Origin: Escherichia coli O127:H6 str. E2348/69 | GTDB taxonomy: Bacteria; Pseudomonadota; Gammaproteobacteria; Enterobacterales; Enterobacteriaceae | Assembly: GCF_000026545.1 (NCBI RefSeq) | Contig: NC_011601.1 | Strand: one strand, 5' to 3' | DNA length: 64,000 nucleotides | In this document: piece by piece, positions 1-64,000 of the stretch | Layout of the letters: each line of letters starts with the position of its first letter | Position numbering within the stretch: position 1 is the stretch's first letter | Notes under the pieces: model-generated | What the model was told of the DNA's origin: nothing | Databases searched by the model: none | What the model saw: the letters and a program-made list of their open reading frames with translations, nothing else | Position numbers and translations under genes: made by a program

Positions 1-186
1 AGCTTTTCATTCTGCCTGCAACGGGCAATATGTCTCTGTGTGGATTAAAAAAAGAGTGTCTGATAGCAGCTTCTGAACTGGTTACCTGCCGTGAGTAAAT
101 TAAAATTTTATTGACTTAGGTCACTAAATACTTTAACCAATATAGGCATAGCGCACAGACAGATAAAAATTACAGAGTACACAACA

Positions 187-255
<69 letters not shown>

Positions 256-278
256 CGCGTACAGGAAACACAGAAAAA

Positions 279-309
279 AGCCCGCACCTGACAGTGCGGG
301 CTTTTTTTT
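279..309 (+). terminator. thr attenuator (rho-independent terminator)
   Basis: GC-rich inverted repeat agcccgcacctgacagtgcgggct followed by a run of 8 T, between thrL and thrA. Confidence 0.8.
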
Positions 310-335
310 CGACCAAAGGTAACGAGGTAACAACC

Positions 336-2798
336 ATGCGAGTGTTGAAGTTCGGCGGTACATCAGTGGCAAATGCAGAACGTTTTCTGCGGGTTGCCGA
401 TATTCTGGAAAGCAATGCCAGGCAGGGGCAGGTGGCCACCGTCCTCTCTGCCCCCGCCAAAATCACCAACCACCTGGTGGCGATGATTGAAAAAACCATT
501 AGCGGCCAGGATGCTTTACCCAATATCAGCGATGCCGAACGTATTTTTGCCGAACTTTTGACGGGACTCGCCGCCGCCCAGCCGGGGTTCCCGCTGGCGC
601 AATTGAAAACTTTCGTCGATCAGGAATTTGCCCAAATAAAACATGTCCTGCATGGCATTAGTTTGTTGGGGCAGTGCCCGGATAGCATCAACGCTGCGCT
701 GATTTGCCGTGGCGAGAAAATGTCGATCGCCATTATGGCCGGCGTATTAGAAGCGCGCGGTCACAACGTTACCGTTATCGATCCGGTCGAAAAACTGCTG
801 GCAGTGGGGCATTACCTCGAATCTACCGTCGATATTGCTGAGTCCACCCGCCGTATTGCGGCAAGCCGCATTCCGGCTGATCACATGGTGTTGATGGCAG
901 GTTTCACCGCCGGTAATGAAAAAGGCGAACTGGTGGTGCTTGGACGTAACGGTTCCGACTACTCTGCTGCGGTGCTGGCTGCCTGTTTACGCGCCGATTG
1001 TTGCGAGATTTGGACGGACGTTGACGGGGTCTATACCTGCGACCCGCGTCAGGTGCCCGATGCGAGGTTGTTGAAGTCGATGTCCTACCAGGAAGCGATG
1101 GAGCTTTCCTACTTCGGCGCTAAAGTTCTTCACCCCCGCACCATTACCCCCATCGCCCAGTTCCAGATCCCTTGCCTGATTAAAAATACCGGAAATCCTC
1201 AAGCACCAGGTACGCTCATTGGTGCCAGCCGTGATGAAGACGAATTACCGGTCAAGGGCATTTCCAATCTGAATAACATGGCAATGTTCAGCGTTTCTGG
1301 TCCGGGGATGAAAGGGATGGTCGGCATGGCGGCGCGCGTCTTTGCAGCGATGTCACGCGCCCGTATTTCCGTGGTGCTGATTACGCAATCATCTTCCGAA
1401 TACAGTATCAGTTTCTGCGTTCCACAAAGCGACTGTGTGCGAGCTGAACGGGCAATGCAGGAAGAGTTCTACCTGGAACTGAAAGAAGGCTTACTGGAGC
1501 CGTTGGCGGTGACGGAACGGCTGGCCATTATCTCGGTGGTAGGTGATGGTATGCGCACCTTACGTGGGATCTCGGCGAAATTCTTTGCCGCGCTGGCCCG
1601 CGCCAATATCAACATTGTCGCCATTGCTCAGGGATCTTCTGAACGCTCAATCTCTGTCGTGGTCAATAACGATGATGCGACCACTGGCGTGCGCGTTACT
1701 CATCAGATGCTGTTCAATACCGATCAGGTTATCGAAGTGTTTGTGATTGGCGTCGGTGGCGTTGGTGGTGCGCTGCTGGAGCAACTGAAGCGTCAGCAAA
1801 GCTGGTTGAAGAATAAACATATCGACTTACGTGTCTGCGGTGTTGCTAACTCGAAGGCACTGCTCACCAATGTACATGGCCTTAATCTGGAAAACTGGCA
1901 GGAAGAACTGGCGCAAGCCAAAGAGCCGTTTAATCTCGGGCGCTTAATTCGCCTCGTGAAAGAATATCATCTGCTGAACCCGGTCATTGTTGACTGTACT
2001 TCCAGCCAGGCAGTGGCGGATCAATATGCCGACTTCCTGCGCGAAGGTTTCCACGTTGTTACGCCGAACAAAAAGGCCAACACCTCGTCGATGGATTACT
2101 ACCATCAGTTGCGTTATGCGGCGGAAAAATCGCGGCGTAAATTCCTCTATGACACCAACGTTGGGGCTGGATTACCGGTTATTGAGAACCTGCAAAATCT
2201 GCTCAATGCTGGTGATGAATTGATGAAGTTCTCCGGCATTCTTTCAGGTTCGCTTTCTTATATCTTCGGCAAGTTAGACGAAGGCATGAGTTTCTCCGAG
2301 GCGACCACACTGGCGCGGGAAATGGGTTATACCGAACCGGACCCGCGAGATGATCTTTCTGGTATGGATGTGGCGCGTAAACTATTGATTCTCGCTCGTG
2401 AAACGGGACGTGAACTGGAGTTGGCGGATATTGAAATTGAACCTGTGCTGCCCGCAGAGTTTAACGCCGAGGGTGATGTTGCCGCTTTTATGGCGAATCT
2501 GTCACAGCTCGACGATCTCTTTGCCGCGCGTGTGGCGAAGGCCCGTGATGAAGGAAAAGTTTTGCGCTATGTTGGCAATATTGATGAAGATGGCGTCTGC
2601 CGCGTGAAGATTGCCGAAGTGGATGGTAATGATCCGCTGTTCAAAGTGAAAAATGGCGAAAACGCCCTGGCCTTCTATAGCCACTATTATCAGCCGCTGC
2701 CGTTGGTACTGCGCGGATATGGGGCGGGCAATGACGTTACAGCTGCCGGTGTCTTTGCTGATCTGCTACGTACCCTCTCATGGAAGTTAGGAGTCTGA
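336..2798 (+). CDS. thrA: bifunctional aspartokinase I / homoserine dehydrogenase I
   Basis: 820-aa ORF starting [20 protein letters not shown]-track entry 294..2798 carries an N-terminal extension, the ATG at 336 is the recognised start. Confidence 0.95.
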
Positions 2799-2799
2799 C

Positions 2800-3732
2800 A
2801 TGGTTAAAGTTTATGCCCCGGCTTCCAGTGCCAATATGAGCGTCGGGTTTGATGTGCTCGGGGCGGCGGTGACACCTGTTGATGGTGCATTGCTCGGAGA
2901 TGTAGTCACGGTTGAGGCAGCAGAGACATTCAGTCTCAACAACCTCGGACGCTTTGCCGATAAGCTGCCGTCAGAGCCACGGGAAAATATCGTTTATCAG
3001 TGCTGGGAGCGTTTTTGCCAGGAGCTTGGCAAGCAAATTCCAGTGGCGATGACTCTGGAAAAGAATATGCCGATCGGTTCGGGCTTAGGCTCCAGCGCCT
3101 GTTCAGTGGTCGCGGCGCTGATGGCGATGAATGAACACTGCGGCAAGCCGCTTAATGACACTCGTTTGCTGGCTTTGATGGGTGAGCTGGAAGGGCGTAT
3201 CTCCGGCAGCATTCATTACGACAACGTGGCACCGTGTTTTCTTGGTGGTATGCAGTTGATGATTGAAGAAAACGACATCATCAGTCAGCAAGTGCCAGGG
3301 TTTGATGAGTGGCTGTGGGTGCTGGCGTATCCGGGGATTAAAGTCTCGACGGCAGAAGCCCGGGCTATTTTACCGGCGCAGTATCGCCGCCAGGATTGCA
3401 TTGCGCACGGGCGACATCTGGCAGGCTTTATTCACGCCTGCTATTCCCGTCAGCCTGAGCTTGCCGCGAAGCTGATGAAAGATGTTATCGCTGAACCCTA
3501 CCGTGAACGGTTACTGCCAGGCTTCCGGCAGGCGCGGCAGGCGGTCGCGGAAATCGGCGCGGTAGCGAGCGGTATCTCCGGCTCCGGCCCGACTTTGTTC
3601 GCTCTGTGTGACAAGCCGGATACCGCCCAGCGCGTTGCCGACTGGTTGGGTAAGAACTACCTGCAAAATCAGGAAGGTTTTGTTCATATTTGCCGGCTGG
3701 ATACGGCGGGCGCACGAGTACTGGAAAACTAA
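2800..3732 (+). CDS. thrB: homoserine kinase
   Basis: 310-aa [24 protein letters not shown], immediately after thrA. Confidence 0.95.
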
Positions 3733-5019
3733 ATGAAACTCTACAATCTGAAAGATCACAATGAGCAGGTCAGCTTTGCGCAAGCCGTAACCCAGGGGTT
3801 GGGCAAAAATCAGGGGCTGTTTTTCCCGCACGACCTGCCGGAATTCAGCCTGACTGAAATTGATGAGATGCTGAAGCTGGATTTTGTCACCCGCAGTGCG
3901 AAGATCCTCTCGGCGTTTATTGGTGATGAAATCCCGCAGGAAATCCTGGAAGAGCGCGTACGCGCGGCGTTTGCCTTCCCGGCTCCGGTCGCCAATGTTG
4001 AAAGCGATGTCGGTTGTCTGGAGTTGTTTCACGGGCCAACGCTGGCATTTAAAGATTTCGGCGGTCGCTTTATGGCACAAATGCTGACCCATATTGCGGG
4101 CGATAAGCCAGTGACCATTCTGACCGCGACCTCCGGTGATACCGGAGCGGCAGTGGCTCATGCTTTCTACGGTTTGCCGAATGTGAAAGTGGTTATCCTC
4201 TATCCACGAGGCAAAATCAGTCCACTGCAAGAAAAACTGTTCTGTACATTGGGCGGCAATATTGAAACTGTTGCCATCGACGGCGATTTCGATGCCTGTC
4301 AGGCGCTGGTGAAGCAGGCGTTTGATGATGAAGAACTGAAAGTGGCGCTGGGGCTAAACTCAGCTAACTCGATTAACATCAGCCGTTTGCTGGCGCAGAT
4401 TTGCTACTACTTTGAAGCTGTTGCGCAGCTGCCGCAGGAAGCGCGCAACCAGCTGGTTGTCTCGGTGCCAAGCGGAAACTTCGGCGATTTGACGGCGGGT
4501 CTGCTGGCGAAGTCACTCGGTCTGCCGGTAAAACGTTTTATTGCTGCGACCAACGTGAACGATACCGTACCACGTTTCCTGCACGACGGTCAGTGGTCAC
4601 CCAAAGCGACTCAGGCGACGTTATCCAATGCGATGGATGTTAGCCAGCCAAACAACTGGCCGCGTGTGGAAGAGTTGTTCCGCCGCAAAATCTGGCAACT
4701 GAAAGAGCTGGGGTATGCAGCCGTGGATGATGAAACCACGCAACAGACAATGCGTGAGTTAAAAGAACTGGGCTATACCTCGGAGCCGCACGCTGCCGTA
4801 GCTTATCGTGCGCTGCGTGACCAGTTGAATCCAGGCGAATATGGCTTGTTCCTCGGCACCGCGCATCCGGCGAAATTTAAAGAGAGCGTGGAAGCGATTC
4901 TCGGTGAAACGTTGGATCTGCCAAAAGAGCTGGCAGAACGTGCTGATTTACCCTTGCTTTCGCATAACCTGCCCGCCGATTTTGCTGCGTTGCGTAAATT
5001 GATGATGAATCATCAGTAA
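3733..5019 (+). CDS. thrC: threonine synthase
   Basis: 428-aa ORF MKLYNLKDHNEQVSFAQAV, start abuts thrB stop. Confidence 0.95.
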   Translation: MKLYNLKDHNEQVSFAQAVTQGLGKNQGLFFPHDLPEFSLTEIDEMLKLDFVTRSAKILSAFIGDEIPQEILEERVRAAFAFPAPVANVESDVGCLELFHGPTLAFKDFGGRFMAQMLTHIAGDKPVTILTATSGDTGAAVAHAFYGLPNVKVVILYPRGKISPLQEKLFCTLGGNIETVAIDGDFDACQALVKQAFDDEELKVALGLNSANSINISRLLAQICYYFEAVAQLPQEARNQLVVSVPSGNFGDLTAGLLAKSLGLPVKRFIAATNVNDTVPRFLHDGQWSPKATQATLSNAMDVSQPNNWPRVEELFRRKIWQLKELGYAAVDDETTQQTMRELKELGYTSEPHAAVAYRALRDQLNPGEYGLFLGTAHPAKFKESVEAILGETLDLPKELAERADLPLLSHNLPADFAALRKLMMNHQ

Positions 5020-5039
5020 CATCTATTCATTATCTCAAT

Positions 5040-5076
5040 CAGGCCGGGTTTGCTTTTATGCAGCCCGGCTTTTTTA
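5040..5076 (+). terminator. thr operon terminator
   Basis: inverted repeat gccggg...cccggc followed by tttttt just downstream of thrC stop. Confidence 0.6.
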
Positions 5077-5232
5077 TGAAGAAAATATGGAGAAAAACGA
5101 CAGGGAAAAAGGAGAAATTCTCAATAAATGCGGTAACTTAGAGATTAGGATTGCGGAGAATAACAACTGCCGTTCTCATCGCGTAATCTCCGGATATCGA
5201 CCCATAACGGGCAATGATAAAAGGAGTAACCT

Positions 5233-5529
5233 GTGAAAAAGATGCAATCTATCGTACTCGCACTTTCCCTGGTTCTGGTCGCTCCCATGGCAGCGCAGGC
5301 TGCGGAAATTACGCTAGTCCCGTCAGTAAAATTACAGATAGGCGATCGTGATAATCGTGGCTATTACTGGGATGGCGGTCACTGGCGCGACCACGGCTGG
5401 TGGAAACAACATTATGAATGGCGAGGCAATCGCTGGCACCCACATGGACCGCCGCCATCGCCGCGCCATAACAAGCACAATGATCATCGTGGCGATCATC
5501 GTCCGGGGCCTGACAAACATCATCGCTAA
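5233..5529 (+). CDS. yaaX: DUF2502 family secreted His/Arg/Trp-rich protein
   Basis: 98-aa ORF with signal peptide [23 protein letters not shown] and H/R/W-rich repeats; GTG start. Confidence 0.8.
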
Positions 5530-5578
5530 ATATCAATGCCGGATTGCCATCCGGCATTATCCGGCATTGACTACAAAC

Positions 5579-6355
5579 TTAACGTTGTTCGTAGCGTTTA
5601 AACACCAGTTCGCCATTGCTGGAGGAAGCTTCATCAAAGAAGTAACCTTCGCTATTAAAACCAGTCAGTTGCTCTGGTTTGGTCAGCCGATTTTCAATAA
5701 TGAAACGACTCATCAGACCGCGTGCTTTCTTAGCGTAGAAGCTGATTATCTTAAATTTGCCGTTCTTCTCATCGAGGAACACTGGCTTGATAATCTCGGC
5801 ATTCAATTTCTTCGGCTTCACCGATTTAAAATACTCATCTGACGCCAGATTTATCACTACATTATCGCCTTGTGCTGCGAGCGCCTCGTTCAGCTTGTTG
5901 GTGATGATATCTCCCCAGAATTGATACAGATCTTTCCCTCGGGCATTCTCAAGACGTATCCCCATTTCCAGACGATAAGGCTGCATTAAATCGAGCGGGC
6001 GCAGTACGCCATACAAGCCGGAAAGCATTCGCAAATGCTGTTGGGCAAAATCGAAATCGTCTTCGCTGAAGGTTTCGGCCTGCAAGCCAGTGTAGACATC
6101 ACCTTTAAACGCCAGAATTGCCTGGCGGGCATTCTCCGGTGTGAAATCTGGCTGCCAGTCATGAAAGCGAGCGGCATTGATACCCGCCAGTTTGTCGCTG
6201 ATGCGCATCAGGGAGCTAATCTGCGGGGGCGTCAGTTTCCGCGCTTCATGGATCAGCTGCTGGGCGTTGTCTAACAGCTCCGGCAGCGTATAGCGCGTGG
6301 TGGTCAACGGGCTTTGGTAATCAAGCGTTTTCGCAGGTGAAATAAGAATCAGCAT
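5579..6355 (-). CDS. yaaA: peroxide stress protein YaaA (UPF0246)
   Basis: 258-aa [19 protein letters not shown]. Confidence 0.9.
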
Positions 6356-6424
6356 ATCCAGTCCTTGCAGGAAATTTATGCCGACTTTAGCAAAAAAAGA
6401 GAATGAGTTGATCGATAGTTGTGA

Positions 6425-7855
6425 TTACTCCTGCGAAACATCATCCCACGCGTCTGGAGAAAGCTGGCGACCGATCTCCGGATAACGCAACGGATCAAAC
6501 ACCGGGCGCACGCCGAGTTTACGCTGGCGTAGATAATCACTGGCAATGGTATGAACCACAGGCGAGAGCAATAATATGGCGGTCAAATTGGTAATAGCCA
6601 TGCAGGCCATAATGATATCTGCCAGTTGCCACATCAGCGGAAAACTTAGCAAGGTGCCGCCGATGACCGTTGCGAAGGTGCAGATCCGCAGACACCAGAT
6701 CGCTTTAGGGTTGTTCAGGCGTAAAAAGAAGAGATTGTTTTCGGCATAAATGTAGTTGGCAACGATGGAGCTGAAGGCAAACAGAATAACCACGAGGGTA
6801 ACAAACTCCGCACCCCAGGAACCCATTAGCACCCGCATCGCCTTCTGGATAAGCTGAATACCTTCCAGCGGCATGTAGGTTGTGCCGTTACCCGCCAGTA
6901 ATATCAGCATGGCGCTTGCCGTGCAGATGACCAGGGTGTCGATAAAAATGCCAATCATCTGGACAATTCCTTGCGCTGCCGGATGCGGAGGCCAGGACGC
7001 AGCTGCCGCTGCCGCGTTTGGCGTCGACCCCATTCCCGCCTCATTGGAAAACATACTGCGCTGAAAACCGTTAGTAATCGCCTGGCTTAAGGTATATCCC
7101 GCCGCGCCGCCTGCAGCTTCCTGCCAGCCAAAAGCACTCTCAAAAATAGACCAAATGACGTGGGGAAGTTGCCCGATATTCATTACGCAAATTACCAGGC
7201 TGGTCAGTACCCAGATTATCGCCATCAACGGGACAAACCCCTGCATGAGCCGGGCGACGCCATGAAGACCGCGAGTGATTGCCAGCAGAGCAAAGACAGC
7301 GAGAATAATTCCTGTCACCAGCGGAGGAAAATCAAAAGAAAAACTCAGGGCGCGGGCAACGGCGTTCGCCTGAACTCCGCTGAAAATTATGCCGTAGGCG
7401 ATGAGCAAAAATAGGGCGAACAGAACGCCCATCCAGCGCATCCCCAGCCCGCGCGCCATATACCATGCCGGTCCGCCACGAAACTGCCCATTAACGTCAC
7501 GTTCTTTATAAAGTTGTGCAAGGGAACATTCGGCAAACGAGGTCGCCATGCCGATAAACGCGGCAACCCACATCCAGAAGACGGCACCTGGTCCACCGGC
7601 GGTAATAGCCAGCGCAACGCCAGCCAGGTTGCCGCTACCCACGCGCGCCGCAAGACTGGTACACAATGACTGAAATGAGGTTAAACCGCCTGGCTGTGGA
7701 TGAATGCTATTTTTAAGACTTTTGCCAAACTGGCGGATGTAGCGAAACTGCACAAATCCGGTGCGAAAAGTGAACCAACAACCTGCGCCGAAGAGCAGGT
7801 AAATCATTACCGATCCCCAAAGGACGCTGTTAATAAAGGAGAAAAAATCTGGCAT
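6425..7855 (-). CDS. yaaJ: alanine/glycine:cation symporter (AGCS family)
   Basis: 476-aa polytopic membrane ORF. Confidence 0.9.
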   Translation of the reverse strand: MPDFFSFINSVLWGSVMIYLLFGAGCWFTFRTGFVQFRYIRQFGKSLKNSIHPQPGGLTSFQSLCTSLAARVGSGNLAGVALAITAGGPGAVFWMWVAAFIGMATSFAECSLAQLYKERDVNGQFRGGPAWYMARGLGMRWMGVLFALFLLIAYGIIFSGVQANAVARALSFSFDFPPLVTGIILAVFALLAITRGLHGVARLMQGFVPLMAIIWVLTSLVICVMNIGQLPHVIWSIFESAFGWQEAAGGAAGYTLSQAITNGFQRSMFSNEAGMGSTPNAAAAAASWPPHPAAQGIVQMIGIFIDTLVICTASAMLILLAGNGTTYMPLEGIQLIQKAMRVLMGSWGAEFVTLVVILFAFSSIVANYIYAENNLFFLRLNNPKAIWCLRICTFATVIGGTLLSFPLMWQLADIIMACMAITNLTAILLLSPVVHTIASDYLRQRKLGVRPVFDPLRYPEIGRQLSPDAWDDVSQE

Positions 7856-8133
7856 GCATATCCCTCTTATTGCCGGTCGCGATGACTTTCCTGTGTAAAC
7901 GTTACCAATTGTTTAAGAAGTATATACGCTACGAGGTACTTGATAACTTCTGCGTAGCATACATGAGGTTTTGTATAAAAATGGCGGGCGATATCAACGC
8001 AGTGTCAGAAATCCGAAACAGTCTCGCCTGGCGATAACCGTCTTGTCGGCGGTTGCGCTGACGTTGCGTCGTGATATCATCAGGGCAGACCGATTACATC
8101 CCCCTAACAAGCTGTTTAAAGAGAAATACTATC

Positions 8134-9087
8134 ATGACGGACAAATTGACCTCCCTTCGTCAGTACACCACCGTAGTGGCCGACACTGGGGACATCGCGG
8201 CAATGAAGCTGTATCAACCGCAGGATGCCACAACCAACCCTTCTCTCATTCTTAACGCAGCGCAGATTCCGGAATACCGTAAGTTGATTGATGATGCTGT
8301 CGCCTGGGCGAAACAGCAGAGCAACGATCGCGCGCAGCAGATCGTGGACGCGACCGACAAACTGGCAGTAAATATTGGTCTGGAAATCCTGAAACTGGTT
8401 CCGGGCCGTATCTCAACTGAAGTTGATGCGCGTCTTTCCTATGACACCGAAGCGTCAATTGCGAAAGCAAAACGCCTGATCAAACTCTACAACGATGCAG
8501 GTATTAGCAACGATCGTATTCTGATCAAACTGGCTTCTACCTGGCAGGGTATCCGTGCTGCAGAACAGCTGGAAAAAGAAGGCATCAACTGTAACCTGAC
8601 CCTGCTGTTCTCCTTCGCTCAGGCTCGTGCTTGTGCGGAAGCGGGCGTGTTCCTGATCTCGCCGTTTGTTGGCCGTATTCTTGACTGGTACAAAGCGAAT
8701 ACCGATAAGAAAGAGTACGCTCCGGCAGAAGATCCGGGCGTGGTTTCTGTATCTGAAATCTACCAGTACTACAAAGAGCACGGTTATGAAACCGTGGTTA
8801 TGGGCGCAAGCTTCCGTAACATCGGCGAAATTCTGGAACTGGCAGGTTGCGACCGTCTGACCATCGCACCGGCACTGCTGAAAGAGCTGGCTGAGAGCGA
8901 AGGGGCTATCGAACGTAAACTGTCTTACACCGGCGAAGTGAAAGCGCGTCCGGCGCGTATCACTGAGTCCGAGTTCCTGTGGCAGCATAACCAGGATCCA
9001 ATGGCAGTAGATAAACTGGCGGAAGGTATCCGTAAGTTTGCTGTTGACCAGGAAAAACTGGAAAAAATGATCGGCGATCTGCTGTAA
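8134..9087 (+). CDS. talB: transaldolase B
   Basis: 317-aa [46 protein letters not shown]-track 8071 start is an upstream extension. Confidence 0.95.
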
Positions 9088-9201
9088 TCATTCTTAGCGT
9101 GACCGGGAAGTCGGTCACGCTACCTCTTCTGAAGCCTGTCTGTCACTCCCTTCGCAGTGTATCATTCTGTTTAACGAGACTGTTTAAACGGAAAAATCTT
9201 G

Positions 9202-9789
9202 ATGAATACTTTACGTATTGGCTTAGTTTCCATCTCTGATCGCGCATCCAGCGGCGTTTATCAGGATAAAGGCATCCCTGCGTTGGAAGAATGGCTGACA
9301 TCGGCGCTAACCACGCCGTTTGAACTGGAAACCCGCTTAATCCCCGACGAGCAGGCGATCATCGAGCAAACGTTGTGTGAGCTGGTGGATGAAATGAGTT
9401 GCCATCTGGTGCTCACCACGGGCGGAACTGGCCCGGCGCGTCGTGACGTAACGCCCGATGCGACGCTGGCAGTAGCGGACCGCGAGATGCCTGGCTTTGG
9501 TGAACAGATGCGCCAGATCAGCCTGCATTTTGTACCAACTGCGATCCTTTCGCGTCAGGTGGGCGTGATTCGCAAACAGGCGCTGATCCTTAACTTACCC
9601 GGTCAGCCGAAGTCGATTAAAGAGACGCTGGAAGGCGTGAAGGACGCTGCGGGTAACGTTGTGGTGCATGGTATTTTTGCCAGCGTACCGTACTGCATTC
9701 AGTTGCTGGAAGGGCCATACATTGAAACGGCACCGGAAGTGGTTGCAGCATTCAGACCGAAGAGTGCAAGACGCGACGTTAGCGAATAA
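9202..9789 (+). CDS. mog: molybdopterin adenylyltransferase
   Basis: 195-aa ORF MNTLRIGLVSISDRASSGVY. Confidence 0.9.
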   Translation: MNTLRIGLVSISDRASSGVYQDKGIPALEEWLTSALTTPFELETRLIPDEQAIIEQTLCELVDEMSCHLVLTTGGTGPARRDVTPDATLAVADREMPGFGEQMRQISLHFVPTAILSRQVGVIRKQALILNLPGQPKSIKETLEGVKDAAGNVVVHGIFASVPYCIQLLEGPYIETAPEVVAAFRPKSARRDVSE

Positions 9790-9799
9790 AAAAATCCCC

Positions 9800-9807
9800 C
9801 CGAGCGG
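9800..9807. repeat. left copy of target-site duplication flanking IS50-like element
   Basis: ccgagcgg immediately before the element end; identical 8-mer immediately after the other end at 11358..11365. Confidence 0.6.
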
Positions 9808-11357
9808 CTGTCTCTTATACACAAATCCCCACCCGGGGATTTGTGATGTCTGTCAGTCTGCTTTAGGGGGACTCTTTCCATCCGGTAGTTTCCTTCCTCC
9901 CCGGCAGCGATTTTTTGAACTTTTTCCTCACCCGTTGATCTTCTCTTATATTTCATTTTCTTCGGGTCTGTTATGGTACTTTCTGATTGTTATTCATGGG
10001 CTAACGAGCAGTTTGGACATGCCCGTCTCGGTGATCCGCGTCGTACACGACGCCTTGTGTCACTGGCCTCTTCTCTCGCTCAGCATGCAGGTCTTTCTAT
10101 TGTGAAATCATCCCAGTCCACTGCTCAGGTTGAAGGTGCGTACCGCCTGATACGTAACCCGTCTGTGTCCCCGCAAGCCATTGCCGAAGCCGGATTTACC
10201 GCCACTGTAAGGGCATGTGAGGCTCATCCGCTGCTCCTCGCGCTGGAAGACACCACCACCATTAACTTCAGTCACAGTACGGCATCTGATGACCTGGGGA
10301 ATACCACCACTAACCCGAAGACGCGCGGGCTGCTGGCTCACTCTGTCCTGATGTACGCCCCCGACAGCGCCCTGCCAGTCGGTCTTATCGAACAGCAGCG
10401 CTGGAGTCGTGCCACGGACACCTACGGTGTTAAGCACCAGCGAAAAGAACGTCCCTATGAAGAAAAAGAAAGTTACCGCTGGCAGCAGGCTTCGGAGCGC
10501 ATGGCCGAATGGCTGGGGGAGATACAGAAACGGGTAATCACTGTCTGTGACCGGGAAGCGGATATCTGGCATTACCTGCATTATAAAGTCAGCCACGGGC
10601 AGCGCTTCGTGGTGCGTGCAGCACAGAATCGCCGGCTGGAAGAAGCACCCGGCAAGCTCTTCGAACTGCCGGAAGTCCTGGCAACCGCGGGAAGCCACAC
10701 GCTGAATGTGATGCAAAAAGGCGGGCGGGCAGCCCGCCAGGCCCGGATGTTCATCAGTTACAGCGAAGTCAGCATAAAAAATCCCGACAACAGCGGCCAG
10801 GCGCTCCCGCTCACGTATGTCTGTTGCCGGGAGCAGGCAGAGGACGGCGCCTGCTGGCATCTGCTGACGTCAGAAAAAGTGGCGAGTGCCGCCGATGCGC
10901 GACGTATCGTCAGCCATTACGAGCGACGCTGGCTGATAGAGGAATACCACAAGGCGTGGAAAAGTGGTGGTACATGTGTGGAATCGCTGCGAATGCAGAC
11001 CCGGGATAACCTCGAGCGCATGGTGGTTATCAAGGCGTTTATCGCGGTGCGGGTGCTGGGCCTGCGGCAGGGCGGTATCAGTGAAGAAACACAAAATGAC
11101 AGCTGTGAGAAAATACTGACGCCGACAGAGTGGAAACTGCTGTGGGTTAAGCTGGAAGGAAAACCGCTTCCGTCACAGATGCCGACACTGAAATGGGCCT
11201 GTCTGAAACTGGCGAAACTGGGGCGATGGCATGACAGCAAACGCACCGGTCGCCCCGGTTGGGTAGTCATGTGGGATGGCTGGTTCAGACTTCAGGATAT
11301 GGTTGAGGGTTACCTGGTGATGAAGTCTCTTGATCAGGAGATCTGATCAAGAGACAG
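9808..11357 (+). mobile_element. IS50/Tn5-like insertion sequence (IS4 family), apparently complete
   Basis: left terminus ctgtctcttatacacaaat (17/19 to Tn5 OE, 17/19 to ME); right terminus agatctgatcaagagacag is the exact reverse complement of the Tn5 inside end CTGTCTCTTGATCAGATCT; single transposase ORF reads from the OE-like end and stops inside the IE-like end as in IS50; flanked by direct repeat ccgagcgg. Confidence 0.85.
9973..11346 (+). CDS. IS4-family (IS50-group) DDE transposase
   Basis: 457-aa ORF with Tn5 Tnp hallmarks: LGDPRRT near N-terminus, ALEDTT and VCDREADI (catalytic Asp positions), RWLIEEYHKAWKSG (YREK motif with catalytic Glu); overall only moderately similar to canonical Tn5 Tnp as recalled. 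Confidence 0.85.
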   Translation: MVLSDCYSWANEQFGHARLGDPRRTRRLVSLASSLAQHAGLSIVKSSQSTAQVEGAYRLIRNPSVSPQAIAEAGFTATVRACEAHPLLLALEDTTTINFSHSTASDDLGNTTTNPKTRGLLAHSVLMYAPDSALPVGLIEQQRWSRATDTYGVKHQRKERPYEEKESYRWQQASERMAEWLGEIQKRVITVCDREADIWHYLHYKVSHGQRFVVRAAQNRRLEEAPGKLFELPEVLATAGSHTLNVMQKGGRAARQARMFISYSEVSIKNPDNSGQALPLTYVCCREQAEDGACWHLLTSEKVASAADARRIVSHYERRWLIEEYHKAWKSGGTCVESLRMQTRDNLERMVVIKAFIAVRVLGLRQGGISEETQNDSCEKILTPTEWKLLWVKLEGKPLPSQMPTLKWACLKLAKLGRWHDSKRTGRPGWVVMWDGWFRLQDMVEGYLVMKSLDQEI

Positions 11358-11365
11358 CCGAGCGG
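11358..11365. repeat. right copy of target-site duplication flanking IS50-like element
   Basis: ccgagcgg, identical to 9800..9807; the two flanks reconstitute the C6-GAGC-G6 hairpin expected at this site. Confidence 0.6.
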
Positions 11366-11381
11366 GGGGATCTCAAAACAA

Positions 11382-11948
11382 TTAGTGGGATTCACCAATC
11401 GGCAGAACGGTGCGACCAAACTGCTCGTTCAGTACTTCACCCATCGCCAGATAGATTGCGCTGGCACCGCAGATCAGACCAATCCAGCCGGCAAAGTGGA
11501 TGATTGCGGCGTTACCGGCAATGTTACCGATCGCCAGCAGGGCAAACAGCACGGTCAGGCTAAAGAAAACGAATTGCAGAACGCGTGCGCCTTTCAGCGT
11601 GCCGAAGAACATAAACAGCGTAAATACGCCCCACAGACCCAGGTAGGCACCAAGGAACTGTGCATTTGGCGCATCGGTCAGACCCAGTTTCGGCATCAGC
11701 AGAATCGCAACCAGCGTCAGCCAGAAAGAACCGTAAGAGGTGAATGCGGTTAAACCGAAAGTGTTGCCTTTTTTGTACTCCAGCAGACCGGCAAAAATTT
11801 GCGCGATGCCGCCGTAGAAAATGCCCATGGCAAGAATAATACCGTCCAGAGCAAAATAACCCACGTTGTGCAGGTTAAGCAGAATGGTGGTCATGCCGAA
11901 GCCCATCAGGCCCAGCGGTGCCGGATTAGCCAACTTAGTGTTGCCCAT
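11382..11948 (-). CDS. satP: succinate-acetate/proton symporter
   Basis: 188-aa membrane ORF MGNTKLANPAPLGLMGFGMTTILLNLHN (YaaH/GPR1 family). Confidence 0.9.
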   Translation of the reverse strand: MGNTKLANPAPLGLMGFGMTTILLNLHNVGYFALDGIILAMGIFYGGIAQIFAGLLEYKKGNTFGLTAFTSYGSFWLTLVAILLMPKLGLTDAPNAQFLGAYLGLWGVFTLFMFFGTLKGARVLQFVFFSLTVLFALLAIGNIAGNAAIIHFAGWIGLICGASAIYLAMGEVLNEQFGRTVLPIGESH

Positions 11949-12096
11949 AATTCCTCAAAAATCATCATCGAATGAATGGTGAAATAATTTCCCTGAATAA
12001 CTGTAGTGTTTTCAGGGCGCGGCATAATAATCAGCCAGTGGGGCAGTGTCTACGATCTTTTGAGGGGAAAATGAAAATTTTCCCCGGTTTCCGGTA

Positions 12097-12810
12097 TCAG
12101 ACCTGAGTGGCGCTAACCATCCGGCGCAGGCAAGCGATTTGCAGTACGGCTGGAATTGTCACGCGATAGGCACTGCCGCTGACCGCTTTAACCCCATTTA
12201 ATGCTGCGCCCACAGGGCCTCCCAGACCCGCGCCGCGCAGCAAACCATGCCCAAGCACGCTCATTGCTGCGTGGGTGCGTAAAATGCGGGTCAATTGGCT
12301 GGAAAGCAAATGCGACACACCTTTTGCCAATAATTTGTCTTTCATCAGCAGCGGCAGCAGCTCTTCCAGCTCATTCACCCTGGCATCGACCGCGTGCAGA
12401 AACTCCTGCTTATGTTCCTCGTCCATTTTCTTCCAGGTATTACGCAGAAATTGTTCCAGTAACTGTTGCTCAATTTCAAACGTAGACATCTCTTTGTCGG
12501 CTTTCAGCTTCAATCGCTTTGAAACATCGAGCAAAATGGCGCGATACAATTTACCGTGTCCGCGCAGTTTGTTGGCGATACTATCGCCACCAAAATGCTG
12601 TAATTCTCCGGCAATCAGCTGCCAGTTGCGGCGGTATCGCTCGGGATGTCCTTCCATCGATTTAAACAGTTCGTTGCGCATCAGTACGCTGGAGAGGCGA
12701 GTTTTGCCTTTTTCATTATGGGTGAGCAGCCGGGCGAAATTTGCCAACTGTTCTTCACTACAATGCTGGAGAAAATCCAGATCTGAATCATTCAGGTAAT
12801 TAACATTCAT
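12097..12810 (-). CDS. yaaW: UPF0174 family protein YaaW
   Basis: 237-aa ORF MNVNYLNDSDLDFLQHCSEEQLANFARLLTHNEKGK. Confidence 0.8.
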   Translation of the reverse strand: MNVNYLNDSDLDFLQHCSEEQLANFARLLTHNEKGKTRLSSVLMRNELFKSMEGHPERYRRNWQLIAGELQHFGGDSIANKLRGHGKLYRAILLDVSKRLKLKADKEMSTFEIEQQLLEQFLRNTWKKMDEEHKQEFLHAVDARVNELEELLPLLMKDKLLAKGVSHLLSSQLTRILRTHAAMSVLGHGLLRGAGLGGPVGAALNGVKAVSGSAYRVTIPAVLQIACLRRMVSATQV

Positions 12811-12835
12811 TTTTTGTGGTTTCTATATTCTGGCG

Positions 12836-13240
12836 TTAGTCGTCGCCGATAATTTTCAGCGTGGCCATATCAGATGAGTTCACTGTATGACCGGAAAAGG
12901 TGATTTTTGAGACGCAGCGTTTGTTGTCGTTATCGCTGTTAATGTTGATCCAGTCAGTGGTTTGCCCTTCTTTTATTTCTGAAGGAATATTCAGGGTCTG
13001 ACTGGCGCTACGGGTGGCTTTGAAATAAACCGATGCACCGCTTAACTGCAAATCGCCATGGTCGGTTGAGAGCTGTATGCGTTTAACAATGCGACAAACA
13101 GGAAGTTTCAGCGCTAGATCGTTGGTTTCGTTTCGCGGCATTGCAATGACGCCGAGGATTTTATGGTCGTTTGCCTGCGCCGTGCAGCACAGCATCAGGC
13201 TAATCGCCAGGCTGGCGGAAATCGTAATAACGGATTTCAT
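12836..13240 (-). CDS. yaaI: DUF2541 family secreted protein YaaI
   Basis: 134-aa ORF with signal peptide [23 protein letters not shown]. Confidence 0.8.
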
Positions 13241-13454
13241 AAGGATTCTCTTGGTGGGGAGGGGTAGGGGGATGAAACTAGTTTACTGCTGATAAAGAGA
13301 AGTTTCAGGCACGTAATATTTTATTTTTATTACAATTTTTTGATGAATGCCTTGGCTGCGATTCATTCTTTATATGAATAAAATTGCTGTCAGTTTTACG
13401 TCTTGTCCTGCCATATCGCGAAATTTCTGCGCAAAAGCACAAAAAATTTTTGCA

Positions 13455-13490
13455 TCTCCCCCTTGATGACGTGGGTTACGACCCCATTTA
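13455..13490 (+). promoter_or_regulatory. sigma-32 heat-shock promoter of dnaK
   Basis: tctcccccttgatg (-35 like TCTCnCCCTTGAA) and ccccattta (-10 like CCCCATnTA) with appropriate spacing, about 120 bp upstream of dnaK. Confidence 0.6.
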
Positions 13491-13611
13491 GTAGTCAACC
13501 GCAGTGAGTGAGTCTGCAAAAAAATGAAATTGGGCAGTTGAAACCAGACGTTTCGCCCCTATTACAGACTCACAACCACATGATGACCGAATATATAGTG
13601 GAGACGTTTAG

Positions 13612-15528
13612 ATGGGTAAAATAATTGGTATCGACCTGGGTACTACCAACTCTTGTGTAGCGATTATGGATGGCACCACTCCTCGTGTACTGGAGAACGC
13701 CGAAGGCGATCGCACCACGCCTTCTATCATTGCCTATACCCAGGATGGTGAAACTCTGGTTGGTCAGCCGGCTAAACGTCAGGCAGTGACGAACCCGCAA
13801 AACACCCTGTTTGCGATTAAACGCCTGATTGGCCGCCGCTTCCAGGACGAAGAAGTACAGCGTGATGTTTCCATCATGCCGTTCAAAATTATTGCTGCTG
13901 ATAACGGCGACGCATGGGTCGAAGTTAAAGGCCAGAAAATGGCACCGCCGCAGATCTCTGCTGAAGTGCTGAAAAAAATGAAGAAAACCGCTGAAGATTA
14001 CCTGGGTGAACCGGTAACTGAAGCTGTTATCACCGTACCGGCATACTTTAACGATGCTCAGCGTCAGGCAACCAAAGACGCAGGCCGTATCGCTGGTCTG
14101 GAAGTAAAACGTATCATCAACGAACCGACCGCAGCTGCGCTGGCTTACGGTCTGGACAAAGGTACTGGCAACCGTACTATCGCGGTTTATGACCTGGGTG
14201 GTGGTACTTTCGATATTTCTATTATCGAAATCGACGAAGTTGACGGCGAAAAAACCTTCGAAGTTCTGGCTACCAACGGTGATACCCACCTGGGTGGTGA
14301 AGACTTCGACAGCCGTCTGATCAACTACCTGGTTGAAGAATTCAAGAAAGATCAGGGCATTGACTTGCGCAACGATCCGCTGGCAATGCAGCGCCTGAAA
14401 GAAGCGGCAGAAAAAGCGAAAATCGAACTGTCTTCCGCTCAGCAGACCGACGTTAACCTGCCGTACATCACTGCAGACGCGACCGGTCCGAAACACATGA
14501 ACATCAAAGTGACTCGTGCGAAACTGGAAAGCCTGGTTGAAGATCTGGTAAACCGTTCCATTGAGCCGCTGAAAGTTGCACTGCAGGACGCTGGCCTGTC
14601 CGTATCTGATATCGACGACGTTATCCTCGTTGGTGGTCAGACTCGTATGCCAATGGTTCAGAAGAAAGTTGCTGAATTCTTTGGTAAAGAGCCGCGTAAA
14701 GACGTTAACCCGGACGAAGCTGTAGCAATCGGTGCTGCTGTTCAGGGTGGTGTTCTGACTGGTGACGTGAAAGACGTACTGCTGCTGGACGTTACCCCGC
14801 TGTCTCTGGGTATCGAAACCATGGGCGGTGTGATGACGACGCTGATCGCGAAAAACACCACTATCCCGACCAAGCACAGCCAGGTGTTCTCTACCGCTGA
14901 AGACAACCAGTCTGCGGTAACCATCCACGTGCTGCAGGGTGAACGTAAACGTGCGGCTGATAACAAATCTCTGGGTCAGTTCAACCTGGATGGTATCAAC
15001 CCGGCACCGCGCGGCATGCCGCAGATCGAAGTTACCTTCGATATCGATGCTGACGGTATCCTGCACGTTTCCGCGAAAGATAAAAACAGCGGTAAAGAGC
15101 AGAAGATCACCATCAAGGCTTCTTCTGGTCTGAACGAAGATGAAATCCAGAAAATGGTACGCGACGCAGAAGCTAACGCCGAAGCTGACCGTAAGTTTGA
15201 AGAGCTGGTACAGACTCGCAACCAGGGTGACCATCTGCTGCACAGCACCCGTAAGCAGGTTGAAGAAGCAGGCGACAAACTGCCGGCTGACGACAAAACT
15301 GCTATCGAGTCTGCGCTGACTGCACTGGAAACTGCTCTGAAAGGTGAAGACAAAGCCGCTATCGAAGCGAAAATGCAGGAACTGGCACAGGTTTCCCAGA
15401 AACTGATGGAAATCGCCCAGCAGCAACATGCCCAGCAGCAGACTGCCGGTGCTGATGCTTCTGCAAACAACGCGAAAGATGACGATGTTGTCGACGCTGA
15501 ATTTGAAGAAGTCAAAGACAAAAAATAA
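13612..15528 (+). CDS. dnaK: chaperone Hsp70
   Basis: 638-aa [24 protein letters not shown]. Confidence 0.97.
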
Positions 15529-15616
15529 TCGCCCTATAAACGGGTAATTATACTGACACGGGCGAAGGGGAATTTCCTCTCCGCCCGTGCATTCATCTAG
15601 GGGCAAATCAAAAAAG

Positions 15617-16747
15617 ATGGCTAAGCAAGATTATTACGAGATTTTAGGCGTTTCCAAAACAGCGGAAGAGCGTGAAATCAAAAAGGCCTACAAACGCCTG
15701 GCCATGAAATACCACCCGGACCGTAACCAGGGTGACAAAGAGGCCGAGGCGAAATTTAAAGAGATCAAGGAGGCTTATGAAGTTTTGACCGACTCGCAAA
15801 AACGTGCGGCATACGATCAGTATGGTCATGCTGCGTTTGAGCAAGGCGGCATGGGCGGCGGCGGTTTTGGCGGCGGCGCAGACTTCAGCGATATTTTTGG
15901 TGACGTTTTCGGCGATATTTTTGGCGGCGGACGTGGTCGTCAACGTGCGGCGCGCGGTGCTGATTTACGCTATAACATGGAGCTCACCCTCGAAGAAGCT
16001 GTACGTGGCGTGACCAAAGAGATCCGCATTCCGACTCTGGAAGAGTGTGACGTTTGCCACGGTAGCGGTGCAAAACCAGGTACACAGCCGCAGACCTGTC
16101 CGACCTGTCATGGTTCTGGTCAGGTGCAGATGCGCCAGGGTTTCTTTGCCGTGCAGCAGACCTGTCCTCACTGTCAGGGCCGCGGTACGCTGATCAAAGA
16201 TCCGTGCAACAAATGTCATGGTCATGGTCGTGTTGAGCGCAGCAAAACGCTGTCCGTTAAAATCCCGGCAGGGGTGGACACTGGAGACCGCATCCGTCTT
16301 GCGGGCGAAGGTGAAGCGGGTGAACACGGCGCACCGGCAGGCGATCTGTACGTTCAGGTTCAGGTTAAACAGCACCCGATTTTCGAGCGTGAAGGCAACA
16401 ACCTGTATTGCGAAGTCCCGATCAACTTCGCTATGGCGGCGCTGGGTGGTGAAATCGAAGTACCGACCCTTGATGGTCGCGTCAAACTGAAAGTGCCTGG
16501 CGAAACCCAGACCGGTAAGCTGTTCCGTATGCGCGGTAAAGGCGTCAAGTCTGTCCGCGGTGGCGCACAGGGTGATTTGCTATGCCGCGTTGTTGTCGAA
16601 ACACCGGTAGGTTTGAACGAGAAGCAGAAACAGCTGCTGCAAGAGCTGCAAGAAAGCTTTGGTGGCCCAACCGGCGAGCACAACAGCCCGCGTTCAAAGA
16701 GCTTCTTTGATGGCGTGAAGAAGTTTTTTGACGACCTGACTCGCTAA
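15617..16747 (+). CDS. dnaJ: chaperone Hsp40
   Basis: 376-aa [40 protein letters not shown] with Gly-rich linker and four CxxCxGxG zinc-finger repeats; ATG at 15617 (track start 15587 is an extension). Confidence 0.97.
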
Positions 16748-16851
16748 CCTCCCCAAAAGCCTGCCCGTGGGCAGGCCAGGGTAAAAACCAGGGTGCGTTG
16801 AAGATATGCGAGCACCTGTAAAGTGGCGGGGATCACTCCCCGCCGTTGCTC

Positions 16852-17004
16852 TTACTCGGATTCGTAAGCCGTGAAAACAGCAACCTCCGTCTGGCCAATT
16901 CGGATGTGAACCTCACAGAGGTCTTTTCTCGTTACCAGCGCCGCCACTACGGCGGTGATACAGATGACGATCAGGGCGACAATCATCGCCTTATGCTGCT
17001 TCAT
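16852..17004 (-). CDS. hokC: Hok-family type I toxin
   Basis: 50-aa ORF MKQHKAMIVALIVICITAVVAALVTRKDLCEVHIRIGQTEVAVFTAYESE. Confidence 0.85.
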   Translation of the reverse strand: MKQHKAMIVALIVICITAVVAALVTRKDLCEVHIRIGQTEVAVFTAYESE

Positions 17005-17061
17005 TGCTCTCTTCTCCTTGACCTTTCGGTCAGTAAGAGGCACTCTACATGTGTTCTGCAT
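16852..17061 (-). CDS. mokC: mokC, overlapping reading frame that enables hokC translation
   Basis: in-frame upstream Met (MQNTCRVPLTDRKVKEKRA...) extends hokC to 69 aa, as in hok/mok loci. Confidence 0.65.
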   Translation of the reverse strand: MQNTCRVPLTDRKVKEKRAMKQHKAMIVALIVICITAVVAALVTRKDLCEVHIRIGQTEVAVFTAYESE

Positions 17062-17107
17062 ATAGGGGGCCTCGGGTTGATGGTAAAATATCACTCGGGG
17101 CTTTTCT
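17053..17107 (+). ncRNA. sokC: sokC antisense RNA (approximate placement)
   Basis: placed by position relative to the mokC start, by analogy with hok/sok loci; boundaries not verified from sequence. Confidence 0.3.
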
Positions 17108-17618
17108 CTATCTGCCGTTCAGCCAATGCCTGAGACAGACAGCCTCAAGCACCCGCTGCTATTATACTGCGCTTTTAATTCACTTCTGTTTTATCAATTC
17201 TTTTTCTGAAGACGCCTCGCATTTTTGCGGAATAATATTTCAATACATCAATTTATTTAACTTAAATATATCCAGGGATTCACAAAAAAAGGTGTTTTCC
17301 TCTATCAAAAGTGAATGGCTAAAGGAAATTAATTATTAAAGGTTACTGTAATACTATAGAGAGATAAAGAAATACGTTCAGCAGCCAATGCTAAGTTCAT
17401 CATGAAAAATGCCTATAAATCAAAGGGTGATGTTTAAAACAGACACATTTTCTGAAACACGATATCCCTCCGCCCGTTCGCAAAAGTAATCTGCGATCTT
17501 CATCACGCTTCGATAGTCATCTTTAAATATACTGGCCTGGTCATTCTTAATAAAAATGAATTGTCTGGTGTATTAATTCCTATGGAATCATAAAAACAAT
17601 GAATGGAGAACATATTAT

Positions 17619-18380
17619 ATGTCTGCCAAAAGACGACTTCTTATTGCGTGTACCCTGATAACAGCTATCTATCATTTTCCTGCATATTCTTCATTAGAAT
17701 ATAAAGGAACCTTTGGTTCAATAAATGCGGGTTATGCAGACTGGAATAGTGGATTTGTAAACACTCACCGTGGTGAAGTATGGAAAGTGACTGCGGATTT
17801 TGGGGTAAATTTTAAAGAAGCAGAATTTTACTCATTTTATGAAAGTAATGTACTCAATCATGCTGTAGCAGGGAGAAATCATACGGTTTCAGCAATGACG
17901 CATGTCAGACTCTTTGACTCTGATATGACATTCTTTGGCAAAATTTATGGCCAATGGGATAACTCATGGGGTGACGATCTGGACATGTTTTATGGATTCG
18001 GTTACCTCGGCTGGAACGGCGAGTGGGGCTTTTTTAAACCGTATATTGGATTGCATAATCAATCTGGTGACTACGTATCAGCTAAATATGGTCAAACGAA
18101 TGGTTGGAATGGTTATGTTGTTGGCTGGACAGCAGTATTACCATTTACGTTATTTGACGAAAAATTTGTTTTATCTAACTGGAATGAAATAGAACTGGAC
18201 AGGAACGATGCTTACACGGAGCAGCAATTTGGCCGGAACGGGTTAAATGGCGGTTTAACTATTGCCTGGAAGTTCTATCCTCGCTGGAAAGCCAGTGTGA
18301 CGTGGCGTTATTTCGATAATAAGCTGGGCTACGATGGCTTTGGCGATCAAATGATTTATATGCTTGGTTATGATTTCTAA
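17619..18380 (+). CDS. small outer-membrane beta-barrel channel, Tsx/OmpK-like (KdgM-like is an alternative)
   Basis: 253-aa ORF with N-terminal signal-like region, Trp/Tyr/Gly-rich alternating segments (WNGEWGFF, GWNGYVVGW) and C-terminal ...MLGYDF ending in Phe; low-GC gene preceded by ggagaa RBS. Confidence 0.65.
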   Translation: MSAKRRLLIACTLITAIYHFPAYSSLEYKGTFGSINAGYADWNSGFVNTHRGEVWKVTADFGVNFKEAEFYSFYESNVLNHAVAGRNHTVSAMTHVRLFDSDMTFFGKIYGQWDNSWGDDLDMFYGFGYLGWNGEWGFFKPYIGLHNQSGDYVSAKYGQTNGWNGYVVGWTAVLPFTLFDEKFVLSNWNEIELDRNDAYTEQQFGRNGLNGGLTIAWKFYPRWKASVTWRYFDNKLGYDGFGDQMIYMLGYDF

Positions 18381-18400
18381 TTTTTTATCAGGGAATAATT

Positions 18401-19894
18401 ATGCAGAAAACGTTAATGGCCAGTTTGATCGGCCTTACAGTTTGCACAGGGAATGCTTTTAGTCCTGCCTTAGCCGCAGAGGCTAAACAACCTAATTTAG
18501 TCATTATTATGGCGGATGATTTAGGTTATGGCGATTTAGCAACATATGGTCATCAGATCGTTAAAACACCTAATATCGACAGGCTTGCCCAGGAAGGGGT
18601 CAAATTTACTGACTACTATGCCCCCGCTCCTTTAAGTTCACCTTCACGCGCAGGGCTATTAACCGGCCGGATGCCATTTCGTACTGGAATTCGCTCATGG
18701 ATTCCTTCAGGCAAAGATGTTGCCTTAGGGCGTAACGAACTCACGATTGCTAATCTACTCAAAGCGCAAGGGTACGACACGGCAATGATGGGTAAGCTGC
18801 ATCTGAATGCAGGCGGCGATCGCACCGATCAGCCACAAGCACAAGATATGGGCTTTGATTACTCACTGGTTAATACGGCGGGCTTTGTTACCGACGCCAC
18901 GCTGGATAACGCTAAAGAACGCCCGCGTTATGGCATGGTTTACCCGACAGGCTGGCTACGTAACGGGCAACCCACTCCACGAGCCGATAAAATGAGCGGT
19001 GAGTATGTCAGTTCGGAAGTCGTCAACTGGCTGGATAACAAAAAGGACAGCAAGCCTTTCTTCCTCTATGTTGCTTTTACCGAAGTGCATAGCCCCCTGG
19101 CTTCGCCCAAAAAATACCTCGATATGTACTCACAATATATGAGCGCGTATCAGAAGCAGCATCCTGATTTATTTTATGGCGACTGGGCAGACAAACCCTG
19201 GCGTGGTGTGGGGGAATATTATGCCAATATCAGCTATCTGGATGCACAGGTTGGAAAAGTGCTGGATAAAATCAAAGCGATGGGTGAAGAAGATAACACC
19301 ATCGTTATTTTTACCAGTGATAACGGTCCGGTAACGCGTGAAGCGCGCAAAGTGTATGAGCTGAATTTGGCAGGGGAAACGGATGGATTACGCGGTCGCA
19401 AGGATAACCTTTGGGAAGGCGGAATTCGTGTTCCAGCCATTATTAAATATGGTAAACATCTACCACAGGGAATGGTTTCAGATACACCCGTTTATGGTCT
19501 GGACTGGATGCCTACTTTAGCGAAAATGATGAACTTCAAATTACCTACAGACCGTACTTTCGATGGTGAATCGCTGGTTCCTGTTCTTGAGCAAAAAGCA
19601 TTGAAACGCGAAAAGCCATTAATTTTCGGGATTGATATGCCATTCCAGGATGATCCAACCGATGAATGGGCGATCCGTGATGGTGACTGGAAGATGATTA
19701 TCGATCGCAATAATAAACCGAAATATCTCTACAATCTGAAATCTGATCGTTATGAAACACTTAATCTGATCGGTAAAAAACCAGATATTGAAAAACAGAT
19801 GTATGGTAAGTTTTTAAAATATAAAACTGATATTGATAATGATTCTCTAATGAAAGCCAGAGGTGATAAACCAGAAGCGGTGACCTGGGGCTAA
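18401..19894 (+). CDS. periplasmic sulfatase, Ser-type
   Basis: 497-aa ORF; signal peptide ending ALAAEA; sulfatase signature PLSSPSRAGLLTG with Ser at the formylglycine position; conserved N-terminal IIMADDLGYGD metal-binding region. Confidence 0.85.
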   Translation: MQKTLMASLIGLTVCTGNAFSPALAAEAKQPNLVIIMADDLGYGDLATYGHQIVKTPNIDRLAQEGVKFTDYYAPAPLSSPSRAGLLTGRMPFRTGIRSWIPSGKDVALGRNELTIANLLKAQGYDTAMMGKLHLNAGGDRTDQPQAQDMGFDYSLVNTAGFVTDATLDNAKERPRYGMVYPTGWLRNGQPTPRADKMSGEYVSSEVVNWLDNKKDSKPFFLYVAFTEVHSPLASPKKYLDMYSQYMSAYQKQHPDLFYGDWADKPWRGVGEYYANISYLDAQVGKVLDKIKAMGEEDNTIVIFTSDNGPVTREARKVYELNLAGETDGLRGRKDNLWEGGIRVPAIIKYGKHLPQGMVSDTPVYGLDWMPTLAKMMNFKLPTDRTFDGESLVPVLEQKALKREKPLIFGIDMPFQDDPTDEWAIRDGDWKMIIDRNNKPKYLYNLKSDRYETLNLIGKKPDIEKQMYGKFLKYKTDIDNDSLMKARGDKPEAVTWG

Positions 19895-19942
19895 CCTGAT
19901 AATCATAATAAATGTAATGTATGCCATTTAGGGCTATGCCCG

Positions 19943-19979
19943 CCTGATTCAGTGCTACGCATTGAATCAGGTTCTTTTC
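19943..19979 (+). terminator. putative rho-independent terminator after the sulfatase gene
   Basis: 9-bp stem cctgattca / tgaatcagg with 11-nt loop, followed by ttcttttcg. Confidence 0.45.
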
Positions 19980-20016
19980 GCGTTGAACAATATCAAGATA
20001 CGGCTATTCGCAGGGA

Positions 20017-21282
20017 GTGGATATGTTTACCAACGTAAATGTTGATTGTTGCAAAACACCAGGATGTAAAAACCTGGGGTTGCTGAATAGCCAGGATTAT
20101 GTCGCACAGGGTAAAAATATTTTATGCCGTGAATGTGGTTACTTGTTTCCAGTGATATCTGAACAGTCGCTTAATATTTATCGTAATATTGTGAATCACT
20201 CCTGGAGAGGTTTGATTTGCCAATGTTCAACTTGCGGAGGCACGTCCCTCAAAAAATATGGATATTCTGCACAAGGCCAGAGAAGAATGTATTGCCATCA
20301 TTGTGAGAAAACATTTATCACTCTGGAACATGTAATTACCACACCACGAGGAGCCCAGTTAGCATTGATGATTGAGCAAGGGGAGGCACTTGCGGATATC
20401 AGAAAGTCATTACTTCTTAACAGCACTGGACTTAGCCGTGAACTGTTAAAATTAGCGCGTGAAGCAAACTATAAAGAAAGTCGACAGTGTTTCCCAGCTT
20501 CTGATATTACCCTGAGTACCCGCGCTTTTCGCGTCAAGTATAATGGTAGCAATAACTCTCTTTATGCTCTTGTTACCGCAGAAGAACAAAGCGGCAGGGT
20601 GGTTGCCATCTCAACCAATTACTCCTCATCTGCCGTAGAGCAACATTATCAATACACATCGAACTATGAAGAGCGTATGTCTCCAGGGACGCTGGCACAT
20701 CATGTCCAGCGCAAAGAGTTACTTACTATGCGGCGGGATACCTTGTTTGATATTGATTACGGCCCGGCAGTTTTACATCAAAACGATCCGGGAATGTTGG
20801 TAAAACCGGTTCTTCCGGCATATCGCCATTTTGAACTGGTCAGAATACTGACCGATGAGCATTCCAACAACGTTCAGCATTACCTTGATCACGAATGCTT
20901 TATATTGGGCGGCTGCCTGATGGCTAATTTGCAGCATATTCATCAAGGTCGCTGCCATATTTCCTTTGTCAAAGAGCGCGGTGTGGCACCCGCCACCATT
21001 GATTTTCCACCGCGATTATTCCTTAGTGGTGGGGTACGAAATAATGTCTGGCGTGCATTTTCTAACCGCAATTATTCAATGGCTGTATGCAATCTCACTG
21101 GCAGTAAGAAAGTCCGCGAGATGCGGCATGCAACATTGAACAGTGCGACGCGTTTTATCCACTTTGTGGAGAACCATCCTTTCCTTATATCATTGAACCG
21201 AATGTCTCCTGCGAATGTCGTTTCTACATTAGATATCCTCAAACATCTGTGGAATAAAAAACTAGAGCATGGAACAATTTAA
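20017..21282 (+). CDS. cysteine-rich hypothetical protein with N-terminal zinc-ribbon-like region
   Basis: 421-aa ORF; first ~100 aa carry CCx4C, CxxC, CxCxxC and YCHHCEKTF motifs resembling transposase/InsA-type zinc ribbons, followed by a possible HTH; no CxxxCxxC radical-SAM motif; AGGGAG RBS favours the ATG at 20023 over the GTG at 20017. Confidence 0.6.
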   Translation: MDMFTNVNVDCCKTPGCKNLGLLNSQDYVAQGKNILCRECGYLFPVISEQSLNIYRNIVNHSWRGLICQCSTCGGTSLKKYGYSAQGQRRMYCHHCEKTFITLEHVITTPRGAQLALMIEQGEALADIRKSLLLNSTGLSRELLKLAREANYKESRQCFPASDITLSTRAFRVKYNGSNNSLYALVTAEEQSGRVVAISTNYSSSAVEQHYQYTSNYEERMSPGTLAHHVQRKELLTMRRDTLFDIDYGPAVLHQNDPGMLVKPVLPAYRHFELVRILTDEHSNNVQHYLDHECFILGGCLMANLQHIHQGRCHISFVKERGVAPATIDFPPRLFLSGGVRNNVWRAFSNRNYSMAVCNLTGSKKVREMRHATLNSATRFIHFVENHPFLISLNRMSPANVVSTLDILKHLWNKKLEHGTI

Positions 21283-21516
21283 TTATTACTTTTCCGAATA
21301 ATTTCTTCAGTAATCTTGACATTAGACTATGATTAATGGGGTTTAAGGTCATCAGCCGCCGCTTTCGGGCATCAAAAACTCATCTCTCGCTGATGGCGCA
21401 ATTCTTTTAATAGGTCGTAAAAAGCGAGCTATTCCTACACTATAATCTGATTTTAACGATGATTCGTGCGGGGTAAAATCGTGAAAACGATCTATTCACC
21501 TGAAGAGAAATAAAAA

Positions 21517-22683
21517 GTGAAACATCTGCATCGATTCTTTAGCAGTGATGCCTCGGGAGGCATTATTCTCATTATTGCCGCTGTATTAGCGATGATTATG
21601 GCCAACAGCGGTGCAACCAGTGGATGGTATCACGACTTTCTTGAGACGCCGGTTCAGCTCCGGGTTGGGACACTTGAGATCAACAAGAACATGCTGCTAT
21701 GGATCAATGACGCTCTGATGGCGGTATTTTTCCTGTTGGTTGGTCTGGAAGTTAAACGCGAGCTGATGCAAGGTTCGCTGGCCAGTCTGCGCCAGGCGGC
21801 ATTTCCTGTTATTGCCGCAATCGGCGGGATGATTGTCCCGGCATTGCTCTATCTGGCTTTTAACTATGCCGATCCTATCACTCGCGAAGGCTGGGCAATC
21901 CCGGCGGCGACTGACATTGCCTTTGCACTTGGTGTGTTGGCGCTGTTGGGAAGTCGTGTTCCGTTAGCGCTGAAGATCTTTTTGATGGCTCTGGCTATTA
22001 TCGACGATCTTGGGGCCATCATTATCATCGCATTGTTCTACACTAATGACTTATCGATGGCCTCTCTTGGCGTCGCGGCTGTAGCAATTGCGGTACTCGC
22101 GGTATTGAATCTGTGTGGTGTACGCCGCACGGGCGTTTATATTCTGGTTGGCGTGGTGCTGTGGACAGCGGTGTTGAAATCAGGTGTCCATGCAACGCTG
22201 GCTGGCGTCATTGTCGGCTTCTTTATTCCGTTAAAAGAGAAGCATGGGCGTTCTCCAGCGAAGCGACTGGAGCATGTGTTGCACCCGTGGGTGGCGTATC
22301 TGATTTTGCCGCTGTTTGCATTTGCTAATGCTGGCGTTTCACTGCAAGGTGTCACGCTGGAAGGTTTGACCTCCATTCTGCCATTAGGGATCATCGCTGG
22401 TTTGCTGATTGGCAAGCCACTGGGTATTAGTCTGTTCTGCTGGTTGGCGCTGCGTTTGAAACTGGCGCATCTGCCAGAGGGAACGACTTACCAGCAAATT
22501 ATGGCGGTTGGTATCCTGTGCGGTATCGGTTTTACTATGTCTATCTTTATTGCCAGCCTGGCATTTGGTAGCGTAGATCCAGAACTGATTAACTGGGCAA
22601 AATTAGGCATCCTTGTCGGTTCAATTTCTTCGGCGGTAATTGGATATAGCTGGTTACGCGTTCGTTTACGTCCATCAGTTTGA
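21517..22683 (+). CDS. nhaA: Na+/H+ antiporter
   Basis: 388-aa [25 protein letters not shown] start. Confidence 0.95.
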
Positions 22684-22742
22684 CAGGACGATGTACTGGG
22701 GAGCCATAAACGGCTCCCTTTTCATTGTTATCAGGGAGAGAA

Positions 22743-23648
22743 ATGAGCATGTCTCATATCAATTACAACCACTTGTATTACTTCTGGCATGTCTACAAAG
22801 AAGGTTCTGTGGTTGGCGCAGCGGAGGCGCTTTATTTAACACCACAAACCATTACCGGGCAGATCCGGGCGCTGGAAGAGCGCCTGCAAGGGAAACTATT
22901 TAAGCGTAAAGGACGTGGTCTGGAACCCAGCGAACTGGGGGAACTGGTCTATCGCTATGCCGATAAAATGTTCACCTTAAGCCAGGAAATGCTGGATATC
23001 GTCAACTATCGCAAAGAGTCCAACTTATTGTTTGATGTTGGTGTGGCAGATGCACTTTCCAAACGTCTGGTCAGCAGTGTTCTGGATGCCGCAGTTGTGG
23101 AAGACGAGCAGATCCATCTACGCTGTTTCGAATCGACGCACGAGATGCTTTTAGAGCAGTTGAGTCAGCATAAACTGGATATGATCATCTCTGACTGTCC
23201 GATCGATTCCACTCAGCAGGAAGGGCTGTTTTCCATGAAAATTGGCGAGTGTGGTATCAGTTTCTGGTGCACTAACCCACTACCAGAAAAGCCGTTTCCT
23301 GCCTGTCTTGAAGAGCGTCGTTTACTTATTCCGGGGCGTCGCTCAATGTTGGGGCGTAAACTATTAAACTGGTTTAACTCCCAGGGCTTGAATGTCGAAA
23401 TTTTGGGTGAGTTTGATGATGCTGCGTTGATGAAAGCCTTTGGGGCGACGCATAACGCTATTTTCGTTGCACCTTCGCTTTACGCTAATGATTTCTATAA
23501 CGATGACTCGGTTGTGGAGATAGGCCGTGTTGAGAACGTGATGGAAGAGTACCACGCGATTTTTGCCGAAAGGATGATTCAGCACCCTGCAGTACAGCGT
23601 ATCTGCAATACAGACTATTCTGCGCTGTTTACTCCAGCTTCAAAATAA
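22743..23648 (+). CDS. nhaR: LysR-family regulator of nhaA
   Basis: 301-aa [51 protein letters not shown] (HTH); track start 22725 is an extension. Confidence 0.9.
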
Positions 23649-23692
23649 ACATTTGTACTTTGCAGGCCGAATTTTGGCCTGCAGATGGATAT

Positions 23693-23720
23693 AAAAAAAC
23701 CCGCCAGAGCGGGTTTTTTT
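23693..23720. terminator. bidirectional rho-independent terminator (nhaR / rpsT)
   Basis: aaaaaaa-cccgc-cagagcggg-ttttttt: hairpin flanked by A-run and T-run between convergent genes. Confidence 0.6.
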
Positions 23721-23743
23721 ACAAAGCTGACAACAACAGGCAA

Positions 23744-24028
<285 letters not shown>

Positions 24029-24109
24029 CTATATGGACAATTCAAAGGCCGAGGAATATGCCCTTTTAGCCTTCTTTTGTCAATGGATTTGTGCAAATAA
24101 GCGCCGTTA

Positions 24110-24328
24110 ATGTGCCGGCACTCGTTACGTAGTGATGGCGCAGGATTCTACCAGCTTGCGGGGTGTGAATACAGCTTTTCCGCGAGAAAAATTGCAGCAG
24201 GCGGTCAGTTTCTTCCCATGATTTGCGCCATAGCAATGAAAAGCCACTTCTTTCTGATTTCGGTACTCAATCGCCGGTTAACCTTGACCGCTGTACAAGG
24301 TATACTCGGACGATTTTCACTGTTTTGA
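24110..24328 (+). CDS. yaaY: small uncharacterised ORF at the yaaY position
   Basis: 72-aa ORF between rpsT and ribF in the position of K-12 yaaY; coding status uncertain. Confidence 0.35.
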   Translation: MCRHSLRSDGAGFYQLAGCEYSFSARKIAAGGQFLPMICAIAMKSHFFLISVLNRRLTLTAVQGILGRFSLF

Positions 24329-24335
24329 GCCAGAC

Positions 24336-25277
24336 ATGAAGCTGATACGCGGCATACATAATCTCAGCCAGGCCCCGCAAGAAGGGTGTGTGCTGACTAT
24401 TGGTAATTTCGACGGCGTGCATCGCGGTCATCGCGCGCTGTTACAGGGCTTGCAGGAAGAAGGGCGCAAGCGCAACTTACCGGTGATGGTGATGCTTTTT
24501 GAACCTCAACCACTGGAACTGTTTGCTACTGATAAAGCCCCGGCACGGCTGACCCGGCTGCGGGAAAAACTGCGTTATCTTGCAGAGTGTGGCGTTGATT
24601 ACGTGCTGTGCGTGCGTTTTGACAGGCGTTTTGCGGCGTTAACCGCGCAAAACTTCATCAGTGATCTTCTGGTGAGGCACTTGCGGGTAAAATTTCTTGC
24701 CGTAGGTGACGATTTCCGCTTTGGCGCTGGTCGTGAAGGCGATTTCTTGTTATTACAGAAAGCGGGCATGGAATACGGCTTCGATATCACCAGCACGCAA
24801 ACTTTTTGCGAAGGTGGCGTGCGTATCAGCAGCACCGCCGTGCGTCAGGCGCTGGCGGATGACAATCTGGCTCTGGCAGAAAGTTTACTGGGGCACCCGT
24901 TTGCTATCTCCGGGCGTGTAGTCCACGGTGATGAATTAGGGCGCACTATAGGTTTCCCGACGGCGAATGTACCGCTACGCCGTCAGGTTTCCCCGGTGAA
25001 AGGGGTGTATGCGGTAGAAGTGTTGGGCCTTGGCGAAAAGCCGTTACCCGGCGTTGCAAACATCGGAACACGCCCAACGGTTGCCGGTATTCGCCAGCAA
25101 CTGGAAGTGCATTTGTTAGATGTTGCAATGGACCTTTATGGTCGCCATATACAAGTAGTGCTGCGTAAAAAAATACGCAATGAGCAGCGATTTGCATCGC
25201 TGGACGAACTGAAAGCGCAGATTGCGCGTGATGAATTAACCGCCCGCGAATTTTTTGGGCTAACAAAACCGGCTTAA
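24336..25277 (+). CDS. ribF: riboflavin kinase / FAD synthetase
   Basis: 313-aa ORF MKLIRGIHNLSQAPQEGCVLTIGNFDGVHRGH. Confidence 0.95.
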   Translation: MKLIRGIHNLSQAPQEGCVLTIGNFDGVHRGHRALLQGLQEEGRKRNLPVMVMLFEPQPLELFATDKAPARLTRLREKLRYLAECGVDYVLCVRFDRRFAALTAQNFISDLLVRHLRVKFLAVGDDFRFGAGREGDFLLLQKAGMEYGFDITSTQTFCEGGVRISSTAVRQALADDNLALAESLLGHPFAISGRVVHGDELGRTIGFPTANVPLRRQVSPVKGVYAVEVLGLGEKPLPGVANIGTRPTVAGIRQQLEVHLLDVAMDLYGRHIQVVLRKKIRNEQRFASLDELKAQIARDELTAREFFGLTKPA

Positions 25278-25319
25278 GCCTGTTATGTAATCAAACCGAA
25301 ATACGGAACCGAGAATCTG

Positions 25320-28136
25320 ATGAGTGACTATAAATCAACCCTGAATTTGCCGGAAACAGGGTTCCCGATGCGTGGCGATCTCGCCAAGCGCGAACCGGGA
25401 ATGCTGGCGCGTTGGACTGATGATGATCTGTACGGCATCATTCGTGCAGCTAAAAAAGGCAAAAAAACCTTCATTCTGCATGATGGCCCTCCTTATGCGA
25501 ATGGCAGCATTCATATTGGTCACTCGGTTAACAAGATTCTGAAAGACATTATCATTAAGTCCAAAGGGCTTTCTGGATATGACTCGCCGTATGTGCCTGG
25601 CTGGGACTGTCATGGTCTGCCAATCGAACTGAAAGTAGAGCAAGAATACGGTAAGCCGGGGGAGAAATTCACCGCCGCTGAGTTCCGCGCCAAGTGCCGC
25701 GAATACGCTGCGACCCAGGTTGACGGTCAGCGCAAAGACTTTATCCGTCTGGGCGTGCTGGGCGACTGGTCGCACCCGTACCTGACCATGGACTTCAAAA
25801 CTGAAGCCAACATCATCCGCGCGCTGGGCAAAATCATCGGCAACGGTCACCTGCACAAAGGCGCGAAGCCGGTGCACTGGTGCGTTGACTGCCGTTCTGC
25901 ACTGGCAGAAGCGGAAGTTGAGTATTACGACAAAACTTCTCCGTCCATCGACGTCGCTTTCCAGGCGGTCGATCAGGATGCGCTGAAAACGAAATTTGGT
26001 GTAAGCAATGTTAACGGCCCAATTTCGCTGGTTATCTGGACCACCACGCCGTGGACGCTGCCTGCTAACCGCGCAATCTCCATTGCACCTGATTTTGATT
26101 ATGCGCTGGTGCAAATCGACGGTCAGGCCGTGATCCTCGCGAAAGATCTGGTTGAAAGCGTAATGCAGCGTATCGGCGTTAGCGATTACACCATTCTTGG
26201 CACGGTGAAAGGTGCCGAGCTGGAACTGTTGCGCTTTACCCATCCGTTTATGGACTTCGATGTTCCGGCAATTCTCGGCGACCACGTTACGCTGGATGCC
26301 GGTACCGGTGCCGTTCATACCGCGCCAGGCCACGGTCCGGACGACTATGTGATCGGTCAAAAATATGGTCTGGAAACCGCTAACCCGGTTGGCCCGGACG
26401 GCACTTATCTGCCGGGTACTTATCCGACTCTGGATGGCGTTAACGTCTTCAAAGCGAACGATATTGTCATTGCGTTGTTGCAGGAAAAAGGCGCACTGTT
26501 GCACGTTGAGAAAATGCAACACAGCTATCCGTGCTGCTGGCGTCATAAAACACCGATCATCTTCCGCGCGACGCCGCAGTGGTTCGTCAGCATGGATCAG
26601 AAAGGTCTGCGTGCGCAGTCACTGAAAGAGATCAAAGGCGTGCAGTGGATCCCTGACTGGGGCCAGGCGCGTATCGAGTCGATGGTTGCTAACCGTCCTG
26701 ACTGGTGTATCTCTCGTCAGCGTACCTGGGGCGTGCCGATGTCACTGTTCGTGCACAAAGACACAGAAGAACTGCATCCGCGTACTCTCGAACTGATGGA
26801 AGAAGTGGCAAAACGCGTTGAAGTTGACGGCATTCAGGCGTGGTGGGATCTCGATGCGAAAGAGATCCTCGGCGACGAAGCTGACCAGTATGTGAAAGTA
26901 CCGGATACGCTGGATGTATGGTTTGACTCCGGATCTACCCACTCTTCCGTTGTTGATGTGCGTCCGGAATTTGCCGGTCACGCAGCGGACATGTATCTGG
27001 AAGGTTCTGACCAACACCGTGGCTGGTTCATGTCTTCCCTGATGATCTCTACCGCGATGAAGGGCAAAGCGCCATATCGTCAGGTACTGACTCACGGCTT
27101 TACCGTGGATGGTCAGGGTCGCAAGATGTCTAAATCCATCGGTAACACCGTTTCGCCGCAGGATGTGATGAACAAACTGGGTGCGGATATTCTGCGTCTG
27201 TGGGTGGCATCAACCGACTACACCGGCGAAATGGCTGTTTCTGACGAGATTCTGAAACGTGCTGCCGACAGCTATCGTCGTATCCGTAACACCGCGCGCT
27301 TCCTGCTGGCAAACCTGAACGGTTTTGATCCGGCAAAAGATATGGTGAAACCGGAAGAGATGGTGGTACTGGATCGCTGGGCCGTAGGTTGTGCGAAAGC
27401 GGCACAGGAAGACATCCTCAAGGCGTACGAAGCATACGATTTCCACGAAGTGGTACAGCGTCTGATGCGCTTCTGCTCCGTTGAGATGGGGTCCTTCTAC
27501 CTCGACATCATCAAAGACCGTCAGTATACCGCCAAAGCGGACAGCGTGGCGCGTCGTAGCTGCCAGACTGCGCTGTATCACATCGCAGAAGCGCTGGTTC
27601 GCTGGATGGCACCAATCCTCTCCTTCACCGCTGATGAAGTGTGGGGTTACCTGCCGGGCGAACGTGAAAAATACGTCTTCACCGGCGAGTGGTACGAAGG
27701 CCTGTTTGGTCTGGCAGACAGTGAAGCAATGAACGATGCGTTCTGGGACGAGCTGTTGAAAGTGCGTGGCGAAGTGAACAAAGTCATTGAGCAAGCGCGT
27801 GCCGATAAGAAAGTGGGCGGCTCGCTGGAAGCGGCAGTAACCTTGTATGCAGAACCGGTACTGGCGGCGAAACTGACCGCGCTGGGCGATGAATTACGAT
27901 TTGTCCTGTTGACCTCCGGCGCTACCGTTGCAGACTATAACGACGCACCTGCTGATGCTCAGCAGAGCGAAGTACTCAAAGGTCTGAAAGTCGCGTTGAG
28001 TAAAGCCGAAGGTGAGAAGTGCCCTCGCTGCTGGCACTACACCCAGGATGTCGGCAAGGTGGCGGAACACGCAGAAATCTGCGGCCGCTGTGTCAGCAAC
28101 GTCGCCGGTGACGGTGAAAAACGTAAGTTTGCCTGA
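25320..28136 (+). CDS. ileS: isoleucyl-tRNA synthetase
   Basis: 938-aa ORF with HIGH motif ([12 protein letters not shown]) and KMSKS motif. Confidence 0.97.
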
Positions 28137-28630
28137 TGAGTCAATCGATCTGTTCAACAGGGCTACGCTGGCTGTGGCTGGTGGTAGTCGTGCTGATTAT
28201 CGATCTGGGCAGCAAATACCTGATCCTTCAGAACTTTGCTCTGGGGGATACGGTCCCGCTGTTCCCGTCGCTTAATCTGCATTATGCGCGTAACTATGGC
28301 GCAGCGTTTAGTTTCCTTGCCGATAGCGGCGGCTGGCAGCGTTGGTTTTTTGCCGGTATTGCGATTGGTATTAGCGTGATCCTGGCAGTGATGATGTATC
28401 GCTCGAAGGCCACGCAGAAGCTAAACAATATCGCTTACGCGCTGATTATTGGCGGCGCGCTGGGCAACCTGTTCGACCGCCTGTGGCACGGCTTCGTTGT
28501 CGATATGATCGACTTCTATGTCGGCGACTGGCACTTCGCCACCTTCAACCTTGCCGATACTGCCATTTGTGTCGGTGCGGCACTGATTGTGCTGGAAGGT
28601 TTTTTACCTTCTAAAGCGAAAAAACAATAA
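28136..28630 (+). CDS. lspA: lipoprotein signal peptidase II
   Basis: 164-aa membrane ORF; start overlaps ileS stop by 1 nt (ATGA). Confidence 0.95.
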
Positions 28631-28637
28631 TAAACCC

Positions 28638-28706
28638 TGCCGGATGCGATGCTGACGCATCTTATCCGGCCTACAGATTGCTGCGAAATCGTAGGTCGCA
28701 TCCGGC
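28638..28706. repeat. REP (repetitive extragenic palindromic) element pair
   Basis: gccggatgcgatgctgacgcatcttatccggcctac plus inverted partner gtaggtcgcatccggc. Confidence 0.5.
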
Positions 28707-28737
28707 AAAAATCCTCAAAATATAAGAGCAAACCTGC

Positions 28738-29187
28738 ATGTCTGAATCTGTACAGAGCAATAGCGCCGTCCTGGTGCACTTCACGCTAAAACTCGACGAT
28801 GGCACCACTGCTGAGTCTACCCGCAACAACGGTAAACCGGCGCTGTTCCGCCTGGGTGATGCTTCTCTTTCTGAAGGGCTGGAGCAACACCTGCTGGGGC
28901 TGAAAGTGGGCGATAAAACCACCTTCTCGCTGGAGCCAGATGCGGCGTTTGGCGTGCCGTCACCGGACCTGATTCAGTACTTCTCCCGCCGTGAATTTAT
29001 GGATGCAGGCGAGCCAGAAATTGGCGCAATCATGCTTTTTACCGCAATGGATGGCAGTGAGATGCCTGGCGTGATCCGCGAAATTAACGGCGACTCCATT
29101 ACCGTTGATTTCAACCATCCGCTGGCCGGGCAGACCGTTCATTTTGATATTGAAGTGCTGGAAATCGATCCGGCACTGGAGGCGTAA
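28738..29187 (+). CDS. fkpB: FKBP-type peptidyl-prolyl isomerase
   Basis: 149-aa [26 protein letters not shown]. Confidence 0.9.
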
Positions 29188-29188
29188 C

Positions 29189-30139
29189 ATGCAGATCCTG
29201 TTGGCCAACCCGCGTGGTTTTTGTGCCGGGGTAGACCGCGCTATCAGCATTGTTGAAAACGCGCTGGCCATTTACGGCGCACCGATATATGTCCGTCACG
29301 AAGTGGTGCATAACCGCTACGTGGTCGATAGCCTGCGCGAGCGTGGGGCTATCTTTATTGAGCAGATTAGCGAAGTACCGGACGGCGCGATCCTGATTTT
29401 CTCCGCACACGGTGTTTCTCAGGCGGTACGTAATGAAGCGAAAAGCCGTGATTTGACGGTATTTGACGCGACCTGTCCGCTGGTGACCAAAGTGCATATG
29501 GAAGTCGCGCGCGCCAGCCGTCGTGGCGAAGAGTCAATTCTCATCGGCCACGCCGGGCATCCGGAAGTGGAAGGTACGATGGGCCAGTACAGTAACCCGG
29601 AAGGGGGAATGTATCTGGTCGAATCGCCGGACGATGTGTGGAAACTGACGGTCAAAAACGAAGAGAAACTCTCCTTTATGACCCAGACCACGCTATCGGT
29701 GGATGACACGTCTGATGTGATCGACGCGCTGCGTAAACGCTTCCCGAAAATTGTCGGTCCGCGCAAAGATGACATCTGCTACGCCACGACTAACCGTCAG
29801 GAAGCGGTACGCGCCCTGGCAGAGCAGGCGGAAGTAGTACTGGTGGTTGGTTCGAAAAACTCCTCCAACTCCAACCGTCTGGCGGAACTGGCCCAGCGTA
29901 TGGGCAAGCGCGCGTTTTTGATTGACGATGCGACAGATATCCAGGAAGAGTGGGTGAAAGAGGCGAAATGCGTCGGCGTGACTGCTGGCGCATCAGCTCC
30001 GGATATTCTGGTACAGAACGTAGTCGCACGTTTACAGCAGCTTGGCGGTGGCGAAGCCATTCCACTGGAAGGTCGTGAAGAAAACATTGTTTTCGAAGTG
30101 CCGAAAGAGCTGCGTGTCGATATTCGTGAAGTCGATTAA
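29189..30139 (+). CDS. ispH: 4-hydroxy-3-methylbut-2-enyl diphosphate reductase
   Basis: 316-aa [26 protein letters not shown]; track start 29105 is an extension. Confidence 0.95.
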
Positions 30140-30204
30140 GTCATTAGCAGCCTAAGTTATGCGAAAATGCCGGTCTTGTTACCGGCATTTTTTATGGAGA
30201 AAAC

Positions 30205-31119
30205 ATGCGTTTACCTATCTTCCTCGATACAGACCCCGGCATTGACGATGCCGTTGCCATTGCCGCCGCGATTTTTACCCCCGAACTCGATCTGCAACTG
30301 ATGACCACTGTCGCGGGTAATGTTTCGGTAGAGAAAACGACCCGCAACGCCCTGCAACTGCTGCATTTCTGGAATGTGGATATTCCGCTTGCCCAGGGCG
30401 CTGCCGTACCACTGGTTCGTGCGCCGCGCGATGCGGCATCTGTACACGGTGAATCGGGAATGGCTGGCTATGACTTTGTTGAACACAACCGTAAGCCACT
30501 GGGTATACCGGCGTTTCTGGCAATTCGTGATGCCCTGATGCGTGCGCCAGAGCCCGTTACCCTGGTGGCCATCGGCCCGTTAACCAATATTGCGCTGTTA
30601 CTTTCACAATGCCCGGAATGTAAGCCGTATATTCGCCGTCTGGTGATCATGGGCGGTTCTGCTGGTCGCGGCAACTGCACACCAAACGCCGAGTTTAATA
30701 TCGCTGCCGATCCAGAAGCGGCATCCTGTGTCTTCCGTAGCGGCATCGAAATCGTCATGTGTGGTCTGGATGTCACCAATCAGGCAATATTAACCCCTGA
30801 CTATCTCGCTACTTTGCCGGAGTTGAATCGCACCGGAAAAATGCTACACGCCCTGTTTAGCCACTACCGTAGCGGCAGTATGCAAAGTGGACTACGTATG
30901 CACGATCTTTGCGCTATCGCCTGGCTGGTGCGCCCGGAATTGTTCACTCTCAAACCGTGTTTTGTCGCGGTAGAAACTCAGGGTGAATTTACCTCAGGCA
31001 CGACGGTTGTTGATATCGACGGTTGCCTGGGCAAACCAGCCAATGTAAAGGTGGCATTGGATCTGAATGTAAAAGGCTTCCAGCAGTGGGTAGCTGAGGT
31101 GCTGGCTCTGGTGCCGTAA
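30205..31119 (+). CDS. rihC: non-specific ribonucleoside hydrolase
   Basis: 304-aa [22 protein letters not shown] (IU-nucleoside hydrolase motif DTDPGIDD). Confidence 0.9.
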
Positions 31120-31270
31120 CCTGTCACATGTTATCGGCATGCAGCCATTCATCGACTCATGCCTTTCACTGATATCCCTCCCTGTTTATCATTAATTTCT
31201 AATTATCAGCGTTTTTGGCTGGCGGCGTAGCGATGCGCTGGTTACTCTGAAAACGGTCTATGCAAATTAA

Positions 31271-32107
<837 letters not shown>

Positions 32108-32562
32108 CCACAAGATGTTTATGGTGATGCAAAAATAACACATTTAATTCTTTGAATATAAAGGGCTTTAATTTTTGGCCCTTTTATTTTTAGTATTATG
32201 CTTTTTAATTTAATTTAAACGCTGAAAATCACATGTTTTGTATTCTTTTTTTGTTGTTTTAATGTAAATTTTGACCATCTGGTCCACTTTTTTCTACTTA
32301 TTTAGATTTCATGCAATCTTCTTGCTGCGCAAGCGTTTTCCAGAACATGTTATATGATCTTTTTGCCGCTTAATGCCTGTAAAACATGCATGAGCCACAA
32401 AATAATATAAAAAATCCCGCCATTAAGTTGACTTTTAGCTCCCATATCTCCAGAATGCCGCCGTTTGCCAGAAATTCGTCGGTAAGCAGATTTGCATTGA
32501 TTTACGTCATTATTGTGAATTAATATGCAAATAAAGTGAGTGAATATTCTCTGGAGGGTGTT
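32108..32562 (+). promoter_or_regulatory. carAB control region (tandem promoters with regulator-binding sites)
   Basis: long AT-rich leader upstream of carA containing tgaattaatatgcaaata (ARG-box-like) immediately before the start; assignment by established knowledge of the carAB promoter, individual sites not mapped here. Confidence 0.45.
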
Positions 32563-33711
32563 TTGATTAAGTCAGCGCTATTGGTTCTGGAAGACGGAAC
32601 CCAGTTTCACGGTCGGGCCATAGGGGCAACAGGTTCGGCGGTTGGGGAAGTCGTTTTCAATACTTCAATGACCGGTTATCAAGAAATCCTCACTGATCCT
32701 TCCTATTCTCGTCAAATCGTTACTCTTACTTATCCCCATATTGGCAATGTCGGCACTAATGACGCCGATGAAGAATCTTCTCAGGTACATGCCCAAGGTC
32801 TGGTGATTCGCGACCTGCCGCTGATTGCCAGCAACTTCCGTAATACCGAAGACCTCTCTTCTTACCTGAAGCGCCATAACATCGTGGCGATTGCCGATAT
32901 CGATACCCGTAAGCTGACGCGTTTACTGCGCGAGAAAGGCGCACAGAATGGCTGCATTATTGCGGGTGACAACCCGGATGCGGCGCTGGCGTTAGAAAAA
33001 GCCCGCGCGTTCCCTGGCCTGAATGGCATGGATCTGGCAAAAGAAGTGACTACCGCAGAACCCTATAGCTGGACACAAGGGAGCTGGACGCTGACCGGCG
33101 GCCTGCCAGAAGCGAAAAAAGAAGACGAGCTGCCGTTCCACGTCGTGGCTTATGATTTTGGTGCCAAGCGCAACATCCTGCGGATGCTGGTGGATAGAGG
33201 TTGTCGCCTGACCATCGTTCCGGCACAAACTTCTGCGGAAGATGTGCTGAAAATGAATCCGGACGGCATCTTCCTCTCCAACGGTCCTGGCGACCCGGCC
33301 CCGTGCGATTACGCCATTACCGCCATCCAGAAATTCCTCGAAACCGATATTCCGGTATTCGGCATCTGCCTCGGTCATCAGCTGCTGGCGCTGGCGAGCG
33401 GTGCGAAGACTGTAAAAATGAAATTTGGTCACCACGGCGGCAACCATCCGGTTAAAGATGTTGAGAAAAATGTGGTGATGATTACCGCCCAGAACCACGG
33501 TTTTGCGGTGGATGAAGCAACATTACCTGCAAACCTGCGTGTCACACATAAATCCCTGTTCGACGGTACGTTACAGGGCATTCATCGTACCGATAAACCG
33601 GCGTTCAGCTTCCAGGGACACCCGGAAGCCAGCCCTGGTCCACACGACGCCGCGCCGTTGTTTGACCACTTTATCGCGTTAATTGAGCAGTACCGTAAAA
33701 CCGCTAAGTAA
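32563..33711 (+). CDS. carA: carbamoyl-phosphate synthase small subunit
   Basis: 382-aa ORF starting at a TTG codon ([17 protein letters not shown]); track start 32536 is an extension. Confidence 0.9.
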
Positions 33712-33728
33712 TCAGGAGTAAAAGAGCC

Positions 33729-36700
33729 ATGCCAAAACGTACAGATATAAAAAGTATCCTGATTCTGGGTGCGGGCCCGATTGTTATCGGTCAGGCGTGT
33801 GAGTTTGACTACTCTGGCGCGCAAGCGTGTAAAGCCCTGCGTGAAGAGGGCTACCGCGTCATTCTGGTGAACTCCAACCCGGCGACTATCATGACCGACC
33901 CGGAAATGGCTGATGCAACCTACATCGAGCCGATTCACTGGGAAGTGGTACGCAAAATTATTGAAAAAGAGCGCCCGGACGCGGTGCTGCCAACCATGGG
34001 GGGGCAGACGGCGCTGAACTGTGCGCTGGAGCTTGAGCGTCAGGGCGTGCTGGAAGAGTTCGGCGTCACCATGATTGGTGCCACTGCCGATGCGATTGAT
34101 AAAGCCGAAGACCGCCGCCGTTTCGACGTAGCGATGAAGAAAATCGGTCTGGAAACTGCGCGTTCCGGTATCGCTCATTCAATGGAAGAAGCGCTGGCGG
34201 TTGCCGCTGAAGTTGGCTTCCCGTGCATTATTCGCCCATCCTTTACCATGGGTGGTAGCGGCGGCGGTATCGCTTATAACCGCGAAGAGTTTGAAGAAAT
34301 TTGCGCCCGCGGTCTGGATCTCTCTCCGACTAAAGAGCTGCTGATTGATGAGTCGCTGATCGGCTGGAAAGAGTACGAGATGGAAGTGGTGCGTGATAAA
34401 AACGACAACTGCATCATCGTCTGCTCTATCGAAAACTTCGATGCGATGGGCATCCATACCGGTGACTCCATCACTGTCGCGCCAGCCCAAACGCTGACCG
34501 ACAAAGAATATCAAATCATGCGTAACGCCTCGATGGCGGTACTGCGTGAAATCGGCGTTGAAACCGGTGGTTCCAACGTCCAGTTTGCGGTGAACCCGAA
34601 AAACGGTCGCCTGATTGTTATCGAAATGAACCCGCGCGTGTCTCGCTCCTCTGCGCTGGCGTCGAAAGCCACTGGTTTCCCGATTGCCAAAGTGGCGGCG
34701 AAACTGGCGGTGGGTTACACCCTCGACGAGCTGATGAACGACATCACCGGTGGGCGTACTCCGGCCTCCTTCGAGCCGTCCATCGACTATGTGGTTACTA
34801 AAATTCCTCGCTTCAACTTCGAGAAATTCGCCGGTGCTAACGACCGTCTGACCACTCAGATGAAATCGGTTGGCGAAGTGATGGCGATTGGTCGCACGCA
34901 GCAGGAATCCCTGCAAAAAGCGCTGCGCGGCCTGGAAGTGGGCGCAACTGGCTTCGATCCGAAAGTGAGTCTCGACGACCCGGAAGCGCTGACTAAAATC
35001 CGCCGCGAACTGAAAGATGCTGGCGCAGAGCGTATCTGGTATATCGCTGATGCCTTCCGCGCGGGCCTGTCTGTAGACGGCGTGTTTAATTTGACCAACA
35101 TTGACCGCTGGTTCCTGGTACAGATTGAAGAGCTGGTGCGTCTGGAAGAGAAAGTCGCAGAAGTGGGCATCACTGGCCTGAACGCTGAATTCCTGCGCCA
35201 GCTGAAACGCAAAGGCTTTGCCGATGCGCGTCTGGCAAAACTCGCGGGCGTGCGTGAAGCAGAGATCCGCAAGCTGCGCGACCAGTATGATCTGCACCCG
35301 GTTTATAAGCGCGTGGATACCTGTGCGGCAGAGTTCGCCACCGACACCGCTTACATGTACTCCACTTATGAAGAAGAGTGCGAAGCGAATCCGTCTACCG
35401 ACCGTGAAAAAATCATGGTGCTCGGCGGCGGCCCGAACCGTATCGGTCAGGGTATCGAATTCGACTACTGCTGTGTACACGCCTCGCTGGCGCTGCGCGA
35501 AGATGGTTATGAAACCATTATGGTTAACTGTAACCCGGAAACCGTCTCCACCGACTACGACACCTCCGACCGCCTCTACTTCGAGCCGGTAACTCTGGAA
35601 GACGTGCTGGAAATTGTGCGTATTGAGAAGCCGAAAGGTGTTATCGTCCAGTACGGCGGTCAGACCCCGCTGAAACTGGCGCGCGCGCTGGAAGCTGCTG
35701 GCGTACCGGTTATCGGTACCAGCCCGGATGCCATCGACCGTGCGGAAGACCGTGAACGCTTCCAGCATGCGGTTGAGCGTCTGAAACTGAAACAACCGGC
35801 GAACGCCACCGTTACCACCATCGAAATGGCGGTTGAGAAAGCGAAAGAGATTGGCTACCCGCTGGTGGTGCGTCCGTCTTACGTTCTCGGCGGTCGGGCG
35901 ATGGAAATCGTCTATGACGAAGCTGACCTGCGTCGCTACTTCCAGACAGCGGTCAGCGTATCTAACGATGCGCCAGTGTTGCTGGACCACTTCCTTGATG
36001 ACGCAGTAGAAGTTGACGTGGATGCCATCTGCGACGGCGAAATGGTGCTGATTGGCGGCATCATGGAGCATATTGAGCAGGCGGGCGTGCACTCCGGTGA
36101 CTCCGCATGTTCGCTGCCAGCCTACACCTTAAGTCAGGAAATTCAGGATGTGATGCGCCAGCAGGTGCAGAAACTGGCCTTCGAATTGCAGGTACGCGGC
36201 CTGATGAACGTGCAGTTTGCGGTGAAAAACAACGAAGTCTACCTGATTGAAGTTAACCCGCGTGCGGCGCGTACCGTTCCGTTCGTCTCCAAAGCCACCG
36301 GCGTACCGCTGGCAAAAGTGGCGGCGCGTGTGATGGCTGGCAAATCGCTGGCTGAGCAGGGCGTAACCAAAGAAGTTATCCCGCCGTACTACTCGGTGAA
36401 AGAAGTGGTGCTGCCGTTCAATAAATTCCCGGGCGTTGACCCGCTGTTAGGGCCAGAAATGCGATCTACCGGGGAAGTAATGGGCGTGGGCCGCACCTTC
36501 GCTGAAGCGTTTGCCAAAGCGCAGCTGGGCAGCAACTCCACCATGAAGAAACACGGTCGTGCGCTGCTTTCCGTGCGCGAAGGCGATAAAGAACGCGTGG
36601 TGGACCTGGCGGCAAAACTGCTGAAACAGGGCTTCGAGCTGGATGCGACTCACGGCACGGCGATTGTGCTGGGCGAAGCGGGTATCAATCCGCGTCTGGT

Positions 36701-36950
36701 GAACAAGGTGCATGAAGGCCGTCCGCACATTCAGGACCGTATTAAGAATGGCGAATATACCTACATCATCAACACCACCTCAGGTCGTCGTGCGATTGAA
36801 GACTCCCGCGTGATCCGTCGCAGTGCGCTGCAATATAAAGTGCATTACGACACCACCCTGAACGGCGGCTTTGCCACCGCGATGGCGCTGAATGCCGATG
36901 CGACCGAAAAAGTAATTTCGGTGCAGGAAATGCACGCGCAGATCAAATAA
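33729..36950 (+). CDS. carB: carbamoyl-phosphate synthase large subunit
   Basis: 1073-aa [33 protein letters not shown]. Confidence 0.97.
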
Positions 36951-37002
36951 TAGCGTGTCATGGCGGATATTTTTCATCCGCTAATTTGATCGAATAACTA
37001 AT

Positions 37003-37030
37003 ACGGTTCTCTGATGAGGACCGTTTTTTT
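37003..37030 (+). terminator. putative carB terminator
   Basis: imperfect hairpin ggttctc...gaggacc followed by tttttttt. Confidence 0.5.
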
Positions 37031-37210
37031 TGCCCATTAAGTAAATCTTTTGGGGAATCGATATTTTTGATGACATAAGCAGGATTTAGCTCACACTTAT
37101 CGACGGTGAAGTTGCATACTATCGATATATCCACAATTTTAATATGGCCTTGTTTAATTGCTGCAAAACGAGTCATAGCCAGTCTTTTAATTTGTGAAAC
37201 TGGAGTTCGT

Positions 37211-37606
37211 ATGTGTGAAGGATGTGTTGAAAAACCACTCTATTTGTTAATCGCCGAATGGATGATGGCTGAAAACCGGTGGGTGATAGCAAGAGAGATC
37301 TCTATTCATTTCGATATTGAACACAGCAAGGCGGTTAATACCCTGACTTATATTCTGTCGGAAGTCACAGAAATAAGCTGCGAAGTTAAGATGATCCCTA
37401 ATAAGCTGGAAGGGCGGGGATGCCAGTGCCAGCGACTGGTAAAAGTGGTTGATATCGATGAGCAAATTTACGCGCGCCTGCGCAATAACAGCCGGGATAA
37501 ATTAGTCGGCGTAAGAAAGACGCCGTGTATTCCTGCCGTTCCGCTCACGGAACTTAACCGCGAGCAGAAGTGGCAGATGATGTTGTCAAAGAGTATGCGT
37601 CGTTAA
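37211..37606 (+). CDS. caiF: transcriptional activator of the cai/fix operons
   Basis: 131-aa ORF MCEGCVEKPLYLLIAEWMMAENRWVIAREI. Confidence 0.85.
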   Translation: MCEGCVEKPLYLLIAEWMMAENRWVIAREISIHFDIEHSKAVNTLTYILSEVTEISCEVKMIPNKLEGRGCQCQRLVKVVDIDEQIYARLRNNSRDKLVGVRKTPCIPAVPLTELNREQKWQMMLSKSMRR

Positions 37607-37636
37607 TGTCATTCCGTTGATACCACGCAGCCTGGT

Positions 37637-37720
37637 TGCCGGATGCAATGCTGGCGCATCTTATCTGGCCTACGGTTGCTTTCCAGCCAGGTCGGATAAG
37701 GCGTTTACGCCGCATCCGGA
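37637..37720. repeat. REP element pair
   Basis: gccggatgcaatgctggcgcatcttatctggcctac and inverted partner cgccgcatccgg. Confidence 0.5.
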
Positions 37721-37724
37721 AAGA

Positions 37725-38315
37725 TCACCGTTTCGGCGTCACATCCGTCGTCCCCTGCAAACGGGGGCGATTTTCCTCCATTTGCCTCAGTGGCTGCGTT
37801 TCATGTAACGATGCATGACAGCGCCCGACAAGATCCTGATACTCTTTGGTATTCAACCGTTTCCAGTGTAACTCGTCGTCACTCACGCTGCGTACAGCGC
37901 GGGCTGGCGTACCCATCAACAACTGGCGTTTCTCGCCGCGAAAGCCCGCTTTGACAAAGCTCATAGCGGCAACAATGCTCTCTTCGCCAATGACCGCGCC
38001 ATCCATAATCACGCTGTTCATCCCGACCAGTGCATCGCGACCAATCACACAACCATGCAGGATCGCTCCGTGCCCGATATGACCGTTTTCCCCAACGATG
38101 GTGTCAGTGTCGCAGTAGCCATGCATAATGCAGCCATCCTGAATATTGGCTCCCGCTTGCACGATCAACCGCCCGTAGTCACCACGCAGTGAGGCGAGTG
38201 GGCCGATGTAGACACCGGCTCCCACAATCACATCGCCAATCAAGACTGCGCTGGGATGGACAAACGCCGTCGGGTGAACAACCGGAATTAACCCCTCAAA
38301 GGCGTAATAGCTCAC
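37725..38315 (-). CDS. caiE: carnitine operon protein CaiE (hexapeptide-repeat acyltransferase family)
   Basis: 196 aa from a probable GTG start ([18 protein letters not shown]); the ATG at 38336 would give 203 aa. Confidence 0.85.
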
Positions 38316-38320
38316 GGTTG

Positions 38321-39106
38321 TTAACGTCCTTTCCACACTGGATCGCGCTTCTCGGCAAACGCCAGCGGCCCTTCAATGGCATCCTCCGAATGCAGAACCG
38401 ATGGATAGTGTTTCAACACGCCGCTGCGAATATAGCGATACGCTTCTTCTACCGGCATTGCACTGGTGGTGCGGTAGATCTCTTTCAGCGCCGCAATCGC
38501 CAGCGGAGCGCTGTTAACCAGCTGCTGCGCCAGTTCGCGGGCGTTATCCATCAGTTCCGCCTGGCTAACCACGCGGTTGACTACCCCCCAACGCAGCGCC
38601 TCTTCTGCGCCCATTCGTCTGCCGGTCATCACCATTTCATTGACGATGGCAGGCGGCAGGATCTTCGGCAGACGCAGCACGCCGCCGCTGTCAGGGACGA
38701 TGCCCAGTTTCGCTTCCGGCAGGGCGAAGCTGGCGTTATCGGCACAAACAATAAAATCTGCCGCCAGCGCCAGTTCAAAGCCGCCGCCAAAGGCATAGCC
38801 GTTCACAGCGGCGATAACCGGTTTGTCGAGATTGAAAATTTCGGTTAATCCCGCAAAACCTCCCGGGCCAAAGTCAGCATCCGGTGCTTCGCCTTCTGCT
38901 GCCGCTTTTAAATCCCAGCCCGCGGAAAAGAATTTCTCTCCGGCACCGGTAATAATGGCGACACGTAATTGCGGATCGTCACGGAAATTTAGAAATACTT
39001 CGCCCATTTCAAAGCTGGTTTTTGCATCAATAGCATTCGCTTTTGGACGATCAAGGGTAATTTCCAGAATTGATCCATTGCGGGTCAGATGTAATGATTC
39101 ACTCAT
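38321..39106 (-). CDS. caiD: carnitinyl-CoA dehydratase
   Basis: 261 aa from [27 protein letters not shown] (crotonase fold); track entry to 39214 is an upstream extension. Confidence 0.9.
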
Positions 39107-39214
39107 TCCTTTTCTCCATTTTTGCTTTTTCAGGGACGACAACATCCCTGCAAAAAATGCATATTGTTTTAGAGCGTGATTATTAGCTGGCAGGGTAGTT
39201 CCCTGCCGTTTCAT

Positions 39215-40768
39215 TTATTTCAGATTCTTTCTAATTATTTTCCCCGAGCAATTACGTGGCAGATCTTTTCTGATCTCCAGATAAGAGAGCACTTTAAATT
39301 TCGCCATATTCTGTTCACAGAAGCAGAAGAATTCCTCTTCGCTCAATGTTTCACCTTCATTCAGCACCACAAATGCTTTGATGGCTTCATCGCGAATCGA
39401 ATCTTTAATACCCACAACCACGATATCCTGAATTTTTGGATGGGTGGCGATGATATTTTCGAGCTCCACGCAGGAGACATTCTCGCCACCGCGTTTGATC
39501 ATATTGCAGCGGCGATCGACGAAATAAAAAAAGCCCTCTTCGTCGCGGTATCCGGTATCGCCGGTATGTAGCCAGCCATCGGCTTCCAGTACTTTCGCAG
39601 TGGCTTTCGGGTTGAGAAAATACTCTTTGAAGATGGTTTTCCCTGGTACGCCTTTAATACAGATTTCACCGATCTCACCTGCCGGGAGCGGGCGATTGTG
39701 ATCGTCGCGGATCTCCGCTTCGTAGCAAAACCCCGCCTGACCAATCGACGGCCAGCGTCGTTTATCGCCAGGGCGATCGCCGATAATGCCAACAATGGTT
39801 TCCGTCATCCCATAAGACGTCAGCAAGCGAACGCCAAAGCGTTCACAAAACGCGTCTTTTTCCTGCTCCGACAAGTTGAGATAAAACATCACTTCCCGCA
39901 GGCGGTGTTGCTGATCGTTCGCTGAAAGCGGCTGCACCATCAACGTACGAATCATCATCGGAATACATTCGGTAATGGTGGCGCGGTACTTTTGCACCTG
40001 TCCCCAGAAGGCACGGGCGCTGTATTTCTCGACCAGCACAAAGGTGGCCCCGGTAGAAAACGCCGCCATCGCCGCAGTACACTGGCAATCGATATGAAAC
40101 GCAGGCATTACCGTCAGGTAGACGTCATCGTCACGCAGTGCACACTGCCAGGCGGAGTAATATCCAGCGAAGCGCAGGTTGTAATGAGTTATCACCACCC
40201 CTTTCGGTCGGGAGGTGGTGCCGGAGGTGAAGAGAATTTCCGCCGTATCGTCAGTCGATAGCGGCGGTGCATAGCACAAGGTGGCAGGTTGTTGATTTTT
40301 CAGTTGAGTAAACGAACTCACGCCATCATCAGCGGGAAGTGACACATCTGTCAGGCAAATGTGCCGCAACTGCGTGGCATCTTCCTGCTGAATCTGTTGA
40401 TACATAGGATAAAATTGCGCACTGGTCACCAGCAGGCACGCCTGGCTATTTTGCAGGATCCACGTGCTTTCTTCGCGCAACAGGCGGGCGTTAATCGGCA
40501 CCATAATCGCGCCAATTTTTGCCAACCCGAACCAGCAAAAGATAAATTCCGGGCAGTTGTCGAGATGTAGAGCAACCTTGTCGCCTTTGCGAATCCCCAG
40601 CGTATAAAACAGGTTTGCCGTGCGGTTAATCTCCTGATTTAACTCAAGATAACTATACCGGTTAACGACTCCGCTGCTGGATTCACAAATCAGCGCCGTT
40701 TTATGACCGTAAACGTCCGCCAGATCGTCCCACATTTGACGTAGATGTTGTCCGCCAATGATATCCAT
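39215..40768 (-). CDS. caiC: carnitine-CoA ligase
   Basis: 517 aa from [22 protein letters not shown]-binding motif [10 protein letters not shown]. Confidence 0.9.
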
Positions 40769-40840
40769 TGCACCTCTATCCATTTTGTTCGTTTGTTATT
40801 GGGCGGGCGCTAGTCAGGCAAGTTGACTGACGCCACGCGT

Positions 40841-42076
<1,236 letters not shown>

Positions 42077-42089
42077 TTATGTAGCGCAT

Positions 42090-42170
<81 letters not shown>

Positions 42171-42175
42171 CGGAC

Positions 42176-43318
42176 TTAGCGGTATTGCTTCAGCACCGCG
42201 CGACCCAGCGTCAGGATCTGCATTTCGTCAGATCCTCCGGAAACGCGGTCTACACGCAGGTCACGCCAGAAGCGGCTGATGCGGTGGTTGCCCGCAATCC
42301 CGACACCGCCCAGCACCTGCATTGCGCTATCCACCACTTCAAATGCCGCATTGGCGCAGAAGTATTTGCACATCGCTGCATCGCCAGAGGTGATGGTGCC
42401 GTTGTCTGCTTTCCACGCTGCTTCATACAGCATGTTTTTCATGGAGTTTAATTTGATCGCCATGTGGGCGAATTTTTCCTGAATCAACTGGAAACGACCA
42501 ATAGCCTCGCCAAACTGCACACGCTGGTTGGCGTAGCGCGCCGCATCTTCAAAGGCGCACATCGCCGTACCGTAGTTGGTCAGGGCTACCAGGAAACGTT
42601 CATGGTCGAACTCTTCTTTGACGCGGTTAAAGCCGTTACCTTCCCGACCGAACATGTCTTTCTCGTCCAGTTCCACGTCGTCAAAAGTGATTTCACAGCA
42701 GCTATCCATACGCAGACCGAGCTTTTCAAGTTTGGTCACTTTGATGCCCGGTTTGCTCATATCAACAAACCATTCGGTGTAGACAGGTTTGTCCGGAGAA
42801 GCCCCGTCGCGCGCCATCACCACGATGTACGGGGTGTAGGCGCTACTGGTAATAAAACACTTACTACCATTAAGATAAATCTTACCATTTCTACGGGTAT
42901 AAGTCGTTTTCAGGCTACCCACGTCGGAGCCTGCGCCCGGTTCGGTAATCGCTGAGTTCCACATCTGCTTACCGGTGCCGCGGAAAGCCATGATCTTGTC
43001 GATCTGCTCTTGCGTACCTTCACGCAGGAAGGTGTTAAACCCGCCCGGTAACTGATACAGCACGTAAGTTGGCGCTCCCAGACGACCCAGTTCCATCCAC
43101 ACGGCGGCGAGAGTAACAAACCCCGCGTCCAGACCACCGTGCTCTTCAGGGATCAGCAGACTGTCGATACCCATATCCGCCAGGGCTTTGACAAAACGTT
43201 CCGGGTAGACGCTGTCACGGTCGCACTCGGCAAAATAGGCTTCCCAGTTTTCGCTGGCCATCAGTTCGCGGATACCGGCGACAAACAGTTCCTGCTCATC
43301 ATTTAAATTAAAATCCAT
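42176..43318 (-). CDS. caiA: crotonobetainyl-CoA reductase
   Basis: 380-aa acyl-CoA dehydrogenase-family [32 protein letters not shown]. Confidence 0.95.
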
Positions 43319-43348
43319 CTTTCAACCTCTTGATATTTTGGGGGTTAA

Positions 43349-45276
<1,928 letters not shown>

Positions 45277-46047
45277 ATGAAGATTATTACTTGCTATAAG
45301 TGCGTGCCTGATGAACAGGATATTGCGGTCAATAATGCTGATGGTTCGTTAGACTTCAGCAAAGCCGATGCCAAAATAAGCCAATACGATCTCAACGCTA
45401 TTGAAGCGGCTTGCCAGCTAAAGCAACAGGCAGCAGAGGCGCAGGTGACGGCCTTAAGTGTGGGCGGTAAAGCCCTGACCAACGCCAAAGGGCGTAAAGA
45501 TGTGCTATCGCGCGGTCCGGATGAACTGATTGTGGTGATTGATGACCAGTTCGAGCAGGCACTGCCGCAACAAACGGCGAGCGTACTGGCTGCAGCCGCT
45601 CAGAAAGCAGGCTTTGATTTGATCCTCTGTGGCGATGGTTCTTCCGACCTTTATGCCCAGCAGGTTGGTTTGCTGGTAGGCGAAATCCTTAATATTCCGG
45701 CAGTTAACGGCGTCAGCAAAATTATCTCCCTGACTGCAGATACCCTCACCGTTGAGCGCGAACTGGAAGATGAAACAGAAACCTTAAGCATTCCGCTGCC
45801 TGCGGTTGTTGCTGTTTCCACTGATATCAACTCCCCACAAATTCCTTCGATGAAAGCCATTCTCGGCGCGGCGAAAAAGCCAGTCCAGGTATGGTCGGCG
45901 GCGGATATCGGTTTTAACGCAGAGGCAGCCTGGTCAGAACAACAGGTTGCCGCGCCGAAACAGCGCGAGCGTCAGCGCATCGTGATTGAAGGCGACGGCG
46001 AAGAACAGATCGCCGCATTTGCTGAAAATCTTCGCAAAGTCATTTAA
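45277..46047 (+). CDS. fixA: electron transfer flavoprotein beta-subunit homologue
   Basis: 256 aa from [18 protein letters not shown]; track start 45214 is an extension. Confidence 0.9.
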
Positions 46048-46061
46048 TTACAGGGGATGCT

Positions 46062-47003
46062 ATGAACACGTTTTCTCAAGTCTGGGTATTCAGCGATACC
46101 CCTTCTCGTCTGCCGGAACTGATGAACGGTGCGCAGGCTTTAGCTAATCAAATCAACACGTTCGTCCTCAATGATGCCGACGGCGCACAGGCAATCCAGC
46201 TCGGCGCTAATCATGTCTGGAAATTAAGCGGCAAACCGGACGATCGGATGATCGAAGATTACGCCGATGTCATGGCTGACACTATTCGCCAGCACGGCGC
46301 AGACGGTCTGGTGCTGTTGCCAAACACCCGTCGCGGCAAATTACTGGCGGCGAAACTGGGTTACCGCCTTAACGCGGCGGTGTCTAACGATGCCAGCGCT
46401 GTTAGCGTGCAGGACGGTAAAGCGACAGTGAAACACATGGTTTACGGCGGTCTGGCGATTGGCGAAGAACGCATTGCCACGCCGTATGCGGTACTGACCA
46501 TCAGCAGCGGCACGTTCGATGTGGCTCAGCCAGACGCGTCACGCACTGGCGAAACGCACACCGTGGAGTGGCAGGCTCCGGCTGTGGCGATTACCCGCAC
46601 GGCAACCCAGGCGCGTCAGAGCAACAGCGTCGATCTCGACAAAGCCCGCCTGGTGGTCAGCGTTGGTCGCGGTATTGGCAGCAAAGAGAACATTGCGCTG
46701 GCAGAACAGCTTTGCAAGGCGATAGGTGCGGAGTTGGCCTGTTCTCGTCCGGTGGCGGAAAACGAAAAATGGATGGAGCACGAACGCTATGTCGGTATCT
46801 CCAACCTGATGCTGAAACCTGAACTGTACCTGGCGGTGGGGATCTCCGGGCAGATCCAGCACATGGTTGGCGCTAATGCGTCGCAAACCATTTTCGCCAT
46901 CAACAAAGATAAAAATGCGCCGATCTTCCAGTTCGCGGATTACGGCATTGTTGGCGACGCCGTGAAGATCCTTCCGGCACTGACCGCAGCTTTAGCGCGT
47001 TGA
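46062..47003 (+). CDS. fixB: electron transfer flavoprotein alpha-subunit homologue
   Basis: 313-aa [28 protein letters not shown]. Confidence 0.9.
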
Positions 47004-47053
47004 TCCACTCTGGCAGGGCTGCATTTTGGCCCTGCCGCTGACAGGGAGCTCTT

Positions 47054-48340
47054 ATGTCCGAAGATATCTTTGACGCCATCATCGTCGGTGCAGGGCTTGC
47101 CGGTTCGGTTGCCGCACTGGTGCTCGCCCGCGAAGGTGCGCAAGTGTTAGTTATCGAGCGAGGCAATTCCGCAGGTGCCAAGAACGTCACCGGCGGGCGT
47201 CTCTATGCCCACAGTCTGGAACACATTATTCCTGGTTTCGCTGACTCCGCCCCCGTAGAACGCCTGATCACCCATGAAAAACTTGCGTTTATGACGGAAA
47301 AGTCAGCGATGACTATGGACTACTGCAATGGCGACGAAACCTCGCCATCCCAGCGTTCTTACTCCGTTTTACGCAGTAAATTTGATGCCTGGCTGATGGA
47401 GCAGGCTGAAGAAGCGGGCGCGCAGTTAATTACCGGGATCCGCGTCGATAACCTCGTACAGCGCGATGGCAAAGTCGTCGGTGTAGAAGCCGATGGCGAT
47501 GTGATTGAAGCGAAAACGGTGATCCTTGCTGATGGGGTGAATTCCATCCTTGCCGAAAAGCTGGGGATGGCAAAACGTGTTAAACCGACGGATGTGGCGG
47601 TTGGCGTGAAGGAACTGATCGAGTTACCGAAGTCGGTTATCGAAGACCGTTTTCAGTTGCAGGGTAATCAGGGCGCGGCTTGCCTGTTTGCGGGATCACC
47701 CACCGATGGCCTGATGGGCGGTGGCTTCCTTTATACCAATGAAAATACCCTGTCGCTGGGGCTGGTTTGTGGTTTGCATCATCTGCATGACGCAAAAAAA
47801 TCGGTGCCGCAAATGCTGGAAGATTTCAAACAACATCCGGCCGTTGCACCGCTGATCGCGGGCGGCAAGCTGGTGGAATATTCCGCTCACGTAGTGCCGG
47901 AAGCAGGTATCAACATGCTGCCGGAGTTGGTTGGTGACGGCGTATTGATTGCCGGTGATGCCGCCGGAATGTGTATGAACCTCGGTTTTACCATTCGCGG
48001 TATGGATCTGGCGATTGCCGCCGGGGAAGCAGCAGCAAAAACTGTGCTTTCAGCGATGAAAAGCGACGATTTCAGTAAGCAAAAACTCGCGGAATATCGT
48101 CAGCATCTTGAGAGTGGCCCGCTGCGCGATATGCGCATGTACCAGAAACTACCGGCGTTCCTTGATAACCCACGCATGTTTAGCGGCTACCCGGAACTGG
48201 CGGTGGGCGTGGCGCGTGACCTGTTCACCATTGACGGCAGTGCGCCGGAACTGATGCGCAAGAAAATCCTCCGCCACGGCAAGAAAGTGGGCTTCATCAA
48301 TCTGATCAAGGATGGCATGAAAGGAGTGACCGTTTTATGA
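47054..48340 (+). CDS. fixC: ETF-quinone oxidoreductase-like flavoprotein
   Basis: 428-aa ORF with FAD-binding motif DAIIVGAGLAGS. Confidence 0.9.
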   Translation: MSEDIFDAIIVGAGLAGSVAALVLAREGAQVLVIERGNSAGAKNVTGGRLYAHSLEHIIPGFADSAPVERLITHEKLAFMTEKSAMTMDYCNGDETSPSQRSYSVLRSKFDAWLMEQAEEAGAQLITGIRVDNLVQRDGKVVGVEADGDVIEAKTVILADGVNSILAEKLGMAKRVKPTDVAVGVKELIELPKSVIEDRFQLQGNQGAACLFAGSPTDGLMGGGFLYTNENTLSLGLVCGLHHLHDAKKSVPQMLEDFKQHPAVAPLIAGGKLVEYSAHVVPEAGINMLPELVGDGVLIAGDAAGMCMNLGFTIRGMDLAIAAGEAAAKTVLSAMKSDDFSKQKLAEYRQHLESGPLRDMRMYQKLPAFLDNPRMFSGYPELAVGVARDLFTIDGSAPELMRKKILRHGKKVGFINLIKDGMKGVTVL

Positions 48341-48624
48341 CTTCTCCCGTCAATGTGGACGTCAAACTGGGCGTCAATAAATTCAATGTCGATGAAGAGC
48401 ATCCGCACATCGTTGTGAAGGCCGATGCTGATAAACAGGCCCTGGAGCTGCTGGTGAAAGCGTGCCCCGCAGGTCTGTACAAGAAGCAGGATGACGGCAG
48501 TGTGCGCTTCGATTACGCCGGATGTCTGGAGTGCGGCACCTGTCGCATTCTGGGGCTGGGGTCGGCGCTGGAACAGTGGGAATACCCGCGCGGCACCTTT
48601 GGTGTGGAGTTCCGTTACGGCTGA
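48337..48624 (+). CDS. fixX: ferredoxin-like protein
   Basis: 95-aa ORF with Cys cluster (CPAGLY...CLECGTC); overlaps fixC stop by 4 nt. Confidence 0.9.
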   Translation: MTSPVNVDVKLGVNKFNVDEEHPHIVVKADADKQALELLVKACPAGLYKKQDDGSVRFDYAGCLECGTCRILGLGSALEQWEYPRGTFGVEFRYG

Positions 48625-48682
48625 TGTTGGTTTGATACGTAATGCCGTACTGACTCTCATTGCAAAAAAACAGGAATAACCC

Positions 48683-50014
48683 ATGCAACCGTCCAGAAAC
48701 TTTGATGATCTTAAATTCTCCTCTATTCACCGCCGCATTTTGCTGTGGGGAAGCGGTGGTCCGTTTCTGGATGGTTATGTACTGGTAATGATTGGCGTGG
48801 CGCTGGAGCAACTGACTCCGGCGCTGAAACTGGACGCTGACTGGATTGGCTTGCTGGGCGCGGGAACGCTCGCCGGGCTGTTCGTTGGCACATCGCTGTT
48901 TGGCTATATCTCCGATAAAGTCGGACGGCGCAAAATGTTCCTCATTGATATCATCGCCATCGGCGTGATATCGGTGGCGACGATGTTTGTCTCATCCCCC
49001 GTCGAACTGTTGGTGATGCGGGTACTTATCGGCATTGTTATCGGTGCGGATTATCCCATCGCCACCTCAATGATCACCGAGTTCTCCAGTACCCGTCAGC
49101 GGGCGTTTTCCATCAGCTTTATCGCCGCGATGTGGTATGTCGGCGCGACCTGCGCCGATTTGGTCGGCTATTGGCTTTATGATGTGGAAGGCGGCTGGCG
49201 CTGGATGCTGGGTAGCGCAGCGATTCCCTGTTTATTGATTTTGATTGGTCGATTCGAACTGCCTGAATCTCCCCGCTGGTTGTTACGCAAAGGGCGAGTA
49301 AAAGAGTGCGAAGAGGTGATGATAAAACTGTTTGGCGAACCGGTGGCTTTCGAGGAAGAGCAGCCGCAGCAAACCCGTTTTCGCGATCTGTTTAATCGCC
49401 GCCATTTTCCTTTTGTTCTGTTTGTTGCCGCCATCTGGACCTGCCAGGTGATCCCAATGTTCGCCATTTACACCTTTGGCCCGCAAATCGTTGGTTTGTT
49501 AGGATTGGGGGTTGGCAAAAACGCGGCGCTGGGGAACGTGGTGATTAGTCTGTTCTTTATGCTCGGCTGTATTCCGCCGATGCTGTGGCTAAACACTGCC
49601 GGACGGCGTCCATTGTTGATTGGCAGCTTTGCCATGATGACGCTGGCGCTGGCGGTTTTGGGGCTGATCCCGGATATGGGGATCTGGCTGGTAGTGATGG
49701 CCTTTGCGGTGTATGCCTTTTTCTCTGGTGGGCCGGGTAATTTGCAGTGGCTCTATCCTAATGAACTCTTCCCGACGGATATCCGCGCCTCTGCCGTGGG
49801 CGTGATTATGTTCTTAAGCCGTATTGGCACTATTGTATCGACCTGGGCACTGCCGATCTTTATCAATAATTACGGTATCAGTAACACGATGCTAATGGGG
49901 GCGGGTATCTCGCTGTTTGGCTTGTTGATTTCCGTAGCGTTTGCCCCGGAGACTCGAGGGATGTCACTGGCGCAGACCAGCAATATGACGATCCGCGGGC
50001 AGAGAATGGGGTAA
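48683..50014 (+). CDS. yaaU: MFS transporter
   Basis: 443-aa 12-TM-like ORF MQPSRNFDDLKFSSIHRRILLWGSGGPFLDGY. Confidence 0.85.
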   Translation: MQPSRNFDDLKFSSIHRRILLWGSGGPFLDGYVLVMIGVALEQLTPALKLDADWIGLLGAGTLAGLFVGTSLFGYISDKVGRRKMFLIDIIAIGVISVATMFVSSPVELLVMRVLIGIVIGADYPIATSMITEFSSTRQRAFSISFIAAMWYVGATCADLVGYWLYDVEGGWRWMLGSAAIPCLLILIGRFELPESPRWLLRKGRVKECEEVMIKLFGEPVAFEEEQPQQTRFRDLFNRRHFPFVLFVAAIWTCQVIPMFAIYTFGPQIVGLLGLGVGKNAALGNVVISLFFMLGCIPPMLWLNTAGRRPLLIGSFAMMTLALAVLGLIPDMGIWLVVMAFAVYAFFSGGPGNLQWLYPNELFPTDIRASAVGVIMFLSRIGTIVSTWALPIFINNYGISNTMLMGAGISLFGLLISVAFAPETRGMSLAQTSNMTIRGQRMG

Positions 50015-50121
50015 TTTGTTCAGATTTCTCTCTTTTCTGAATCAATATTATTGACTATAAGCTGCGTGAATATATGACTACACTTTGTGGGAAAACAAAG
50101 GCGTAATCACGCGGGCTACCT

Positions 50122-50644
50122 ATGATTCTTATAATTTATGCGCATCCATATCCGCATCATTCCCATGCGAATAAACGGATGCTTGAACAGGCAAGGACGC
50201 TGGAAGGCGTCGAAATTCGCTCTCTTTATCAACTCTATCCTGACTTCAATATCGACATTGCCGCCGAACAGGAGGCGCTGTCTCGTGCCGATCTGATCGT
50301 CTGGCAGCACCCGATGCAGTGGTACAGCATTCCTCCGCTCCTCAAACTTTGGATCGATAAAGTTTTCTCGCACGGATGGGCTTACGGTCACGGCGGCACG
50401 GCGCTGCACGGCAAACATTTGCTGTGGGCGGTGACGACCGGCGGCGGGGAAAGCCATTTTGAGATTGGTGCGCATCCGGGGTTTGATGTGCTGTCGCAGC
50501 CGCTACAGGCGACGGCAATCTACTGCGGGCTGAACTGGCTGCCACCGTTTGCCATGCACTGCACCTTTATTTGTGACGACGAAACCCTCGAAGGGCAGGC
50601 GCGGCACTATAAGCAACGTCTGCTGGAATGGCAGGAGGCACATC

Positions 50645-50652
<8 letters not shown>
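50122..50652 (+). CDS. kefF: KefC ancillary flavoprotein / quinone oxidoreductase
   Basis: 176-aa [23 protein letters not shown]. Confidence 0.9.
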
Positions 50653-53178
<2,526 letters not shown>

Positions 53179-53263
53179 TTTTGTATATTAGAATTCCGGC
53201 ATCACTGATACGTGCAGATATCCGTGTATACTAGACGTATAAATTGTACAGGAGCACGAGATC

Positions 53264-53497
53264 ATGACTGCAAAACGTACCACACAAAGTGTGACCGTCA
53301 CCGTCGACCGTGAGTTAGTCAATCGCGCTCGTGATGCAGGCTTAAATATGAGCGCCACCCTTACGGTTGCGCTCAATGCTGAACTTAAAAAACATGCAGC
53401 AACACGTTGGCGTGAAGAGAACGCAGAAGCTATCGCTGCGTTAAATCAATTGGCTGATGAAACCGGATGTTTCTCTGATGAGTACCGGAGCTTCTAG
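53264..53497 (+). CDS. ccdA: type II antitoxin CcdA (chromosomal ccd, O157-type)
   Basis: 77-aa ORF MTAKRTTQSVTVTVDRELVNRARDAGLNMSATLTV...RWREENAEAI...CFSDEYRSF, same pattern as F-plasmid CcdA; lies in the folA-apaH intergenic region. Confidence 0.85.
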   Translation: MTAKRTTQSVTVTVDRELVNRARDAGLNMSATLTVALNAELKKHAATRWREENAEAIAALNQLADETGCFSDEYRSF

Positions 53498-53499
53498 CG

Positions 53500-53814
53500 A
53501 TGCAATTTACGGTATACCGCAGTCGCGGCAGGAACGCCGCGTTTCCCTTTGTTATTGATGTTACCAGCGACATTATTGGTGAGATTAATCGCCGTATCGT
53601 TATTCCATTAACACCTATTGAACGATTTAGCCGTATTCGCCCACCAGAACGGCTTAACCCAATCCTTTTACTGGTAGACGGCAAAGAATATGTGCTCATG
53701 ACGCATGAGACTGCAACTGTTCCAGTTAACGCGCTGGGAACGAAATTTTGCGATGCCAGCGCGCACCGAACGTTGATTAAAGGAGCATTAGATTTTATGC
53801 TCGACGGGATTTAA
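53500..53814 (+). CDS. ccdB: type II toxin CcdB (gyrase poison family)
   Basis: 104-aa [40 protein letters not shown]... ending ...FMLDGI, homologous to F-plasmid CcdB (MQFKVY...FWGI); starts 3 nt after ccdA stop. Confidence 0.85.
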
Positions 53815-54659
53815 GACGCTACCGCCTCTCCCTCACCCATATCTTTATGCCGATTCGACGGCTGGACAAAATACTGTTTATCTTCCCAGCGCAGGCAGGT
53901 TAATGTACCACCCCAGCAGCAGCCGGTATCCAGCGCGTAAATACCTTCCGGCGTACCTTTGCCTTCCAGCGATGCCCAGTGACCAAAGGCGATGTTGTAC
54001 TCTTCAGCGACGGGGCCAGGAATCGCAAACCATGGTTTCAGTGGGGCAGGGGCCTCTTCCGGCGATTCTTTGCTGTACATATCCAGTTGACCGTTCGGGA
54101 AGCAAAAACGCATACGGGTAAAGGCGTTGGTGATAAAACGCAGTCTTCCCAGCCCCCGCAATTCCGGCGACCAGTTATTTGGCATATCGCCGTACATGGC
54201 ATCAAGGAAGAAGGGATAGGAGTCACTCGACAGCACCGCTTCTACATCGCGCGCGCACTCTTTGGCTGTCTGCAGATCCCACTGCGGCGTGATCCCGGCG
54301 TGGGCCATCACTAACTTTTTCTCTTCGTCGATTTGCAGCAAAGGCTGGCGACGCAGCCAGTTAAGCAGCTCGTCGGCATCCGGCGCTTCCAGCAGCGGTG
54401 TCAGGCGATCTTTCGGTTTATTGCGGCTGATCCCGGCAAATACCGCCAGCAGATGCAGATCGTGATTACCCAGCACCAGACGTACGCTGTCGCCTAAGGA
54501 TTTCACATAGCGCAGAACATCCAGCGAACCCGGGCCGCGCGCGACCAGATCGCCCGTCAGCCAGAGGGTATCTTTCCCAGGGGTAAATTCTACTTTATGC
54601 AGCAATGCGATCAGTTCATCGTAACAACCATGAACGTCGCCAATAAGGTATGTCGCCAT
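53811..54659 (-). CDS. apaH: diadenosine tetraphosphatase
   Basis: 282-aa [23 protein letters not shown]. Confidence 0.95.
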
Positions 54660-54665
54660 ATTCTT

Positions 54666-55043
54666 TTAATGAATGAGTGTGGGAACGGCGAGTCGGAATA
54701 CGGGAATGTCGATGCTGAAAGGGACGCCATTTTCATCGATCATTTCGTAGTGACCCTGCATGGTGCCCAGCGGGGTTTCAATGATTGCACCGCTGGTGTA
54801 CTGGTACTCTTCGCCAGGCGCGATAAGTGGCTGGACGCCAACCACTCCTTCGCCCTGGACTTCGGTTTCACGGCCATTGCCATTGGTGATCAGCCAGTAA
54901 CGCCCCAACAACTGCACTGGCGCTCGCCCCAGATTGCGTATGGTTACGGTATAAGCAAAAACGTAACGTTCATTATCAGGTGAAGATTGGGCCTCAATGT
55001 AGACGCTTTGAACCTGAATACACACTCGGGGCGAATTGATCAT
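54666..55043 (-). CDS. apaG: ApaG (DUF525)
   Basis: 125 aa from [33 protein letters not shown]. Confidence 0.9.
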
Positions 55044-55045
55044 CG

Positions 55046-58139
<3,094 letters not shown>

Positions 58140-58191
58140 ACTTTTTCCATTTCAATTAACCGCACTGCGGATTACGTGGTAAATCAACAAA

Positions 58192-60546
58192 TCACAAAGT
58201 GTTTTGATACGGCAGAATGTTCGAACGCAGCATCTCTTGCGTACCCAGACCGTAGTTGGAGCTCAGGCCGCGAAGTTCGATGTTAAAGCCGATTGCGTTG
58301 TCATATACCGCATGTTGTTTATCGTTATCCCAACCGTTCAGCTTCCGCTCGTAACCGACGCGAATCGCATAGCAGCAGGAGCTGTATTGCACACCTAACA
58401 TAGAGTCGGCTTGCTTGTTCGCATTGGTGTCGTAGTAGTAGGCCCCAACAATGGACCAACGATCGGCAATTGGCCAGCTGGCGACGGCACCTACCTGCGA
58501 AATACCATTCTTATATTGCTCAGCAGTGGAATAGTACTTAGGCAGCGTTGCCTGAATATATTCCGGGCTGGCGTAACGGTAATTCAGCTGTACCAGACGG
58601 TCTTCATCCCGACGGTATTCAATGCTGGAGTTACTGGTCGCTACGTTATCCAGACGTGTATCGTACTGAATCCCGCCACGCAATCCCCAACGATCAGAGA
58701 TGCGCCAGTAAGTATCGCCTGCCCATACCAGTGAGCCCGTTTTGTCGTCATTCTCCCATGTTATGTTGTCATCGCCAGTGCGAGACTCCGTGAAATAGTA
58801 GATTTGACCAACGGAAATATTAAAACGTTCAACGGCAGCATCATCATATATGCGAGATGTGACACCGGTCGTCACCTGGTTAGCGGAGGCAATACGGTCA
58901 AGACCGCCGTAAGTCCGGTCCCGGAACAGGCCGGAGTAGTCAGATTGCAGCAGCGACGAGTCGTAGTTATAGATTTTGCTCTGATCGCGATATGGCACAT
59001 ACAGATACTGCGCGCGTGGTTCCAGTGTCTGGGTATAGCCCGGCGCCAGCATTTCCATATCACGCTCGAAGACCATTCTACCGTCTACCTTGAACTGCGG
59101 CATTACACGGTTAGCGGACTCTGCCAGCCTGGTCGTGTTTCTGGAGTTATACCAGTCAAGATTGGTTTGCTGATAATGGGTTGCCAGCAACTTCGCTTCA
59201 GTATTGATGCTGCCCCAGTTATTAGAGAGCGGCAGATTGATGGTCGGTTCCAGGTGAACACGAGTCGCCTCTGGCATGTCATCTCTGGTGTTAACAAAGT
59301 GCACTGCCTGGCCGTAAATACGCGTATCGAAAGGACCGACATCGTTTTGATAGTAGTTAACGTCTAACTGCGGTTCTGCCGAGTAGCTACTGGTGTTCTG
59401 CTCGCTGAAGACCTGGAACTGCTTGGTTGAAACGGTGGCATTGAAGTTTTGCACCGCATAGCCAACGCTGAATTTTTGCGTTGCATAGCCGTCGGTACTG
59501 GAACCGTATTTGTTATCGAAGTCATTGAAGTAGCTAGGATCGCTGACTTTGGTGTAGTCGACGTTGAAACGCCACACCTGATCCATGACCCCGGAGTGTT
59601 TCCAGTAGAACAACCAACGACGTGAACTGTCATCGTTCGGGTGTTCATCTTTATAGACTTTATCTGAAGGCAGATAGTCCAGTTCCATCAAGCCAGCGCC
59701 CGCCTGGGAGAGGTAGCGGAATTCGTTCTCCCACATGATGTTGCCACGACGATGCATATAATGCGGCGTGATGGTGGCATCCATATTTGGCGCGATGTTC
59801 CAGTAATATGGCAGGTAGAACTCAAAGTAGTTGGTGGTGGTGTACTTGGCGTTCGGGATCAAGAAACCAGAGCGACGTTTGTCACCCACCGGCAACTGCA
59901 AATACGGGCTATAAAAGATCGGTACCGGACCCACCTTAAAGCGGGCGTTCCAGATCTCCGCAACTTGTTCTTCGCGGTCATGAATAATTTCGCTCCCCAC
60001 CACGCTCCAGGTGTCAGAACCCGGCAGACAGGAGGTAAAGCTACCGTTATCCAGAATGGTATAGCGGTTTTCGCCACGTTGTTTCATCAGGTCCGCTTTA
60101 CCGCGACCCTGGCGACCTACCATCTGGTAATCACCTTCCCAGACGTTGGTATCTTTGGTGTTCAGATTCGCCCAGCCTTTCGGCCCTTTGAGGATCACCT
60201 GGTTATCGTCGTAATGGACATTACCGAGCGCATCAACGGTACGCACCGGCTCCGGTTGTCCTGGTGCCTCTTTTTGATGGAGCTGCACTTCGTCGGCCTG
60301 CAGACGGCTGTTACCCTGCATGATATCCACGCTGCCAGTAAACACGGCGTCATCCGGGTAGTCCCCTTTCGCGTGGTCAGCATTGATAGTCACGGGTAAG
60401 TCATTGGTATCGCCCTGTACCAGAGGACGGTCATAGCTTGGCACGCCCAACATGCACTGTGAGGCGAGGTCGGCTGCCAGTCCCTGTTGACTATAAAGGG
60501 CGGTGGCAATCATGGTGGCCAGGAGAGTGGGGATACGTTTTTTCAT
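58192..60546 (-). CDS. lptD: LPS assembly outer-membrane protein
   Basis: 784-aa [28 protein letters not shown]-terminal ...LPYQNTL. Confidence 0.95.
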
Positions 60547-60800
60547 ACGTTGATTTTATTGTTCCATCATCGGTAACGTTGCGCGTGACAAACGGTCAGA
60601 GACTAACGTACTCGTCATCTCTACGCTAGTGTTAATCCTGTCCGAATAGCGTCTGTGGTGTTAGGCACGGCATTGAATGACAGGTATGATAATGCAAATT
60701 ATAGGCGATGTCTCACAATAGACCGCAGCCAGAAATGGGTAAAAGCGCCTTTATATTGTGGGAGATAGCCCTGATATCCGTGTGTCGATTTGGGGAATAT

Positions 60801-61616
60801 ATGCAGTATTGGGGAAAAATCATTGGCGTGGCCGTGGCCTTAATAATGGGCGGCGGCTTTTGGGGCGTAGTATTGGGCCTGTTAATTGGCCATATGTTTG
60901 ATAAAGCCCGTAGCCGTAAAATGGCGTGGTTCGCCAACCAGCGTGAGCGTCAGGCGCTGTTTTTTGCCACCACTTTTGAAGTGATGGGGCATTTAACCAA
61001 ATCCAAAGGTCGCGTCACGGAAGCTGATATTCATATCGCCAGCCAGTTGATGGACCGAATGAACCTTCATGGCGCTTCCCGTACTGCGGCGCAAAATGCG
61101 TTCCGGGTGGGAAAATCAGACAATTACCCGCTGCGCGAAAAGATGCGCCAGTTTCGCAGTGTCTGCTTTGGTCGTTTTGACTTAATTCGTATGTTTCTGG
61201 AGATCCAGATTCAGGCGGCGTTTGCTGATGGTTCACTGCACCCGAATGAACGGGCGGTGCTGTATGTCATTGCTGAAGAATTAGGGATCTCCCGCGCTCA
61301 GTTTGACCAGTTTTTGCGCATGATGCAGGGCGGTGCACAGTTTGGTGGCGGTTATCAGCAGCAATCTGGCGGTGGTAACTGGCAGCAAGCGCAGCGTGGC
61401 CCGACGCTGGAAGATGCCTGTAATGTGCTGGGCGTGAAGCCGACGGATGATGCGACCACCATCAAACGTGCCTACCGTAAGCTGATGAGTGAACACCATC
61501 CCGATAAGTTGGTGGCGAAAGGTTTGCCGCCAGAGATGATGGAGATGGCGAAGCAGAAAGCGCAGGAAATTCAGCAGGCCTATGAGCTGATAAAGCAGCA
61601 GAAAGGGTTTAAATAA
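60801..61616 (+). CDS. djlA: DnaJ-like co-chaperone, membrane anchored
   Basis: 271 aa from [34 protein letters not shown] with C-terminal J-domain (HPD); track start 60708 is an extension. Confidence 0.9.
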
Positions 61617-61625
61617 GTTTCAACG

Positions 61626-61717
61626 TGTAGGCCTGATAAGACGCGGCCCGCGTCGCATCAGGCAATCGGCGCAAAATTGCCGGATGCGGCGTGAACGCCT
61701 TCTCCGGCCTACCGAAC
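61626..61717. repeat. REP element cluster
   Basis: aggcctgataagacgcggcccgcgtcgcatcaggc and gccggatgcggcgtgaacgccttctccggcctac. Confidence 0.5.
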
Positions 61718-61733
61718 TTCGCCAGCGTGACTA

Positions 61734-62393
61734 TTAAAAATCCGCTGGTGCTTTAAACGTCATACTATTGCCATACGCCGGATGGGTAATCGTCAGCATC
61801 TCTGCATGTAGCAACAAACGCGGTGCCATTGCTCTCGCTTCTGGTGATGCATAAAAACGATCGCCGAGAATCGGATGACCCAGCGCCAGCATATGCACAC
61901 GCAGCTGATGCGAACGCCCGGTAATCGGTTTTAACACCACTCTTGCCGTGTTATCCGCCGCATATTCCACCACTTCATACTCCGTCTGCGCAGGTTTACC
62001 TGTTTCGTAACAGACTTTCTGTTTCGGGCGGTTTGGCCAGTCGCAAATCAGCGGCAGATCCACCAGACCTTCCGCAGGGGATGGATGCCCCCAGACGCGG
62101 GCCACATACTGTTTTTTCGGCTCGCGCTCGCGGAACTGGCGTTTTAACTCCCGCTCCGCGGCTTTGGTCAGCGCCACTACAATCACGCCGCTGGTAGCCA
62201 TATCCAGACGATGCACCGATTCTGCCTGCGGATAATCACGCTGAATGCGCGTCATCACGCTGTCTTTGTGCTCTTCCAGACGCCCCGGCACAGACAACAA
62301 ACCGCTCGGCTTGTTGACCACCATAATGTGGTCATCCTGATACAGGACAATCAGCCAGGGGTCCTGCGGCGGATTGTAGTTTTCCATCCCCAT
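61734..62393 (-). CDS. rluA: 23S rRNA / tRNA pseudouridine synthase A
   Basis: 219-aa ORF MGMENYNPPQDPWLIVLYQDDHIMVVNKPSGLLSVPGR. Confidence 0.9.
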   Translation of the reverse strand: MGMENYNPPQDPWLIVLYQDDHIMVVNKPSGLLSVPGRLEEHKDSVMTRIQRDYPQAESVHRLDMATSGVIVVALTKAAERELKRQFREREPKKQYVARVWGHPSPAEGLVDLPLICDWPNRPKQKVCYETGKPAQTEYEVVEYAADNTARVVLKPITGRSHQLRVHMLALGHPILGDRFYASPEARAMAPRLLLHAEMLTITHPAYGNSMTFKAPADF

Positions 62394-62404
62394 CTTCGGC
62401 TCCG

Positions 62405-64000
62405 TTACTGATGCGTCACAACGATCAAACGCAGGGCATCCAGACGCCAGCCTGCCTGATCCAGGCTTTCCATTACCTGCTGACGGTTGCTCTCAATGGC
62501 GGTCAGTTCGTCGTCACGAATGTTCGGGTTCACTGCACGCAGCGCTTCCAGACGAGACAGCTCGGCAGACAGTTTTTCGTCGGCTTCGTTACGCGCTGCA
62601 TCAATCAGTGCACGGGCTGATTTCTCGATCTGCGCTTCCCCCAGCTGAAGGATAGCGTGAACATCCTGCTGCACGGCGTTAACCAGCTTGCTGCCGGTGT
62701 GACGGTTAACCGCGTTAAGCTGGCGGTTAAAGGTTTCAAACTCTACCTGCGCCGCCAGGTTGTTGCCGTTTTTATCCAGCAGCATACGTACCGGCGTCGG
62801 TGGCAGGAAGCGGTTGAGCTGCAACTGCTTCGGAGCCTGGGCTTCAACCACATAAATCAGTTCCACCAACAGCGTACCTACCGGCAACGCTTTGTTTTTC
62901 AACAGTGAAATCGTGCTGCTACCGGTATCGCCAGAAAGGATCAGATCCAGACCGTTGCGGATCAGCGGATGCTCCCAGGTAATAAACTGTGCATCTTCAC
63001 GCGCCAGCGCCACTTCACGGTCGAAGGTGATGGTGATGCCATCTTCCGACAGGCCAGGGAAGTCCGGCACCAGCATATGATCGGACGGCGTCAGCACGAT
63101 CATGTTGTCGCCGCGATCGTCCTGATTGATACCGATGATATCGAACAGGTTCATAGCGAAGGCGATCAGGTTGGTATCGTCATCCTGCTCTTCAATGCTT
63201 TCTGCCAGTGCCTGGGCTTTTTCGCCACCGTTGGAGTGGATCTCCAGCAGGCGGTCACGGCCCTGTTCCAGTTGTGCTTTCAGCGCTTCGTGCTGCTCAC
63301 GGCAGTTTTTGATCAGATCGTCAAAGCCTTCGGTCTCATCCGGCGAGGCCAGATAGTTAATCAAATCGTTGTACACGCTATCGTAGATAGTGCGTCCGGT
63401 CGGGCAGGTGTGCTCGAATGCATCCAGACCTTCGTGATACCAGCGCACCAGCACCGACTGAGCCGTTTTTTCCAGATAAGGCACATGGATCTGAATATCG
63501 TGCGCCTGACCGATACGATCCAGACGACCAATACGCTGCTCCAGCAGATCCGGGTTGAATGGCAGGTCAAACATCACCATGTGGCTGGCGAACTGGAAGT
63601 TACGTCCTTCAGAACCGATTTCCGAGCACAGCAGTACCTGTGCGCCGGTGTCTTCTTCGGCAAACCAGGCGGCAGCGCGGTCACGTTCGATAATCGACAT
63701 GCCTTCGTGGAACACTGCGGCGCGAATACCTTCACGTTCGCGCAGTACCTGCTCCAGTTGCAGCGCAGTGGCCGCTTTGGCGCAGATCACCAGCACTTTC
63801 TGAGAGCGATGGCTGGTCAGGTAGCCCATCAGCCATTCAACGCGCGGATCGAAGTTCCACCAGGTGGCGTTATCGCCTTCAAATTCCTGATAAATACGCT
63901 CCGGGTAGAGCATATCGCGAGCGCGATCTTCCGCACTTTTACGTGCGCCCATAATGCCGGAGACTTTAATAGCGGTCTGATACTGCGTCGGCAGTGGCAG
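62405..64000 (-). CDS. rapA: RNA polymerase-associated SWI/SNF-family ATPase, 3' part (N-terminus beyond window end)
   Basis: ORF open to the window edge; C-terminal helicase region ...LVVTHQ with stop at 62405..62407. Confidence 0.9.

Follow-up and report, generated by a model that had tools for sequence, protein, structure and literature searches.

The yaaX-yaaA spacer and its hairpin

The window analysed here is a stretch of 64,000 nucleotides from Escherichia coli O127:H6 str. E2348/69. Within it, thrC (3733-5019) is followed by yaaX (5233-5529, + strand), which encodes a DUF2502 protein of 98 amino acids with a GTG start and a TAA stop at 5527-5529, and by yaaA (5579-6355, - strand), which encodes a peroxide stress protein of 258 amino acids whose stop codon reads TTA on the + strand (5579-5581); yaaJ (6425-7855, - strand) lies beyond them. 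The yaaX and yaaA coordinates, taken from the list of open reading frames and the RefSeq annotation, leave 49 bp (5530-5578) between the two convergent genes, just as a preliminary description of this DNA had it, and this spacer is an allele free of any BIME or RIP. The locus was found in 5,424 of 5,426 complete E. coli genomes, and in 118 of the 5,426 the 451 nt around the spacer are at least 99% identical to the window. An Rfam search of positions 5000-6600 at a permissive threshold returned nothing but a chance snoRNA match inside yaaA, and the literature that we searched for yaaX held nothing on the spacer.

The spacer reads ATATC AATGCCGGAT TGCC ATCCGGCATT ATCCGGCATT GACTACAAAC, of which the repeat string quoted in the preliminary description covers 5536-5569. 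The left arm of a hairpin, TCAATGCCGGAT (5533-5544, + strand), includes the REP-head motif TGCCGGAT and has AATGCCGGAT (5535-5544) as its core. A loop of four nucleotides, TGCC (5545-5548), separates it from the right arm, ATCCGGCATT (5549-5558), which is made up of the Z-REP head ATCCGGCA followed by TT. The core and the right arm form a perfect inverted repeat, with 10 of 10 positions paired. A second copy of ATCCGGCATT follows head to tail at 5559-5568 and, together with the GA at 5569-5570, pairs with 5533-5544 in an alternative stem of 12 bp (12 of 12 positions). TRF described this tandem (5549-5568) as 2.0 copies of a 10-nt period with a 100% match.

Both the hairpin and the 10-mer stand out from their surroundings. 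The 10-mer occurs three times in the 64 kb, each time in the spacer, against an expectation of 0.2, and RNA folding of a 71-nt region gave minimum free energies of -25.5 kcal/mol on the + strand (z = -5.5) and -33.5 kcal/mol on the - strand (z = -6.6), with none of 200 shuffled sequences folding as well. Taken together, the occurrence count and the z-scores place these features beyond chance. The second copy of the arm contributes approximately 5 to 6 kcal/mol to the fold, and the free energy of the stem-loop as RNA lies between about -19 and -33 kcal/mol. Across Escherichia the stem is kept and the loop varies: it is TGCC in the window, AACA in the K-12 haplotype, and TACC or TGACC in other Escherichia.

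The preliminary description had likened these repeats to a truncated REP, and the likeness held up. The motifs ATCCGGCA and TGCCGGAT are the E. coli REP head, and the spacer hairpin has the corresponding outer stem, (T)GCCGGATG... / ...CATCCGGC(A), with TGCCGGAT at 5537-5544 and ATCCGGCA at 5549-5556 and again at 5559-5566. REPs at 28638, 28700, 42093, 42158, and 61678 of the window have this motif as their head; the BIME-like REP pairs elsewhere in the window, at 28638-28710, 42093-42168, and 61627-61712, served as the reference for it. The hairpin does not have the remaining features of a complete REP, which is an imperfect palindrome of 30 to 40 nt that possesses an inner stem (GCGGCG...CGCC) and carries a mismatch in its stem. 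Its stem is perfect, with 10 to 12 bp, a 4-nt loop, and 24 to 28 nt in all. The conserved GTAG/CTAC found directly at the foot of a REP palindrome is also missing from this place in the spacer, which reads ATCCGGC and then ATTGA there; its only CTAC, at 5571-5574, is 5 nt out of register and is replaced by CTGC in K-12. TnpA(REP) needs both GTAG and the stem mismatch (PMC3333891), so by these criteria the REP-associated transposase should not act on the spacer hairpin.

Comparison with intact elements placed the 10-mer within the REP more exactly. In the K-12 RIP described below, the inverted Z REP has ATCCGGCATT as its intrinsic outer end, and so does that of a paralogous RIP located between nadR and ettA, which ends in ...CGCATCCGGCATT. 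Followed by CAG(C/T) and GCCTGATGCG, the 10-mer makes up the standard head-to-head BIME junction, and the BIME-2 cluster between wcaK and wzxC contains such a head-to-head junction, CGCATCCGGCATTCAGTGCCTGATGCG (canonical form ATCCGGCATTCAGTGCCTGATGCG), five times. The end of the nadR-ettA RIP and the wcaK-wzxC junctions together identify ATCCGGCATT as the head of the Z REP followed by the two bases (TT) that open the linker. The hairpin occupies the place where an inverted Z REP would be expected, and the outer stem of such a REP is kept on both sides, with the inner stem and the GTAG tag lost. It is what remains of a REP rather than a complete one.

The K-12 REP pair and its distribution

In K-12 strains W3110 and MG1655, yaaX lies at 5234-5530 and yaaA at 5683-6459. 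The preliminary description had put the K-12 spacer at about 100 bp longer than that of the window, and direct alignment gave 152 bp against 49 bp, a difference of 103 bp rather than an identical length. The K-12 spacer begins with the hairpin AATGCCGGGT-AACA-ATCCGGCATT, continues with the additional 103 bp, and then carries a second ATCCGGCATT. These 103 bp are composed of CAGC, a Y REP (GCCTGATGCGACGCTGGCGCGTCTTATCAGGCCTAC), an AT-rich linker of 32 nt, and an inverted Z REP (GTAGGCAGGATAAGGCGTTCACGCCGC) whose head continues into the second 10-mer; the RIP of K-12 is thereby located exactly between the equivalents of window copies 1 and 2. Within the linker, ATTCAATATATTG departs from the IHF consensus WATCAANNNNTTR at one position, and the same Y-linker-Z unit is found between nadR and ettA. 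Durrant et al. (PMC11208160) list a 37-nt REP query, GCCTGATGCGACGCTGGCGCGTCTTATCAGGCCTACG, with which the left (Y) REP agrees letter for letter. BIME-1 has been described as a y REP and a z REP parted by a long conserved linker, often with an IHF site (Ton-Hoang et al., PMC3333891), and the layout of the K-12 unit matches this description.

The window and K-12 alleles share their chromosomal site, the hairpin at its flank, and the 10-mer with which the RIP ends on its outer side. They differ in that the spacer of the window has no Y REP, no IHF-type linker, and no inverted Z REP, and hence no single-copy, tail-to-tail pair of the BIME-1 or RIP kind, as well as in the loop and the yaaX tail. 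We take the K-12 element to be the one called "RIP1" (U00096 5565-5669), with its IHF site; the RefSeq feature table of NC_000913.3 lists neither a "RIP1" repeat_region nor any other repeat feature at this site.

We then counted the alleles in the 5,426 complete E. coli genomes. By these seed-based counts, which leave about 150 genomes unclassified, the RIP is intact in 3,367 genomes and carries an IS621 in its left REP in 649 (12%), a window-type flank without RIP is present in 1,251, and a K-12-type flank without RIP is present in 3. The 103-bp unit of Y REP, IHF-type linker, and inverted Z REP is accordingly a feature of K-12 and of about 74% of E. coli. The suspicion in the preliminary description that REP units had been gained or lost here between lineages was thus well founded, in that the site is polymorphic across the 5,426 genomes and the extra DNA of K-12 is a REP pair. 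It had overlooked the variable number of 10-mers, the old divergent haplotypes, the targeting by IS621, and the recent RIP losses that are directly visible.

The IS621 copies were all inserted in the same way. In E. coli CKJ_1000_3.1 (locus L004, 1658-2936), a 1,279-bp IS621 interrupts the left REP of a K-12-type RIP, and a further example is found in locus L089. The insertion lies between ATCAGGCCT and ACG (ATCAGGCCT^...CTACG), with CT at both junctions. This junction is identical in all 649 genomes; consistently, 660 genomes matched the window query in two separate parts. The natural target of the IS621 bridge RNA is ATCAGGCCTAC, located in REPs (Durrant et al. 2024, PMC11208160). Like the targets in that report, the left REP of the K-12-type allele contains ATCAGGCCTAC, and it is there that the 649 genomes have the element. 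Neither ATCAGGCCTAC nor ATCGGGCCTAC, the 11-nt target with its CT core, occurs in 5530-5578, and the E2348/69-type site is therefore not available to IS621.

Copy number of the 10-mer, loss of the REP pair, and divergent haplotypes

Among the RIP-less genomes, the 10-mer varies from one to five head-to-tail copies on a constant flank, which is the behavior of a VNTR. A single copy is present in about 1,054 of them, 972 of which were recovered in a second search. At least two copies are present in 197 of the 1,251 (about 115 with exactly two) and at least three in 82. Most strains of phylogroups B2, D, and F have one copy and the E2348/69 group has two. Three to five are found in a group with Nissle 1917, ATCC 25922, and ABU 83972: there are three in Nissle 1917, ATCC 25922, and clone D i2, and direct reading gave four in ABU 83972 (L094, 71-110) and five in ECAMP047 (L095, 61-110). 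The sequenced multicopy alleles (the window, SSGw2 [L002], ABU 83972, and ECAMP047) have the yaaA SNPs CGTTGTTCG in common, and these are absent from one-copy alleles. The shared SNPs indicate that the multicopy alleles constitute one lineage, an expansion within a B2 sublineage.

Given that the K-12 RIP sits exactly between two 10-mers and that the window has the same two abutting, the tandem ATCCGGCATT-ATCCGGCATT could be read as the footprint of a precise RIP excision, for example by a REP-associated Y1 transposase, that left both flanking repeats behind. We consider this scarcely credible. The paralogous RIP ends in the same way, and the 10-mer to the right of the K-12 RIP is thus the RIP's own end and not a target duplication; transposition of the IS200/IS605 type by Y1 enzymes makes no target duplication in any case. 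Moreover, every flank that bears a RIP differs from the window flank by 25%, no RIP occurs on a window-type flank in the 5,426 genomes, and three real RIP losses, described below, left one copy and not two. The series of 1, 2, 3, 4, and 5 copies within one flanking haplotype shows that the tandem pair arose by replication slippage rather than as an excision scar. We rejected the 10-mers as a target site duplication or excision scar on the strength of the VNTR series, the one-copy losses, and the paralogous RIP end. The slippage was plausibly helped by the hairpin.

Loss of the RIP could be observed directly. HH45 (L090), AJ6 (L091), and HH97 (L092) have a K-12-type yaaX tail, the AACA loop, no RIP, and a single 10-mer (at approximately 351-397 of each locus), which corresponds to a precise loss of 113 bp from one ATCCGGCATT direct repeat to the other. 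The flanking SNPs differ among the three strains, which suggests that the deletions were independent. RIP loss through REP-head repeats has therefore been observed, and a recent gain has not been seen.

The difference between the window and K-12 is of another age. A hyperdivergent block at 5466-5548 takes in the last ~21 codons of yaaX (from about codon 78) along with the loop of the hairpin and its left arm; the window has what we call the class II version of it. Over this block of ~90 bp the window and K-12 share 75% identity with 13 gap columns, compared to 97.4 to 97.5% in the flanks (5' yaaX and 3' yaaA). In the seven sequences that we compared, the version of the block tracks the presence or absence of the RIP perfectly. 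Four loci from Escherichia other than E. coli, E. fergusonii not among them, show that both haplotypes extend beyond the species: E. albertii and Escherichia sp. MOD1-EC7003 have the RIP-bearing one, and two divergent genomes, L005 and Escherichia sp. E1V33, have the RIP-less one. Between K-12 and E. albertii, identity is 94% in the block, 96% in the RIP, and 86 to 93% in the flanks. The block represents either an old trans-species polymorphism or interspecies recombination.

The class II yaaX tail of the window resembles the ...DHRPGPDRKHH of Citrobacter and Enterobacter. By this comparison the K-12 tail, ...HGGHGPGKHHR, is derived, and the window-type tail looks ancestral. The His/Arg/Asp-rich tail of the window also contains two short direct repeats of GATCATCGT (5482-5502), and the length of yaaX among species ranges from 95 to 104 amino acids, with a 12-nt insertion in L005.

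These observations bear on whether the short allele ever had a RIP. It may be ancestral and never have carried one, in which case the K-12 haplotype acquired the Y-linker-Z unit, either through REPIN transposition or through an expansion of BIMEs anchored on a REP-head-like arm. Outgroups agree with such a gain: in Enterobacter, Lelliottia, and yaaX-bearing Citrobacter the spacers are short and hold one unrelated hairpin but no REP, and it is the tail tied to the short allele that resembles theirs, the K-12 tail being the derived one. On the other hand, the K-12 hairpin arm, CAGC, and Y REP together make a canonical head-to-head junction, which suggests that a BIME already included the hairpin, and loss by way of the 10-mer repeats was observed three times compared to no gain in 1,251 RIP-less genomes. 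In addition, the RIP haplotype occurs in E. albertii, with a divergence of the order found between the two species, and is thus no younger than the short one can be demonstrated to be. We regard the gain as a serious possibility, somewhat short of even odds. The two alleles sit on old haplotypes, and for the ancient difference between them the BIME-type junction and the observed deletions incline us, by a slight lean, to an old loss over a gain in the K-12 haplotype, with the short REP-free spacers of the outgroup genera and the ancestral-looking tail fitting the gain.

The two haplotypes could constitute an ancient trans-species polymorphism that selection has maintained throughout Escherichia, in which the RIP or the VNTR copy number would adjust how yaaA and yaaX form their 3' ends or terminate translation, an idea that we regard as highly improbable. 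As a separate observation, Citrobacter and Salmonella without yaaX (L009, L012, L017, L032, and L033) have REP-like palindromes, such as GTAGGCCGGATAAGGCG...CATCCGGC, in the thrC-yaaA spacer. REP-like elements are frequent between thrC and yaaA in genera that have no yaaX, and the region downstream of yaaA is thus a recurrent REP site across the Enterobacteriaceae.

A stem-loop probably shared by two transcript ends

The stem-loop begins 3 nt past the yaaX stop and 8 nt from the yaaA stop codon, and in this position it would most likely give the two convergent mRNAs a 3'-end structure in common. It may act as a transcription end point or as a barrier to 3' exonucleases, as REPs do, and could possibly affect terminating ribosomes. 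The work of Higgins and Newbury reportedly showed REP stem-loops to be stabilizers of mRNA 3' ends and attenuators, and Liang, Rudd, and Deutscher reportedly found in 2015 that REPs close to stop codons lower expression. The spacer hairpin resembles these REP stem-loops in being a stable structure just past a stop codon, for yaaX as well as for yaaA. It differs from them in being shortened and perfect, with neither inner stem nor GTAG tag.

A strong, GC-containing stem-loop between convergent genes might also suggest a classical bidirectional Rho-independent terminator whose likeness to a REP is coincidental. Indeed, yaaX-bearing Enterobacter without a REP here (L018 and L021) has at the same position a textbook bidirectional terminator, an unrelated GC hairpin flanked by A- and T-tracts. 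The spacer of the window has the GC-rich stem-loop of such a terminator, but no U-rich tract directly 3' of the stem: the tail is ACUACAAAC on the + strand (that of yaaX), with no U-tract, and AUAUUUAG on the - strand (that of yaaA), with just UAUUU. A scan for consensus promoters and terminators called no terminator in the spacer. Furthermore, all 10 nt of the arm are accounted for as the Z-REP head plus TT, and real REPs adjoin this arm in K-12. We consequently regard a classical terminator as unlikely, and the poor U-tracts and the scan without a call favor a 3'-end stem-loop or exonuclease barrier instead.

We conclude, with a probability of roughly 85%, that the spacer represents a polymorphic REP/BIME site in its RIP-less form, in which a REP-remnant hairpin with an arm of 10 bp duplicated by slippage would provide a 3' structure shared by the two genes. 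At the DNA level, comparison of the genomes shows that slippage of the 10-mer produces the one to five copies and that recombination or slippage between the REP-head direct repeats can remove the RIP and leave one 10-mer. Polymorphism of REPs and BIMEs at fixed intergenic sites, in presence or absence as well as in copy number, has been described since the 1990s. The number of BIMEs at a given locus has been reported to differ from strain to strain (Bachellier et al. 1997, cited in PMC8049555; Ton-Hoang et al. 2012, PMC3333891). The case described here is similar in that REP-derived units vary at a fixed intergenic site, apparently by replication or recombination between direct repeats, and it is different in that the lineage of the window varies the 10-bp REP head only and not a whole REP pair. 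That REPINs are amplified and deleted locally has been attributed to host replication and not to the transposase (PMC8049555), and both the slippage and the repeat-mediated RIP loss agree with this view.

The feature is of a known kind, a REP/BIME polymorphism combined with a small VNTR, and the locus is a clean, ordinary example of it; its locus-specific details appear to be absent from the literature that we searched, but routine. It offers three things of use. The three deletions provide direct evidence that a RIP can be lost by way of the 10-bp direct repeats that REP heads make. The 10-bp VNTR is a simple lineage marker that separates E2348/69-type strains from the group of Nissle 1917, ATCC 25922, and ABU 83972. 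Finally, the hairpin with one to five copies of its arm, the RIP, the RIP with IS621, and the deleted RIP constitute a natural allele series for testing the effect of a REP pair on convergent mRNAs.

Follow-up and report, generated by a model that had tools for sequence, protein, structure and literature searches.

ISEc13 between mog and satP in E2348/69

The convergent genes mog and satP in the Escherichia coli EPEC strain E2348/69 are separated by a complete copy of the insertion sequence ISEc13, which lies within a hairpin that scores as the intrinsic terminator of satP. The element entered the loop of this hairpin in the E2348/69 lineage, and it is likely that it did so through its own target preference, that satP thereby lost its canonical terminator and that several barriers stand in the way of read-through. 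Two components of this reading are strongly supported: the mog/satP site was picked by the target preference of the transposase and does not reflect a special event, and the target sites of ISEc13 in E. coli are mostly the stems of intrinsic terminators located just past genes.

The window analysed here (a 64-kb stretch of DNA; 64,000 nucleotides) covers the beginning of the EPEC E2348/69 chromosome. The spacer between mog and satP is 34 bp in length and now holds ISEc13 (Table 1). The copy is 1550 bp long, is already annotated in RefSeq and is bounded by an 8 bp target-site duplication, CCGAGCGG. Both ends start CTGTCTCTT, and each end occurs a single time in the window. The copy is 100% identical to the E2348/69 records, in which ISEc13 is the name assigned by PGAP, and shares 99–100% identity with numerous copies to which PGAP gives the annotation 'IS4-like element ISEc13 family transposase'. 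The element together with both flanks was found only in three E2348/69 records, while ISEc13 occupies about 29 places in the E2348/69 chromosome; at least 873 of 5426 complete E. coli genomes carry it, with roughly 4500 places in all. A 38-nt pattern from the ISEc13 left end, run against species-representative genomes, had no matches. The papers found to name ISEc13 mention it in passing, and a search for work on the IS content of E2348/69 returned nothing.

Table 1. Features of the mog/satP spacer and of the ISEc13 copy that it holds (positions are those of the window)
Feature	Position	Strand	Remarks
mog CDS	9202..9789	+	Stop TAA 9787-9789; from the ORF list and the annotation in the identical E2348/69 record
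A7 run, template of the original satP U-tract	9788..9794	-	Overlaps the mog stop codon
CCCCCC arm of the split hairpin	9796..9801		3' arm GGGGGG in satP RNA
Left duplication copy CCGAGCGG	9800..9807		Empty site confirmed in other genomes
ISEc13, IS4 family, Tn5/IS50-like	9808..11357	+	Complete copy
Left terminal inverted repeat CTGTCTCTTATACACAAAT	9808..9826	+	
End-proximal hairpin CACAAATCCCC-ACCC-GGGGATTTGTG	9820..9845		11-bp stem; dG -17.5
G5 run followed by ACUCUUUCC	9866..9880	+	Predicted partner of the flanking C-run and A-run
Transposase gene, 457 aa, intact	9973..11346	+	Stop 11344-11346
Antisense terminator-like site GGCGGGCTGCCCGCCCGCC followed by UUUUU	10705..10738	-	Inside the transposase gene; dG -14.8, T 3.83
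Perfect 13-bp hairpin GTCTCTTGATCAG-n5-CTGATCAAGAGAC	11325..11355		dG -20.1
Right terminal inverted repeat CTGTCTCTTGATCAGATCT	11339..11357	-	GATC sites; contains the transposase stop codon
Right duplication copy CCGAGCGG	11358..11365		
GGGGGG arm of the split hairpin	11364..11369		5' arm CCCCCC in satP RNA; still attached to satP
satP (yaaH) CDS	11382..11948	-	Stop 11382-11384; from the ORF list and annotation

Transposase and family membership

On sequence grounds, the element is a member of the IS50 subgroup of the IS4 family. Its transposase aligns over residues 6–453 with the Tn5 transposase structures 1MUH and 4DM0 (E of 7e-83 with phmmer); in this alignment the DDE and YREK residues are conserved, and the segments EDTT, CDREAD and Y..RW.IEE.HKAWK are matched. 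The protein scores 511 bits against NF033590 (cut-off of 160) and contains the Pfam domains Tnp_DNA_bind (PF14706) and DDE_Tnp_1 (PF01609). It is encoded by a single 457-aa ORF, free of frameshifts, between short terminal inverted repeats starting 5'-CT, and the IS10 and IS50 subgroups have 5'-NT ends (IS4-family review; PMC2266710). The duplication (8 bp at mog/satP; 8, 9 or 10 bp at other loci) corresponds to about one helical turn and falls inside the range of the IS4 family. The left end presumably resembles the IS50 outside end and the Tn5 outside and mosaic ends, and the right end we take to match the IS50 inside end, GATC sites included.

Neither ISEc13 nor terminators appear in the IS4-family review (PMC2266710). 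A consensus scan, which weak promoters would escape, found no sigma-70-like promoter inside ISEc13 on either strand, and an Rfam scan of positions 9000–12300 gave no matches at E <= 1. Antisense control of the IS10 RNA-OUT type relies on a dedicated promoter and a structured antisense RNA in the element itself, whereas the antisense RNA discussed below would originate from satP, outside ISEc13.

The empty site and the predicted original satP terminator

Deletion of ISEc13 together with one copy of the duplication gives the empty site ...TAA AAAAA T CCCCCC GAGC GGGGGG AT CTCAAAAC..., which matches NZ_CP029164.1 with 100% identity and 100% coverage and is found in 5408 of 5426 E. coli genomes (coverage of at least 80%). 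The boundaries of the element, the duplication and the distribution of this empty site all bear out a sequence-only reading of the locus, according to which the insertion had split the satP terminator. The same reading correctly described the uninterrupted site as a minus-strand hairpin followed by a U-run, but missed a T that separates the A-run from the C-run. Its C6 and G6 arms also stand, but an A–T pair follows the G-run, and the stem is therefore 8 bp in length, with six G–C pairs. The hairpin is indeed downstream of satP, starting 12 nt past the stop codon.

In the minus-strand direction the intact hairpin has a predicted dG of -15.4 kcal/mol, a stability within the highest 0.5% of 34-nt windows, and it is followed by U6-7 with a tail score T of 4.81. 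A pattern scan of a copy of the hairpin that carries no IS (L033) finds a terminator-like site for the minus strand alone. On the mog side, the tail is CUCAAAACAAUUAGU, with a T of 0.56, and the hairpin is uncalled by the pattern scan. The scores mark the intact empty site as a strong intrinsic terminator for transcription from the satP side alone; given the near absence of a U-tract on the other side and the lack of a call from the scan, 3'-end formation of mog probably never relied on the hairpin as a canonical terminator. A bidirectional terminator shared by mog and satP was considered and rejected because the U-tract is on the satP side only. A literature search on satP, mog and a terminator found nothing. 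In strain 600055 a copy of IS1 lies between satP and the same hairpin, beside the hairpin, and the separation that it causes suggests that the mog/satP spacer tolerates disruption of the terminator.

The sequence-only reading placed ISEc13 inside the hairpin, and the position can be refined to the loop, with duplication of the loop and of the two inner stem pairs. After a staggered cut of this kind, each junction has the loop, one complete arm and just 2 nt from the opposite arm. It was likewise right that satP RNA loses an arm and the U-tract; more precisely, the 3' arm is lost and the 5' arm CCCCCC is kept, the latter now being 1550 bp from the 3' arm and the U7. The A7 run is now 1.56 kb away from the satP-proximal arm of the hairpin. 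The residual CCCCCCGCUCGG does not fold (dG of 0), the pattern scan of the window made no terminator-like call at either ISEc13 junction, and neither junction retains a predicted hairpin adjoining a U-tract. The convergent arrangement of the transposase gene (+) and satP (-) was also confirmed, with stop codons 35 bp apart.

Predicted transcription into the element

Transcripts of satP, deprived of a canonical terminator, would enter the right end of ISEc13 antisense to the transposase gene. The expected outcome is that they are shortened as far as the 13 bp right-end hairpin or pause there. Otherwise, Rho would end the read-through on the C-rich untranslated antisense RNA, or the read-through would stop at the terminator-like site at 10738–10720. 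The latter is the first canonical stop signal met by satP read-through. Antisense RNA that crossed the whole element would meet a re-formed stem at the left junction, made up of C5U from the IS and G6 from the flank, and then U7; a composite stem followed by the original U7 is predicted for the minus strand at this junction. Transcripts of mog would now run into a composite stem-loop of about 75 nt at the left end of ISEc13. The end-proximal hairpin at the left end has weak U-rich tails in both directions.

The right-end hairpin is positioned directly at the right end of the IS, and its tail is poor in both directions (T of 1.98). With such a tail, the hairpin is more likely to act as a 3'-end stabilizer or pause site than as a terminator; a role as a replacement terminator was judged unlikely owing to the poor U-tract. 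The antisense RNA running from 11381 to 10836 is C-rich and G-poor (C/G of 1.3–1.9), as would be expected of a Rho substrate. Read-through from satP, a change in the stability of its mRNA and an influence on the transposase, as had been suggested in the sequence-only reading, are putative consequences of the insertion. Any satP read-through is probably over within about 640 nt of ISEc13, and the effect on transposase output is probably small, if there is any.

An alternative that is possible, if on balance unlikely, is that the insertion is transcriptionally silent, with satP RNA ending or being processed at the right-end hairpin or by the prompt action of Rho, so that the transposase gene receives no appreciable antisense transcription and the expression of satP and mog is unchanged. 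A hairpin of 13 bp and -20.1 dG situated 2 nt inside the junction would suit this alternative, but the hairpin is AU-rich, is followed by UUCAUCACC, has a far lower T than the original terminator (1.98 versus 4.81) and is uncalled as a terminator by the pattern scan. The downstream RNA, being C-rich, G-poor and untranslated, is similarly consistent with prompt Rho action; however, Rho usually needs a stretch of free RNA tens to hundreds of nucleotides long, and some antisense RNA over the 3' end of the transposase gene is therefore to be expected. Silence would also be in keeping with the insulation of IS10 and IS50 from outside transcription and with the IS1 case in strain 600055, which shows that loss of the satP terminator is tolerated.

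The opposite alternative, that convergent transcription from satP and sense read-through from mog measurably regulate the ISEc13 transposase and alter the stability of satP mRNA, appears doubtful. The close convergence of the stop codons, the loss of the canonical satP terminator and the lack of a U-tract behind the hairpin in the mog direction all argue for it. Against these features must be set the predicted barriers (hairpins at the ends, a terminator-like site in the interior and a rut-like composition), the composite stem of about -44 kcal/mol that sense read-through from mog is predicted to enter at the left end, and the consideration that a single copy out of about 29 in the genome would be affected.

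Target preference of ISEc13

At all 12 of the fully resolved independent ISEc13 sites, five of which (L001–L005) were first picked by their query-like flanks and thus carry a selection bias, CYCY is found at positions -4 to -1 and RGRG at positions +1 to +4. The sites are mog/satP, rcnB/yehA, agp/yccJ, two ibs/sib sites, fklB/cycA, ybaY/atl, cirA/lysP, pgtA, the allK region, a prophage and the metagenome locus L036; about five of the ~29 copies in E2348/69 were examined. The left flanks from a metagenome scan provide an unbiased set, assembled without selection on flank sequence. Seven of the nine distinct left flanks have CYCY 8–10 nt from the IS end (P = 1.6e-8), the two that are off-motif at this spacing being L040 and L070. 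The C-run comes first and the G-run second at every site, and no G-first hairpin was seen. The duplications are 8, 9 or 10 bp, each checked against the empty site, and at mog/satP the element entered at the exact centre of the hairpin dyad. These sites strongly support a dyad-symmetric target of the form C-Y-C-Y, 8–10 bp, R-G-R-G, with strand-transfer points just inside the C-run and the G-run, so that the arm spacing sets how long the duplication is.

No reading frame is broken at terminator stems, and an insertion there can therefore persist. The surviving insertions have been filtered by selection, so the enrichment of terminators, as opposed to the motif, may in part reflect the purging of insertions within genes. 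The window contains five other sites with a loose form of the motif (CCCY-N8-10-RGGG), all of which are unoccupied; three are deep in long ORFs, one is at the 3' end of an ORF and one is outside ORFs of at least 100 aa. At the non-convergent sites the transposase is oriented antisense in about five cases and sense in two or three, a sample too small for a claim. The possibility that the C-run and G-run flanks are longer inverted repeats of the element was rejected, because the empty sites are 100% identical in IS-free genomes at three loci. The variation of the flank sequences between loci is further evidence against the flanks being part of the element.

The same sites could be explained if the target were recognized as a structure, either an extruded cruciform or a single-stranded DNA hairpin formed at the replication fork or behind RNA polymerase, with the C/G-run pattern being merely that of E. 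coli terminator stems. We regard this as improbable. The stability of the hairpin is in the top 1.5% at eight of the 12 resolved sites, with complementarity reaching into the duplicated segment, but the hairpins at the allK region, prophage and ibs/sib sites are weak (4th to 24th percentile) and nonetheless carry the CYCY and RGRG arms. A duplication of 8, 9 or 10 bp that tracks the arm spacing is unusual for a fixed-stagger transposase of the Tn5 type and would be accommodated by a structural target; the uniform C-first order of the runs would not. Moreover, Tn5-family transpososomes capture double-stranded target DNA. A precedent for recognition purely by structure is provided by IS1272/TnSha1, which target terminator hairpins in this way (PMC4923244). 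A random insertion by an element with no target preference, kept merely because the spacer is non-coding, is effectively refuted: although the spacer is among the few non-coding positions here and IS1 also landed in it, the arms recur at every resolved site and in most of the unbiased left flanks, and ISEc13 is centred on the dyad whereas IS1 inserted beside the hairpin.

Beyond a preference for the dyad motif, ISEc13 may home to terminator stems via the C-run and G-run arms with a flexible stagger of 8–10 bp and also carry a half-terminator at its left end (a G5-7 run and a U-rich tract), which would re-pair with the flank, partly rebuild the destroyed terminator and insulate each copy. This is a speculative proposal that we consider unlikely to hold in full. 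A composite stem between the C-run and A-run of the flank and the G-run segment of the IS is predicted at 11 of 11 junctions tested, and the left-end G-run, the function of which is putative, is conserved in variants. The other strand would, in such a scheme, use the flanking G-run and U-tract.

Comparison with known systems

ISEc13 resembles IS50/Tn5 in the full-length homology of the transposase, in having a single ORF, in that both ends start CTGTCTCTT and in the location of the transposase stop codon in the right end. The differences are a duplication of 8–10 bp rather than a fixed 9 bp, a strong dyad motif just outside the duplication, perfect 11 bp and 13 bp hairpins adjoining the ends, and a transposase of 457 aa compared with chains of 477–481 aa for Tn5 in the PDB. 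The target of Tn5 has a weak consensus within its 9 bp. In IS10 and IS50, fold-back inhibition of read-through transcripts provides protection from outside transcription. End-proximal RNA structure is similarly predicted at the transposase-proximal end of ISEc13 read-through transcripts, although here the predicted stem recruits the flanking C-run of the target itself.

A dyad-symmetric target with G/C-runs is also known for IS231A, another member of the IS4 family, for which the consensus is GGG-N5-CCC with DNA bending. The GGG...CCC of IS231A is inside the duplication, whereas the CYCY...RGRG of ISEc13 is outside it, and the host of IS231A is Bacillus; we know of no described link between IS231A and terminators. 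The insertion specificity of IS231A is noted in the IS4-family review, citing Hallet et al. 1994 (PMC2266710).

Terminator hairpins are entered at many loci by IS1272/TnSha1 in staphylococci (PMC4923244), and ISEc13 shares this habit. IS1272, however, leaves no target duplication, removes a portion of the hairpin and has no primary-sequence specificity, whereas ISEc13 gives clean duplications of 8–10 bp, exactly restored empty sites and a conserved sequence motif. For these reasons a structure-only element of the IS1272 type was rejected as a description of ISEc13. IS1397, ISKpn1, ISPpu9 and ISPpu10 are reported to insert into extragenic palindromes, which serve them as safe havens (PMC1525189, PMC8450116). 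These REP-targeting elements belong to the IS3 and IS110 families and target REP repeats, in contrast to the unique terminator stems targeted by ISEc13.

Implications

The insertion at mog/satP matters little on its own, being a lineage-specific event in a well-known strain, at a spacer that tolerates insertions. ISEc13 nevertheless appears to remove canonical terminators wherever it is inserted. In IS-rich strains, the EPEC prototype among them, 3' ends and operon boundaries carried over from K-12 will consequently be mispredicted at the affected loci. As a close Tn5 relative that combines a strong and simple dyad target rule with a variable stagger, ISEc13 is also a tractable system, and it could be used to study target selection and DNA bending by Tn5-type transpososomes as well as the multiplication of insertion sequences via safe-haven sites.

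The ISEc13 insertion between mog and satP

The element in the mog-satP spacer is an ordinary IS insertion that has already been annotated. The window covers the initial 64 kb of the chromosome of the enteropathogenic strain E. coli O127:H6 E2348/69. A similarity search with 9700-11500 returned NZ_LT827011.1 at 100% identity with unchanged coordinates, and each end sequence of the element occurs only once in the 64-kb window. The transposase, named in RefSeq as 'IS4-like element ISEc13 family transposase', aligns over residues 6-453 with crystal structures of the Tn5 transposase (E = 7e-83), with the catalytic DDE and YREK signature in register. It also matches NCBIfam NF033590 far above the cut-off and contains the Pfam domains Tnp_DNA_bind and DDE_Tnp_1. 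The right end is identical to the IS50 inside end, GATC sites included, and the left end closely resembles the outside and mosaic ends of Tn5. On all features tested, ISEc13 belongs to the IS50 subgroup of the IS4 family, the sole departure being a duplication of 8-10 bp. Matches to ISEc13 lie at 29 places in the E2348/69 chromosome, and a copy at a coverage of at least 80% is present in 873 of the 5426 complete E. coli genomes. The first 16 nt of the left end are identical to the beginning of the Tn5 mosaic end, which serves as the Nextera adapter, so that in strains rich in ISEc13 genuine reads from its left ends could be clipped by adapter trimmers.

Features of the mog-satP region and of the ISEc13 copy within it (gene order talB, mog, element, satP/yaaH)
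Feature	Position	Strand	Description
mog stop codon	9787-9789	+	
Direct repeat	9800-9807 and 11358-11365		8 bp, CCGAGCGG, flanks ISEc13
ISEc13	9808-11357		1550 bp; start common to both ends CTGTCTCTT
Left-end first 16 nt	9808-9823		CTGTCTCTTATACACA
Internal G-run	9866-9880		G5, then ACUCUUUCC; predicted to pair with the flanking C-run
Transposase ORF	9973-11346	+	457 aa; sole ORF of the element
Canonical terminator-like site	10738-10720	-	7-bp all-G/C stem, dG -14.8, UUUUU, tail score 3.83
Weaker terminator-like site	10801-10783	-	
Weaker terminator-like site	10893-10881	-	
Right-end hairpin	11325-11355		perfect 13-bp stem, dG -20.1, 2 nt inside the element, then UUCAUCACC, tail score 1.98
satP/yaaH stop codon	11382-11384	-	

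Disruption of the satP terminator

Removal of the element and one repeat reconstructs an empty site that reads TAA-AAAAA-T-CCCCCC-GAGC-GGGGGG-AT-CTCAAAAC. All 243 bases of the reconstruction are found at 100% identity in another E. coli genome, and 5408 of the 5426 genomes contain it at a coverage of at least 80%; ISEc13 joined to both the mog and satP flanks was returned from three E2348/69 records only. Before insertion the two stop codons were separated by a spacer of only 34 bp, in which the template of the satP U-tract overlaps the mog stop codon. The intact hairpin, as read on the minus strand, starts 12 nt past the satP stop codon and has an 8-bp stem with six G-C pairs (dG -15.4 kcal/mol; within the top 0.5% among 34-nt windows of the region), followed by U6-7 (tail score, a measure of the U-tract, of 4.81). 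The pattern scanner made a terminator-like call in strain 600055, where the hairpin stays intact, on the minus strand only, and made none at either ISEc13 junction in the window.

The insertion corresponds to a staggered cut centred on the hairpin loop, such that each junction retains the loop together with one complete arm and two bases from the other. The residual CCCCCCGCUCGG left on satP gives no fold. The empty site, the fold and the scan thus agree with the sequence-only reading that a hairpin and U-run past satP are split by the element; its version of the uninterrupted site had the G and C runs right but lacked the flanking T and the A-T pair. The loss of one arm and the U-tract that it proposed for satP is borne out, with the RNA keeping the 5' arm and lacking the 3' arm and U-tract.

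In strain 600055, satP has been cut off from its terminator a second time and independently: an IS1 with a 9-bp duplication (CTCAAAACA) has inserted into this spacer, with the intact hairpin on one side of it and the satP stop codon on the other (locus L033, 1700-2500). This natural insertion indicates that the separation is tolerated.

Predicted transcription into the element

From the sequence, satP RNA would run from the stop codon through CCCCCC-GCUC-GG into the right end, antisense to the transposase gene, the stop codons of satP and the transposase being 35 bp apart. Four features should limit this read-through: the right-end hairpin, a Rho-like composition, an internal terminator-like site and a stem at the left junction. 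The right-end hairpin is unlikely to terminate efficiently and could instead define a stable processed 3' end. The antisense RNA from 11381 to approximately 10836 is untranslated, C-rich and G-poor (C/G of 1.3-1.9), as expected for a Rho loading region. The canonical terminator-like site lies ~640 nt into the element, within the transposase coding sequence, and the whole scanned region contains eight such sites compared with 3.5 ± 1.8 in shuffles. At the left junction a stem is predicted between the flanking GGGGGG and an internal CCCCCU that is complementary to the G-run (9866-9870); with the original U7 directly after it, this pairing is predicted to re-form a terminator-like structure ahead of mog.

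For mog transcripts, hardly any U-tract follows the intact hairpin (tail score of 0.56), which received no scanner call in this direction; the hairpin probably never served mog as an efficient canonical terminator. Transcripts that read through from mog would now meet a predicted composite stem-loop of ~75 nt and approximately -44 kcal/mol, built from the flanking C-run, the element end, an 11-bp end hairpin and the internal G-run. The C-run pairs with the G-run in the minimum-energy fold at 11 of 11 junctions tested, and the G-run is kept or lengthened (G5-G7) in variants that are 95-98% identical. On the opposite strand, 9866-9880 supplies a C5U arm before the flanking G-run and U-tract. This arrangement may amount to a half-terminator carried by the element, or it may be fortuitous; a function for the G-run is put forward only as a hypothesis, because five consecutive G residues could well occur by chance within 100 nt of an end. 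Scans of the element found no promoter-like site inside it, and the region has no Rfam match. Any effect of the locus on transposase output would concern one of ~29 copies. The earlier account has the anatomy right, its read-through is plausible and the consequences it draws are only possible; it is incomplete as to the barriers and the mog side.

Target preference of ISEc13

In the first similarity search several ISEc13 copies at unrelated loci aligned for 12-23 bases past the element ends. These and other loci, when read, yielded 12 independent sites at which both flanks are present and the duplication is clean: mog/satP, rcnB/yehA, agp/yccJ, two ibs/sib repeats, fklB/cycA, ybaY/atl, cirA/lysP, pgtA, the allK region, a prophage and a metagenome locus (L036). 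At every one of the 12, the duplication is immediately preceded by C-Y-C-Y and immediately followed by R-G-R-G. These flanks are not part of the element, since empty sites exist and vary by locus. Nine sites carry an 8-bp duplication, whereas the length is 9 bp at agp/yccJ and pgtA and 10 bp at cirA/lysP, following the spacing of the C-run and G-run; for mog/satP (8 bp), agp/yccJ (L002; 9 bp) and cirA/lysP (L008; 10 bp) it was confirmed by reconstructed empty sites that occur at 100% identity in other genomes. The arms and the varied duplications therefore place the joints directly inside the C-run and G-run at any spacing.

Because five of the 12 sites were first picked up through the likeness of their flanks to the query, which is a selection bias, an unbiased sample was sought by searching metagenome contigs for exact matches to the left end only. 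Seven of the nine distinct left flanks obtained have CYCY 8-10 nt from the element end, where ~5% would be expected per flank (P = 1.6e-8). The half-sites of rearranged copies mostly agree with the same arms.

Most resolved sites lie directly past genes, often between convergent genes, and at eight of the 12 the hairpin stability is within the top 1.5%. The allK, prophage and ibs/sib sites are weak hairpins that nonetheless keep the arms. The looser motif CCCY-N8-10-RGGG occurs six times in the window, once at mog/satP; of the other five occurrences, none of which is occupied by ISEc13, three are well within long ORFs, one is within the final codons of an ORF, and the fifth is outside any ORF of at least 100 aa.

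Other copies and relics

ISEc13 variants that share 99.8% and 98.1% identity with the window copy occupy one ybaY/atl site in one orientation in unrelated strains (L006, L010, L011, L016 and L018; duplication CCGCCCGG), a pattern that would reflect either repeated independent insertions at a hot spot or sequence exchange among IS copies. Several ISEc13 copies (L026, L027, L028 and L013), among them those at pMAR2 hok/finO, in O157:H7 and beside tRNA-Arg, have left and right flanks from different target half-sites and no direct repeat; recombination among IS copies, or deletions next to them, would fit this pattern.

The lldD-trmL spacer of E. coli B C3029 (L031, 301-335) contains a 35-bp perfect palindrome, CTGTCTCTTGATCAG-GAGAT-CTGATCAAGAGACAG, composed of two ISEc13/IS50 inside-type ends back to back, flanked by C-rich sequence on the left (..CCCCTCACCCCGGCCTCCCC) and by G-rich sequence on the right (GGGAGAGGGTTAGGGGGAGGGGG). 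Matches of 33 bp at 100% identity occur in many IS-free genomes (H78-H90). The palindrome resembles either a remnant of an ISEc13-type element or a minimal, MITE-like derivative of one, at the same type of target.

Comparison with known systems

The duplication made by IS50 is fixed at 9 bp, unlike the 8-10 bp of ISEc13. REP-targeting IS elements resemble ISEc13 in using extragenic palindromes as safe sites, as do group IIC introns. Within the same family, IS231A has the target consensus GGG-N5-CCC and is a precedent for a dyad target of G and C runs. A review of the IS4 family mentions the insertion specificity of IS231A (PMC2266710). The staphylococcal IS1272/TnSha1 elements also target terminator hairpins, but they do so with no duplication, no sequence motif and partial deletion of the hairpin (PMC4923244), and for these reasons their mode is not that of ISEc13. 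Our literature search found eight papers with mentions of ISEc13, all of them passing, and no description of its target preference, which may nonetheless have been reported elsewhere.

The simplest reading is that a dimeric transpososome would favour a dyad target with C-rich and G-rich arms, that such arms in E. coli would mostly be terminator stems, and that selection would retain the copies in these non-coding sites. A target rule with a variable stagger accounts for the location of the element and is of more interest than the mog-satP locus itself.

Follow-up and report, generated by a model that had tools for sequence, protein, structure and literature searches.

The 8-bp target-site duplication of an ISEc13 copy in Escherichia coli E2348/69 and the motif that flanks it

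ISEc13 between mog and satP

The window is the whole stretch of DNA that was analysed, which consists of 64,000 nucleotides at the start of the Escherichia coli O127:H6 E2348/69 chromosome, and its coordinates are the same in NZ_LT827011.1. The insertion described here lies between mog and satP, two genes that are convergent. The inserted element is identified by its annotation as a copy of ISEc13 and is 100% identical to the other copies in E2348/69. Its database matches are annotated as 'IS4-like element ISEc13 family transposase', and the exact transposase protein carries the name 'transposase of ISEc13' in the records of E2348/69. The features of the locus are listed in Table 1.

Table 1. 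Features of the ISEc13 insertion and of the target that surrounds it, in window coordinates.
Feature	Position	Strand	Description
Left target arm TCCCC	9795-9799	.	Positions -5 to -1; within the stem of what was the satP terminator
Left copy of the 8-bp target-site duplication, CCGAGCGG	9800-9807	.	Abuts the element
ISEc13 (IS4 family, IS50 subgroup)	9808-11357	+	1550 bp; full-length matches of 99.8-100% identity in many E. coli genomes
Left terminal inverted repeat, CTGTCTCTTATACACAAAT	9808-9826	+	Like the IS50 outside end, 17/19 bases identical
Transposase gene	9973-11346	+	Single ORF without frameshift, 457 aa (ORF list)
Right terminal inverted repeat	11339-11357	-	Reverse complement CTGTCTCTTGATCAGATCT; same as the IS50 inside end in 19/19 bases
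Right copy of the 8-bp target-site duplication, CCGAGCGG	11358-11365	.	Abuts the element
Right target arm GGGGA	11366-11370	.	Positions +1 to +5

The transposase contains two Pfam domains that score above their cut-offs, PF14706 (Tnp_DNA_bind, 70.1 bits) and PF01609 (DDE_Tnp_1, 32.1 bits). The C-terminal dimerisation domain PF02281 scores 24.1 bits against a cut-off of 26.7. Tn5 transposase structures were matched at E = 7e-83, and the alignment brings the DDE and YREK residues of both proteins together. The motifs EDTT, CDREAD, and YERRWLIEEYHKAWK align with the Tn5 residues that we take to be numbered D97, D188, and Y319/R322/E326/K333. The terminal inverted repeats of the IS50 subgroup have the signature CW------Y---CA-A--W- (PMC2266710). 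The left end of ISEc13, CTGTCTCTTATACACAAATC, satisfies every position of this signature, and the right end, CTGTCTCTTGATCAGATCTC, satisfies it except at position 19 where C is found in place of W. The right inverted repeat also contains two GATC sites and the stop codon of the transposase. Judged from its sequence, the copy is apparently intact.

Both ends of the element contain hairpins. A perfect hairpin, CACAAATCCCC-ACCC-GGGGATTTGTG, occupies element bases 13-38 (window 9820-9845), and a 13-bp palindrome (GTCTCTTGATCAG / CTGATCAAGAGAC; window 11325-11355) shares bases with both the right inverted repeat and the stop codon of the transposase. The putative role of these hairpins might be to block read-through or to stabilise mRNA.

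ISEc13 was compared with IS50/Tn5, for which the Tn5 reference was read from plasmid pMAK2. Both elements exhibit similar outside ends and identical inside ends (Table 1), the latter including both GATC sites. They also share a single-ORF organisation, a right end that contains the stop codon, a DNA-binding domain of the Tn5 type at the N terminus, and the DDE and YREK residues. However, the transposases are 38.8% identical (BLASTP, 480 aligned columns), and the DNA between the ends of ISEc13 cannot be aligned with that of IS50/Tn5. In Tn5, Met56 is the start of the inhibitor protein. No Met of the ISEc13 transposase (residues ~48-57, window ~10114-10143) stands opposite Tn5 Met56 in the alignment, and ISEc13 may be without inhibitor-protein regulation of the Tn5 kind.

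The empty site, where positions 9794-9807 are joined to 11366-11371, forms a hairpin with 11 bp in its stem and four bases in its loop, after which U7 follows on the satP strand. The fold has an energy of -19.1 kcal/mol (z = -3.6) and begins approximately four bases past the satP stop codon. This predicted hairpin is a textbook intrinsic terminator of satP. No terminator-like site remains at the split hairpin after the insertion, and with the terminator split the transcripts of satP may read into the right end of the element.

The duplication at the mog/satP site

The original prediction, made from the letters of this DNA, described an 8-bp repeat on both sides of the element with different bases at the ninth positions, and both its coordinates and its description are correct. 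The junctions read ...ATCCCC CCGAGCGG CTGTCTCTTATACAC...GATCAAGAGACAG CCGAGCGG GGGGAT..., and the wider junctions read ...AAAAAAATCCCC CCGAGCGG CTGTCTCTTATACACAAATCC ... GGAGATCTGATCAAGAGACAG CCGAGCGG GGGGATCTCAAAAC. The 9-mers that extend outward are unequal (cCCGAGCGG on the left versus gCCGAGCGG on the right), as are those that extend inward (CCGAGCGGc versus CCGAGCGGg), and hence no 9-mer is shared by the two sides in either register. The chance that an exact 8-mer abuts both termini in a fixed register is approximately 4^-8 (1.5e-5).

The empty site with a single CCGAGCGG was found in at least 30 E. coli genomes among the matches listed, where it matches over 400 nt at 100% identity as a single stretch without gaps; at least 80% of this 400-nt reconstruction is covered in 5,410 genomes. 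Since the empty site that was collapsed by 8 bp matches without a gap, the insertion added exactly 1550 + 8 bases. The comparison with an empty site had been proposed as a check on the duplication length, and the ungapped 100% match needs exactly 8 duplicated bases.

The repeat might be regarded as a by-product of an older palindrome or of chance with no transposition footprint, as there is a hairpin at the site and a long inverted repeat (I1) in the flanks. However, CCGAGCGG is repeated directly and not as its complement CCGCTCGG. The empty sites have one copy of the 8-mer, and each of the other intact copies of ISEc13 has its own unrelated direct repeat. The probability of this explanation is considered negligible.

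The duplication would be 9 bp in reality if the true terminus were located one base further in or out, an offset that the original prediction had listed among the possible causes. Nothing but the expectation from Tn5 speaks for it. Neither 9-mer register matches, the termini align from base 1 with both the outside and inside ends of IS50, and the flanks of approximately 25 copies diverge right outside CTGTCTC...GAGACAG. The length that was inserted relative to the empty sites is also 1550 + 8. We therefore consider an offset terminus extremely improbable, and this cause was discarded in favour of a genuine 8-bp duplication.

Three separate assemblies of E2348/69 (NZ_LT827011.1, NZ_LT903847.1, and NZ_CP059840.2) have both junctions at 100% identity, and therefore an assembly error is unlikely. 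The junctions in this orientation are absent from all other genomes among the 5,426 E. coli genomes searched. In CP148541.1 (L021), ISEc13 is inserted at the same position of the same hairpin in the opposite orientation with the 8-bp duplication CCGCTCGG, which represents the 8 bases of CCGAGCGG read from the other strand. The L021 insertion happened independently and shows a stagger of the same length.

Duplication length among ISEc13 copies and relatives

Copies of ISEc13 were sampled from other genomes, plasmids, and one metagenome (loci L002-L031, L078, and L119-L122). Exact 8-bp duplications were found at 19 distinct sites, exact 9-bp duplications at five (L018, L019/L119, L025, L027, and L029), and an apparent 7-bp duplication at one. 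Many of the 8-bp cores are free of homopolymers, for example GTAGTAAC, CATTAAGC, and GTTTATGC. When one 9-bp copy is removed at L029 and at L025, the joined flanks match empty sites at 100% without gaps, and the 9-bp junction of L027 is identical in four genomes. Going by these sites, the stagger of ISEc13 appears to be 8 bp in approximately four-fifths of the cases and 9 bp in the rest.

The left-end scan of metagenome contigs gave mostly old relics that are internally deleted or truncated and have decayed flanks, and it added one clean 8-bp site (L078/L094). The members of the transposase's protein cluster were for the most part incomplete proteins and provided few contexts that could be used. 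A variant on an E. fergusonii plasmid (1564 bp) has recombinant flanks; it yields one 8-bp site when reconstructed and one 9-bp site that has a mismatch, and both were left uncounted.

The duplication of Tn5 is generally 9 bp. The same procedure applied to the Tn5 control in pMAK2, the one copy measured, gave 9 bp (CAACAAGGG), whereas the duplication of ISEc13 is 8 bp and sometimes 9 bp. The difference from the typical length in Tn5 to which the original prediction drew attention was thus reproduced, but it does not represent an anomaly because direct repeats of 8-9 bp have been published for the IS50 subgroup, and the mixture of 8 and 9 bp in ISEc13 fits this range (PMC2266710). The literature search gave nothing on 8-bp duplications of IS50-like elements apart from this review of the IS4 family.

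Two loci are known in both the 8-bp and 9-bp states, which are tRNA-Pro/eptB (L009 versus L027) and agp/yccJ (L015 versus L119). L015 and L119 are one gap apart in 2,136 nt, and therefore one-base indels at junctions or assembly errors do occur in public data.

These loci bear on the last alternative, where a canonical 9-bp duplication later lost one base of the C/G run at one junction or was miscalled in the assembly. A 9-bp repeat at the mog/satP insertion would read CCCGAGCGG or CCGAGCGGG. Such a loss is conceivable as the C6/G6 hairpin target is prone to slippage, ISEc13 is capable of 9-bp duplications, and the two states differ by one junction base at the two loci above; for any single copy, the resulting empty site would also be the same. 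However, the three assemblies of E2348/69 agree at both junctions, the L021 insertion of opposite orientation at the same position is also 8 bp, and the collapsed 8-bp site matches the empty sites without a gap. The 8-bp duplication is also the majority state, with 19 loci of which many are without homopolymers. A later loss is therefore judged very unlikely, and the change in the homopolymer after the insertion that had been suggested as a cause was not borne out.

The other copies had also been proposed as a check on the 8-bp length. They do include 9-bp duplications (5/24 sites), but the majority is 8 bp (19/24 sites) and the 8-bp call at the mog/satP site was not overturned. Of the causes put forward in the original prediction, it is the genuine 8-bp stagger in the cut of a divergent transposase of the Tn5 type that agrees with the empty site, the 19 distinct 8-bp sites, and the opposite-orientation insertion L021. 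The 8-bp stagger is real and known in kind, and the result is an ordinary one for an element that has already been catalogued.

E2348/69 has 27-30 places that match ISEc13. The copies at many loci and on plasmids are 99.8-100% identical, which suggests that ISEc13 has been active recently. Of the 5,426 E. coli genomes, 2,991 contain some ISEc13 sequence, but only 873 have a copy that covers at least 80% of the element. The remaining genomes have fixed relics such as bases 1-531 joined to 1121-1550, bases 1-452 only, and solo 50-bp ends (L076-L118 and L124). One of the relics is common to ST131 strains.

Several copies without a direct repeat are reciprocal recombinants whose flanks pair into 8-bp sites. 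The inverted copies L023 and L024 of CP148541.1 (~2.305 and ~2.366 Mb) have flanks that pair reciprocally into CTCCCCAA and CGAACCAG, which indicates an inversion of approximately 60 kb between the two. L123 is another case of a reciprocal recombinant. The copy on the E2348/69 plasmid pMAR2 (L010) is also without a direct repeat.

No ISEc13 was found in the transposase scan of species-representative genomes, which gave only relatives with 39-53% protein identity. These relatives were used for the comparison of duplication length only and were not counted as ISEc13 copies. They are IS50-subgroup elements in Alishewanella, Alteromonas, and several metagenome-assembled genomes (L034-L061), and they keep both end types, CTGTCTCTTATACACAAATC and CTGTCTCTTGATCACAAGTC. 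Their exact repeats are 8, 8, 9, 10, 10, 9, 9, 8, 9, and 12 bp within CCC...GGG palindromes, and reciprocal pairs among them give 8 and 11 bp. Flexible stagger and targets with C/G arms look like properties of this branch of the IS50 subgroup. In the relatives at ~49% identity, the cuts in most sites lie approximately 2 bp into the stem on either side of the loop. The flanking 9-mers of one relative (L049, 728-2216) are reverse complements in a loop (GGCAAAGCC on the left and GGCTTTGCC on the right) and not direct repeats, which may be due to recombination between copies in oppositely oriented hairpin repeats.

Target motif and the proposed insertion

All 24 sites with exact duplications (19 of 8 bp and five of 9 bp) have C at positions -4 and -2 and G at positions +2 and +4. 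The consensus of the ISEc13 targets is CCYCY-N8/9-RGRGG, where the arms are located directly outside the duplication. The positions of the duplicated core are low in information (up to ~0.75 bit). As background, the four invariant bases are found at 0.36% of the window positions, and for either core length there is one full motif per 64 kb. Unoccupied matches to the strict or loose motif are found in the window at 13247-13264, 40198-40215, and 43326-43344. The flanking-arm specificity appears well supported by these alignments; it is a side observation and is not put forward as novel.

The hairpin between mog and satP has been taken in both orientations (the window versus L021). At ybaY/ogt, agp/yccJ, and tRNA-Pro/eptB, ISEc13 is found in several strains that are unrelated, and part of the recurrence may be due to descent and not to repeated insertion.

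Two other rules for the choice of target were considered. Hairpin structure rather than sequence as the target is disfavoured for ISEc13, given the invariant bases and a distance from cut to loop that varies between sites. One of the 9-bp sites also lies inside the aldB coding sequence. The invariant bases, the varying distance, and the aldB site point to sequence reading by two transposase protomers, where each protomer would read one arm. Arm spacing alone as the strict determinant of core length was rejected, as an 8-bp core with equally good arms was available at L029 and 9 bp was used.

The strong flanking-arm motif is a further difference between ISEc13 and IS50/Tn5. Tn5 has a weak target consensus, A-GNTYWRANC-T, that lies mainly inside the duplicated 9 bp with one flanking base per side. 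The target consensus of IS10, NGCTNAGCN, lies within the duplicated bases. IS10/Tn10 belongs to the IS4-family subgroup nearest to IS50 and is similar to ISEc13 in its symmetric target preference. The duplication made by IS10 has a fixed length of 9 bp (PMC2266710).

The target of IS186 is 5'-GGGG(N6/N7)CCCC-3', where the arms flank the duplication, the core has one of two lengths, and the element is inserted in both orientations at hot spots that are hit recurrently (PMC5009759). Both IS186 and ISEc13 exhibit rare palindromic G/C arms outside the duplication and a core without sequence preference. In both, the core can have either of two lengths, the element can be inserted in either orientation, and certain sites are hit repeatedly. 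However, the polarity is reversed in ISEc13, with a C-rich 5' side and a G-rich 3' side. The arms of ISEc13 are pentamers with alternating invariant positions, its core is 8/9 bp and not 6/7 bp, and IS186 belongs to another subgroup of the IS4 family. By analogy, IS186 can be regarded as the closest published parallel to the target choice of ISEc13. A description of the flanking-arm specificity of ISEc13 was not found in the journal literature searched. Judged from titles and the openings of abstracts, none of the papers that mention ISEc13 appears to treat its target sites, and the supplements of the IS4 review have no mention of ISEc13.

We propose that ISEc13 would have been inserted into the terminator hairpin between mog and satP by cut-and-paste transposition of the Tn5 type, with chemistry that is presumed from homology to Tn5. 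The two 3' ends of the transposon would have been joined to the target strands at points 8 bp apart, and repair of the gaps would then have duplicated CCGAGCGG. The usual stagger of ISEc13 would be 8 bp, with 9 bp as a minority outcome. The site would have been chosen because the preferred symmetric target is present there, with the inverted pentamers CCYCY ... RGRGG around a core of 8-9 bp. We hold this account as a whole, with the Tn5-type insertion, the usual and minority staggers, and the choice of site by the motif, to be highly probable.

The duplication length is of practical value only, in that the annotation of ISEc13 should be based on 8 bp and occasionally 9 bp instead of the 9 bp of Tn5. 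ISEc13 reuses a small set of sites in both orientations, and therefore shared insertion sites are unreliable markers of common descent. A broader view, which we put forward tentatively, is that ISEc13 combines near-exact Tn5 ends with a highly specific symmetric target, CCYCY/RGRGG directly outside a core of 8 bp and sometimes 9 bp, that guides its insertion to GC-rich terminator hairpins and repeats of a similar kind, and that the relatives at ~49% identity (Alishewanella and Alteromonas) behave likewise with cores of 8-12 bp. If undescribed, these would be natural transposases of the Tn5 family with sequence-specific target capture and flexible stagger, and such arm specificity in combination with Tn5-like ends could be of interest to Tn5 engineers.

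Follow-up and report, generated by a model that had tools for sequence, protein, structure and literature searches.

Between the convergent genes mog and satP of Escherichia coli O127:H6 E2348/69 lies a 1550-bp segment resembling Tn5, and the question it raises is which element this is and how it came to occupy that particular site. The segment was analysed within a window comprising the first 64 kb of the E2348/69 chromosome, in which it is placed relative to its neighbors as follows.

9202-9789, + strand: mog (molybdopterin adenylyltransferase), the upstream flank, convergent with satP (from RefSeq NZ_LT827011.1 and the open reading frame)
9808-11357, 1550 bp: ISEc13 copy (from the sequence and RefSeq annotation)
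11382-11948, - strand: satP (acetate uptake transporter; from annotation)

A megablast search of all complete E. coli genomes returned a 100% match to 9808-11357 at identical coordinates in NZ_LT827011.1 (E. coli O127:H6 EPEC E2348/69), where RefSeq names the coding sequence for WP_000244363.1 "IS4-like element ISEc13 family transposase". Many E. coli chromosomes, and plasmids such as pMAR2, contain copies named ISEc13, and these were 99.8-100% identical to the element at the nucleotide level; the name ISEc13 is that of the RefSeq/PGAP annotation. The IS50 subgroup has been characterized by a length of 1350-1550 bp, ends of the form CW------Y---CA-A--W-, a complete YREK motif, and direct repeats of 8-9 bp (PMC2266710). 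Every one of these hallmarks was found in the element, which is 1550 bp long and is accompanied here by a duplication of 8 bp. Judged by its sequence, the segment is therefore an intact copy of ISEc13, a catalogued member of the IS4 family, IS50 subgroup. A preliminary description had called it a complete, 1550-bp Tn5-like element, and all of the sequence-level statements made there were borne out, including the absence of the Tn5 resistance cargo; a single ISEc13 lies between mog and satP. Its presence at this locus is an ordinary, already annotated and already known feature of the reference genome. In mobile-element surveys, ISEc13 appears as a routine database entry named in passing (for example, PMC7729385), and none of the open-access papers naming ISEc13 was, by its title and abstract, about the element itself. 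A scan of GTDB species-representative genomes with the exact 31-nt left end yielded zero matches, and an Rfam scan of 9500-11700 at E <= 1 yielded no RNA family.

The coding region and the two ends of the element are located as follows.

9808-9826, + strand: left terminal inverted repeat, similar to the Tn5 outside end
9973-11346, + strand: ISEc13 transposase gene, a single uninterrupted open reading frame of 457 aa (WP_000244363.1)
11339-11357, - strand: right terminal inverted repeat, overlapping the transposase stop codon

The one intact transposase gene that had been described was thus present. Residues 6-453 of its product matched Tn5 transposase structures (1MUH, 1MUS, 4DM0, and others) with E = 7e-83, and the protein scored 511.6 bits with NCBIfam NF033590, for which the cutoff is 160. 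The three-part architecture of the Tn5 type was present, with an N-terminal DNA-binding domain (PF14706 Tnp_DNA_bind, E = 2.8e-19), a DDE catalytic domain (PF01609 DDE_Tnp_1, E = 2.1e-07), and a C-terminal dimerization domain (PF02281 Dimer_Tnp_Tn5, E = 9.7e-05). In a global alignment with the IS50 protein, the DDE residues D93/D193/E323 aligned with Tn5 D97/D188/E326, and Y316/R319/E323/K330 aligned with Tn5 Y319/R322/E326/K333, giving a complete Y-(2)-R-(3)-E-(6)-K motif; W295 aligned with W298, the hairpin-stacking tryptophan of Tn5. The mog-satP copy encodes tryptophan at residue 180, as do at least two further copies of the strain lineage; most copies elsewhere encode arginine there. A sigma-70 consensus scan in and around the element found no promoter, including none upstream of the transposase gene. 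The fold of the 5' leader (9840-9985) did not exceed its shuffles in stability (z = +0.36), and nothing therefore pointed to occlusion of the start codon by a structure like that of Tn5.

The Tn5 outside end, CTGACTCTTATACACAAGT, and the mosaic end are given in PMC3347997, and a real IS50 copy of 1534 bp from a Salmonella plasmid (L124), which carries this outside end together with the inside end CTGTCTCTTGATCAGATCT, was used as the comparison reference. The left end of ISEc13, CTGTCTCTTATACACAAAT, agreed with the outside end at 17/19 positions and with the mosaic end also at 17/19, while the reverse complement of the right end, CTGTCTCTTGATCAGATCT, matched the inside end of IS50 at 19/19. Both ends, CTGTCTCTTATACACAAATC and CTGTCTCTTGATCAGATCTC, have 5'-CT termini and agree with CW------Y---CA-A--W- at all specified positions. 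The right end contains GATC at 11340 and 11345 and a BglII site (AGATCT) at 11339, so that the Tn5-type 19-bp termini were as first described. A third GATC is found at 11332, beyond the two in the right end. By analogy with the Tn5 inside end, the GATC sites suggest Dam-sensitive use of the right end. Within the left end, TTATACACA at 9815-9823 agrees with the DnaA-box consensus TTATNCACA, and from its likeness to the Tn5 outside end this motif would be a putative DnaA box.

A strong hairpin is also found on the inner side of each end.

9820-9845, + strand: left-end hairpin, a perfect 11-bp stem (CACAAATCCCC-ACCC-GGGGATTTGTG) overlapping the inner part of the left end
11325-11355, no strand assigned: right-end palindrome, a 13-bp stem in which the right end pairs with a near copy of itself that faces inward (GTCTCTTGATCAG / CTGATCAAGAGAC)

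The fold of 9785-9850 reached -20 kcal/mol (z = -3.8, with 0/200 shuffles as stable) and that of 11380-11310 on the minus strand reached -22.8 kcal/mol (z = -2.8). No U tract follows either end hairpin. As a matter of speculation, these structures might impede transcripts arriving from mog or satP.

The likeness to IS50/Tn5 therefore extends to the 19-bp design of the ends, the DnaA-box-like TTATACACA in the left end, the Dam sites in the right end, the transposase stop codon inside the right end, and a three-domain transposase with DDE, YREK, and the hairpin-stacking tryptophan. The two elements are, however, distinct. ISEc13 shares only 36% amino acid and 52% nucleotide identity with IS50 (copy from NZ_CP027411.1), it is 1550 bp in length compared with 1534 bp, and it is associated with a duplication of 8 bp rather than the 9 bp of IS50. 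The Tn5 inhibitor start, M56, aligns to Q52 of ISEc13, leaving no methionine at that position. Unlike IS50/Tn5, ISEc13 has the extra 11-bp hairpin in its left end and does not lie within a composite transposon here. None of the features that define IS50 proper or composite Tn5 (high identity, a 9-bp duplication, the Inh start, and kan-ble-str cargo) was found.

The immediate surroundings of the element record how it was inserted.

9794-9807, no strand assigned: left half of the split hairpin (ATCCCCCC stem arm, GAGC loop, GG)
9800-9807, no strand assigned: left copy of the target-site duplication, CCGAGCGG
11358-11365, no strand assigned: right copy of the target-site duplication, CCGAGCGG
11358-11371, no strand assigned: right half of the split hairpin (CC, GAGC loop, GGGGGGAT stem arm)

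The direct repeat noted in the preliminary description was exact and lay just outside both ends; it comprises 8 bp and cannot be extended to 9. A 9-bp duplication was considered for this copy and rejected, as neither of the possible 9-mers occurs twice and reconstruction with 8 bp reproduces an existing empty site without a mismatch. Removal of the element and one repeat gave ATCCCCCCGAGCGGGGGGAT (with wider flanks, ...AAAAAAATCCCCCCGAGCGGGGGGATCTC...), which folds as an 8-bp stem with a GAGC loop. The 400-nt reconstructed empty site was identical at 400/400 positions to strain 104 (NZ_CP029164.1), confirming that the joined flanks restore an uninterrupted C6-GAGC-G6 hairpin. Comparison with other E. 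coli genomes found an uninterrupted site between mog and satP in 5410/5426 complete genomes, and the insertion is hence not universal. A query spanning the left junction was covered to at least 80% in only 3 records among the 5426 genomes, all of them E2348/69 or a construct derived from it. Because the filled junction was specific to this strain, the view that a simple, recent insertion had entered a conserved site was upheld. Agreement of this kind at the sequence level, including the empty site in 5410/5426 genomes, is far beyond chance.

The mog-satP copy was identical at 1550/1550 positions to another copy of the same lineage (L004), which disrupts an allG-family gene, and it was separated by 1-3 nt from copies inserted in dgoD and carried by plasmid pMAR2, as well as from copies of unrelated strains. 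Read from sequence, the near-identical copies, the perfect duplication, and the empty site are together the apparent trace of recent transposition during an expansion of the element in this lineage. The mog-satP copy is probably still mobile, given the identical copies at different sites within the strain, the perfect duplications, and the intact open reading frame and ends. Matches to the element were found at 29 places in the chromosome NZ_LT827011.1. Copies covering at least 80% of its length were present in 873/5426 complete genomes (about 16%), and some match to it was present in 2991/5426 (55%). The complete-genome search also returned 1176 places on plasmids, and 1138 PLSDB plasmids from Escherichia, Shigella, Salmonella, and Klebsiella matched. 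The genomes with full ISEc13 came from human, animal, and water sources. One statement of the preliminary description, that Tn5-family elements stand outside the usual E. coli IS repertoire, therefore proved wrong, as the element is the catalogued ISEc13, near-full in 873 of the 5426 genomes and matched at 29 places in this one. The abundance of ISEc13 corrects the idea of Tn5 relatives as foreign to E. coli.

Two other accounts of the insertion were weighed against these data. It might be IS50 itself, or the remnant of laboratory Tn5 mutagenesis or of Tn5-derived sequencing adapters, an idea consistent with the 19/19 match of the right end to the inside end and the 17/19 matches of the left end to the outside and mosaic ends. 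However, identity to real IS50 was 52% (nucleotide) and 36% (amino acid), the duplication was of 8 bp and not 9, there were 29 chromosomal places and full copies in 873 genomes, and the junction was common to three independent E2348/69 assemblies. The two identity values by themselves ruled out a laboratory Tn5 artefact, and the account as a whole was judged to have next to no probability. It is also very improbable that the insertion is an old, fixed feature of the wider E. coli lineage. Its presence in all three E2348/69-derived assemblies does place it before the divergence of the laboratory stocks, but the junction occurred in only 3/5426 genomes, the copy was 100% identical to another in the strain, its duplication was perfect, and its flanks matched the empty site of another strain at 400/400 positions. 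The insertion is accordingly treated as a recent one by ISEc13.

A second ISEc13 copy, located between agp and yccJ in strain FDAARGOS_144, was also found in a C-run/G-run hairpin (ctccccc-GCGTGAAG-IS-GCGTGAAG-cgggggag), and insertion sites were therefore collected. The sources were E. coli genome hits, metagenome contigs with the exact 23-nt left end (82 loci), and IMG/VR, where scans with the exact 23-nt left end and the 21-nt right end gave 17 and 20 loci, respectively. Flanks were kept only beside sequence at least 98% identical to ISEc13, and after duplicates were collapsed there remained 27 left and 20 right independent flanks. At positions -13 to -10, C was present in 20-24 of the 27 left flanks and a pyrimidine in 26-27; position -9 was C or T in 24/27. 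On the right, G was present in 14-19 of the 20 flanks at +10 to +13, and +9 was A or G in 19/20. The trinucleotide CCC occupied -12 to -10 in 15/27 left flanks, against a background of 0.0106 (binomial P ~4e-23), and GGG occupied +10 to +12 in 11/20 right flanks (P ~3e-17). The duplication was 8 bp long in 10 of 11 intact copies flanked by direct repeats, and 9 bp in the remaining one. The target of ISEc13 is thus a two-fold symmetric YCCCY-N8-RGGGR, whose specificity resides in the two arms that border the staggered cuts on the outside.

A position weight matrix was built from 41 half-sites, with the site in the window itself left out, and was used to score the window after removal of the IS. 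The mog-satP site scored 12.7 (mean -14.2, sd 6.9) and ranked 1 of 62,418 positions; its location was therefore predicted by the preference of ISEc13 itself. The C6-GAGC-G6 stem is a nearly perfect fit to the consensus, and the midpoint of the duplication falls on the hairpin dyad. The flanks were taken from sequenced genomes, where the removal of harmful insertions by selection could make the preference look stronger. Such selection cannot explain a position-specific motif of 5 nt, which also holds within the disrupted dgoD and allG-family genes.

At many of the sites, among them mog-satP, agp-yccJ, and the ibs toxin loci, the centre of the duplication coincides with the dyad of a genuine hairpin. 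It was therefore also considered that ISEc13 reads a DNA structure, such as an extruded cruciform or a single-strand hairpin at terminators, with the tip of any GC-rich stem-loop as its insertion point. Relatives with the same 23-nt left end are likewise found at the apex of terminator-like hairpins, for example aaaaaacccc-GGTAAATACC-ggggtttt (L012). Among 10 independent complete sites, however, high complementarity was confined to the five positions of the arms (6-10 of 10 pairs); inside the duplication, complementarity was near chance (3-5/10), and beyond the arms it was 0-7/10. The 5' arm was consistently composed of pyrimidines and the 3' arm of purines, never the other way round, a polarity that a purely structural reader would not impose. 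Furthermore, the copies in dgoD and the allG-family gene have the arm motif without a longer hairpin. Recognition of structure is therefore less likely than recognition of sequence and was considered unlikely in its own right. Symmetric reading of sequence by two transposase subunits is favoured, with terminator stems as frequent natural matches.

Set beside other elements, this preference is much stronger than that of Tn5 and is sited in arms outside the duplication. The Tn5 target consensus, A-GNTYWRANC-T, is weak. Two other IS4-family elements, IS231A and IS186, resemble ISEc13 in having symmetric targets of short G and C runs with a fixed spacer; that of IS231A is reportedly GGG(N)5CCC, and that of IS186 is said to be GGGG(N6-7)CCCC. 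They belong to other subgroups, however, and the polarity of ISEc13 is opposite, with the C run 5' and the G run 3'. Unlike in IS231A and IS186, the spacer of 8 in ISEc13 equals the duplication length, and the specificity lies just outside the staggered cuts. Conserved target arms have been described for elements of subgroup IS4 and for ISRm22 (PMC2266710). Insertion in extragenic palindromes between convergent genes is shared with IS1397 and ISKpn1 (IS3 family) and with REP/BIME targeters of the IS110 family. The transposases and chemistry of these elements are nevertheless unrelated, and they recognize REP sequences rather than C-run/G-run stems. In strain CU42ET-1, an IS1397 adjoins satP on its mog-proximal side, and the mog half of the spacer query had no match there; strain MS21199 has a BIME in the mog-satP spacer.

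By extension from Tn5 biochemistry, a dimer of the 457-aa DDE transposase would bind the two 19-bp ends and release the element in a cut-and-paste reaction that passes through hairpin intermediates. Both 3'-OH ends would next be joined to target strands with an 8-bp stagger, and gap repair would leave the CCGAGCGG duplication. The preferred target has a 5-nt pyrimidine run, mostly C, directly 5' of the eight duplicated bases and a G-rich purine run directly 3' of them. The insertion arose in the E2348/69 lineage, during the expansion of ISEc13 to about 29 chromosomal places. Taken as a whole, the explanation that an ISEc13 copy with a symmetric target preference was inserted during expansion of the element in this lineage is one in which we have high confidence.

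For the host, the consequences would depend on the function of the split hairpin. A T run, TTTTTTTATTCGC, comes after the intact hairpin on the strand of satP, and the hairpin therefore reads as the putative intrinsic terminator of satP. With the hairpin split, transcription of satP may continue into the IS in antisense orientation, and that of mog may proceed in sense towards the transposase gene. This disruption of the satP/mog terminator, specific to strain E2348/69, could accordingly affect read-through between the convergent genes and into the transposase gene.

The preference for target arms is the one point that may be under-described. No description of an ISEc13 target preference was found in the searchable open-access texts. 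It is a tentative proposal, held at somewhat less than even confidence, that ISEc13 and relatives having its 23-nt left end are a natural lineage of the Tn5 type, whose strict two-fold symmetric YCCCY-N8-RGGGR specificity leads them to the apex of intrinsic-terminator stems built of C and G runs. The preference predicts further landing sites of ISEc13. If it is indeed undescribed, its natural contrast with Tn5, whose target selectivity is weak, would help to map the points at which target DNA is read by IS50-type transpososomes, and the preference may be of use for engineering site-biased Tn5 derivatives.

The transposase encoded by the ISEc13 copy in the window carries tryptophan at codon 180 (window position 10510; IS position 703), and most copies of the element elsewhere encode arginine at this position (WP_000244358.1). 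The W180 variant was found at at least three different sites in the E2348/69 lineage, namely the mog-satP hairpin, an allG-family gene (L004) and a further locus (L097). This spread implies that the W180 variant either transposes by itself or relies on R180 copies to move it in trans.

Two full-length copies lacked the direct repeat:

plasmid pMAR2, NZ_CP059841.1 14877-16726 (L007)
a second locus, L098

In both, the arm motif was present in each flank separately (cctctc-TGCAAGGA ... GTCATACA-gagggc), which, together with the missing repeat, suggests that, after insertion, two copies recombined or adjacent DNA was deleted. A left-end remnant of the element (about 96.9% identity), consisting of a truncated transposase pseudogene beside IS66 fragments, was also identified:

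NZ_CP008697.1, strain ST648 (L003), ISEc13 left-end remnant

This remnant is conserved there and in many other genomes, at gcgccccc-CTATCAGG, and explains some of the 2991 genomes that have partial matches. The same site in L020 holds a 1500-bp element with an 8-bp duplication.

An exact 23-nt ISEc13 left end was shared by further elements (L012, L014, L025, L040, L042 and L083), which, like ISEc13, occupy the apex of C-run/G-run hairpins that resemble terminators. Beyond these 23 nt, ungapped identity of these elements to ISEc13 was 32-62% over the next 165 nt, and their right end (...CTGACTTGTGATCAAGAGACAG) was unlike that of ISEc13. The insertion site of L012 reads aaaaaacccc-GGTAAATACC-ggggtttt:

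metagenome contig LULW01002776.1, minus strand, 1430-bp element with a 10-bp duplication (L012)

Its duplication is longer than the 8-9 bp listed for the IS50 subgroup (PMC2266710).

On the strand antisense to the transposase gene, a terminator scan returned five hairpins that resemble terminators and carry T tails; GGCGGGCTGCCCGCCCGCC followed by TTTTTGCATC is the strongest of these. Among them were:

window 10720-10738, minus strand, terminator-like hairpin
window 10783-10801, minus strand, terminator-like hairpin

In total, the 2-kb region held 6 terminator-like sites versus 2.0 ± 1.4 in shuffles. The antisense hairpins could serve to stop transcripts arriving from satP, or could be due to chance.

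Observations on the mog-satP spacer in other strains come from two loci:

NZ_CP082047.1 9472-10141 (L125)
NZ_CP082773.1 834330-837541 (L126)

Some strains have a spacer lengthened by about 170 bp, in which REP/BIME-type palindromes lie between two C-run/G-run hairpins. REP sequences are a known target of IS1397, and in strain CU42ET-1 IS1397 adjoins satP. Different mobile elements have thus landed repeatedly in the mog-satP spacer.

Follow-up and report, generated by a model that had tools for sequence, protein, structure and literature searches.

A recently inserted copy of ISEc13 in the mog/satP terminator hairpin of Escherichia coli E2348/69 and its relation to Tn5

Insertion sequences of the IS4 family share a transposase signature in region C1, Y-(2)-R-(3)-E-(6)-K (De Palmenaer 2008, PMC2266710), and those of the IS50 group have ends of the form CW------Y---CA-A--W-, lengths of 1350–1550 bp and direct repeats of 8–9 bp (Table 1, PMC2266710). 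In the Tn5 transposase (Tnp), the R210/Y319/R322 triad positions a phosphate of the non-transferred strand (PMC2566895). The roles of the conserved Tn5 residues considered below have been described (PMC2566895, PMC2229646), and the positions that we find altered in the relatives of the present element were assigned by Gradman et al. to the binding of target and donor-flank DNA in Tn5 (PMC2229646). One of these relatives is TnY, from Vibrio parahaemolyticus, which with the changes P50K and M53Q loads the Tn5 mosaic end (ME) and performs tagmentation; its insertion bias on human DNA is 'of a similar magnitude' to that of Tn5 (bioRxiv 10.1101/2020.11.20.390971). Insertion at a fixed register within extragenic palindromes is known from IS1397/ISKpn1, from IS110-family elements in REP sequences and from ISRm22, of the IS4 family (PMC1525189).

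We analyzed a stretch of 64,000 nucleotides from E. coli O127:H6 str. E2348/69 (NC_011601.1, GCF_000026545.1), hereafter the window, and put at about 0.93 the probability that positions 9808–11357 (+ strand) are a copy of ISEc13 that is intact and transposed recently; ISEc13 is an autonomous IS4-family insertion sequence of the IS50 (Tn5) group. With its flanks, the element matches the E2348/69 chromosome NZ_LT827011.1, of which the window is the start, at 100% identity and equal coordinates, and 9808–11357 matches the annotated E2348/69 copies of ISEc13 over its full length with 100% nucleotide identity. The exact 457-residue protein is held in INSDC and UniRef as 'transposase of ISEc13', under CAS07558.1 and for three further E2348/69 copies, and RefSeq labels it 'IS4-like element ISEc13 family transposase' (WP_000244363.1); the exact protein and the 100% DNA match to RefSeq-annotated copies thus both point to ISEc13, a name already present in the original E2348/69 genome annotation and at NCBI. 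The original prediction of an unnamed natural member of the Tn5 family therefore held for the family, with ~40% identity to Tn5 Tnp, an intact triad and near-canonical ends, but not for the name: this Tn5-related element is known, named, catalogued and widespread. ISEc13 is unmentioned in the text-form supplements of the IS4 review, and our literature search found no experimental study of its transposition, only mentions in annotation lists.

The complete 1550-bp element is delimited by two terminal repeats, an 8-bp direct repeat and the empty site in K-12. Its transposase gene, tnp (9973–11346, + strand), is a single uninterrupted open reading frame (ORF) without a frameshift, which encodes 457 residues and contains the DDE triad (D93, D193 and E323), as expected of an IS4 element. 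The motifs LGDPRRT, ALEDTT, VCDREADI and RWLIEEYHKAWKSG, singled out in the original prediction, are all present. The product scores 511.6 bits against NCBIfam NF033590 (IS4 family transposase; cut-off, 160) and has the Tn5-type set of Pfam domains, PF14706 (2.8e-19), PF01609 (2.1e-7) and PF02281 (9.7e-5). Residues Y316, R319, E323 and K330, within YERRWLIEEYHKAWK, form the YREK signature.

Both ends agree with the IS50-group form at every specified position. The left terminal repeat, IRL (CTGTCTCTTATACACAAAT, 9808–9826, + strand), matches the Tn5 outside end (OE) at 17 of 19 positions, with mismatches at 4 and 18, and the ME also at 17 of 19, with mismatches at 17 and 18. The right terminal repeat, IRR (CTGTCTCTTGATCAGATCT, 11339–11357, − strand), is identical to the Tn5 inside end (IE) at 19 of 19 positions and contains two GATC (Dam) sites; the stop codon of tnp falls within it, in the register seen in IS50. 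These counts for the OE-like and IE ends are those originally predicted. Each 19-bp terminus is the sole match in the window, where zero would be expected by chance.

Perfect hairpins overlap both ends. The left one (9820–9845, + strand) is an 11-bp stem, CACAAATCCCC/ACCC/GGGGATTTGTG, of −22 kcal/mol that covers IRL positions 13–19. The right one, an inverted repeat at 11325–11355 (+ strand), is a 13-bp stem, GTCTCTTGATCAG/GAGAT/CTGATCAAGAGAC, of −24 kcal/mol; one arm is IRR positions 3–15 and the other, an inverted copy inside the element, codes for the C-terminal KSLDQ of the transposase. A TTTTTTGAAC box lies at 9911–9920 (+ strand); in relatives, it directly follows the left hairpin. By this comparison, the box may be the remnant of a terminator T-run, part of a tnp promoter (with TTGAAC as −35), or both, the −35 assignment being only a guess. 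A consensus scan of 9700–11500, which includes the region upstream of tnp, found no sigma-70 promoter.

The element lies among talB, mog, satP, an msyB-like gene, yaaI and dnaK. The 8-bp sequence CCGAGCGG stands on either side of it as a target-site duplication (left, 9800–9807; right, 11358–11365; both found by repeat search), and occurs once in K-12, whose empty site, AAAAAAATCCCCCCGAGCGGGGGGATC, is the terminator hairpin of mog/satP. A 9-bp duplication of the Tn5 type was considered for this copy and rejected: the 9-mers that adjoin the element differ, with CCCGAGCGG on the left and CCGAGCGGG on the right. Because only CCGAGCGG is repeated, and the K-12 empty site agrees, the duplication is 8 bp here; it is 8 or 9 bp at other ISEc13 copies. 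The loop of the mog/satP terminator was the target of this insertion.

ISEc13 copies from E2348/69, strain CP148541.1, FDAARGOS_144, draft genomes and Escherichia fergusonii plasmids provided a set of distinct flanks, 22 on the left and 17 on the right. In this set of surviving insertions, to which selection against gene disruption could contribute, the base at −12 is C in 38 of 39 half-sites, within a C-rich stretch from −13 to −7. The consensus is CCCY-N8-RGGG, where N8 stands for the duplicated 8 bp and CCCY and RGGG are its left and right flanks. Many of the sites are intergenic terminator hairpins, such as mog/satP, agp/yccJ and AACCCTCTCCGCCCGGAGAGGGTT. In marine relatives, at least 45 distinct sites consist of an A-run and a GC stem, then a loop and the beginning of the descending stem, which puts the insertion at the apex of an intrinsic terminator. 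ISEc13 and its relatives thus apparently insert at the apex or dyad of GC-rich palindromes, many of which are intrinsic terminators; ISEc13 does so almost without exception. In the literature, with ISfinder outside the search, we found no description of palindrome or terminator targeting by ISEc13 or its relatives, and this preference is the only part of our findings that might be new.

The same pattern would arise if harmless intergenic insertions simply survived, with no target choice by the transpososome. Many sites, including mog/satP and agp/yccJ, do lie between convergent genes, and the in vitro bias of TnY on human DNA is only Tn5-like in magnitude, which disfavors a strong readout of plain sequence on linear DNA. 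Yet intergenic selection alone is insufficient to hold the register to within about one base of the dyad, as the near-invariant C at −12 indicates, and at least one site (L012) is apparently inside a coding sequence, where the call of a PF06545 (AllG) gene runs into the end of the element. The strict core motif is also rare, with three occurrences in 62.4 kb of the window (about one per 20 kb), one of them the occupied site, and yet an exact match to it is present in 9 of 14 reconstructed sites. Moreover, the same hairpins were hit independently: at the mog/satP hairpin, strains differ in the orientation of the inserted element (L010 and L018), and at the agp/yccJ hairpin, the duplication is 8 bp in one strain but 9 bp in another (L006 and L016). 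We therefore consider survivorship an unlikely account of the pattern.

The fixed register instead favors choice by a twofold-symmetric transpososome, through sequence or DNA shape. Tentatively, and at less than even odds, we propose that the clade consists of true target-selective transposons whose transpososome chooses the dyad, perhaps by means of a basic insertion near K160/K164 that is described below. If the preference is driven by the enzyme, it would explain why so many copies of an insertion sequence can be tolerated and could guide the engineering of site-biased Tn5-type enzymes; target selectivity of this kind would offer strong site selectivity in a natural Tn5-type enzyme that is plausibly ME-compatible.

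ISEc13 is common in E. coli. Among 5426 complete genomes, 2991 have some match to it and 873, from sources that include people, animals and water, have a copy that covers at least 80% of the element at 97–100% identity, so that intact ISEc13 is present in about one in six. The E2348/69 chromosome has ~29 places that match ISEc13, a count of matches irrespective of their length. Truncated fragments are very common, and one of them (L005) has an internal stop and lies beside IS66 debris. This abundance of fragments and the outcome of the promoter scan would suit a dead or domesticated relic, no longer mobile, with an ORF left intact by chance or kept for another function. We regard this as very improbable for the present copy, in which both ends are perfect, the duplication is clean, the ORF is intact and every catalytic and DNA-tip residue is present. 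The insertion is also private: the mog–IRL junction is found only in the three E2348/69 assemblies among the 5426 genomes. Identical transposases are encoded at several different sites within one genome, and strains differ in which way round the element lies within one and the same hairpin. Because of this combination of an intact copy, a private junction, many copies with identical proteins and a hairpin used in both orientations, we interpret the insertion as recent and ISEc13 as an evidently active element.

To place the protein relative to Tn5, we rebuilt a 476-residue IS50R Tnp reference from the IS50L of plasmid pO86A1, a 1534-bp copy that adjoins aph(3')-IIa and has an OE left tip, an IE right tip and a single ochre codon, which we reverted. 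In a global alignment, the ISEc13 and IS50R transposases are identical at 187 of 441 aligned positions (42%; 38% over all columns) with 60% positives, and tblastn against plasmid Tn5 copies gives 38.8–38.9% protein identity. A phmmer search against Tn5 structures (4DM0 and 1MUH) matches residues 6–453 with E = 7e-83. The originally predicted identity of well under half is thus borne out, and the value lies far from the roughly 90% at which the protein would simply be IS50 Tnp. In 100-nt bins, the interior DNA has only 45–67% identity to IS50, and the termini therefore stand out against the rest of the element. That the element is IS50 or Tn5 itself, a laboratory Tn5-derived insertion or an assembly artifact from tagmentation adapters has almost no probability, because, for all that the right end is 19/19 IE, the left end is 17/19 OE and ME, and ME-like adapter read-through contaminates some public assemblies, the 38–42% protein identity and the diverged interior DNA rule it out, and the element has its own ORF, a length of 1550 bp, a target duplication and 873 complete genomes in which it recurs.

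The alignment pairs Tn5 D97, D188 and E326 with ISEc13 D93, D193 and E323, so the catalytic D/D/E residues are all retained on careful comparison. Also conserved in ISEc13 (Tn5 numbering) are the R210/Y319/R322 triad, W298, R26, R27, R30, R62, K160, R189, K330, K333, N348 and K439, and E58 is likewise kept. In the Tn5 structure, R26, R27, R30 and R62 are N-terminal contacts. As originally noted, no methionine lines up with the start of the Tn5 inhibitor (Inh): Tn5 M56 aligns with Q52, encoded by CAG, which is followed by V53, encoded by GTT. Because neither codon can start translation, an Inh that begins at the Tn5 position cannot be made; the nearest in-frame ATG is M117. We infer from these codons that Inh-type regulation may be absent.

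We scanned one genome per bacterial species with the left 19-mer, which identified at least 120 stretches. About 14 matches at contig ends of unrelated metagenome-assembled genomes were Nextera adapter read-through, not insertion sequences, and were excluded. The others belong to IS50-group elements, with hosts that include, among the matches listed, Vibrio, Photobacterium, Neiella, Aliagarivorans, Psychrosphaera, Alishewanella, Pseudoalteromonas, Colwellia, Budvicia, Pluralibacter and Brenneria. Their transposases, again among the matches listed, are 41–54% identical to that of ISEc13 and 35–46% identical to that of Tn5, and their right ends read CTGTCTCTTGATCAC(AAGT/ATCT/AACT). Elements of Vibrio, Photobacterium, Neiella and Budvicia have the same left 19-mer as ISEc13, without a mismatch. 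Because the tips are nearly invariant and the proteins only 41–54% identical, near-Tn5 ends with a diverged transposase are a property of the whole clade, typical of a large set of IS50-group elements and not special to ISEc13. Relative to Tn5, the clade has E344Q, lacks K40/Y41 and carries M or A in place of K212, Q in place of H213 and S in place of R104, together with a 9-residue basic insertion immediately before K160/K164, at about residues 148–157 in ISEc13.

Membership in this clade bears on the use of Tn5 ends. The ends of ISEc13 differ from the ME at positions where natural Tn5 OE or IE also differ, and residues R26, R27, R30, E58, R62, W298 and N348 are kept. Because TnY, of the same clade, loads the ME once it carries its two changes, cross-compatibility of ISEc13 with Tn5 mosaic ends is plausible by analogy. 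The TnY numbering (P50K and M53Q) fits the V. owensii plasmid copy L003, and the ISEc13 equivalents are T50 and V53. The use of Tn5 mosaic ends by natural Tn5 relatives is an idea already exploited in TnY and is not novel. Because its ends are IE-identical and OE/ME-like and intact copies occur in about a sixth of complete genomes, including enteropathogenic E2348/69, resident ISEc13 transposase and Tn5 tools (mini-Tn5, EZ-Tn5 and TraDIS libraries) could conceivably mobilize one another.

The end hairpins, too, recur in the clade. At the left end, 10 of 13 relatives have a 12–13-bp hairpin that starts at position 16, with a T-run and GAAC after it; its stems covary among these relatives, which indicates a terminator-like structure just inside the end. 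ISEc13 has kept an 11-bp perfect stem at this end and has ~65 extra bases before the TTTTTTGAAC box. Of the 13 relatives, 11 also have the right-end hairpin, in which position 15 shows a compensatory G/C change; IS50 lacks this hairpin. It is a matter of speculation whether these hairpins block read-through from the interrupted host terminator, stabilize the 3′ end of the tnp mRNA or act as decoy binding sites.

Since all the residues tied to Tn5 chemistry are kept, we infer that ISEc13 would move by the cut-and-paste pathway of Tn5. Its 457-residue transposase has a DDE RNase-H-like core that carries the YREK signature, preceded by a domain that binds the ends and followed by a C-terminal domain for dimerization. 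By analogy, two protomers would bring the two ends, OE-like on the left and IE-identical on the right, together in a synapse; the transferred strands would be nicked, hairpins would form and be resolved to excise the element, and the 3′-OH ends would be joined to target DNA with a stagger of usually 8 bp. The right end has two GATC sites, as does the IE, which makes it reasonable to suppose that use of this end would be under Dam control, as in IS50.

In architecture, ISEc13 resembles IS50/Tn5 (1MUH, 1MUS and 4DM0), with which it has in common the three domains, the DDE triad, YREK, R210/Y319/R322 and W298, as well as a single ORF, an 8–9-bp duplication and a stop codon inside an IE-type end. 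It differs from Tn5 in having Q in place of E344, A in place of K212, Q in place of H213 (residues 217 and 218 of ISEc13) and S in place of R104, in the 9-residue basic insertion just before K160/K164 and in the lack of a start codon where Inh begins in Tn5. Most ISEc13 duplications are 8 bp long, whereas Tn5 makes 9 bp, and a further difference is the pair of perfect hairpins that overlap both ends. Target preference is strongly palindromic in ISEc13, whereas Tn5 has only a weak consensus (PMC2229646). Unlike IS50 in Tn5, ISEc13 lies outside any composite resistance transposon.

Also close are TnY/'ViPar' of V. parahaemolyticus and other Vibrio elements, including the V. owensii plasmid copy L003, which share with ISEc13 a 19/19 left end, an IE-like right end, the 9-residue insertion, E344Q, hairpins at both ends and insertion into terminator hairpins. 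Their transposases are ~50% identical to that of ISEc13 at the amino acid level. The Vibrio right end, CTGTCTCTTGATCACAAGT, matches the IE at 16 of 19 positions, in contrast to 19 of 19 in ISEc13, and the L003 copy has a 9-bp duplication. The Vibrio left hairpin has a T-run, whereas that of ISEc13 has none adjacent, and residue 53, a possible internal start, is Met in Vibrio and Val in ISEc13. Vibrio targets are A-run/GC-stem terminators in general, as opposed to CCCY-N8-RGGG in ISEc13.

The closest system of all is ISEc13 as first annotated in E. coli O127:H6 E2348/69, which is the same element, here as a strain-specific mog/satP insertion. In its targets, ISEc13 resembles IS1397/ISKpn1, the IS110-family elements and ISRm22, which likewise insert at a fixed register within palindromes. 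Those elements belong to other transposase families or subgroups and have REP/BIME targets, whereas ISEc13 enters unrelated hairpins that share a C-run and a G-run or the shape of a terminator, and not a single repeat family.

ISEc13 insertions are centered on GC-rich palindromes of the form CCCY-[8 bp]-RGGG, as seen across the gathered copies of the element (loci L006–L023 and L155–L160); the target-site junctions of the copy in the window lie at 9796–9811 and 11354–11369. Many of these palindromic targets are terminators between genes. The base at position −12, in the host flank outside the element end, is C in 38 of 39 half-sites, and the same hairpins have received independent insertions, which differ either in orientation or in the length of the duplication (8 bp versus 9 bp).

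The left 19-mer of ISEc13 is shared by a large clade of IS50-group elements from marine Gammaproteobacteria and some Enterobacterales, including Neiella (L099–L123), Aliagarivorans (L085–L091) and Vibrio fluminensis (L062–L066). Among the matches listed (L035–L154), the clade transposases are only 41–54% identical to that of ISEc13, and the elements nearly always occupy the apex of intrinsic terminators with an A-run and a GC stem. Other matches to the 19-mer, located at contig ends in unrelated metagenome-assembled and draft genomes (L041, L051, L053, L057, L058, L060, L061, L073, L094, L098, L132, L136, L140 and L152), were rejected as insertion sequences because the 19-mer is followed by CCGAGCCCACGAGAC or GACGCTGCCGACGA, which is Nextera adapter. 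These matches are adapter read-through with base errors and represent contamination in public assemblies.

A 9-residue basic insertion in the GVKHQRKERP region of the transposase (residues about 148–157; window about 10414–10443) is common to 14 of 14 clade members but missing from Tn5 transposase. It lies immediately N-terminal to the equivalents of Tn5 K160 and K164, to which Gradman et al. (PMC2229646) ascribe the binding of flanking target and donor DNA. This insertion is a candidate cause of the changed target choice.

In CP148541.1, target duplications are exchanged between the ISEc13 copies at 2.305 Mb (L020) and 2.365 Mb (L021): CTCCCCAA lies to the left of one copy and to the right of the other, as does CGAACCAG. 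This swap is the signature expected of a ~60 kb inversion, which would have arisen by recombination between the two copies. A 1,564-bp variant of ISEc13 with 98% protein identity (L024–L031, from E. fergusonii and E. coli plasmids and metagenome contigs) has the left end CTGTCTCTTATACACAAGT, matching Tn5 OE at 18 of 19 positions, and a 9-bp duplication with one mismatch (GGATAAGTA versus GGATAAGCA). Fragments far outnumber intact copies: among 5,426 complete E. coli genomes, 2,991 have any match and 873 have one covering at least 80% of the element. One such fragment (L005; CFSAN061761, 4.343 Mb) lies beside IS66 and integrase debris; it still has the left end along with 290 bp of tnp and carries an internal stop. 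A different relic, 59–60% identical, resides on Shigella virulence plasmids (tblastn hits H58–H60).

Perfect hairpins overlap both terminal repeats of ISEc13, at 9820–9845 (left) and 11325–11355 (right). The left hairpin has a homologous counterpart in relatives, a terminator-like hairpin with a T-run; in the right one, an internal inverted copy, which encodes the C-terminal KSLDQ, pairs with the terminal repeat. Compensatory changes in relatives preserve both hairpins, whereas IS50 has neither.

Follow-up and report, generated by a model that had tools for sequence, protein, structure and literature searches.

A subterminal hairpin in ISEc13 as a probable, degraded member of a family of anti-read-through terminators in IS50-like insertion sequences

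The DNA analysed here (the window) is a 64,000-nucleotide stretch of Escherichia coli O127:H6 str. E2348/69 (NC_011601.1), in which a copy of the insertion sequence ISEc13 lies between mog and satP. The element and its insertion site comprise the following features.

9808..11357: ISEc13 (IS4 family, IS50 subgroup), 1,550 bp
9808..9826, plus strand: left 19-bp terminal sequence CTGTCTCTTATACACAAAT, like the IS50 OE (17/19 positions)
9973..11346, plus strand: transposase gene, 457 aa, with Tnp_DNA_bind, DDE_Tnp_1 and Dimer_Tnp_Tn5 domains
11325..11355, plus strand: 13-bp perfect inverted repeat at the right end, GTCTCTTGATCAG/CTGATCAAGAGAC, extending across the stop codon of tnp and the terminal sequence
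11339..11357, minus strand: right 19-bp terminal sequence, reading inward CTGTCTCTTGATCAGATCT
9800..9807, no strand: target-site duplication, left copy, 8 bp, CCGAGCGG
11358..11365, no strand: target-site duplication, right copy, 8 bp, CCGAGCGG
9795..9801, no strand: 5′ arm TCCCCCC of the host mog/satP intergenic hairpin, its partner GGGGGGA now at 11364-11370

The transposase gene carries the RefSeq product name 'IS4-like element ISEc13 family transposase', and its product is a DDE transposase with the Tn5-type N-terminal DNA-binding and C-terminal dimerisation domains expected of the IS50 subgroup of the IS4 family. Matches to PF14706 (1.4e-19) and PF01609 (1.3e-7) pass their cutoffs, and the match to PF02281 (24.1 bits) falls just below its cutoff of 26.7 bits. 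The IS50 OE sequence compared with the left end was checked against plasmids bearing IS50R; TTATACACA, inside the left terminal sequence, is the DnaA box in IS50, and the right terminal sequence is presumably identical to the IS50 IE. The ends of the element (CTGTCTCTT...) and its 8-bp duplication agree with the CT... terminal repeats and 8-9 bp target duplications given for the subgroup (PMC2266710). ISEc13 reaches up to ~30 copies per genome, with ~30 in the enteropathogenic strain (EPEC) E2348/69, and the copies are 94-100% identical.

The 8-bp duplication was verified by comparison with the empty mog/satP site, which is found in 5,404 of 5,426 E. coli genomes. ISEc13 and its relatives insert into the tops of CCCC-N8-GGGG hairpins, often host terminators, and the loop of the target hairpin becomes the target-site duplication; in the present case the satP/mog terminator was split. 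Since hairpin tops of this kind often belong to host terminators, incoming read-through would be a regular hazard for these elements. Palindromic or hairpin DNA is also the target of other insertion sequences, such as the REP-targeting elements, among them ISRm22 of the IS4 family (PMC1525189). ISEc13 and its relatives resemble these in occupying GC-rich hairpin tops with duplication of the loop, but their targets are diverse single-copy hairpins or terminators sharing the CCCC-N8-GGGG outline rather than a repeated REP family. Hairpin-top targeting was not reported for the IS50 subgroup in the literature searched.

Between the left end and the transposase gene, the following features are relevant to transcription entering from mog.

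9820..9845, plus strand: hairpin, 11-bp perfect stem (9820-9830/9835-9845), loop ACCC (9831-9834)
9823-9830/9835-9842, plus strand: family-conserved hairpin core AAATCCCC/GGGGATTT
9840..9852, plus strand: degraded U-tract TTTGTGATGTCTG (T6-9 in relatives)
9843..9908, plus strand: 66-nt pyrimidine-rich segment between the hairpin and the T-run/TTGAAC, only in ISEc13 and a K-12 relic
9911..9920, plus strand: T6 run (9911-9916) overlapping TTGAAC (9915-9920), a family-conserved -35-like hexamer
9937..9940, plus strand: single GATC downstream of TTGAAC, where relatives and IS50 have GATCnGATC

A preliminary description of the sequence had noted a perfect 8-bp stem with a 4-nt loop at 9823-9842 (AAATCCCC-ACCC-GGGGATTT). 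The sequence is present exactly there and the stem is real, but its length was understated, as the perfect inverted repeat extends to 11 bp, with arms CACAAATCCCC (9820-9830) and GGGGATTTGTG (9835-9845); the three outer CAC/GTG pairs are specific to ISEc13. The overlap with the 19-bp terminus that had been pointed out amounts to its last 4 nt in the 8-bp reading and 7 nt in the 11-bp reading, and the distance to the transposase start, put at about 130 bp, is borne out by the annotated ATG at 9973, 131 nt after 9842. The hairpin folds as RNA with -18.6 kcal/mol (z = -4.9), a value equalled by none of 200 dinucleotide shuffles, and thus forms the stable GC-containing stem-loop expected of an intrinsic terminator in nascent RNA. 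The window has 6 loci with a perfect hairpin of 11 bp or more and a loop of 3-8 nt, compared with an average of 0.1 in shuffled windows; a chance palindrome was ruled out by the shuffles and by the conservation described below. RNA folding of the 5′ leader, which the preliminary description had proposed as a check, was performed both on the whole leader (minimum free energy and centroid) and in the mog read-through context, and in every case the hairpin paired with itself. It begins 12 nt inside the left end (IS nt 13-38), leaving no space for an internal promoter upstream. Consequently, on the sense strand it would be present only in read-through RNA and absent from the native transposase mRNA.

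The promoter of that mRNA is presumably marked by TTGAAC (IS nt 108-113) as its -35-like hexamer. A consensus scan of both strands of 9600-11600 found no strong sigma-70 site, so the promoter is placed solely by the conserved TTGAAC and GATC; in IS50, Dam sites (GATC) control the T1 promoter (PMC4265352). The 66-nt segment separates this region from the hairpin in ISEc13, is absent from the closest relatives, and blurs the homology of the 3′ arm and tail. Within it, a second hairpin was considered as the actual terminator and set aside, as RNAalifold on the ISEc13 clade and relics gave weak support (covariation term -0.22, one compensatory pair). Likewise, a degenerate second left end at ~9866-9884 (GACTCTT...) was rejected by inspection because its spacing does not fit. 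The leader at 9880-9957 has a C/G ratio of 2.3, which exceeds the window's 99th percentile, and is rut-like. A search of 9700-10100 against Rfam returned no family at E ≤ 1.

To place the hairpin in its family, we turned to the relatives of ISEc13. A hairpin occupies the same place in ~36 distinct relatives (transposase identity 38-77%), which share the layout of a 19-bp end, AAATCCC, a variable complementary inner stem, GGGATTT, T6-9 and the -35-like TTGAAC, the hairpin always beginning at IS nt 16-19. Carriers include elements of Vibrio, Photobacterium, Xenorhabdus, Photorhabdus, Alishewanella, Shewanella, Pseudoalteromonas and Rheinheimera, and the closest relatives (Enterobacterales, Salmonella, Serratia) likewise have the hairpin, T6-9 and TTGAAC. 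Around 20 family members, including ISPlu9-like ones and IS50, lack the hairpin. In alignments ISEc13 shares the start of the hairpin at IS nt 16-19 and the AAATCCC/GGGATTT outer pairs; it departs from the direct succession of hairpin, T6-9 and TTGAAC, with 66 nt intervening and a degraded adjacent tail.

Among 28 distinct sequences, which were picked for having the hairpin, 96.9% of inner-stem cells can pair (34.9-65.6% in slid controls), and double changes affect 7 of 12 pairs, in 60 cells compared with 2-13 in slid controls. The covariation score was reached by none of 500 shuffles, and RNAalifold independently recovered the identical helix. The inner half-sites thus conserve complementarity but not sequence. 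The structure is also strand-biased: sense-strand folds contain 24 G.U pairs and antisense folds 2, and among 36 relatives the sense strand is the more stable in 25 and the antisense strand in 4 (Wilcoxon p = 1.6e-5). Together with the long T-run, which occurs on the plus strand only, the G.U bias gives no sign of the bidirectional termination known from IS200. On these sequence comparisons, the subterminal hairpin is best described as an RNA element acting on transcripts from outside.

Terminator potential was scored with the discriminant d of d'Aubenton Carafa et al. 1990, combined with modern energies, so that its threshold is approximate. Of 61 unique left ends, 32 had positive values, ranging from +4 to +68, and in each of these the hairpin spans nt 18/19 to 38-42; controls gave +36 (thrL attenuator), +22 (rrnB T1), +1 (lambda tR2) and -56 (IS50). 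A tract of about 6-9 U follows the stem directly in 32 relatives as well as the K-12 relic but not in ISEc13, whose tail is UUUGUGAUGU and whose tail positions 4, 6 and 7 are G, G and A. Three T-to-G changes produced this tail from the U-run, two of which lengthen the stem (GTG pairing with CAC). For the tail UUUGUGAUGUCU, nT is 2.78 (3.9-5.0 in relatives) and d is -13, below the threshold, lambda tR2 and all good family members; a simple terminator scan did not call the hairpin.

Copies of the element differ in ways that preserve the structure. The hairpin is retained in all intact ISEc13-type copies examined and in a ~76% diverged relic, and the changes in intact variants (A-to-G giving G.U, loop changes, a loop deletion) all leave the pairing in place; two truncated, dead copies show two disrupted pairs. 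Downstream of rluA, most E. coli carry an old ISEc13-like relic with a 9-bp stem followed by T6GT3 (d = +28 to +38); it has kept this stem with its terminal repeat decayed at 3-4 of 19 positions, which suggests that rluA in most E. coli is now terminated by an IS-derived hairpin. Term-seq data, including Adams et al. 2021 and TERMITe, yielded no usable 3′ ends for rluA (K-12) or mog (E2348/69); termination at the relic therefore remains a prediction.

Our favoured reading, held with moderate confidence, is that the hairpin is the ISEc13 version, now degraded, of an intrinsic (Rho-independent) terminator found just inside the left end in a large clade of the IS50 subgroup, where it lies between the terminal repeat and the promoter of the transposase gene. 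From the observed structure, conservation, covariation and strand specificity, together with the terminator-like scores of the relatives, we infer termination, the promoter position and a residual activity in ISEc13 as follows. The target would be only those transcripts that begin outside the element and cross its left end, which in this case means read-through from mog. While RNA polymerase is leaving the 19-bp end, the nascent RNA would fold into the stem, and in typical members the U6-9 run would then release the transcript ahead of TTGAAC and the transposase reading frame. Transposase synthesis would thus be set by the element's own weak promoter, independent of the insertion site. In ISEc13 the device appears degraded, with the stem cut to a CCCC/GGGG core with A-U pairs, the U-run spoiled and 66 nt placed before T6-TTGAAC, and its present activity most likely amounts to pausing or leaky termination, short of an efficient stop. 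The earlier suggestion that the hairpin may block read-through from mog is supported by comparison (~36 relatives with compensatory changes, sense-specific G.U pairs, T6-9 before TTGAAC) and weakened for ISEc13 itself, where the degraded U-run and the score below threshold mean that blocking may be only partial; the hairpin probably still pauses or partly terminates this read-through.

The main competitor, which we regard as possible but clearly less likely, is that the terminator is vestigial: it would share the origin proposed above and have no present effect in ISEc13, with the stem persisting only through the youth of the element and clonal spread, and any insulation coming from elsewhere, for example from Rho acting on the C-rich untranslated leader or from weak translation signals. 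The broken U-run with its negative score, the uncoupling of the hairpin from the T6 run by the 66-nt insert, the rut-like leader and the near identity of the copies, which allows little time for decay, are all consistent with this account. However, pairing was kept in all intact variants through a G.U change and a loop deletion, the very T-to-G changes that spoiled the U-run extended the stem to 11 perfect pairs instead of eroding it, the stem is still present in the much older K-12 relic, and a hairpin of this stability followed by UUU is a plausible pause site or partial terminator.

The remaining explanations are far less probable. The preliminary description had raised a host-factor site as an alternative, and a DNA palindrome bound by transposase, DnaA, Fis, IHF or another host factor could modulate end recognition, given that nt 13-19 of the end bound by transposase, and the DnaA-box-like TTATACACA, share bases with the 5′ arm. 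This is improbable, as the inner stem in relatives is conserved in pairing and not in sequence, G.U pairs would be G-T/A-C mismatched half-sites with a strong strand bias, and the T-run is always on one side only. We give still less credence to a fold-back of the IS10/IS50 type, in which upstream sequence present only in read-through RNA pairs with the transposase ribosome-binding site or start codon. The mechanism is known from the two best-studied relatives and was the analogy originally drawn, but it does not carry over: both arms are local, the whole-leader folds leave the hairpin self-paired with the AUG ~130 nt away, the hairpins of the family directly precede the -35-like hexamer and come with a U-run, and IS50 itself has no such hairpin. 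Equally remote is a role as terminator or 3′ stabiliser of an outward, minus-strand antisense transcript, like the RNA-OUT end in IS10. The perfect palindrome of ISEc13 folds equally on both strands and AUUUGUGUAU follows on the minus strand; against this, in 25 of 36 relatives folding of the minus strand is the weaker, since G.U turns into C.A there, the long T-run lies on the plus strand only, and the scan of 9600-11600 showed no promoter-like site on either strand.

Judged by layout, the proper analogue of the ISEc13 hairpin is the left-end terminator of IS200 rather than the start-site occlusion of IS10/IS50. In IS200, a Rho-independent terminator at nts 12-34 shields tnpA from impinging transcription (Beuzon et al. 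1999, summarised in PMC4513863). As in ISEc13 (nt 13-38), the stem-loop starts ~12 nt in from the left end and precedes both the promoter of the transposase gene and its transcription start, and its role, predicted for ISEc13, is to stop outside transcripts. The families are unrelated (IS200 belongs to IS200/IS605, with a Y1 HUH transposase), and the IS200 terminator is described as bidirectional and was experimentally tested, whereas the IS50-subgroup one is sense-biased and predicted, and ISEc13 lacks a clean U-run. Canonical E. coli terminators (the thrL attenuator at 274-307 of the window, rrnB T1, lambda tR2) share the GC-rich stem and short loop, and the relatives, with their U6-9 tail, reach comparable scores; ISEc13 differs in its interrupted tail and low d, and in sitting in a mobile element rather than at the 3′ end of a gene. 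ISEc13 and IS50 belong to the same subgroup, with OE-like and IE-like ends and GATC near the promoter in common, but only 6 nt separate the OE from CTGAAC in IS50, and its best-scoring candidate is the one at -56. In IS10, Davis, Simons and Kleckner (1985), and in IS50, Krebs and Reznikoff (1986) and Schulz and Reznikoff (1991), are said to have found that RNA structure in read-through transcripts occludes the transposase translation start. The biological purpose would be the same as that of the ISEc13-type hairpin, with translational occlusion in one case and transcription termination in the other. In the literature searched, ISEc13 appeared only in resistome or mobilome listings and no subterminal terminator was described for the IS50 subgroup; the IS4-family review (PMC2266710) mentions no terminator or hairpin for it.

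A wider proposal, which we advance tentatively, is that a Tn5/IS50-like clade has specialised for GC-rich hairpin tops (CCCC-N8-GGGG, frequently host intrinsic terminators) and brings along a portable replacement terminator at its left end, with which the upstream host gene would regain termination and the transposase would be insulated. ISEc13 might then be a lineage in mid-remodelling that has lost the U-run, extended the stem and gained the C-rich 66-nt leader, maybe handing insulation over to Rho.

Tn5/IS50 is the textbook model for keeping transposase low, and the defence against outside promoters known from it acts at the level of translation. Many natural relatives seem to rely on something different and simpler, namely a terminator to which the final four bases of the terminal repeat contribute. 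Such an anti-read-through device can evidently decay in a highly successful element: ISEc13 has thrived despite its degraded U-run, and efficient termination is thus evidently not essential. The hairpins of the relatives also provide a set of short terminators whose natural variation already includes compensatory mutants. For neighbouring genes, ISEc13 insertions are predicted to cause left-side polarity together with loss of the split host terminator, here that of satP/mog.

The window is the beginning of the E. coli O127:H6 E2348/69 chromosome, and ISEc13 was found to be 100% identical to, and at identical coordinates in, NZ_LT827011.1. RefSeq annotation places tal, mog, the transposase gene and satP in this region. 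The left end of the element (CTGTCTCTTATACACAAAT) shares 17 of 19 positions with the IS50 outside end, a sequence confirmed at 100% against IS50R-bearing plasmids. The right end, read inward, is CTGTCTCTTGATCAGATCT, the IS50 inside end. The 457-aa transposase contains Tnp_DNA_bind and DDE_Tnp_1 domains, with a Tn5 dimerisation domain close to threshold.

Features of ISEc13 and of the K-12 relic
9808-11357: ISEc13, 1,550 bp
9820-9830 with 9835-9845, + strand: left-end hairpin, perfect 11-bp inverted repeat, loop ACCC
9843-9908: 66-nt pyrimidine-rich segment, only in ISEc13 and the K-12 relic, absent from the closest relatives
9973-11346, + strand: 'IS4-like element ISEc13 family transposase'
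11325-11337 and 11343-11355: right-end 13-bp perfect inverted repeat, GTCTCTTGATCAG / CTGATCAAGAGAC, spacer GAGAT, spanning the transposase stop codon and the terminal repeat
L011:2001-2050 (K-12 MG1655, ~59,609-59,652 in U00096-like coordinates), minus strand: rluA relic hairpin followed by T6GT3, terminator score d = +28

The preliminary description reported an 8-bp stem at the left end; its sequence was as given, but the perfect inverted repeat extends to 11 bp. Starting 12 nt inside ISEc13, the hairpin takes in the final 4-7 nt of the 19-bp terminus and stops 131 nt short of the transposase ATG, in agreement with the placement originally described (overlapping the terminus, about 130 bp before the transposase start). 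As RNA it folds at -18.6 kcal/mol (z = -4.9; 0/200 shuffles as good), and it remains closed and local when folded within the whole leader or in the mog read-through context. The window has six loci with perfect hairpins of such size, compared with 0.1 in each shuffled window; besides the left-end hairpin, the remaining five include the ISEc13 right end, the tal terminator and the thr attenuator. Perfect hairpins of at least 11 bp at 23692-23721 (13 bp) and 30164-30191 (11 bp) also came from this chance-expectation scan.

A protein search identified a large family of relatives (77-48% identity), a profile-based scan using one genome per species gave 80 loci (38-56% identity) from Vibrio, Photobacterium, Xenorhabdus, Photorhabdus, Alishewanella, Shewanella, Pseudoalteromonas, Rheinheimera and others, and four nearer relatives were obtained by exact protein look-up. 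The left ends of ~36 distinct elements share one order: the 19-bp terminus, AAATCCC, 4-6 variable nucleotides, a loop of 3-6 nt, a stretch complementary to the variable nucleotides, GGGATTT with additional T's (6-9 altogether in the run) and TTGAAC, with GATCnGATC ~16-18 nt past TTGAAC. This compact form, with leaders of 104-110 nt, is shared by the three nearest relatives whose genes are intact (71-77% identity; an Enterobacterales element, Salmonella salamae and Serratia). Some 20 family members, including ISPlu9-like elements and several deep branches, have no hairpin at this place, and in IS50 just 6 nt separate the outside end from CTGAAC. At the right end, the inner copy AAGTCTCTTGA is almost invariant in the hairpin-bearing clade, synonymous sites included, and is missing from ISPlu9-like members.

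Twenty-eight distinct hairpin-bearing left ends were aligned using MAFFT, giving a 12-pair helix. Standard pairs filled 96.9% of helix cells, compared with 34.9-65.6% after the 3′ partners were slid by 1-3 columns, although selecting sequences for having the hairpin inflates this percentage; compensatory diversity of the inner stem is not inflated in this way. Both-sided changes were observed in seven pairs (60 cells; slid controls, 2-13). In 500 column shuffles the observed pairing or covariation score was never reached, and RNAalifold, unprompted, returned exactly the same helix. The outer pairs (AAAT/ATTT, CCC/GGG) are uninformative either way because they are almost invariant.

When 36 hairpins were folded on each strand, G.U pairs numbered 24 on the transposase-sense strand and two on the antisense strand. 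The sense fold was the more stable in 25/36 and the antisense fold in 4/36 (Wilcoxon p = 1.6e-5, indicative only because the sequences are related). The sense bias of G.U pairs, together with a T-run found on the sense side only, points to an RNA element read by polymerase entering from outside the left end. The same two properties disfavour a minus-strand terminator and a double-stranded protein-binding palindrome, and thus speak against the host-factor site that had been suggested as an alternative.

All unique left ends were then scored by the d'Aubenton Carafa discriminant (d), used here with ViennaRNA energies, so that the zero threshold is approximate.

Terminator scores (d)
Family left ends above zero (32/61): +4 to +68
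K-12 rluA relic variants: +28 to +38
thrL attenuator (control): +36
rrnB T1 (control): +22
lambda tR2 (control): +1
ISEc13-type copies: -13 to -27
IS50: -56

In all 32 positive members the hairpin lies from IS nucleotide 18/19 to 38-42. The ISEc13-type copies fail because of their tail, UUUGUGAUGUCU (U-score 2.78 versus 3.9-5.0), and a GC core of just four pairs. U-runs are also independently weakened at four relatives' loci, L028, L024, L076 and L097 (ATTTGTGAAC, ATTTATTGAAC, ATTTTTGGAAC and GTTTTTGAAC; d -34 to -2), suggesting that terminator erosion may be recurrent; L028 carries a CAC/GTG stem extension as in ISEc13.

The leader, in several identity classes, was detected in 3,153/5,426 E. 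coli genomes, and eleven representative copies were aligned with the window copy. A ~76% identical relic downstream of rluA is fixed in K-12 and most other E. coli. Its hairpin, AAATCCCCG-AGTC-CGGGGATTT followed by TTTTTTGTTTC, is on sequence grounds a textbook terminator in form, and was kept while 3-4 of 19 positions of the terminal repeat mutated. It is the only terminator-like structure directly after rluA and may serve as the predicted rapA-rluA terminator. Compared with the relic tail, that of ISEc13 carries three T-to-G changes and one G-to-A change, and its stem has grown from 8 to 11 pairs because CAC in the terminal repeat now has two of these G's as partners. In both ISEc13 and the relic, 66-77 nt separate the hairpin from a T6 run (9911-9916) and TTGAAC (9915-9920). 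MAFFT preferentially places the relatives' hairpin opposite 9893-9916, where TCCTCCCCGGCA (9896-9907) looks like the 5′ arm seen in the Salmonella and Serratia stems and is partnerless; comparative support for a second structure inside the insert is weak. At 9880-9957 the leader has a rut-like composition, unusually high in C and low in G (C/G 2.3, >99th percentile of the window), so Rho might act on untranslated read-through RNA.

Full-length or recently decayed ISEc13-type copies retain the stem, their variants being an A-to-G change (giving G.U), a loop A-to-T change, loss of the outermost pair and a 2-nt loop deletion leaving nine pairs. Truncated, transposase-less left-end relics beside fbpC (L008:2001-2154, L009:2001-2143) carry two stem mismatches (AAATAACC...GGAGATTT), consistent with lost constraint in dead copies. 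For ISEc13 itself, a modest preference goes to a hairpin that now pauses polymerase or terminates leakily; the main rival, a purely vestigial stem, appears rather unlikely.

ISEc13 is flanked by an 8-bp target duplication, CCGAGCGG, and 5,404 of 5,426 complete E. coli genomes carry the reconstructed empty site without interruption. There, between the convergent mog and satP genes, the sequence forms a hairpin, TCCCCCC-GAGC-GGGGGGA, whose top ISEc13 split. Most of the empty sites reconstructed from 24 family insertions that have exact 8-10 bp duplications fold as a GC-rich hairpin with the duplication at its centre, often bordered by A- and T-runs, as host intrinsic terminators are.

Hairpin-top sites with a CCCC-(8-10 bp duplication)-GGGG outline
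Window: 9795-9807 and 11358-11370
Loci of ISEc13 copies and relatives: L019, L024, L042, L045, L047-L049, L053, L055, L057, L064, L070, L080, L099-L103

All six independent ISEc13 sites show CCCC-(8-9 bp duplication)-GGGG; two lie within genes (dgcJ, trhA), which suggests that a motif of sequence or structure is targeted and not terminators in themselves. No strict orientation bias was evident among the insertions examined. The split host hairpin (9790-9807 / 11358-11375) scores as a strong canonical terminator for satP (minus strand, U7 tail, d = +45), with no canonical terminator score toward mog (d = -17). With the predicted satP terminator lost, satP transcripts should run antisense into the right end and through ISEc13. 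The surviving 5′ arm (AAATCCCC, 9792-9799) is a perfect complement of the IS hairpin 3′ arm at 9835-9842, 35 nt apart, a possible alternative, less favourable pairing in mog read-through RNA. Splitting host terminators would make read-through into the element a routine hazard, and hence a reason to carry a terminator.

Sequence comparison shows that the ISEc13 hairpin is homologous to the covarying, sense-strand-specific, U-run-followed hairpin of many relatives. Because any internal promoter would have to lie downstream of it, the sense-strand hairpin is present in read-through RNA only. The family hairpin would act as an intrinsic terminator halting outside transcription directly before the transposase promoter, to which the -35-like TTGAAC would belong. 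From the relatives' terminator anatomy, the purpose originally proposed, protection against mog read-through, is probably right; its efficiency in ISEc13 is doubtful. The suggested mechanism did not hold: in IS10 and IS50 the protection comes from read-through transcripts having their translation start occluded (papers of 1985-1991), whereas the ISEc13 hairpin leaves the transposase start region untouched in the leader fold. The GATC pair farther downstream marks, in IS50, the Dam-controlled T1 promoter (PMC4265352). The closest analogue, alike in placement and purpose, is the left-end Rho-independent terminator of IS200 (nts 12-34), which 'protects against impinging transcription' (PMC4513863); unlike ISEc13, IS200 belongs to an unrelated transposon family, and its terminator is reported to be bidirectional.

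Rfam holds no family for the hairpin, and the literature searched contains no description of the feature for ISEc13 or the IS50 subgroup. Locally, the ISEc13 hairpin is an element of an ordinary type in degraded form. Across IS50-like elements, neither a conserved subterminal terminator nor hairpin-top targeting appears to have been reported, and the interest of the hairpin lies mostly at the level of the family.

Follow-up and report, generated by a model that had tools for sequence, protein, structure and literature searches.

Does the strand opposite yaaW encode proteins of its own in Escherichia coli, or are the reading frames found there by-products of the yaaW sequence? We analysed a stretch of 64,000 nucleotides from E. 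coli O127:H6 str. E2348/69, referred to below as the window. In the window, yaaW (237 aa) occupies 12097..12810 on the minus strand and is a conserved, real gene. An earlier reading made from the sequence alone (the sequence-only reading) had noted two overlapping plus-strand open reading frames (ORFs), of 94 and 174 codons, inside yaaW. Both were reproduced exactly, at 12201..12485 and 12275..12799, respectively. The longer one lies at the locus of htgA/mbiA, a textbook example of antisense overprinting in E. coli whose coding sequence (CDS) is still present in the K-12 reference. Fellner et al. reportedly announced a phenotype for htgA (mbiA) in the title of a 2014 paper (FEMS Microbiol Lett 350:57). 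We consider it probable (roughly 0.72) that yaaW is the functional gene and that both plus-strand ORFs are non-selected shadow ORFs, by-products of the YaaW sequence. Under this reading, the amino-acid sequence of YaaW and its codon choice would leave the frames open, and selection would not be what keeps them so.

The gene order in this part of the window is mog, ISEc13, satP, yaaW, yaaI and dnaK. The two neighbours of yaaW, satP downstream (11382..11948) and yaaI (DUF2541) upstream (12836..13240), are on the same minus strand, and dnaK (13612..15528, plus strand) follows yaaI. The IS4-like transposase gene of ISEc13 (9973..11346, plus strand) is located between mog and satP. No copy of ISEc13 is present at the corresponding K-12 site, and its insertion causes an offset of +1454 between the window and K-12 coordinates. 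In the K-12 record NC_000913.3, yaaW is b0011 (10643..11356, minus strand; 'putative enzyme-specific chaperone YaaW') and mbiA is b0012 (10830..11315, plus strand; 'uncharacterized protein MbiA'), formerly named htgA or htpY (PMC2268670). K-12 mbiA maps to 12284..12769 of the window in the frame of the 174-aa ORF, and its ATG at 10830 corresponds to the ATG at 12284. The sequence-only reading had stated that the K-12 annotation historically places htgA antisense to yaaW, and the record bears this out, with the same frame and the same ATG. The 174-aa ORF is an allele of K-12 mbiA/htgA/htpY (b0012), and the locus is already known. The two alleles share the locus (mog-satP-yaaW-yaaI-dnaK), the strand and the position antisense wholly within yaaW, the DNA of which is 97.3% identical. 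They differ in the stop: the K-12 TGA at 11313-11315, which ends a 161-aa frame, reads TGG in E2348/69, so that the ORF here is 10 codons longer than K-12 mbiA. Three residues differ across the common 145-codon core (12284..12718). The difference in the stop is allelic, within the same locus.

YaaW matched two Pfam families, PF13099 (DUF3944, an N-terminal motif; 1.2e-14) and PF03981 (Ubiq_cyt_C_chap; 1.4e-15), and fitted the enterobacterial equivalog NF007593 of NCBIfam over its full length (519 bits, positions 1-237). A yaaW match was found in 5,424 of 5,426 complete E. coli genomes, with at least 95% identity in all but one. All full-length copies in Escherichia, Citrobacter and Salmonella are 714 nt long with no indels, and dN/dS is about 0.02-0.05. 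The coding score of yaaW, calculated as the per-codon log-likelihood of window codon usage against base composition, was +0.319 per codon versus a median of +0.360 for the real genes (n = 49). A PDB sequence search with YaaW returned no significant match.

The 174-aa ORF starts with GTG at 12275, contains an in-frame ATG at 12284 (171 aa) and ends with TAA at 12797-12799. It is part of a stop-free stretch of 209 codons (12170..12796, plus strand) between the TAG at 12167 and the TAA at 12797. In this frame, the third codon positions of both strands are opposed, and the first and second antisense positions pair with the second and first positions, respectively, of the next yaaW codon. The same arrangement is called 'phase 123/213' by Delaye 2008 (PMC2268670) and 'frame -2' elsewhere (PMC4182739). 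It differs from the full-codon-overlap frame, the usual home of the longest shadow ORFs. The 94-aa ORF starts with ATG and uses a second frame, in which codon position 2 faces yaaW position 3.

In the mbiA frame, the YaaW codons set positions 1 and 2 of each antisense codon, so that the sequence of the antisense peptide mirrors that of YaaW deterministically. Under these pairing rules, Leu (CTN), Asp and Glu of YaaW would give antisense Ser, and His and Gln would give Cys, Trp or a stop. An antisense stop would arise only at sense-strand NNY-TAN or NNT-CAN codon junctions. YaaW contains 4 Tyr, 10 His and 11 Gln, and the frame stays open because Tyr is so scarce and because the 21 His and Gln codons rarely follow a codon ending in T. 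The 174-aa peptide had been described from the sequence as Ser/Cys-rich and of low complexity, which is correct: Ser makes up 23.6% and Cys 8.0%, versus 5.2% and 1.4% in the proteins of the window. All 41 Ser residues lie opposite Leu (15), Asp (9) or Glu (17) of YaaW, and all 14 Cys residues opposite His (7) or Gln (7). This composition is fully set by the YaaW codons.

The strongest alternative, which we regard as unlikely, is that mbiA is a genuine, very young coding gene that arose by overprinting in Escherichia, as proposed in Delaye 2008 and Fellner 2014. The window would then carry its 171/174-aa allele, translated at a low level and with effects on stress or biofilms, and its youth, or the weakness of selection on it, would hide any signal of purifying selection. 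The curated K-12 record, which keeps the mbiA CDS, speaks for this alternative, and so do the published experimental claims (PMC2268670).

We compared the length of the ORFs with chance by recoding YaaW synonymously 20,000 times with the protein kept. An ORF of at least 174 aa was obtained with a probability of 0.067 when yaaW's own synonymous codons were permuted and of 0.030 under window codon usage. A stop-free stretch of at least 209 codons had a probability of 0.010-0.018 under synonymous recoding, and the mean longest ORF of recoded YaaW in the mbiA frame was 96-107 aa. The length of the 174-aa ORF exceeds chance only marginally; it lies in the upper tail, which is not anomalous in a genome with several thousand genes. 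The 94-aa ORF is of typical length (P = 0.22 with own codons and 0.11 with window usage) and is a chance ORF.

The yaaW ORF covers 0.73 of the gene, the largest share in that frame for any of the window's 55 annotated CDS. This share and the probabilities of 0.03-0.07, which are not large, are a counterweight to the shadow reading, and a length in the upper 3-7% of recodings favors a young gene. In the same window, dnaK carries a 181-aa antisense ORF in the mbiA-type frame. Over the 55 CDS, antisense stops occur at 3.58 per 100 codons in the mbiA-type frame versus 1.84 in the full-overlap frame. The latter contains antisense ORFs of 637 aa in carB, 403 aa in ileS, 250 aa in ISEc13, 218 aa in caiB and 215 aa in lptD, and a run of 639 stop-free codons opposite dnaK. 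The yaaW ORF resembles the shadow ORFs of biased genes such as dnaK/hsp70 in that the codon and amino-acid usage of the sense strand explains it and in that it lacks independent conservation. Unlike them, it lies in the third-to-third frame, where the stop density is twice as high, and with 73% of the host gene it is rarer than the usual shadow-ORF case.

The coding signals of the antisense ORFs were those of shadow ORFs. The 174-aa ORF had a coding score of -0.307, close to the median of 13 same-frame shadow ORFs (-0.314; range -0.542 to -0.203) and below all 49 real genes (lowest, -0.003); the 94-aa ORF scored -0.168. The codon usage and composition of the longer ORF are indistinguishable from those of other shadow ORFs, which argues against a young gene. 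Pfam and NCBIfam scans gave no match for either antisense peptide. When the 174-aa peptide was searched against 5.8 billion proteins, only 4 clusters matched, one of which is an annotated E. coli entry. Clusters P0002 and P0004 were considered as independent homologues and rejected, as both come from assemblies with a frameshifted yaaW; the frameshifts break yaaW and its neighbours and led the gene caller to choose the opposite strand there. Single-sequence AlphaFold2 modelling of the 174-aa peptide gave a pLDDT of 28.9 and two 3-residue strands, with otherwise no secondary structure. This near absence of predicted structure weighs against a young gene, but the contrast is weak evidence because the all-helical YaaW model is also poor (pLDDT 45.9).

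The duplex energy with the anti-Shine-Dalgarno sequence was +1.9 kcal/mol at GTG 12275, -3.9 kcal/mol at ATG 12284 and +0.7 kcal/mol at ATG 12201, and the medians were -5.8 for genes and -2.1 for background. GTG 12275 lacks a Shine-Dalgarno sequence, and ATG 12284 falls at the 33rd percentile of genes. This weak Shine-Dalgarno sequence, together with the retention of ATG 12284 in Escherichia, is a point in favor of a young gene; the test itself is weak because yaaW scores +0.2.

To follow the frames among relatives, we assembled 13 distinct E. coli yaaW sequences (96-100% identity) and three other Escherichia lineages, including E. albertii. Other genera were represented by three Citrobacter, Salmonella diarizonae and an Enterobacteriaceae MAG. 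Each of the 16 distinct Escherichia sequences had the mbiA frame open between 12170 and at least 12718, with the core (12284..12718) and ATG 12284 intact in 16 of 16, which counts against the shadow reading. In Citrobacter, Salmonella and UBA7338, 3-6 stops interrupt the frame within 12284..12766, and Delaye 2008 likewise found it closed outside Escherichia (PMC2268670). A frame open in every Escherichia sampled and closed in other genera is a point in favor of a gene born in Escherichia. Residue 73 of YaaW (12592..12594) is Tyr in 5 of 5 non-Escherichia orthologues and Phe in all Escherichia, and the Tyr73 codon places a TAA in the antisense frame. As judged from these alignments, Tyr73 to Phe is probably one replacement that opened the frame in Escherichia. 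The shadow reading would have the mbiA frame opened in the Escherichia lineage by changes such as this one and drifting since.

The boundaries of the ORF are not conserved among close relatives: E. coli has three stop positions, and the GTG at 12275 is variable, being lost in two Escherichia lineages. The mbiA frame stops at 12719 in strain 624 and E. albertii, at 12767 in the K-12 type and at 12797 in the window type. At 12767..12769, the window has TGG and K-12 has TGA, a difference that is silent in yaaW (Leu14, CTC/CTT). At 12719..12721, TGG in the window is replaced by TGA in some E. coli and E. albertii, again silently (Thr30, ACC/ACT). A third possible stop site is 12296..12298 at mbiA codon 5, where 12298 G>A would leave YaaW Ser171 unchanged (AGC>AGT). 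These three (12298, 12721 and 12769) are the only yaaW-silent transitions able to create a stop in the ORF, and two of them segregate in E. coli.

Allele counts were obtained in the 5,426 complete E. coli genomes using 36-mers in which every 28-base seed spans the variant. The long, window-type allele 12769G was the majority form, present in 3,856 genomes, and the K-12-type stop 12769A was present in 1,500 of the 5,426. The 12721A stop was found in 248 of the 5,426 genomes. No 12298A stop was detected in two 30-mer contexts, the first of which had its wild-type 30-mer in only 1,696 genomes. The mbiA stop codon is a polymorphism that affects a large fraction of strains, and three C-terminal length alleles at high frequency count against a young gene. 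The sequence-only reading had named free variation of stop codons in the antisense frame as evidence against coding; such variation is present at the 3' end, which is polymorphic in E. coli, and absent from the core, which is open in all 16 Escherichia sequences. The 94-aa frame is less stable. Interruptions occur in one E. coli (L022) and in 3 of 3 non-coli Escherichia sampled; the start is ATG or GTG among E. coli and is lost in E. albertii. Every yaaW-silent change alters this ORF, with 63 replacements and 3 stops.

Selection on the antisense peptide was evaluated by sorting yaaW-silent changes into antisense-silent, replacement and stop classes and comparing them with mutational opportunity, using separate transition and transversion rates. 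Among the 16 Escherichia sequences (12284..12766), 96 yaaW-silent substitutions were distributed 71/24/1, versus 72.7/21.6/1.7 expected (p = 0.72). Antisense-altering changes in Escherichia therefore numbered 25, against about 23 expected neutrally. The Citrobacter/Salmonella clade, in which the frame is closed, gave the same pattern (observed 112/33/6, expected 110.8/35.1/5.1, p = 0.86). The antisense omega was 1.10 (95% CI 0.67-1.75), and values of 0.5 or less (p = 0.001) and 0.3 or less (p < 1e-6) were rejected. The sequence-only reading had proposed a check for synonymous-site constraint on the antisense frame across Escherichia, and none was found. An omega near 1.1, the same as in a clade without the ORF, stands against a young gene, but weak constraint (omega above about 0.67) is compatible with the test, and a very young gene might show it. 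Within the conserved core, 1.2 stop-creating silent changes were expected over the whole Escherichia sample and 0 were observed. Since so few were expected, the core can remain open without selection.

The peptide itself has diverged more than its host. Over the common 145 codons, comparison with E. albertii gives 19 differing residues in the antisense peptide and 6 in YaaW; the corresponding counts are 15 and 4, and 13 and 4, for the two other Escherichia lineages. Under the shadow reading, the apparent conservation of the peptide would be inherited from strong purifying selection on YaaW. A published caution for this frame is that any conservation seen in it 'might be solely an artefact' produced by selection on the host gene (PMC4182739).

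Delaye 2008 put forward a rate argument, namely that the evolution of yaaW is slowed in the part shared with htgA (PMC2268670). The dS between the window and E. albertii was 1.01 for yaaW, 0.29 for satP and 0.80 for yaaI, so that the silent divergence of yaaW is not reduced. Replacement and silent changes in yaaW numbered 10/91 in Escherichia versus 28/98 in Citrobacter (Fisher p = 0.019). The low Escherichia ratio was considered as a footprint of dual coding and rejected, as it is equally strong outside the overlap: N/S in Escherichia was 0.08-0.16 within the overlap and 0.07-0.19 outside, and in Citrobacter it was 0.24-0.29, equally high in both parts. The low N/S is thus a lineage effect on YaaW. 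An N/S independent of the overlap, as seen in these alignments, undercuts the rate argument of Delaye 2008. Neither slowed silent sites nor an overlap-specific slowing of replacements in yaaW is available to a young gene. Taken against the present genome sample, both sequence arguments for htgA, peptide conservation and a slower yaaW, fail. We infer from these comparisons that any protein from the mbiA frame would have no selected function. The sequence-only reading had called genuine coding doubtful, and the lack of purifying selection, the polymorphic stops, the shadow-type codon usage and the YaaW-dictated composition all agree with it.

Delaye 2008 cites earlier work on htgA comprising cloning, Northern blots, protein labelling and promoter mapping, and calls the existence of htgA controversial (PMC2268670). 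This earlier work weighs against the shadow reading, as does an intragenic promoter at htgA/yaaW with reported activity in vitro (PMC2731890). The same 2008 paper mentions a failure to reproduce sigma-32 induction and a re-assignment of the start codon, both of which count against a young gene, and describes one strain with a nonsense mutation in htgA. Other antisense overlapping genes have been claimed experimentally in EHEC, namely nog1/citC, ano, laoB, asa and pop (PMC4683798, PMC5960689). The mbiA ORF is like these in being lineage-restricted, antisense in a conserved gene and of proposed overprinting origin. The EHEC cases rest on RNA-seq, ribosome profiling and competitive-growth phenotypes, whereas the mbiA ORF is known here from its sequence, and our sequence tests on it lend selection no support. 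A variant that we hold to be slightly less probable still than a young gene in the broad sense is that mbiA is a translated de novo gene at its earliest stage, expressed and phenotypically active while evolving neutrally. If true, length alleles of about 145, 161 and 171 aa would segregate at about 5%, 28% and 70%, and the long majority form, which the K-12 reference lacks, would be the one in the window.

A further reading is that the functional plus-strand product is a non-coding antisense RNA modulating yaaW, or read-through toward yaaI/dnaK, with the ORFs incidental; the published htgA phenotypes would then reflect this RNA or a disturbance of yaaW. Such an RNA would agree with the antisense or intragenic promoter at htgA/yaaW reported to be active in vitro (PMC2731890), with the Northern signals cited in PMC2268670 and with the neutral pattern of the peptide frame, which is compatible with a product whose peptide sequence is irrelevant. 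We consider this reading very improbable. Rfam gave no family match in 11300..13700 (E <= 1), and the dS of yaaW, the highest of the three neighbours, leaves no silent-site constraint on sequence or structure visible. A plus-strand promoter scan showed no consensus sigma-70 promoter in 12100..12300 or upstream of it, a result that also favors the shadow reading. Antisense transcripts are moreover widespread in E. coli and may well lack a function.

The three transitions that are silent in yaaW, two of which occur naturally, offer clean knock-outs of the mbiA frame; 12298 is the natural site for one that leaves YaaW unchanged. Genome scans should flag ORFs of this kind only after comparing them with a recoding null and testing for selection at silent sites.

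Several observations concern yaaW itself. NF007593 (237 positions) carries the label 'acidic protein MsyB' and yet fits YaaW end to end. The true K-12 MsyB is b1051 (124 aa, 1113807..1114181) and matches NF008544, 'MysB family protein'. Because of the NF007593 label, over 5,400 E. coli genomes in RefSeq carry yaaW under the PGAP name 'msyB', which looks like a propagated naming error. In one E. coli genome (NZ_CP180600.1), yaaW is split by an IS1 element, and two of the 5,426 genomes have no yaaW match; thus, yaaW is dispensable at least occasionally. Three matches were on records typed as plasmids. No Shine-Dalgarno sequence was detectable for yaaW at 12811..12830 (duplex energy +0.2 kcal/mol versus the gene median of -5.8), and its start lies 25 bases past the yaaI stop. 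Translation of yaaW may depend on yaaI or on an A-rich leader.

In every Escherichia pair, satP had a dS several-fold below those of yaaW and yaaI; between the window and K-12, the values were 0.021 for satP, 0.111 for yaaW and 0.119 for yaaI. The gap may stem from a recombination boundary or from strong bias in the codon usage of satP. Elsewhere in the window, a chromosomal ccdA/ccdB toxin-antitoxin pair is located between apaH and folA, at about 53264..53814.

Follow-up and report, generated by a model that had tools for sequence, protein, structure and literature searches.

The hokC/mokC/sokC locus of strain E2348/69

The window, i.e. the whole stretch of 64,000 nucleotides of Escherichia coli O127:H6 str. 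E2348/69 that was analysed, contains a complete hokC/mokC/sokC type I toxin-antitoxin locus, which lies on the minus strand, adjoins the 3' end of dnaJ and is free of IS186. The coordinates of its elements were obtained by aligning the window with the annotated K-12 locus and were then checked on the sequence. The left boundary is formed by the dnaJ coding sequence (15617-16747, plus strand, stop codon 16745-16747), which was taken from the list of open reading frames and from the annotation of strain 2015C-4136CT1 (NZ_CP027550.1), to which the window is 100% identical across 1.1 kb. The coordinates coincide with those of the O127:H6 genome NZ_LT827011.1. The dnaK-dnaJ intergenic region carries a match to the Rfam small RNA tpke11 (15539-15616, plus strand; 68.8 bits, gathering 43).

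The toxin gene hokC (16852-17004, minus strand) is an open frame of 50 codons plus stop, in which the codon of Ile36 is found at 16899-16897. The mokC frame (16852-17061, minus strand; K-12 annotation via alignment) starts with the ATG at 17061-17059, is in frame with hokC and comprises 69 codons plus stop, which bears out the statement of the preliminary description that both frames are of full length. The last 50 codons of this minus-strand open frame correspond to MKQHKAMIVALIVICITAVVAALVTRKDLCEVHIRIGQTEVAVFTAYESE. HokC matched the Pfam family PF01848 (HOK_GEF) over profile positions 1-42 of 42 with 81.7 bits (cut-off 22; E = 3e-23). In the RefSeq/PGAP annotation of NZ_CP027550.1 the 153-nt hokC coding sequence (window 16852-17004) is named mokC, and both the 69-codon mokC frame and sokC are missing, so that automated annotation of the locus is misleading.

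The 5' leader of the hokC mRNA was recognized as the Rfam family RF01794 at 17154-17002 on the minus strand, the match covering model positions 1-157 of 157 with 116.4 bits (gathering 59; E = 4e-27), and the transcription start at 17154 was inferred from the start of this match. Next to it lies the promoter core (17155-17166, minus strand) with a perfect -10 box TATAAT at 17166-17161. The leader holds, on the same strand, tac (GGGUGCUUGAGG, 17154-17143), which is the 5' end of the mRNA (nt 1-12), ucb (AAGCCCC, 17103-17097, nt 52-58), the SokC target and dcb (GCCUC, 17042-17038, nt 113-117). The Shine-Dalgarno (SD) sequence of mok, GAGG (17073-17070, minus strand), is located 9 nt upstream of the mokC ATG, and that of hokC, AAGGAG (17019-17014, minus strand), was the same in every allele compared. 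The antisense RNA gene sokC was placed at 17053-17111 on the plus strand by alignment with the K-12 annotation (b4413); its RNA is complementary to nt 44-102 of the hokC mRNA and spans ucb, the mok SD and the mok start.

Three further elements follow on the minus strand. The GC-rich hairpin GGCGGGGAGUGAUCCCCGCC (16825-16844) starts 8 nt past the hokC stop and is the empty IS186 target. The fold-back inhibition element fbi (CUUCAACGCACCC, 16803-16791, nt 352-364) is the predicted partner of the mRNA 5' end. The terminator of the hokC mRNA, identified from the sequence and the full-length fold, consists of the hairpin GCCUGCCCACGGGCAGGC at 16776-16759 and the run UUUU at 16758-16755; the 18-nt palindrome gcctgcccgtgggcaggc observed beyond dnaJ at 16759-16776 is this same element. 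With these limits the hokC mRNA would be about 400 nt long, from 17154 to about 16755; the hok mRNA of plasmid R1 has 398 nt. The preliminary description had confined the locus to 16748-17110, and this range proved too short, as 17110 is the end of sokC, and the mRNA 5' end (17154) and the -10 box (17161-17166) also belong to the locus.

A scan for consensus promoters and terminators missed the hokC and sokC promoters and both terminators, the thresholds of the scan being too strict. An Rfam match to rpsL_pseudo at 16758-16884 was weak (19.5 bits, gathering 70) and was set aside as chance.

The IS186 insertion site

No IS186 end sequences were found in the whole 64-kb window. The absence of IS186 beside hokC, claimed in the preliminary description, was confirmed by the alignment to K-12 that had been suggested there as a check: when both MG1655 flanks were aligned, the window proved to be the exact empty site. 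In the annotation of MG1655 dnaJ is followed by IS186A (15387-16731), after which come mokC/hokC (minus strand) and sokC (plus strand). The dnaJ-side flank of K-12 ends in ggcggggatcactccc and the hokC-side flank restarts at gggatcactccccgcc, the two flanks overlapping by a 12-bp duplication, gggatcactccc, which corresponds to window positions 16829-16840.

The K-12 element had been assigned to the dnaJ terminator, and this assignment must be corrected. The palindrome at 16759-16776 is intact in K-12, and the target of the insertion is the loop and stem of the second hairpin, GGCGGGGATCACTCCCCGCC (16825-16844), about 50 bp nearer to hokC than the dnaJ-proximal palindrome. This hairpin holds GGGG(ATCACT)CCCC at 16828-16841, which is contiguous in the window and is the sole GGGG(N6)CCCC motif in the 64 kb; since the target motif of IS186 is GGGG(N6/N7)CCCC (PMC5009759), the hairpin is a canonical IS186 target. 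In K-12 the element splits the 3' hairpin and displaces fbi and the terminator by 1.3 kb from hokC, in accordance with the report that IS186 downstream of K-12 gef/hokC disrupts fbi and that the hokC of ECOR24 is without the IS element (PMC3562002). In the window no insertion separates hokC from the 3' fold-back element.

Occurrence of the uninterrupted site

A probe of 121 nt across the insertion site was scored for contiguous coverage in 5426 complete E. coli genomes, and the site was found to be uninterrupted in 3814 of them (70%). In the remaining genomes the break in the probe mostly falls within query positions 55-66, i.e. at this very site. Since most genomes are contiguous and the breaks fall at one site, the uninterrupted locus has to be regarded as the norm and the K-12 state as a common variant, and the IS-free state is not special to this strain.

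Two interrupted genomes were inspected (L003 1155-2512 and L004 1154-2512), and an IS186/IS421 transposase was found at the site in both; the two copies point in opposite directions and share their junctions and the 12-bp duplication. The 93-nt junction queries mixed the hokC copy of IS186 with other IS186 copies, and only exact top matches (100% identity, 100% coverage) were used; on this basis each junction, in both orientations, was matched in several other genomes, E. coli C included. The hairpin 3' of hokC is thus a recurrent hot spot of IS186, at which about 30% of the complete E. coli genomes are interrupted. That E. coli C is itself interrupted fits the choice of ECOR24, and not of strain C, for work on hokC in 1999.

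The locus as such is kept in 5415 of the 5426 complete genomes. Among the 11 genomes without a hokC match, HS-01 keeps the dnaJ-side flank alone, which suggests deletion of hokC, and EH41 carries at the best-matching place a divergent Hok/Gef gene (92-93% identity).

Predicted RNA structures

Folding of the full-length transcript (17154-16745, minus strand) gave a free energy of -173.8 kcal/mol (z = -6.9 versus shuffled sequences). In both the minimum free energy (MFE) and the centroid structures nt 1-12 (tac) are paired with nt 352-364 (fbi), and the terminator hairpin is also predicted. When the mRNA was shortened from the 3' end to 16822, 16812 or 16806, nt 1-8 were predicted in all three cases to pair with ucb (nt 52-58); with the ends at 16822 and 16812 the mok SD (GAGGC, nt 82-86) also pairs with dcb (GCCUC, nt 113-117). 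The fold of the shortened mRNA agrees with the published active conformer and with the consensus structure of RF01794. For hok of plasmid R1, a tac/fbi lock followed by tac-ucb refolding after 3' processing has been described (PMC9841398), and the predicted folds of hokC reproduce both states of this switch, tac/fbi in the full-length form and tac/ucb after trimming. For SokC the predicted fold (-23.4 kcal/mol, z = -4.5) has a short single-stranded 5' tail and a long terminator hairpin with a U run behind it.

The length quoted for a hokC transcript of ECOR24 is about 330 nt (PMC3562002). Since an mRNA of this length would end at 16825-16844, this hairpin is probably the structure that stops 3' trimming and gives the shorter mRNA.

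Sequence variation of the allele

The window was aligned with 8 IS-free genomes and with K-12 from which the IS element had been removed; strain 631 (L006) was left out, its terminator palindrome being different, and 9 alleles were readable. Within the transcribed region the sole change specific to the window among these 9 alleles is at 16898, where the mRNA has U in place of C; it gives the replacement T36I in HokC. A second window-specific change is found in the hokC promoter, where A replaces G at 17157; this is position -3, past the -10 box and before the transcription start. All other differences from K-12 are common to FDAARGOS_536. They are single positions in loops (17124 and 17026), at 17057 (giving MokC L2Q) and at 16778, together with an indel of 1 nt at 16788/16789, and none of them falls in tac, ucb, fbi, the dcb pentamer or either SD. 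The 8 readable alleles other than that of the window all have the same fbi. A disabling change was looked for in the 5' end, ucb, the mok SD and start codon, dcb, the hok SD and the 3' fbi, and was not found in any of them. The preliminary description had named point mutations as a route by which the locus might be inactivated independently of IS186; in part this applies to the allele, whose toxin carries the rare replacement T36I and whose promoter has the lineage-specific change at -3.

An effect of the T36I nucleotide at the RNA level is unlikely, as this nucleotide has no partner in the MFE fold and its exchange shifts the predicted MFE by 0.3 kcal/mol. In K-12 hokC mRNA, A-to-I editing at a level of 9% recodes a C-terminal Tyr to Cys (PMC12214031); the edited codon and its surroundings (16858-16872) are invariant among the alleles compared.

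Proposed regulation and biological activity

Taken together, the locus is probably the ancestral, uninterrupted hokC/mokC/sokC of the EPEC O127:H6 lineage, intact and yet phenotypically quiet in killing assays. It is regarded as intact on the basis that all known regulatory elements are present and that both alternative folds are predicted.

Transcription, processing and repression may be pictured by analogy with R1 hok/sok. A weak constitutive promoter (-10 box 17166-17161) would give the mRNA of about 400 nt described above, in which pairing of the 5' tac with the 3' fbi (16803-16791) would lock the mok Shine-Dalgarno sequence against ucb and block translation. Slow exonucleolytic trimming from the 3' end would take off fbi and halt at the GC hairpin 16844-16825, whereupon tac-ucb pairing would expose the mok start and the SokC target. 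SokC (17053-17111, plus strand) would then bind this target, translation of mok and hence of hok would be turned off, and the duplex would decay. HokC, a putative inner-membrane toxin of 50 amino acids, would be produced only when the level of SokC falls.

The locus most likely stays silent, and killing upon rifampicin treatment or gene loss is probably absent. A quiet locus is expected because the equivalent IS-free allele of ECOR24 was negative in published assays: according to the summary of Pedersen & Gerdes 1999 given in 10.1101/2025.08.07.668861, neither post-segregational killing nor activation by rifampicin was obtained with it. A rifampicin assay is also what the preliminary description had suggested as a check. 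The same source counts HokC among the chromosomal Hok peptides that are toxic when overexpressed (10.1101/2025.08.07.668861), and the silence should therefore be understood as regulatory, not as proof that the locus is functionless. The T36I replacement and the change at -3 could raise or lower the activity.

A different view is that the locus is a fully active killer module that acts like plasmid hok/sok, loss of SokC after transcription arrest, phage infection or rifampicin treatment leading to translation of the processed hokC mRNA and to death or depolarisation of the cell. Every cis element is intact, the RNA switch is predicted, HokC is toxic upon overexpression, the locus is kept in 5415 of 5426 complete genomes, and, according to PMC9841398, chromosomal expression of R1 hok is lethal when Sok is missing. 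The negative outcome with IS-free hokC of ECOR24 in both killing assays, as summarised in 10.1101/2025.08.07.668861, nevertheless makes this view unlikely, and the allele studied here moreover bears the rare T36I. The suggestion of the preliminary description that an active toxin-antitoxin system may be present in this strain is consequently not supported, since an intact locus does not imply an active one.

It is likewise improbable, on the available comparisons, that the allele is a weakened one, in which either the toxin (T36I, C-terminal, after the hydrophobic helix) or the promoter (G to A at -3) is attenuated and the locus is decaying by a route to inactivation other than IS186. Such a decay would be in keeping with the rarity of both changes. 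The exact 61-mer with the Ile codon was found in 8 of 5415 complete genomes, and the same 8 genomes carry the promoter variant; they include E2348/69 and O127:H6 records together with isolates from dog, monkey, pig and human. The K-12 61-mer with Thr36 was found in at least 5268 of the 5415 (97%), and Thr occupies this position in 112 of 120 cluster representatives of HokC/HokD-like proteins. On the other hand, Ile36 recurs in 5 of these 120 natural representatives (Salmonella, Shigella including Shigella sonnei, and E. coli, HokD variants among them), HokC-I36 is present on 681 contigs of a large collection, which indicates a stable lineage allele, and the -10 hexamer is a perfect TATAAT. More distant Hok proteins vary at the position of residue 36 (Asp in R1 Hok), which also counts against attenuation. 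From these sequence comparisons T36I appears to be rare and lineage-defining and is not obviously disabling.

It is tempting to speculate further that T36I and the change at -3 retune the toxicity or expression of an intact Hok, and that the frequent insertions of IS186 at hokC reflect selection disarming a costly toxin and not a mere target preference of IS186. These insertions occur in two orientations, in about 30% of the complete genomes; if such selection were real, IS-free alleles such as that of the window would be functional in nature. Both ideas are speculative and improbable. Lastly, a chance resemblance or mis-annotation, with no real hok locus present, is refuted for practical purposes by the Rfam (E = 4e-27) and Pfam (E = 3e-23) matches, by synteny with K-12 hokC and by an identity of 98% to its protein.

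Genomic neighbourhood and significance

Between hokC and nhaA the window contains a three-gene island (17619-21282) that is absent from K-12. Its first gene (17619-18380) encodes an OmpK/Tsx-like outer-membrane protein, its second (18401-19894) a member of the sulfatase family and its third (about 20023-21282) a hypothetical protein. The stretch directly to the right of hokC, up to 17600, has coverage in only 918 of the 5426 complete genomes. The island has been described as the 'cerebroside sulfatase' module, and a figure in the same paper covers this region of E2348/69 with its hokC, sulfatase and nhaAR modules (PMC4182557).

E. coli normally has an IS-free hokC, and this form of the locus was characterised already in 1999; the observation is thus real but not new, and it matters little beyond correct annotation. 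"Intact" is supported as a description of the locus and "active killer" is not. The data presented herein could be of use in that the true IS186 site is fixed in the 3' hairpin of hokC, every regulatory element is mapped in window coordinates, and T36I together with the change at -3 is flagged for work on chromosomal Hok function in EPEC.

Comparison with known systems

The closest counterpart is hokC (gef, b4412)/mokC (b0018)/sokC (sof, b4413) of K-12, which has the same place after dnaJ, the same strand and the same architecture. HokC is identical at 49 of 50 residues (98%), MokC at 67 of 69 and sokC at 57 of 59 nt; the 5' leader, the SD sequences, fbi and the terminator are nearly identical, and the dnaJ-proximal palindrome is intact in both. 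K-12 differs in that IS186A has entered the 3' hairpin, which starts 8 nt beyond the stop codon of hokC, and parts the open reading frame from fbi and the terminator, whereas the window differs by HokC T36I, MokC L2Q, the loops at 17124 and 17026, the 1-nt indel at 16788/16789 and the three-gene island between hokC and nhaA.

The hokC/sokC of ECOR24 (Pedersen & Gerdes 1999, Mol Microbiol 32:1090), to the extent that it is described where that work is cited, is likewise uninterrupted, keeps fbi and served as the wild-type form. Since 97% of the genomes have Thr36, the ECOR24 hokC very probably carries Thr36 as well.

With hok/mok/sok (parB) of plasmid R1 the locus shares a Hok/Gef toxin, a mok leader frame and a cis-antisense Sok across the mok start, and both states of the R1 switch, the tac/fbi lock and the ucb/dcb refolding after 3' processing, are found in the predicted folds of the window's mRNA. 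At hokC, in contrast to R1, mok is in frame with hok, so that MokC is an N-terminally extended HokC. R1 Hok and HokC are only distantly similar as proteins, and R1 hok/sok, which is proficient in post-segregational killing, is borne by a plasmid and not, as in the window, by the chromosome.
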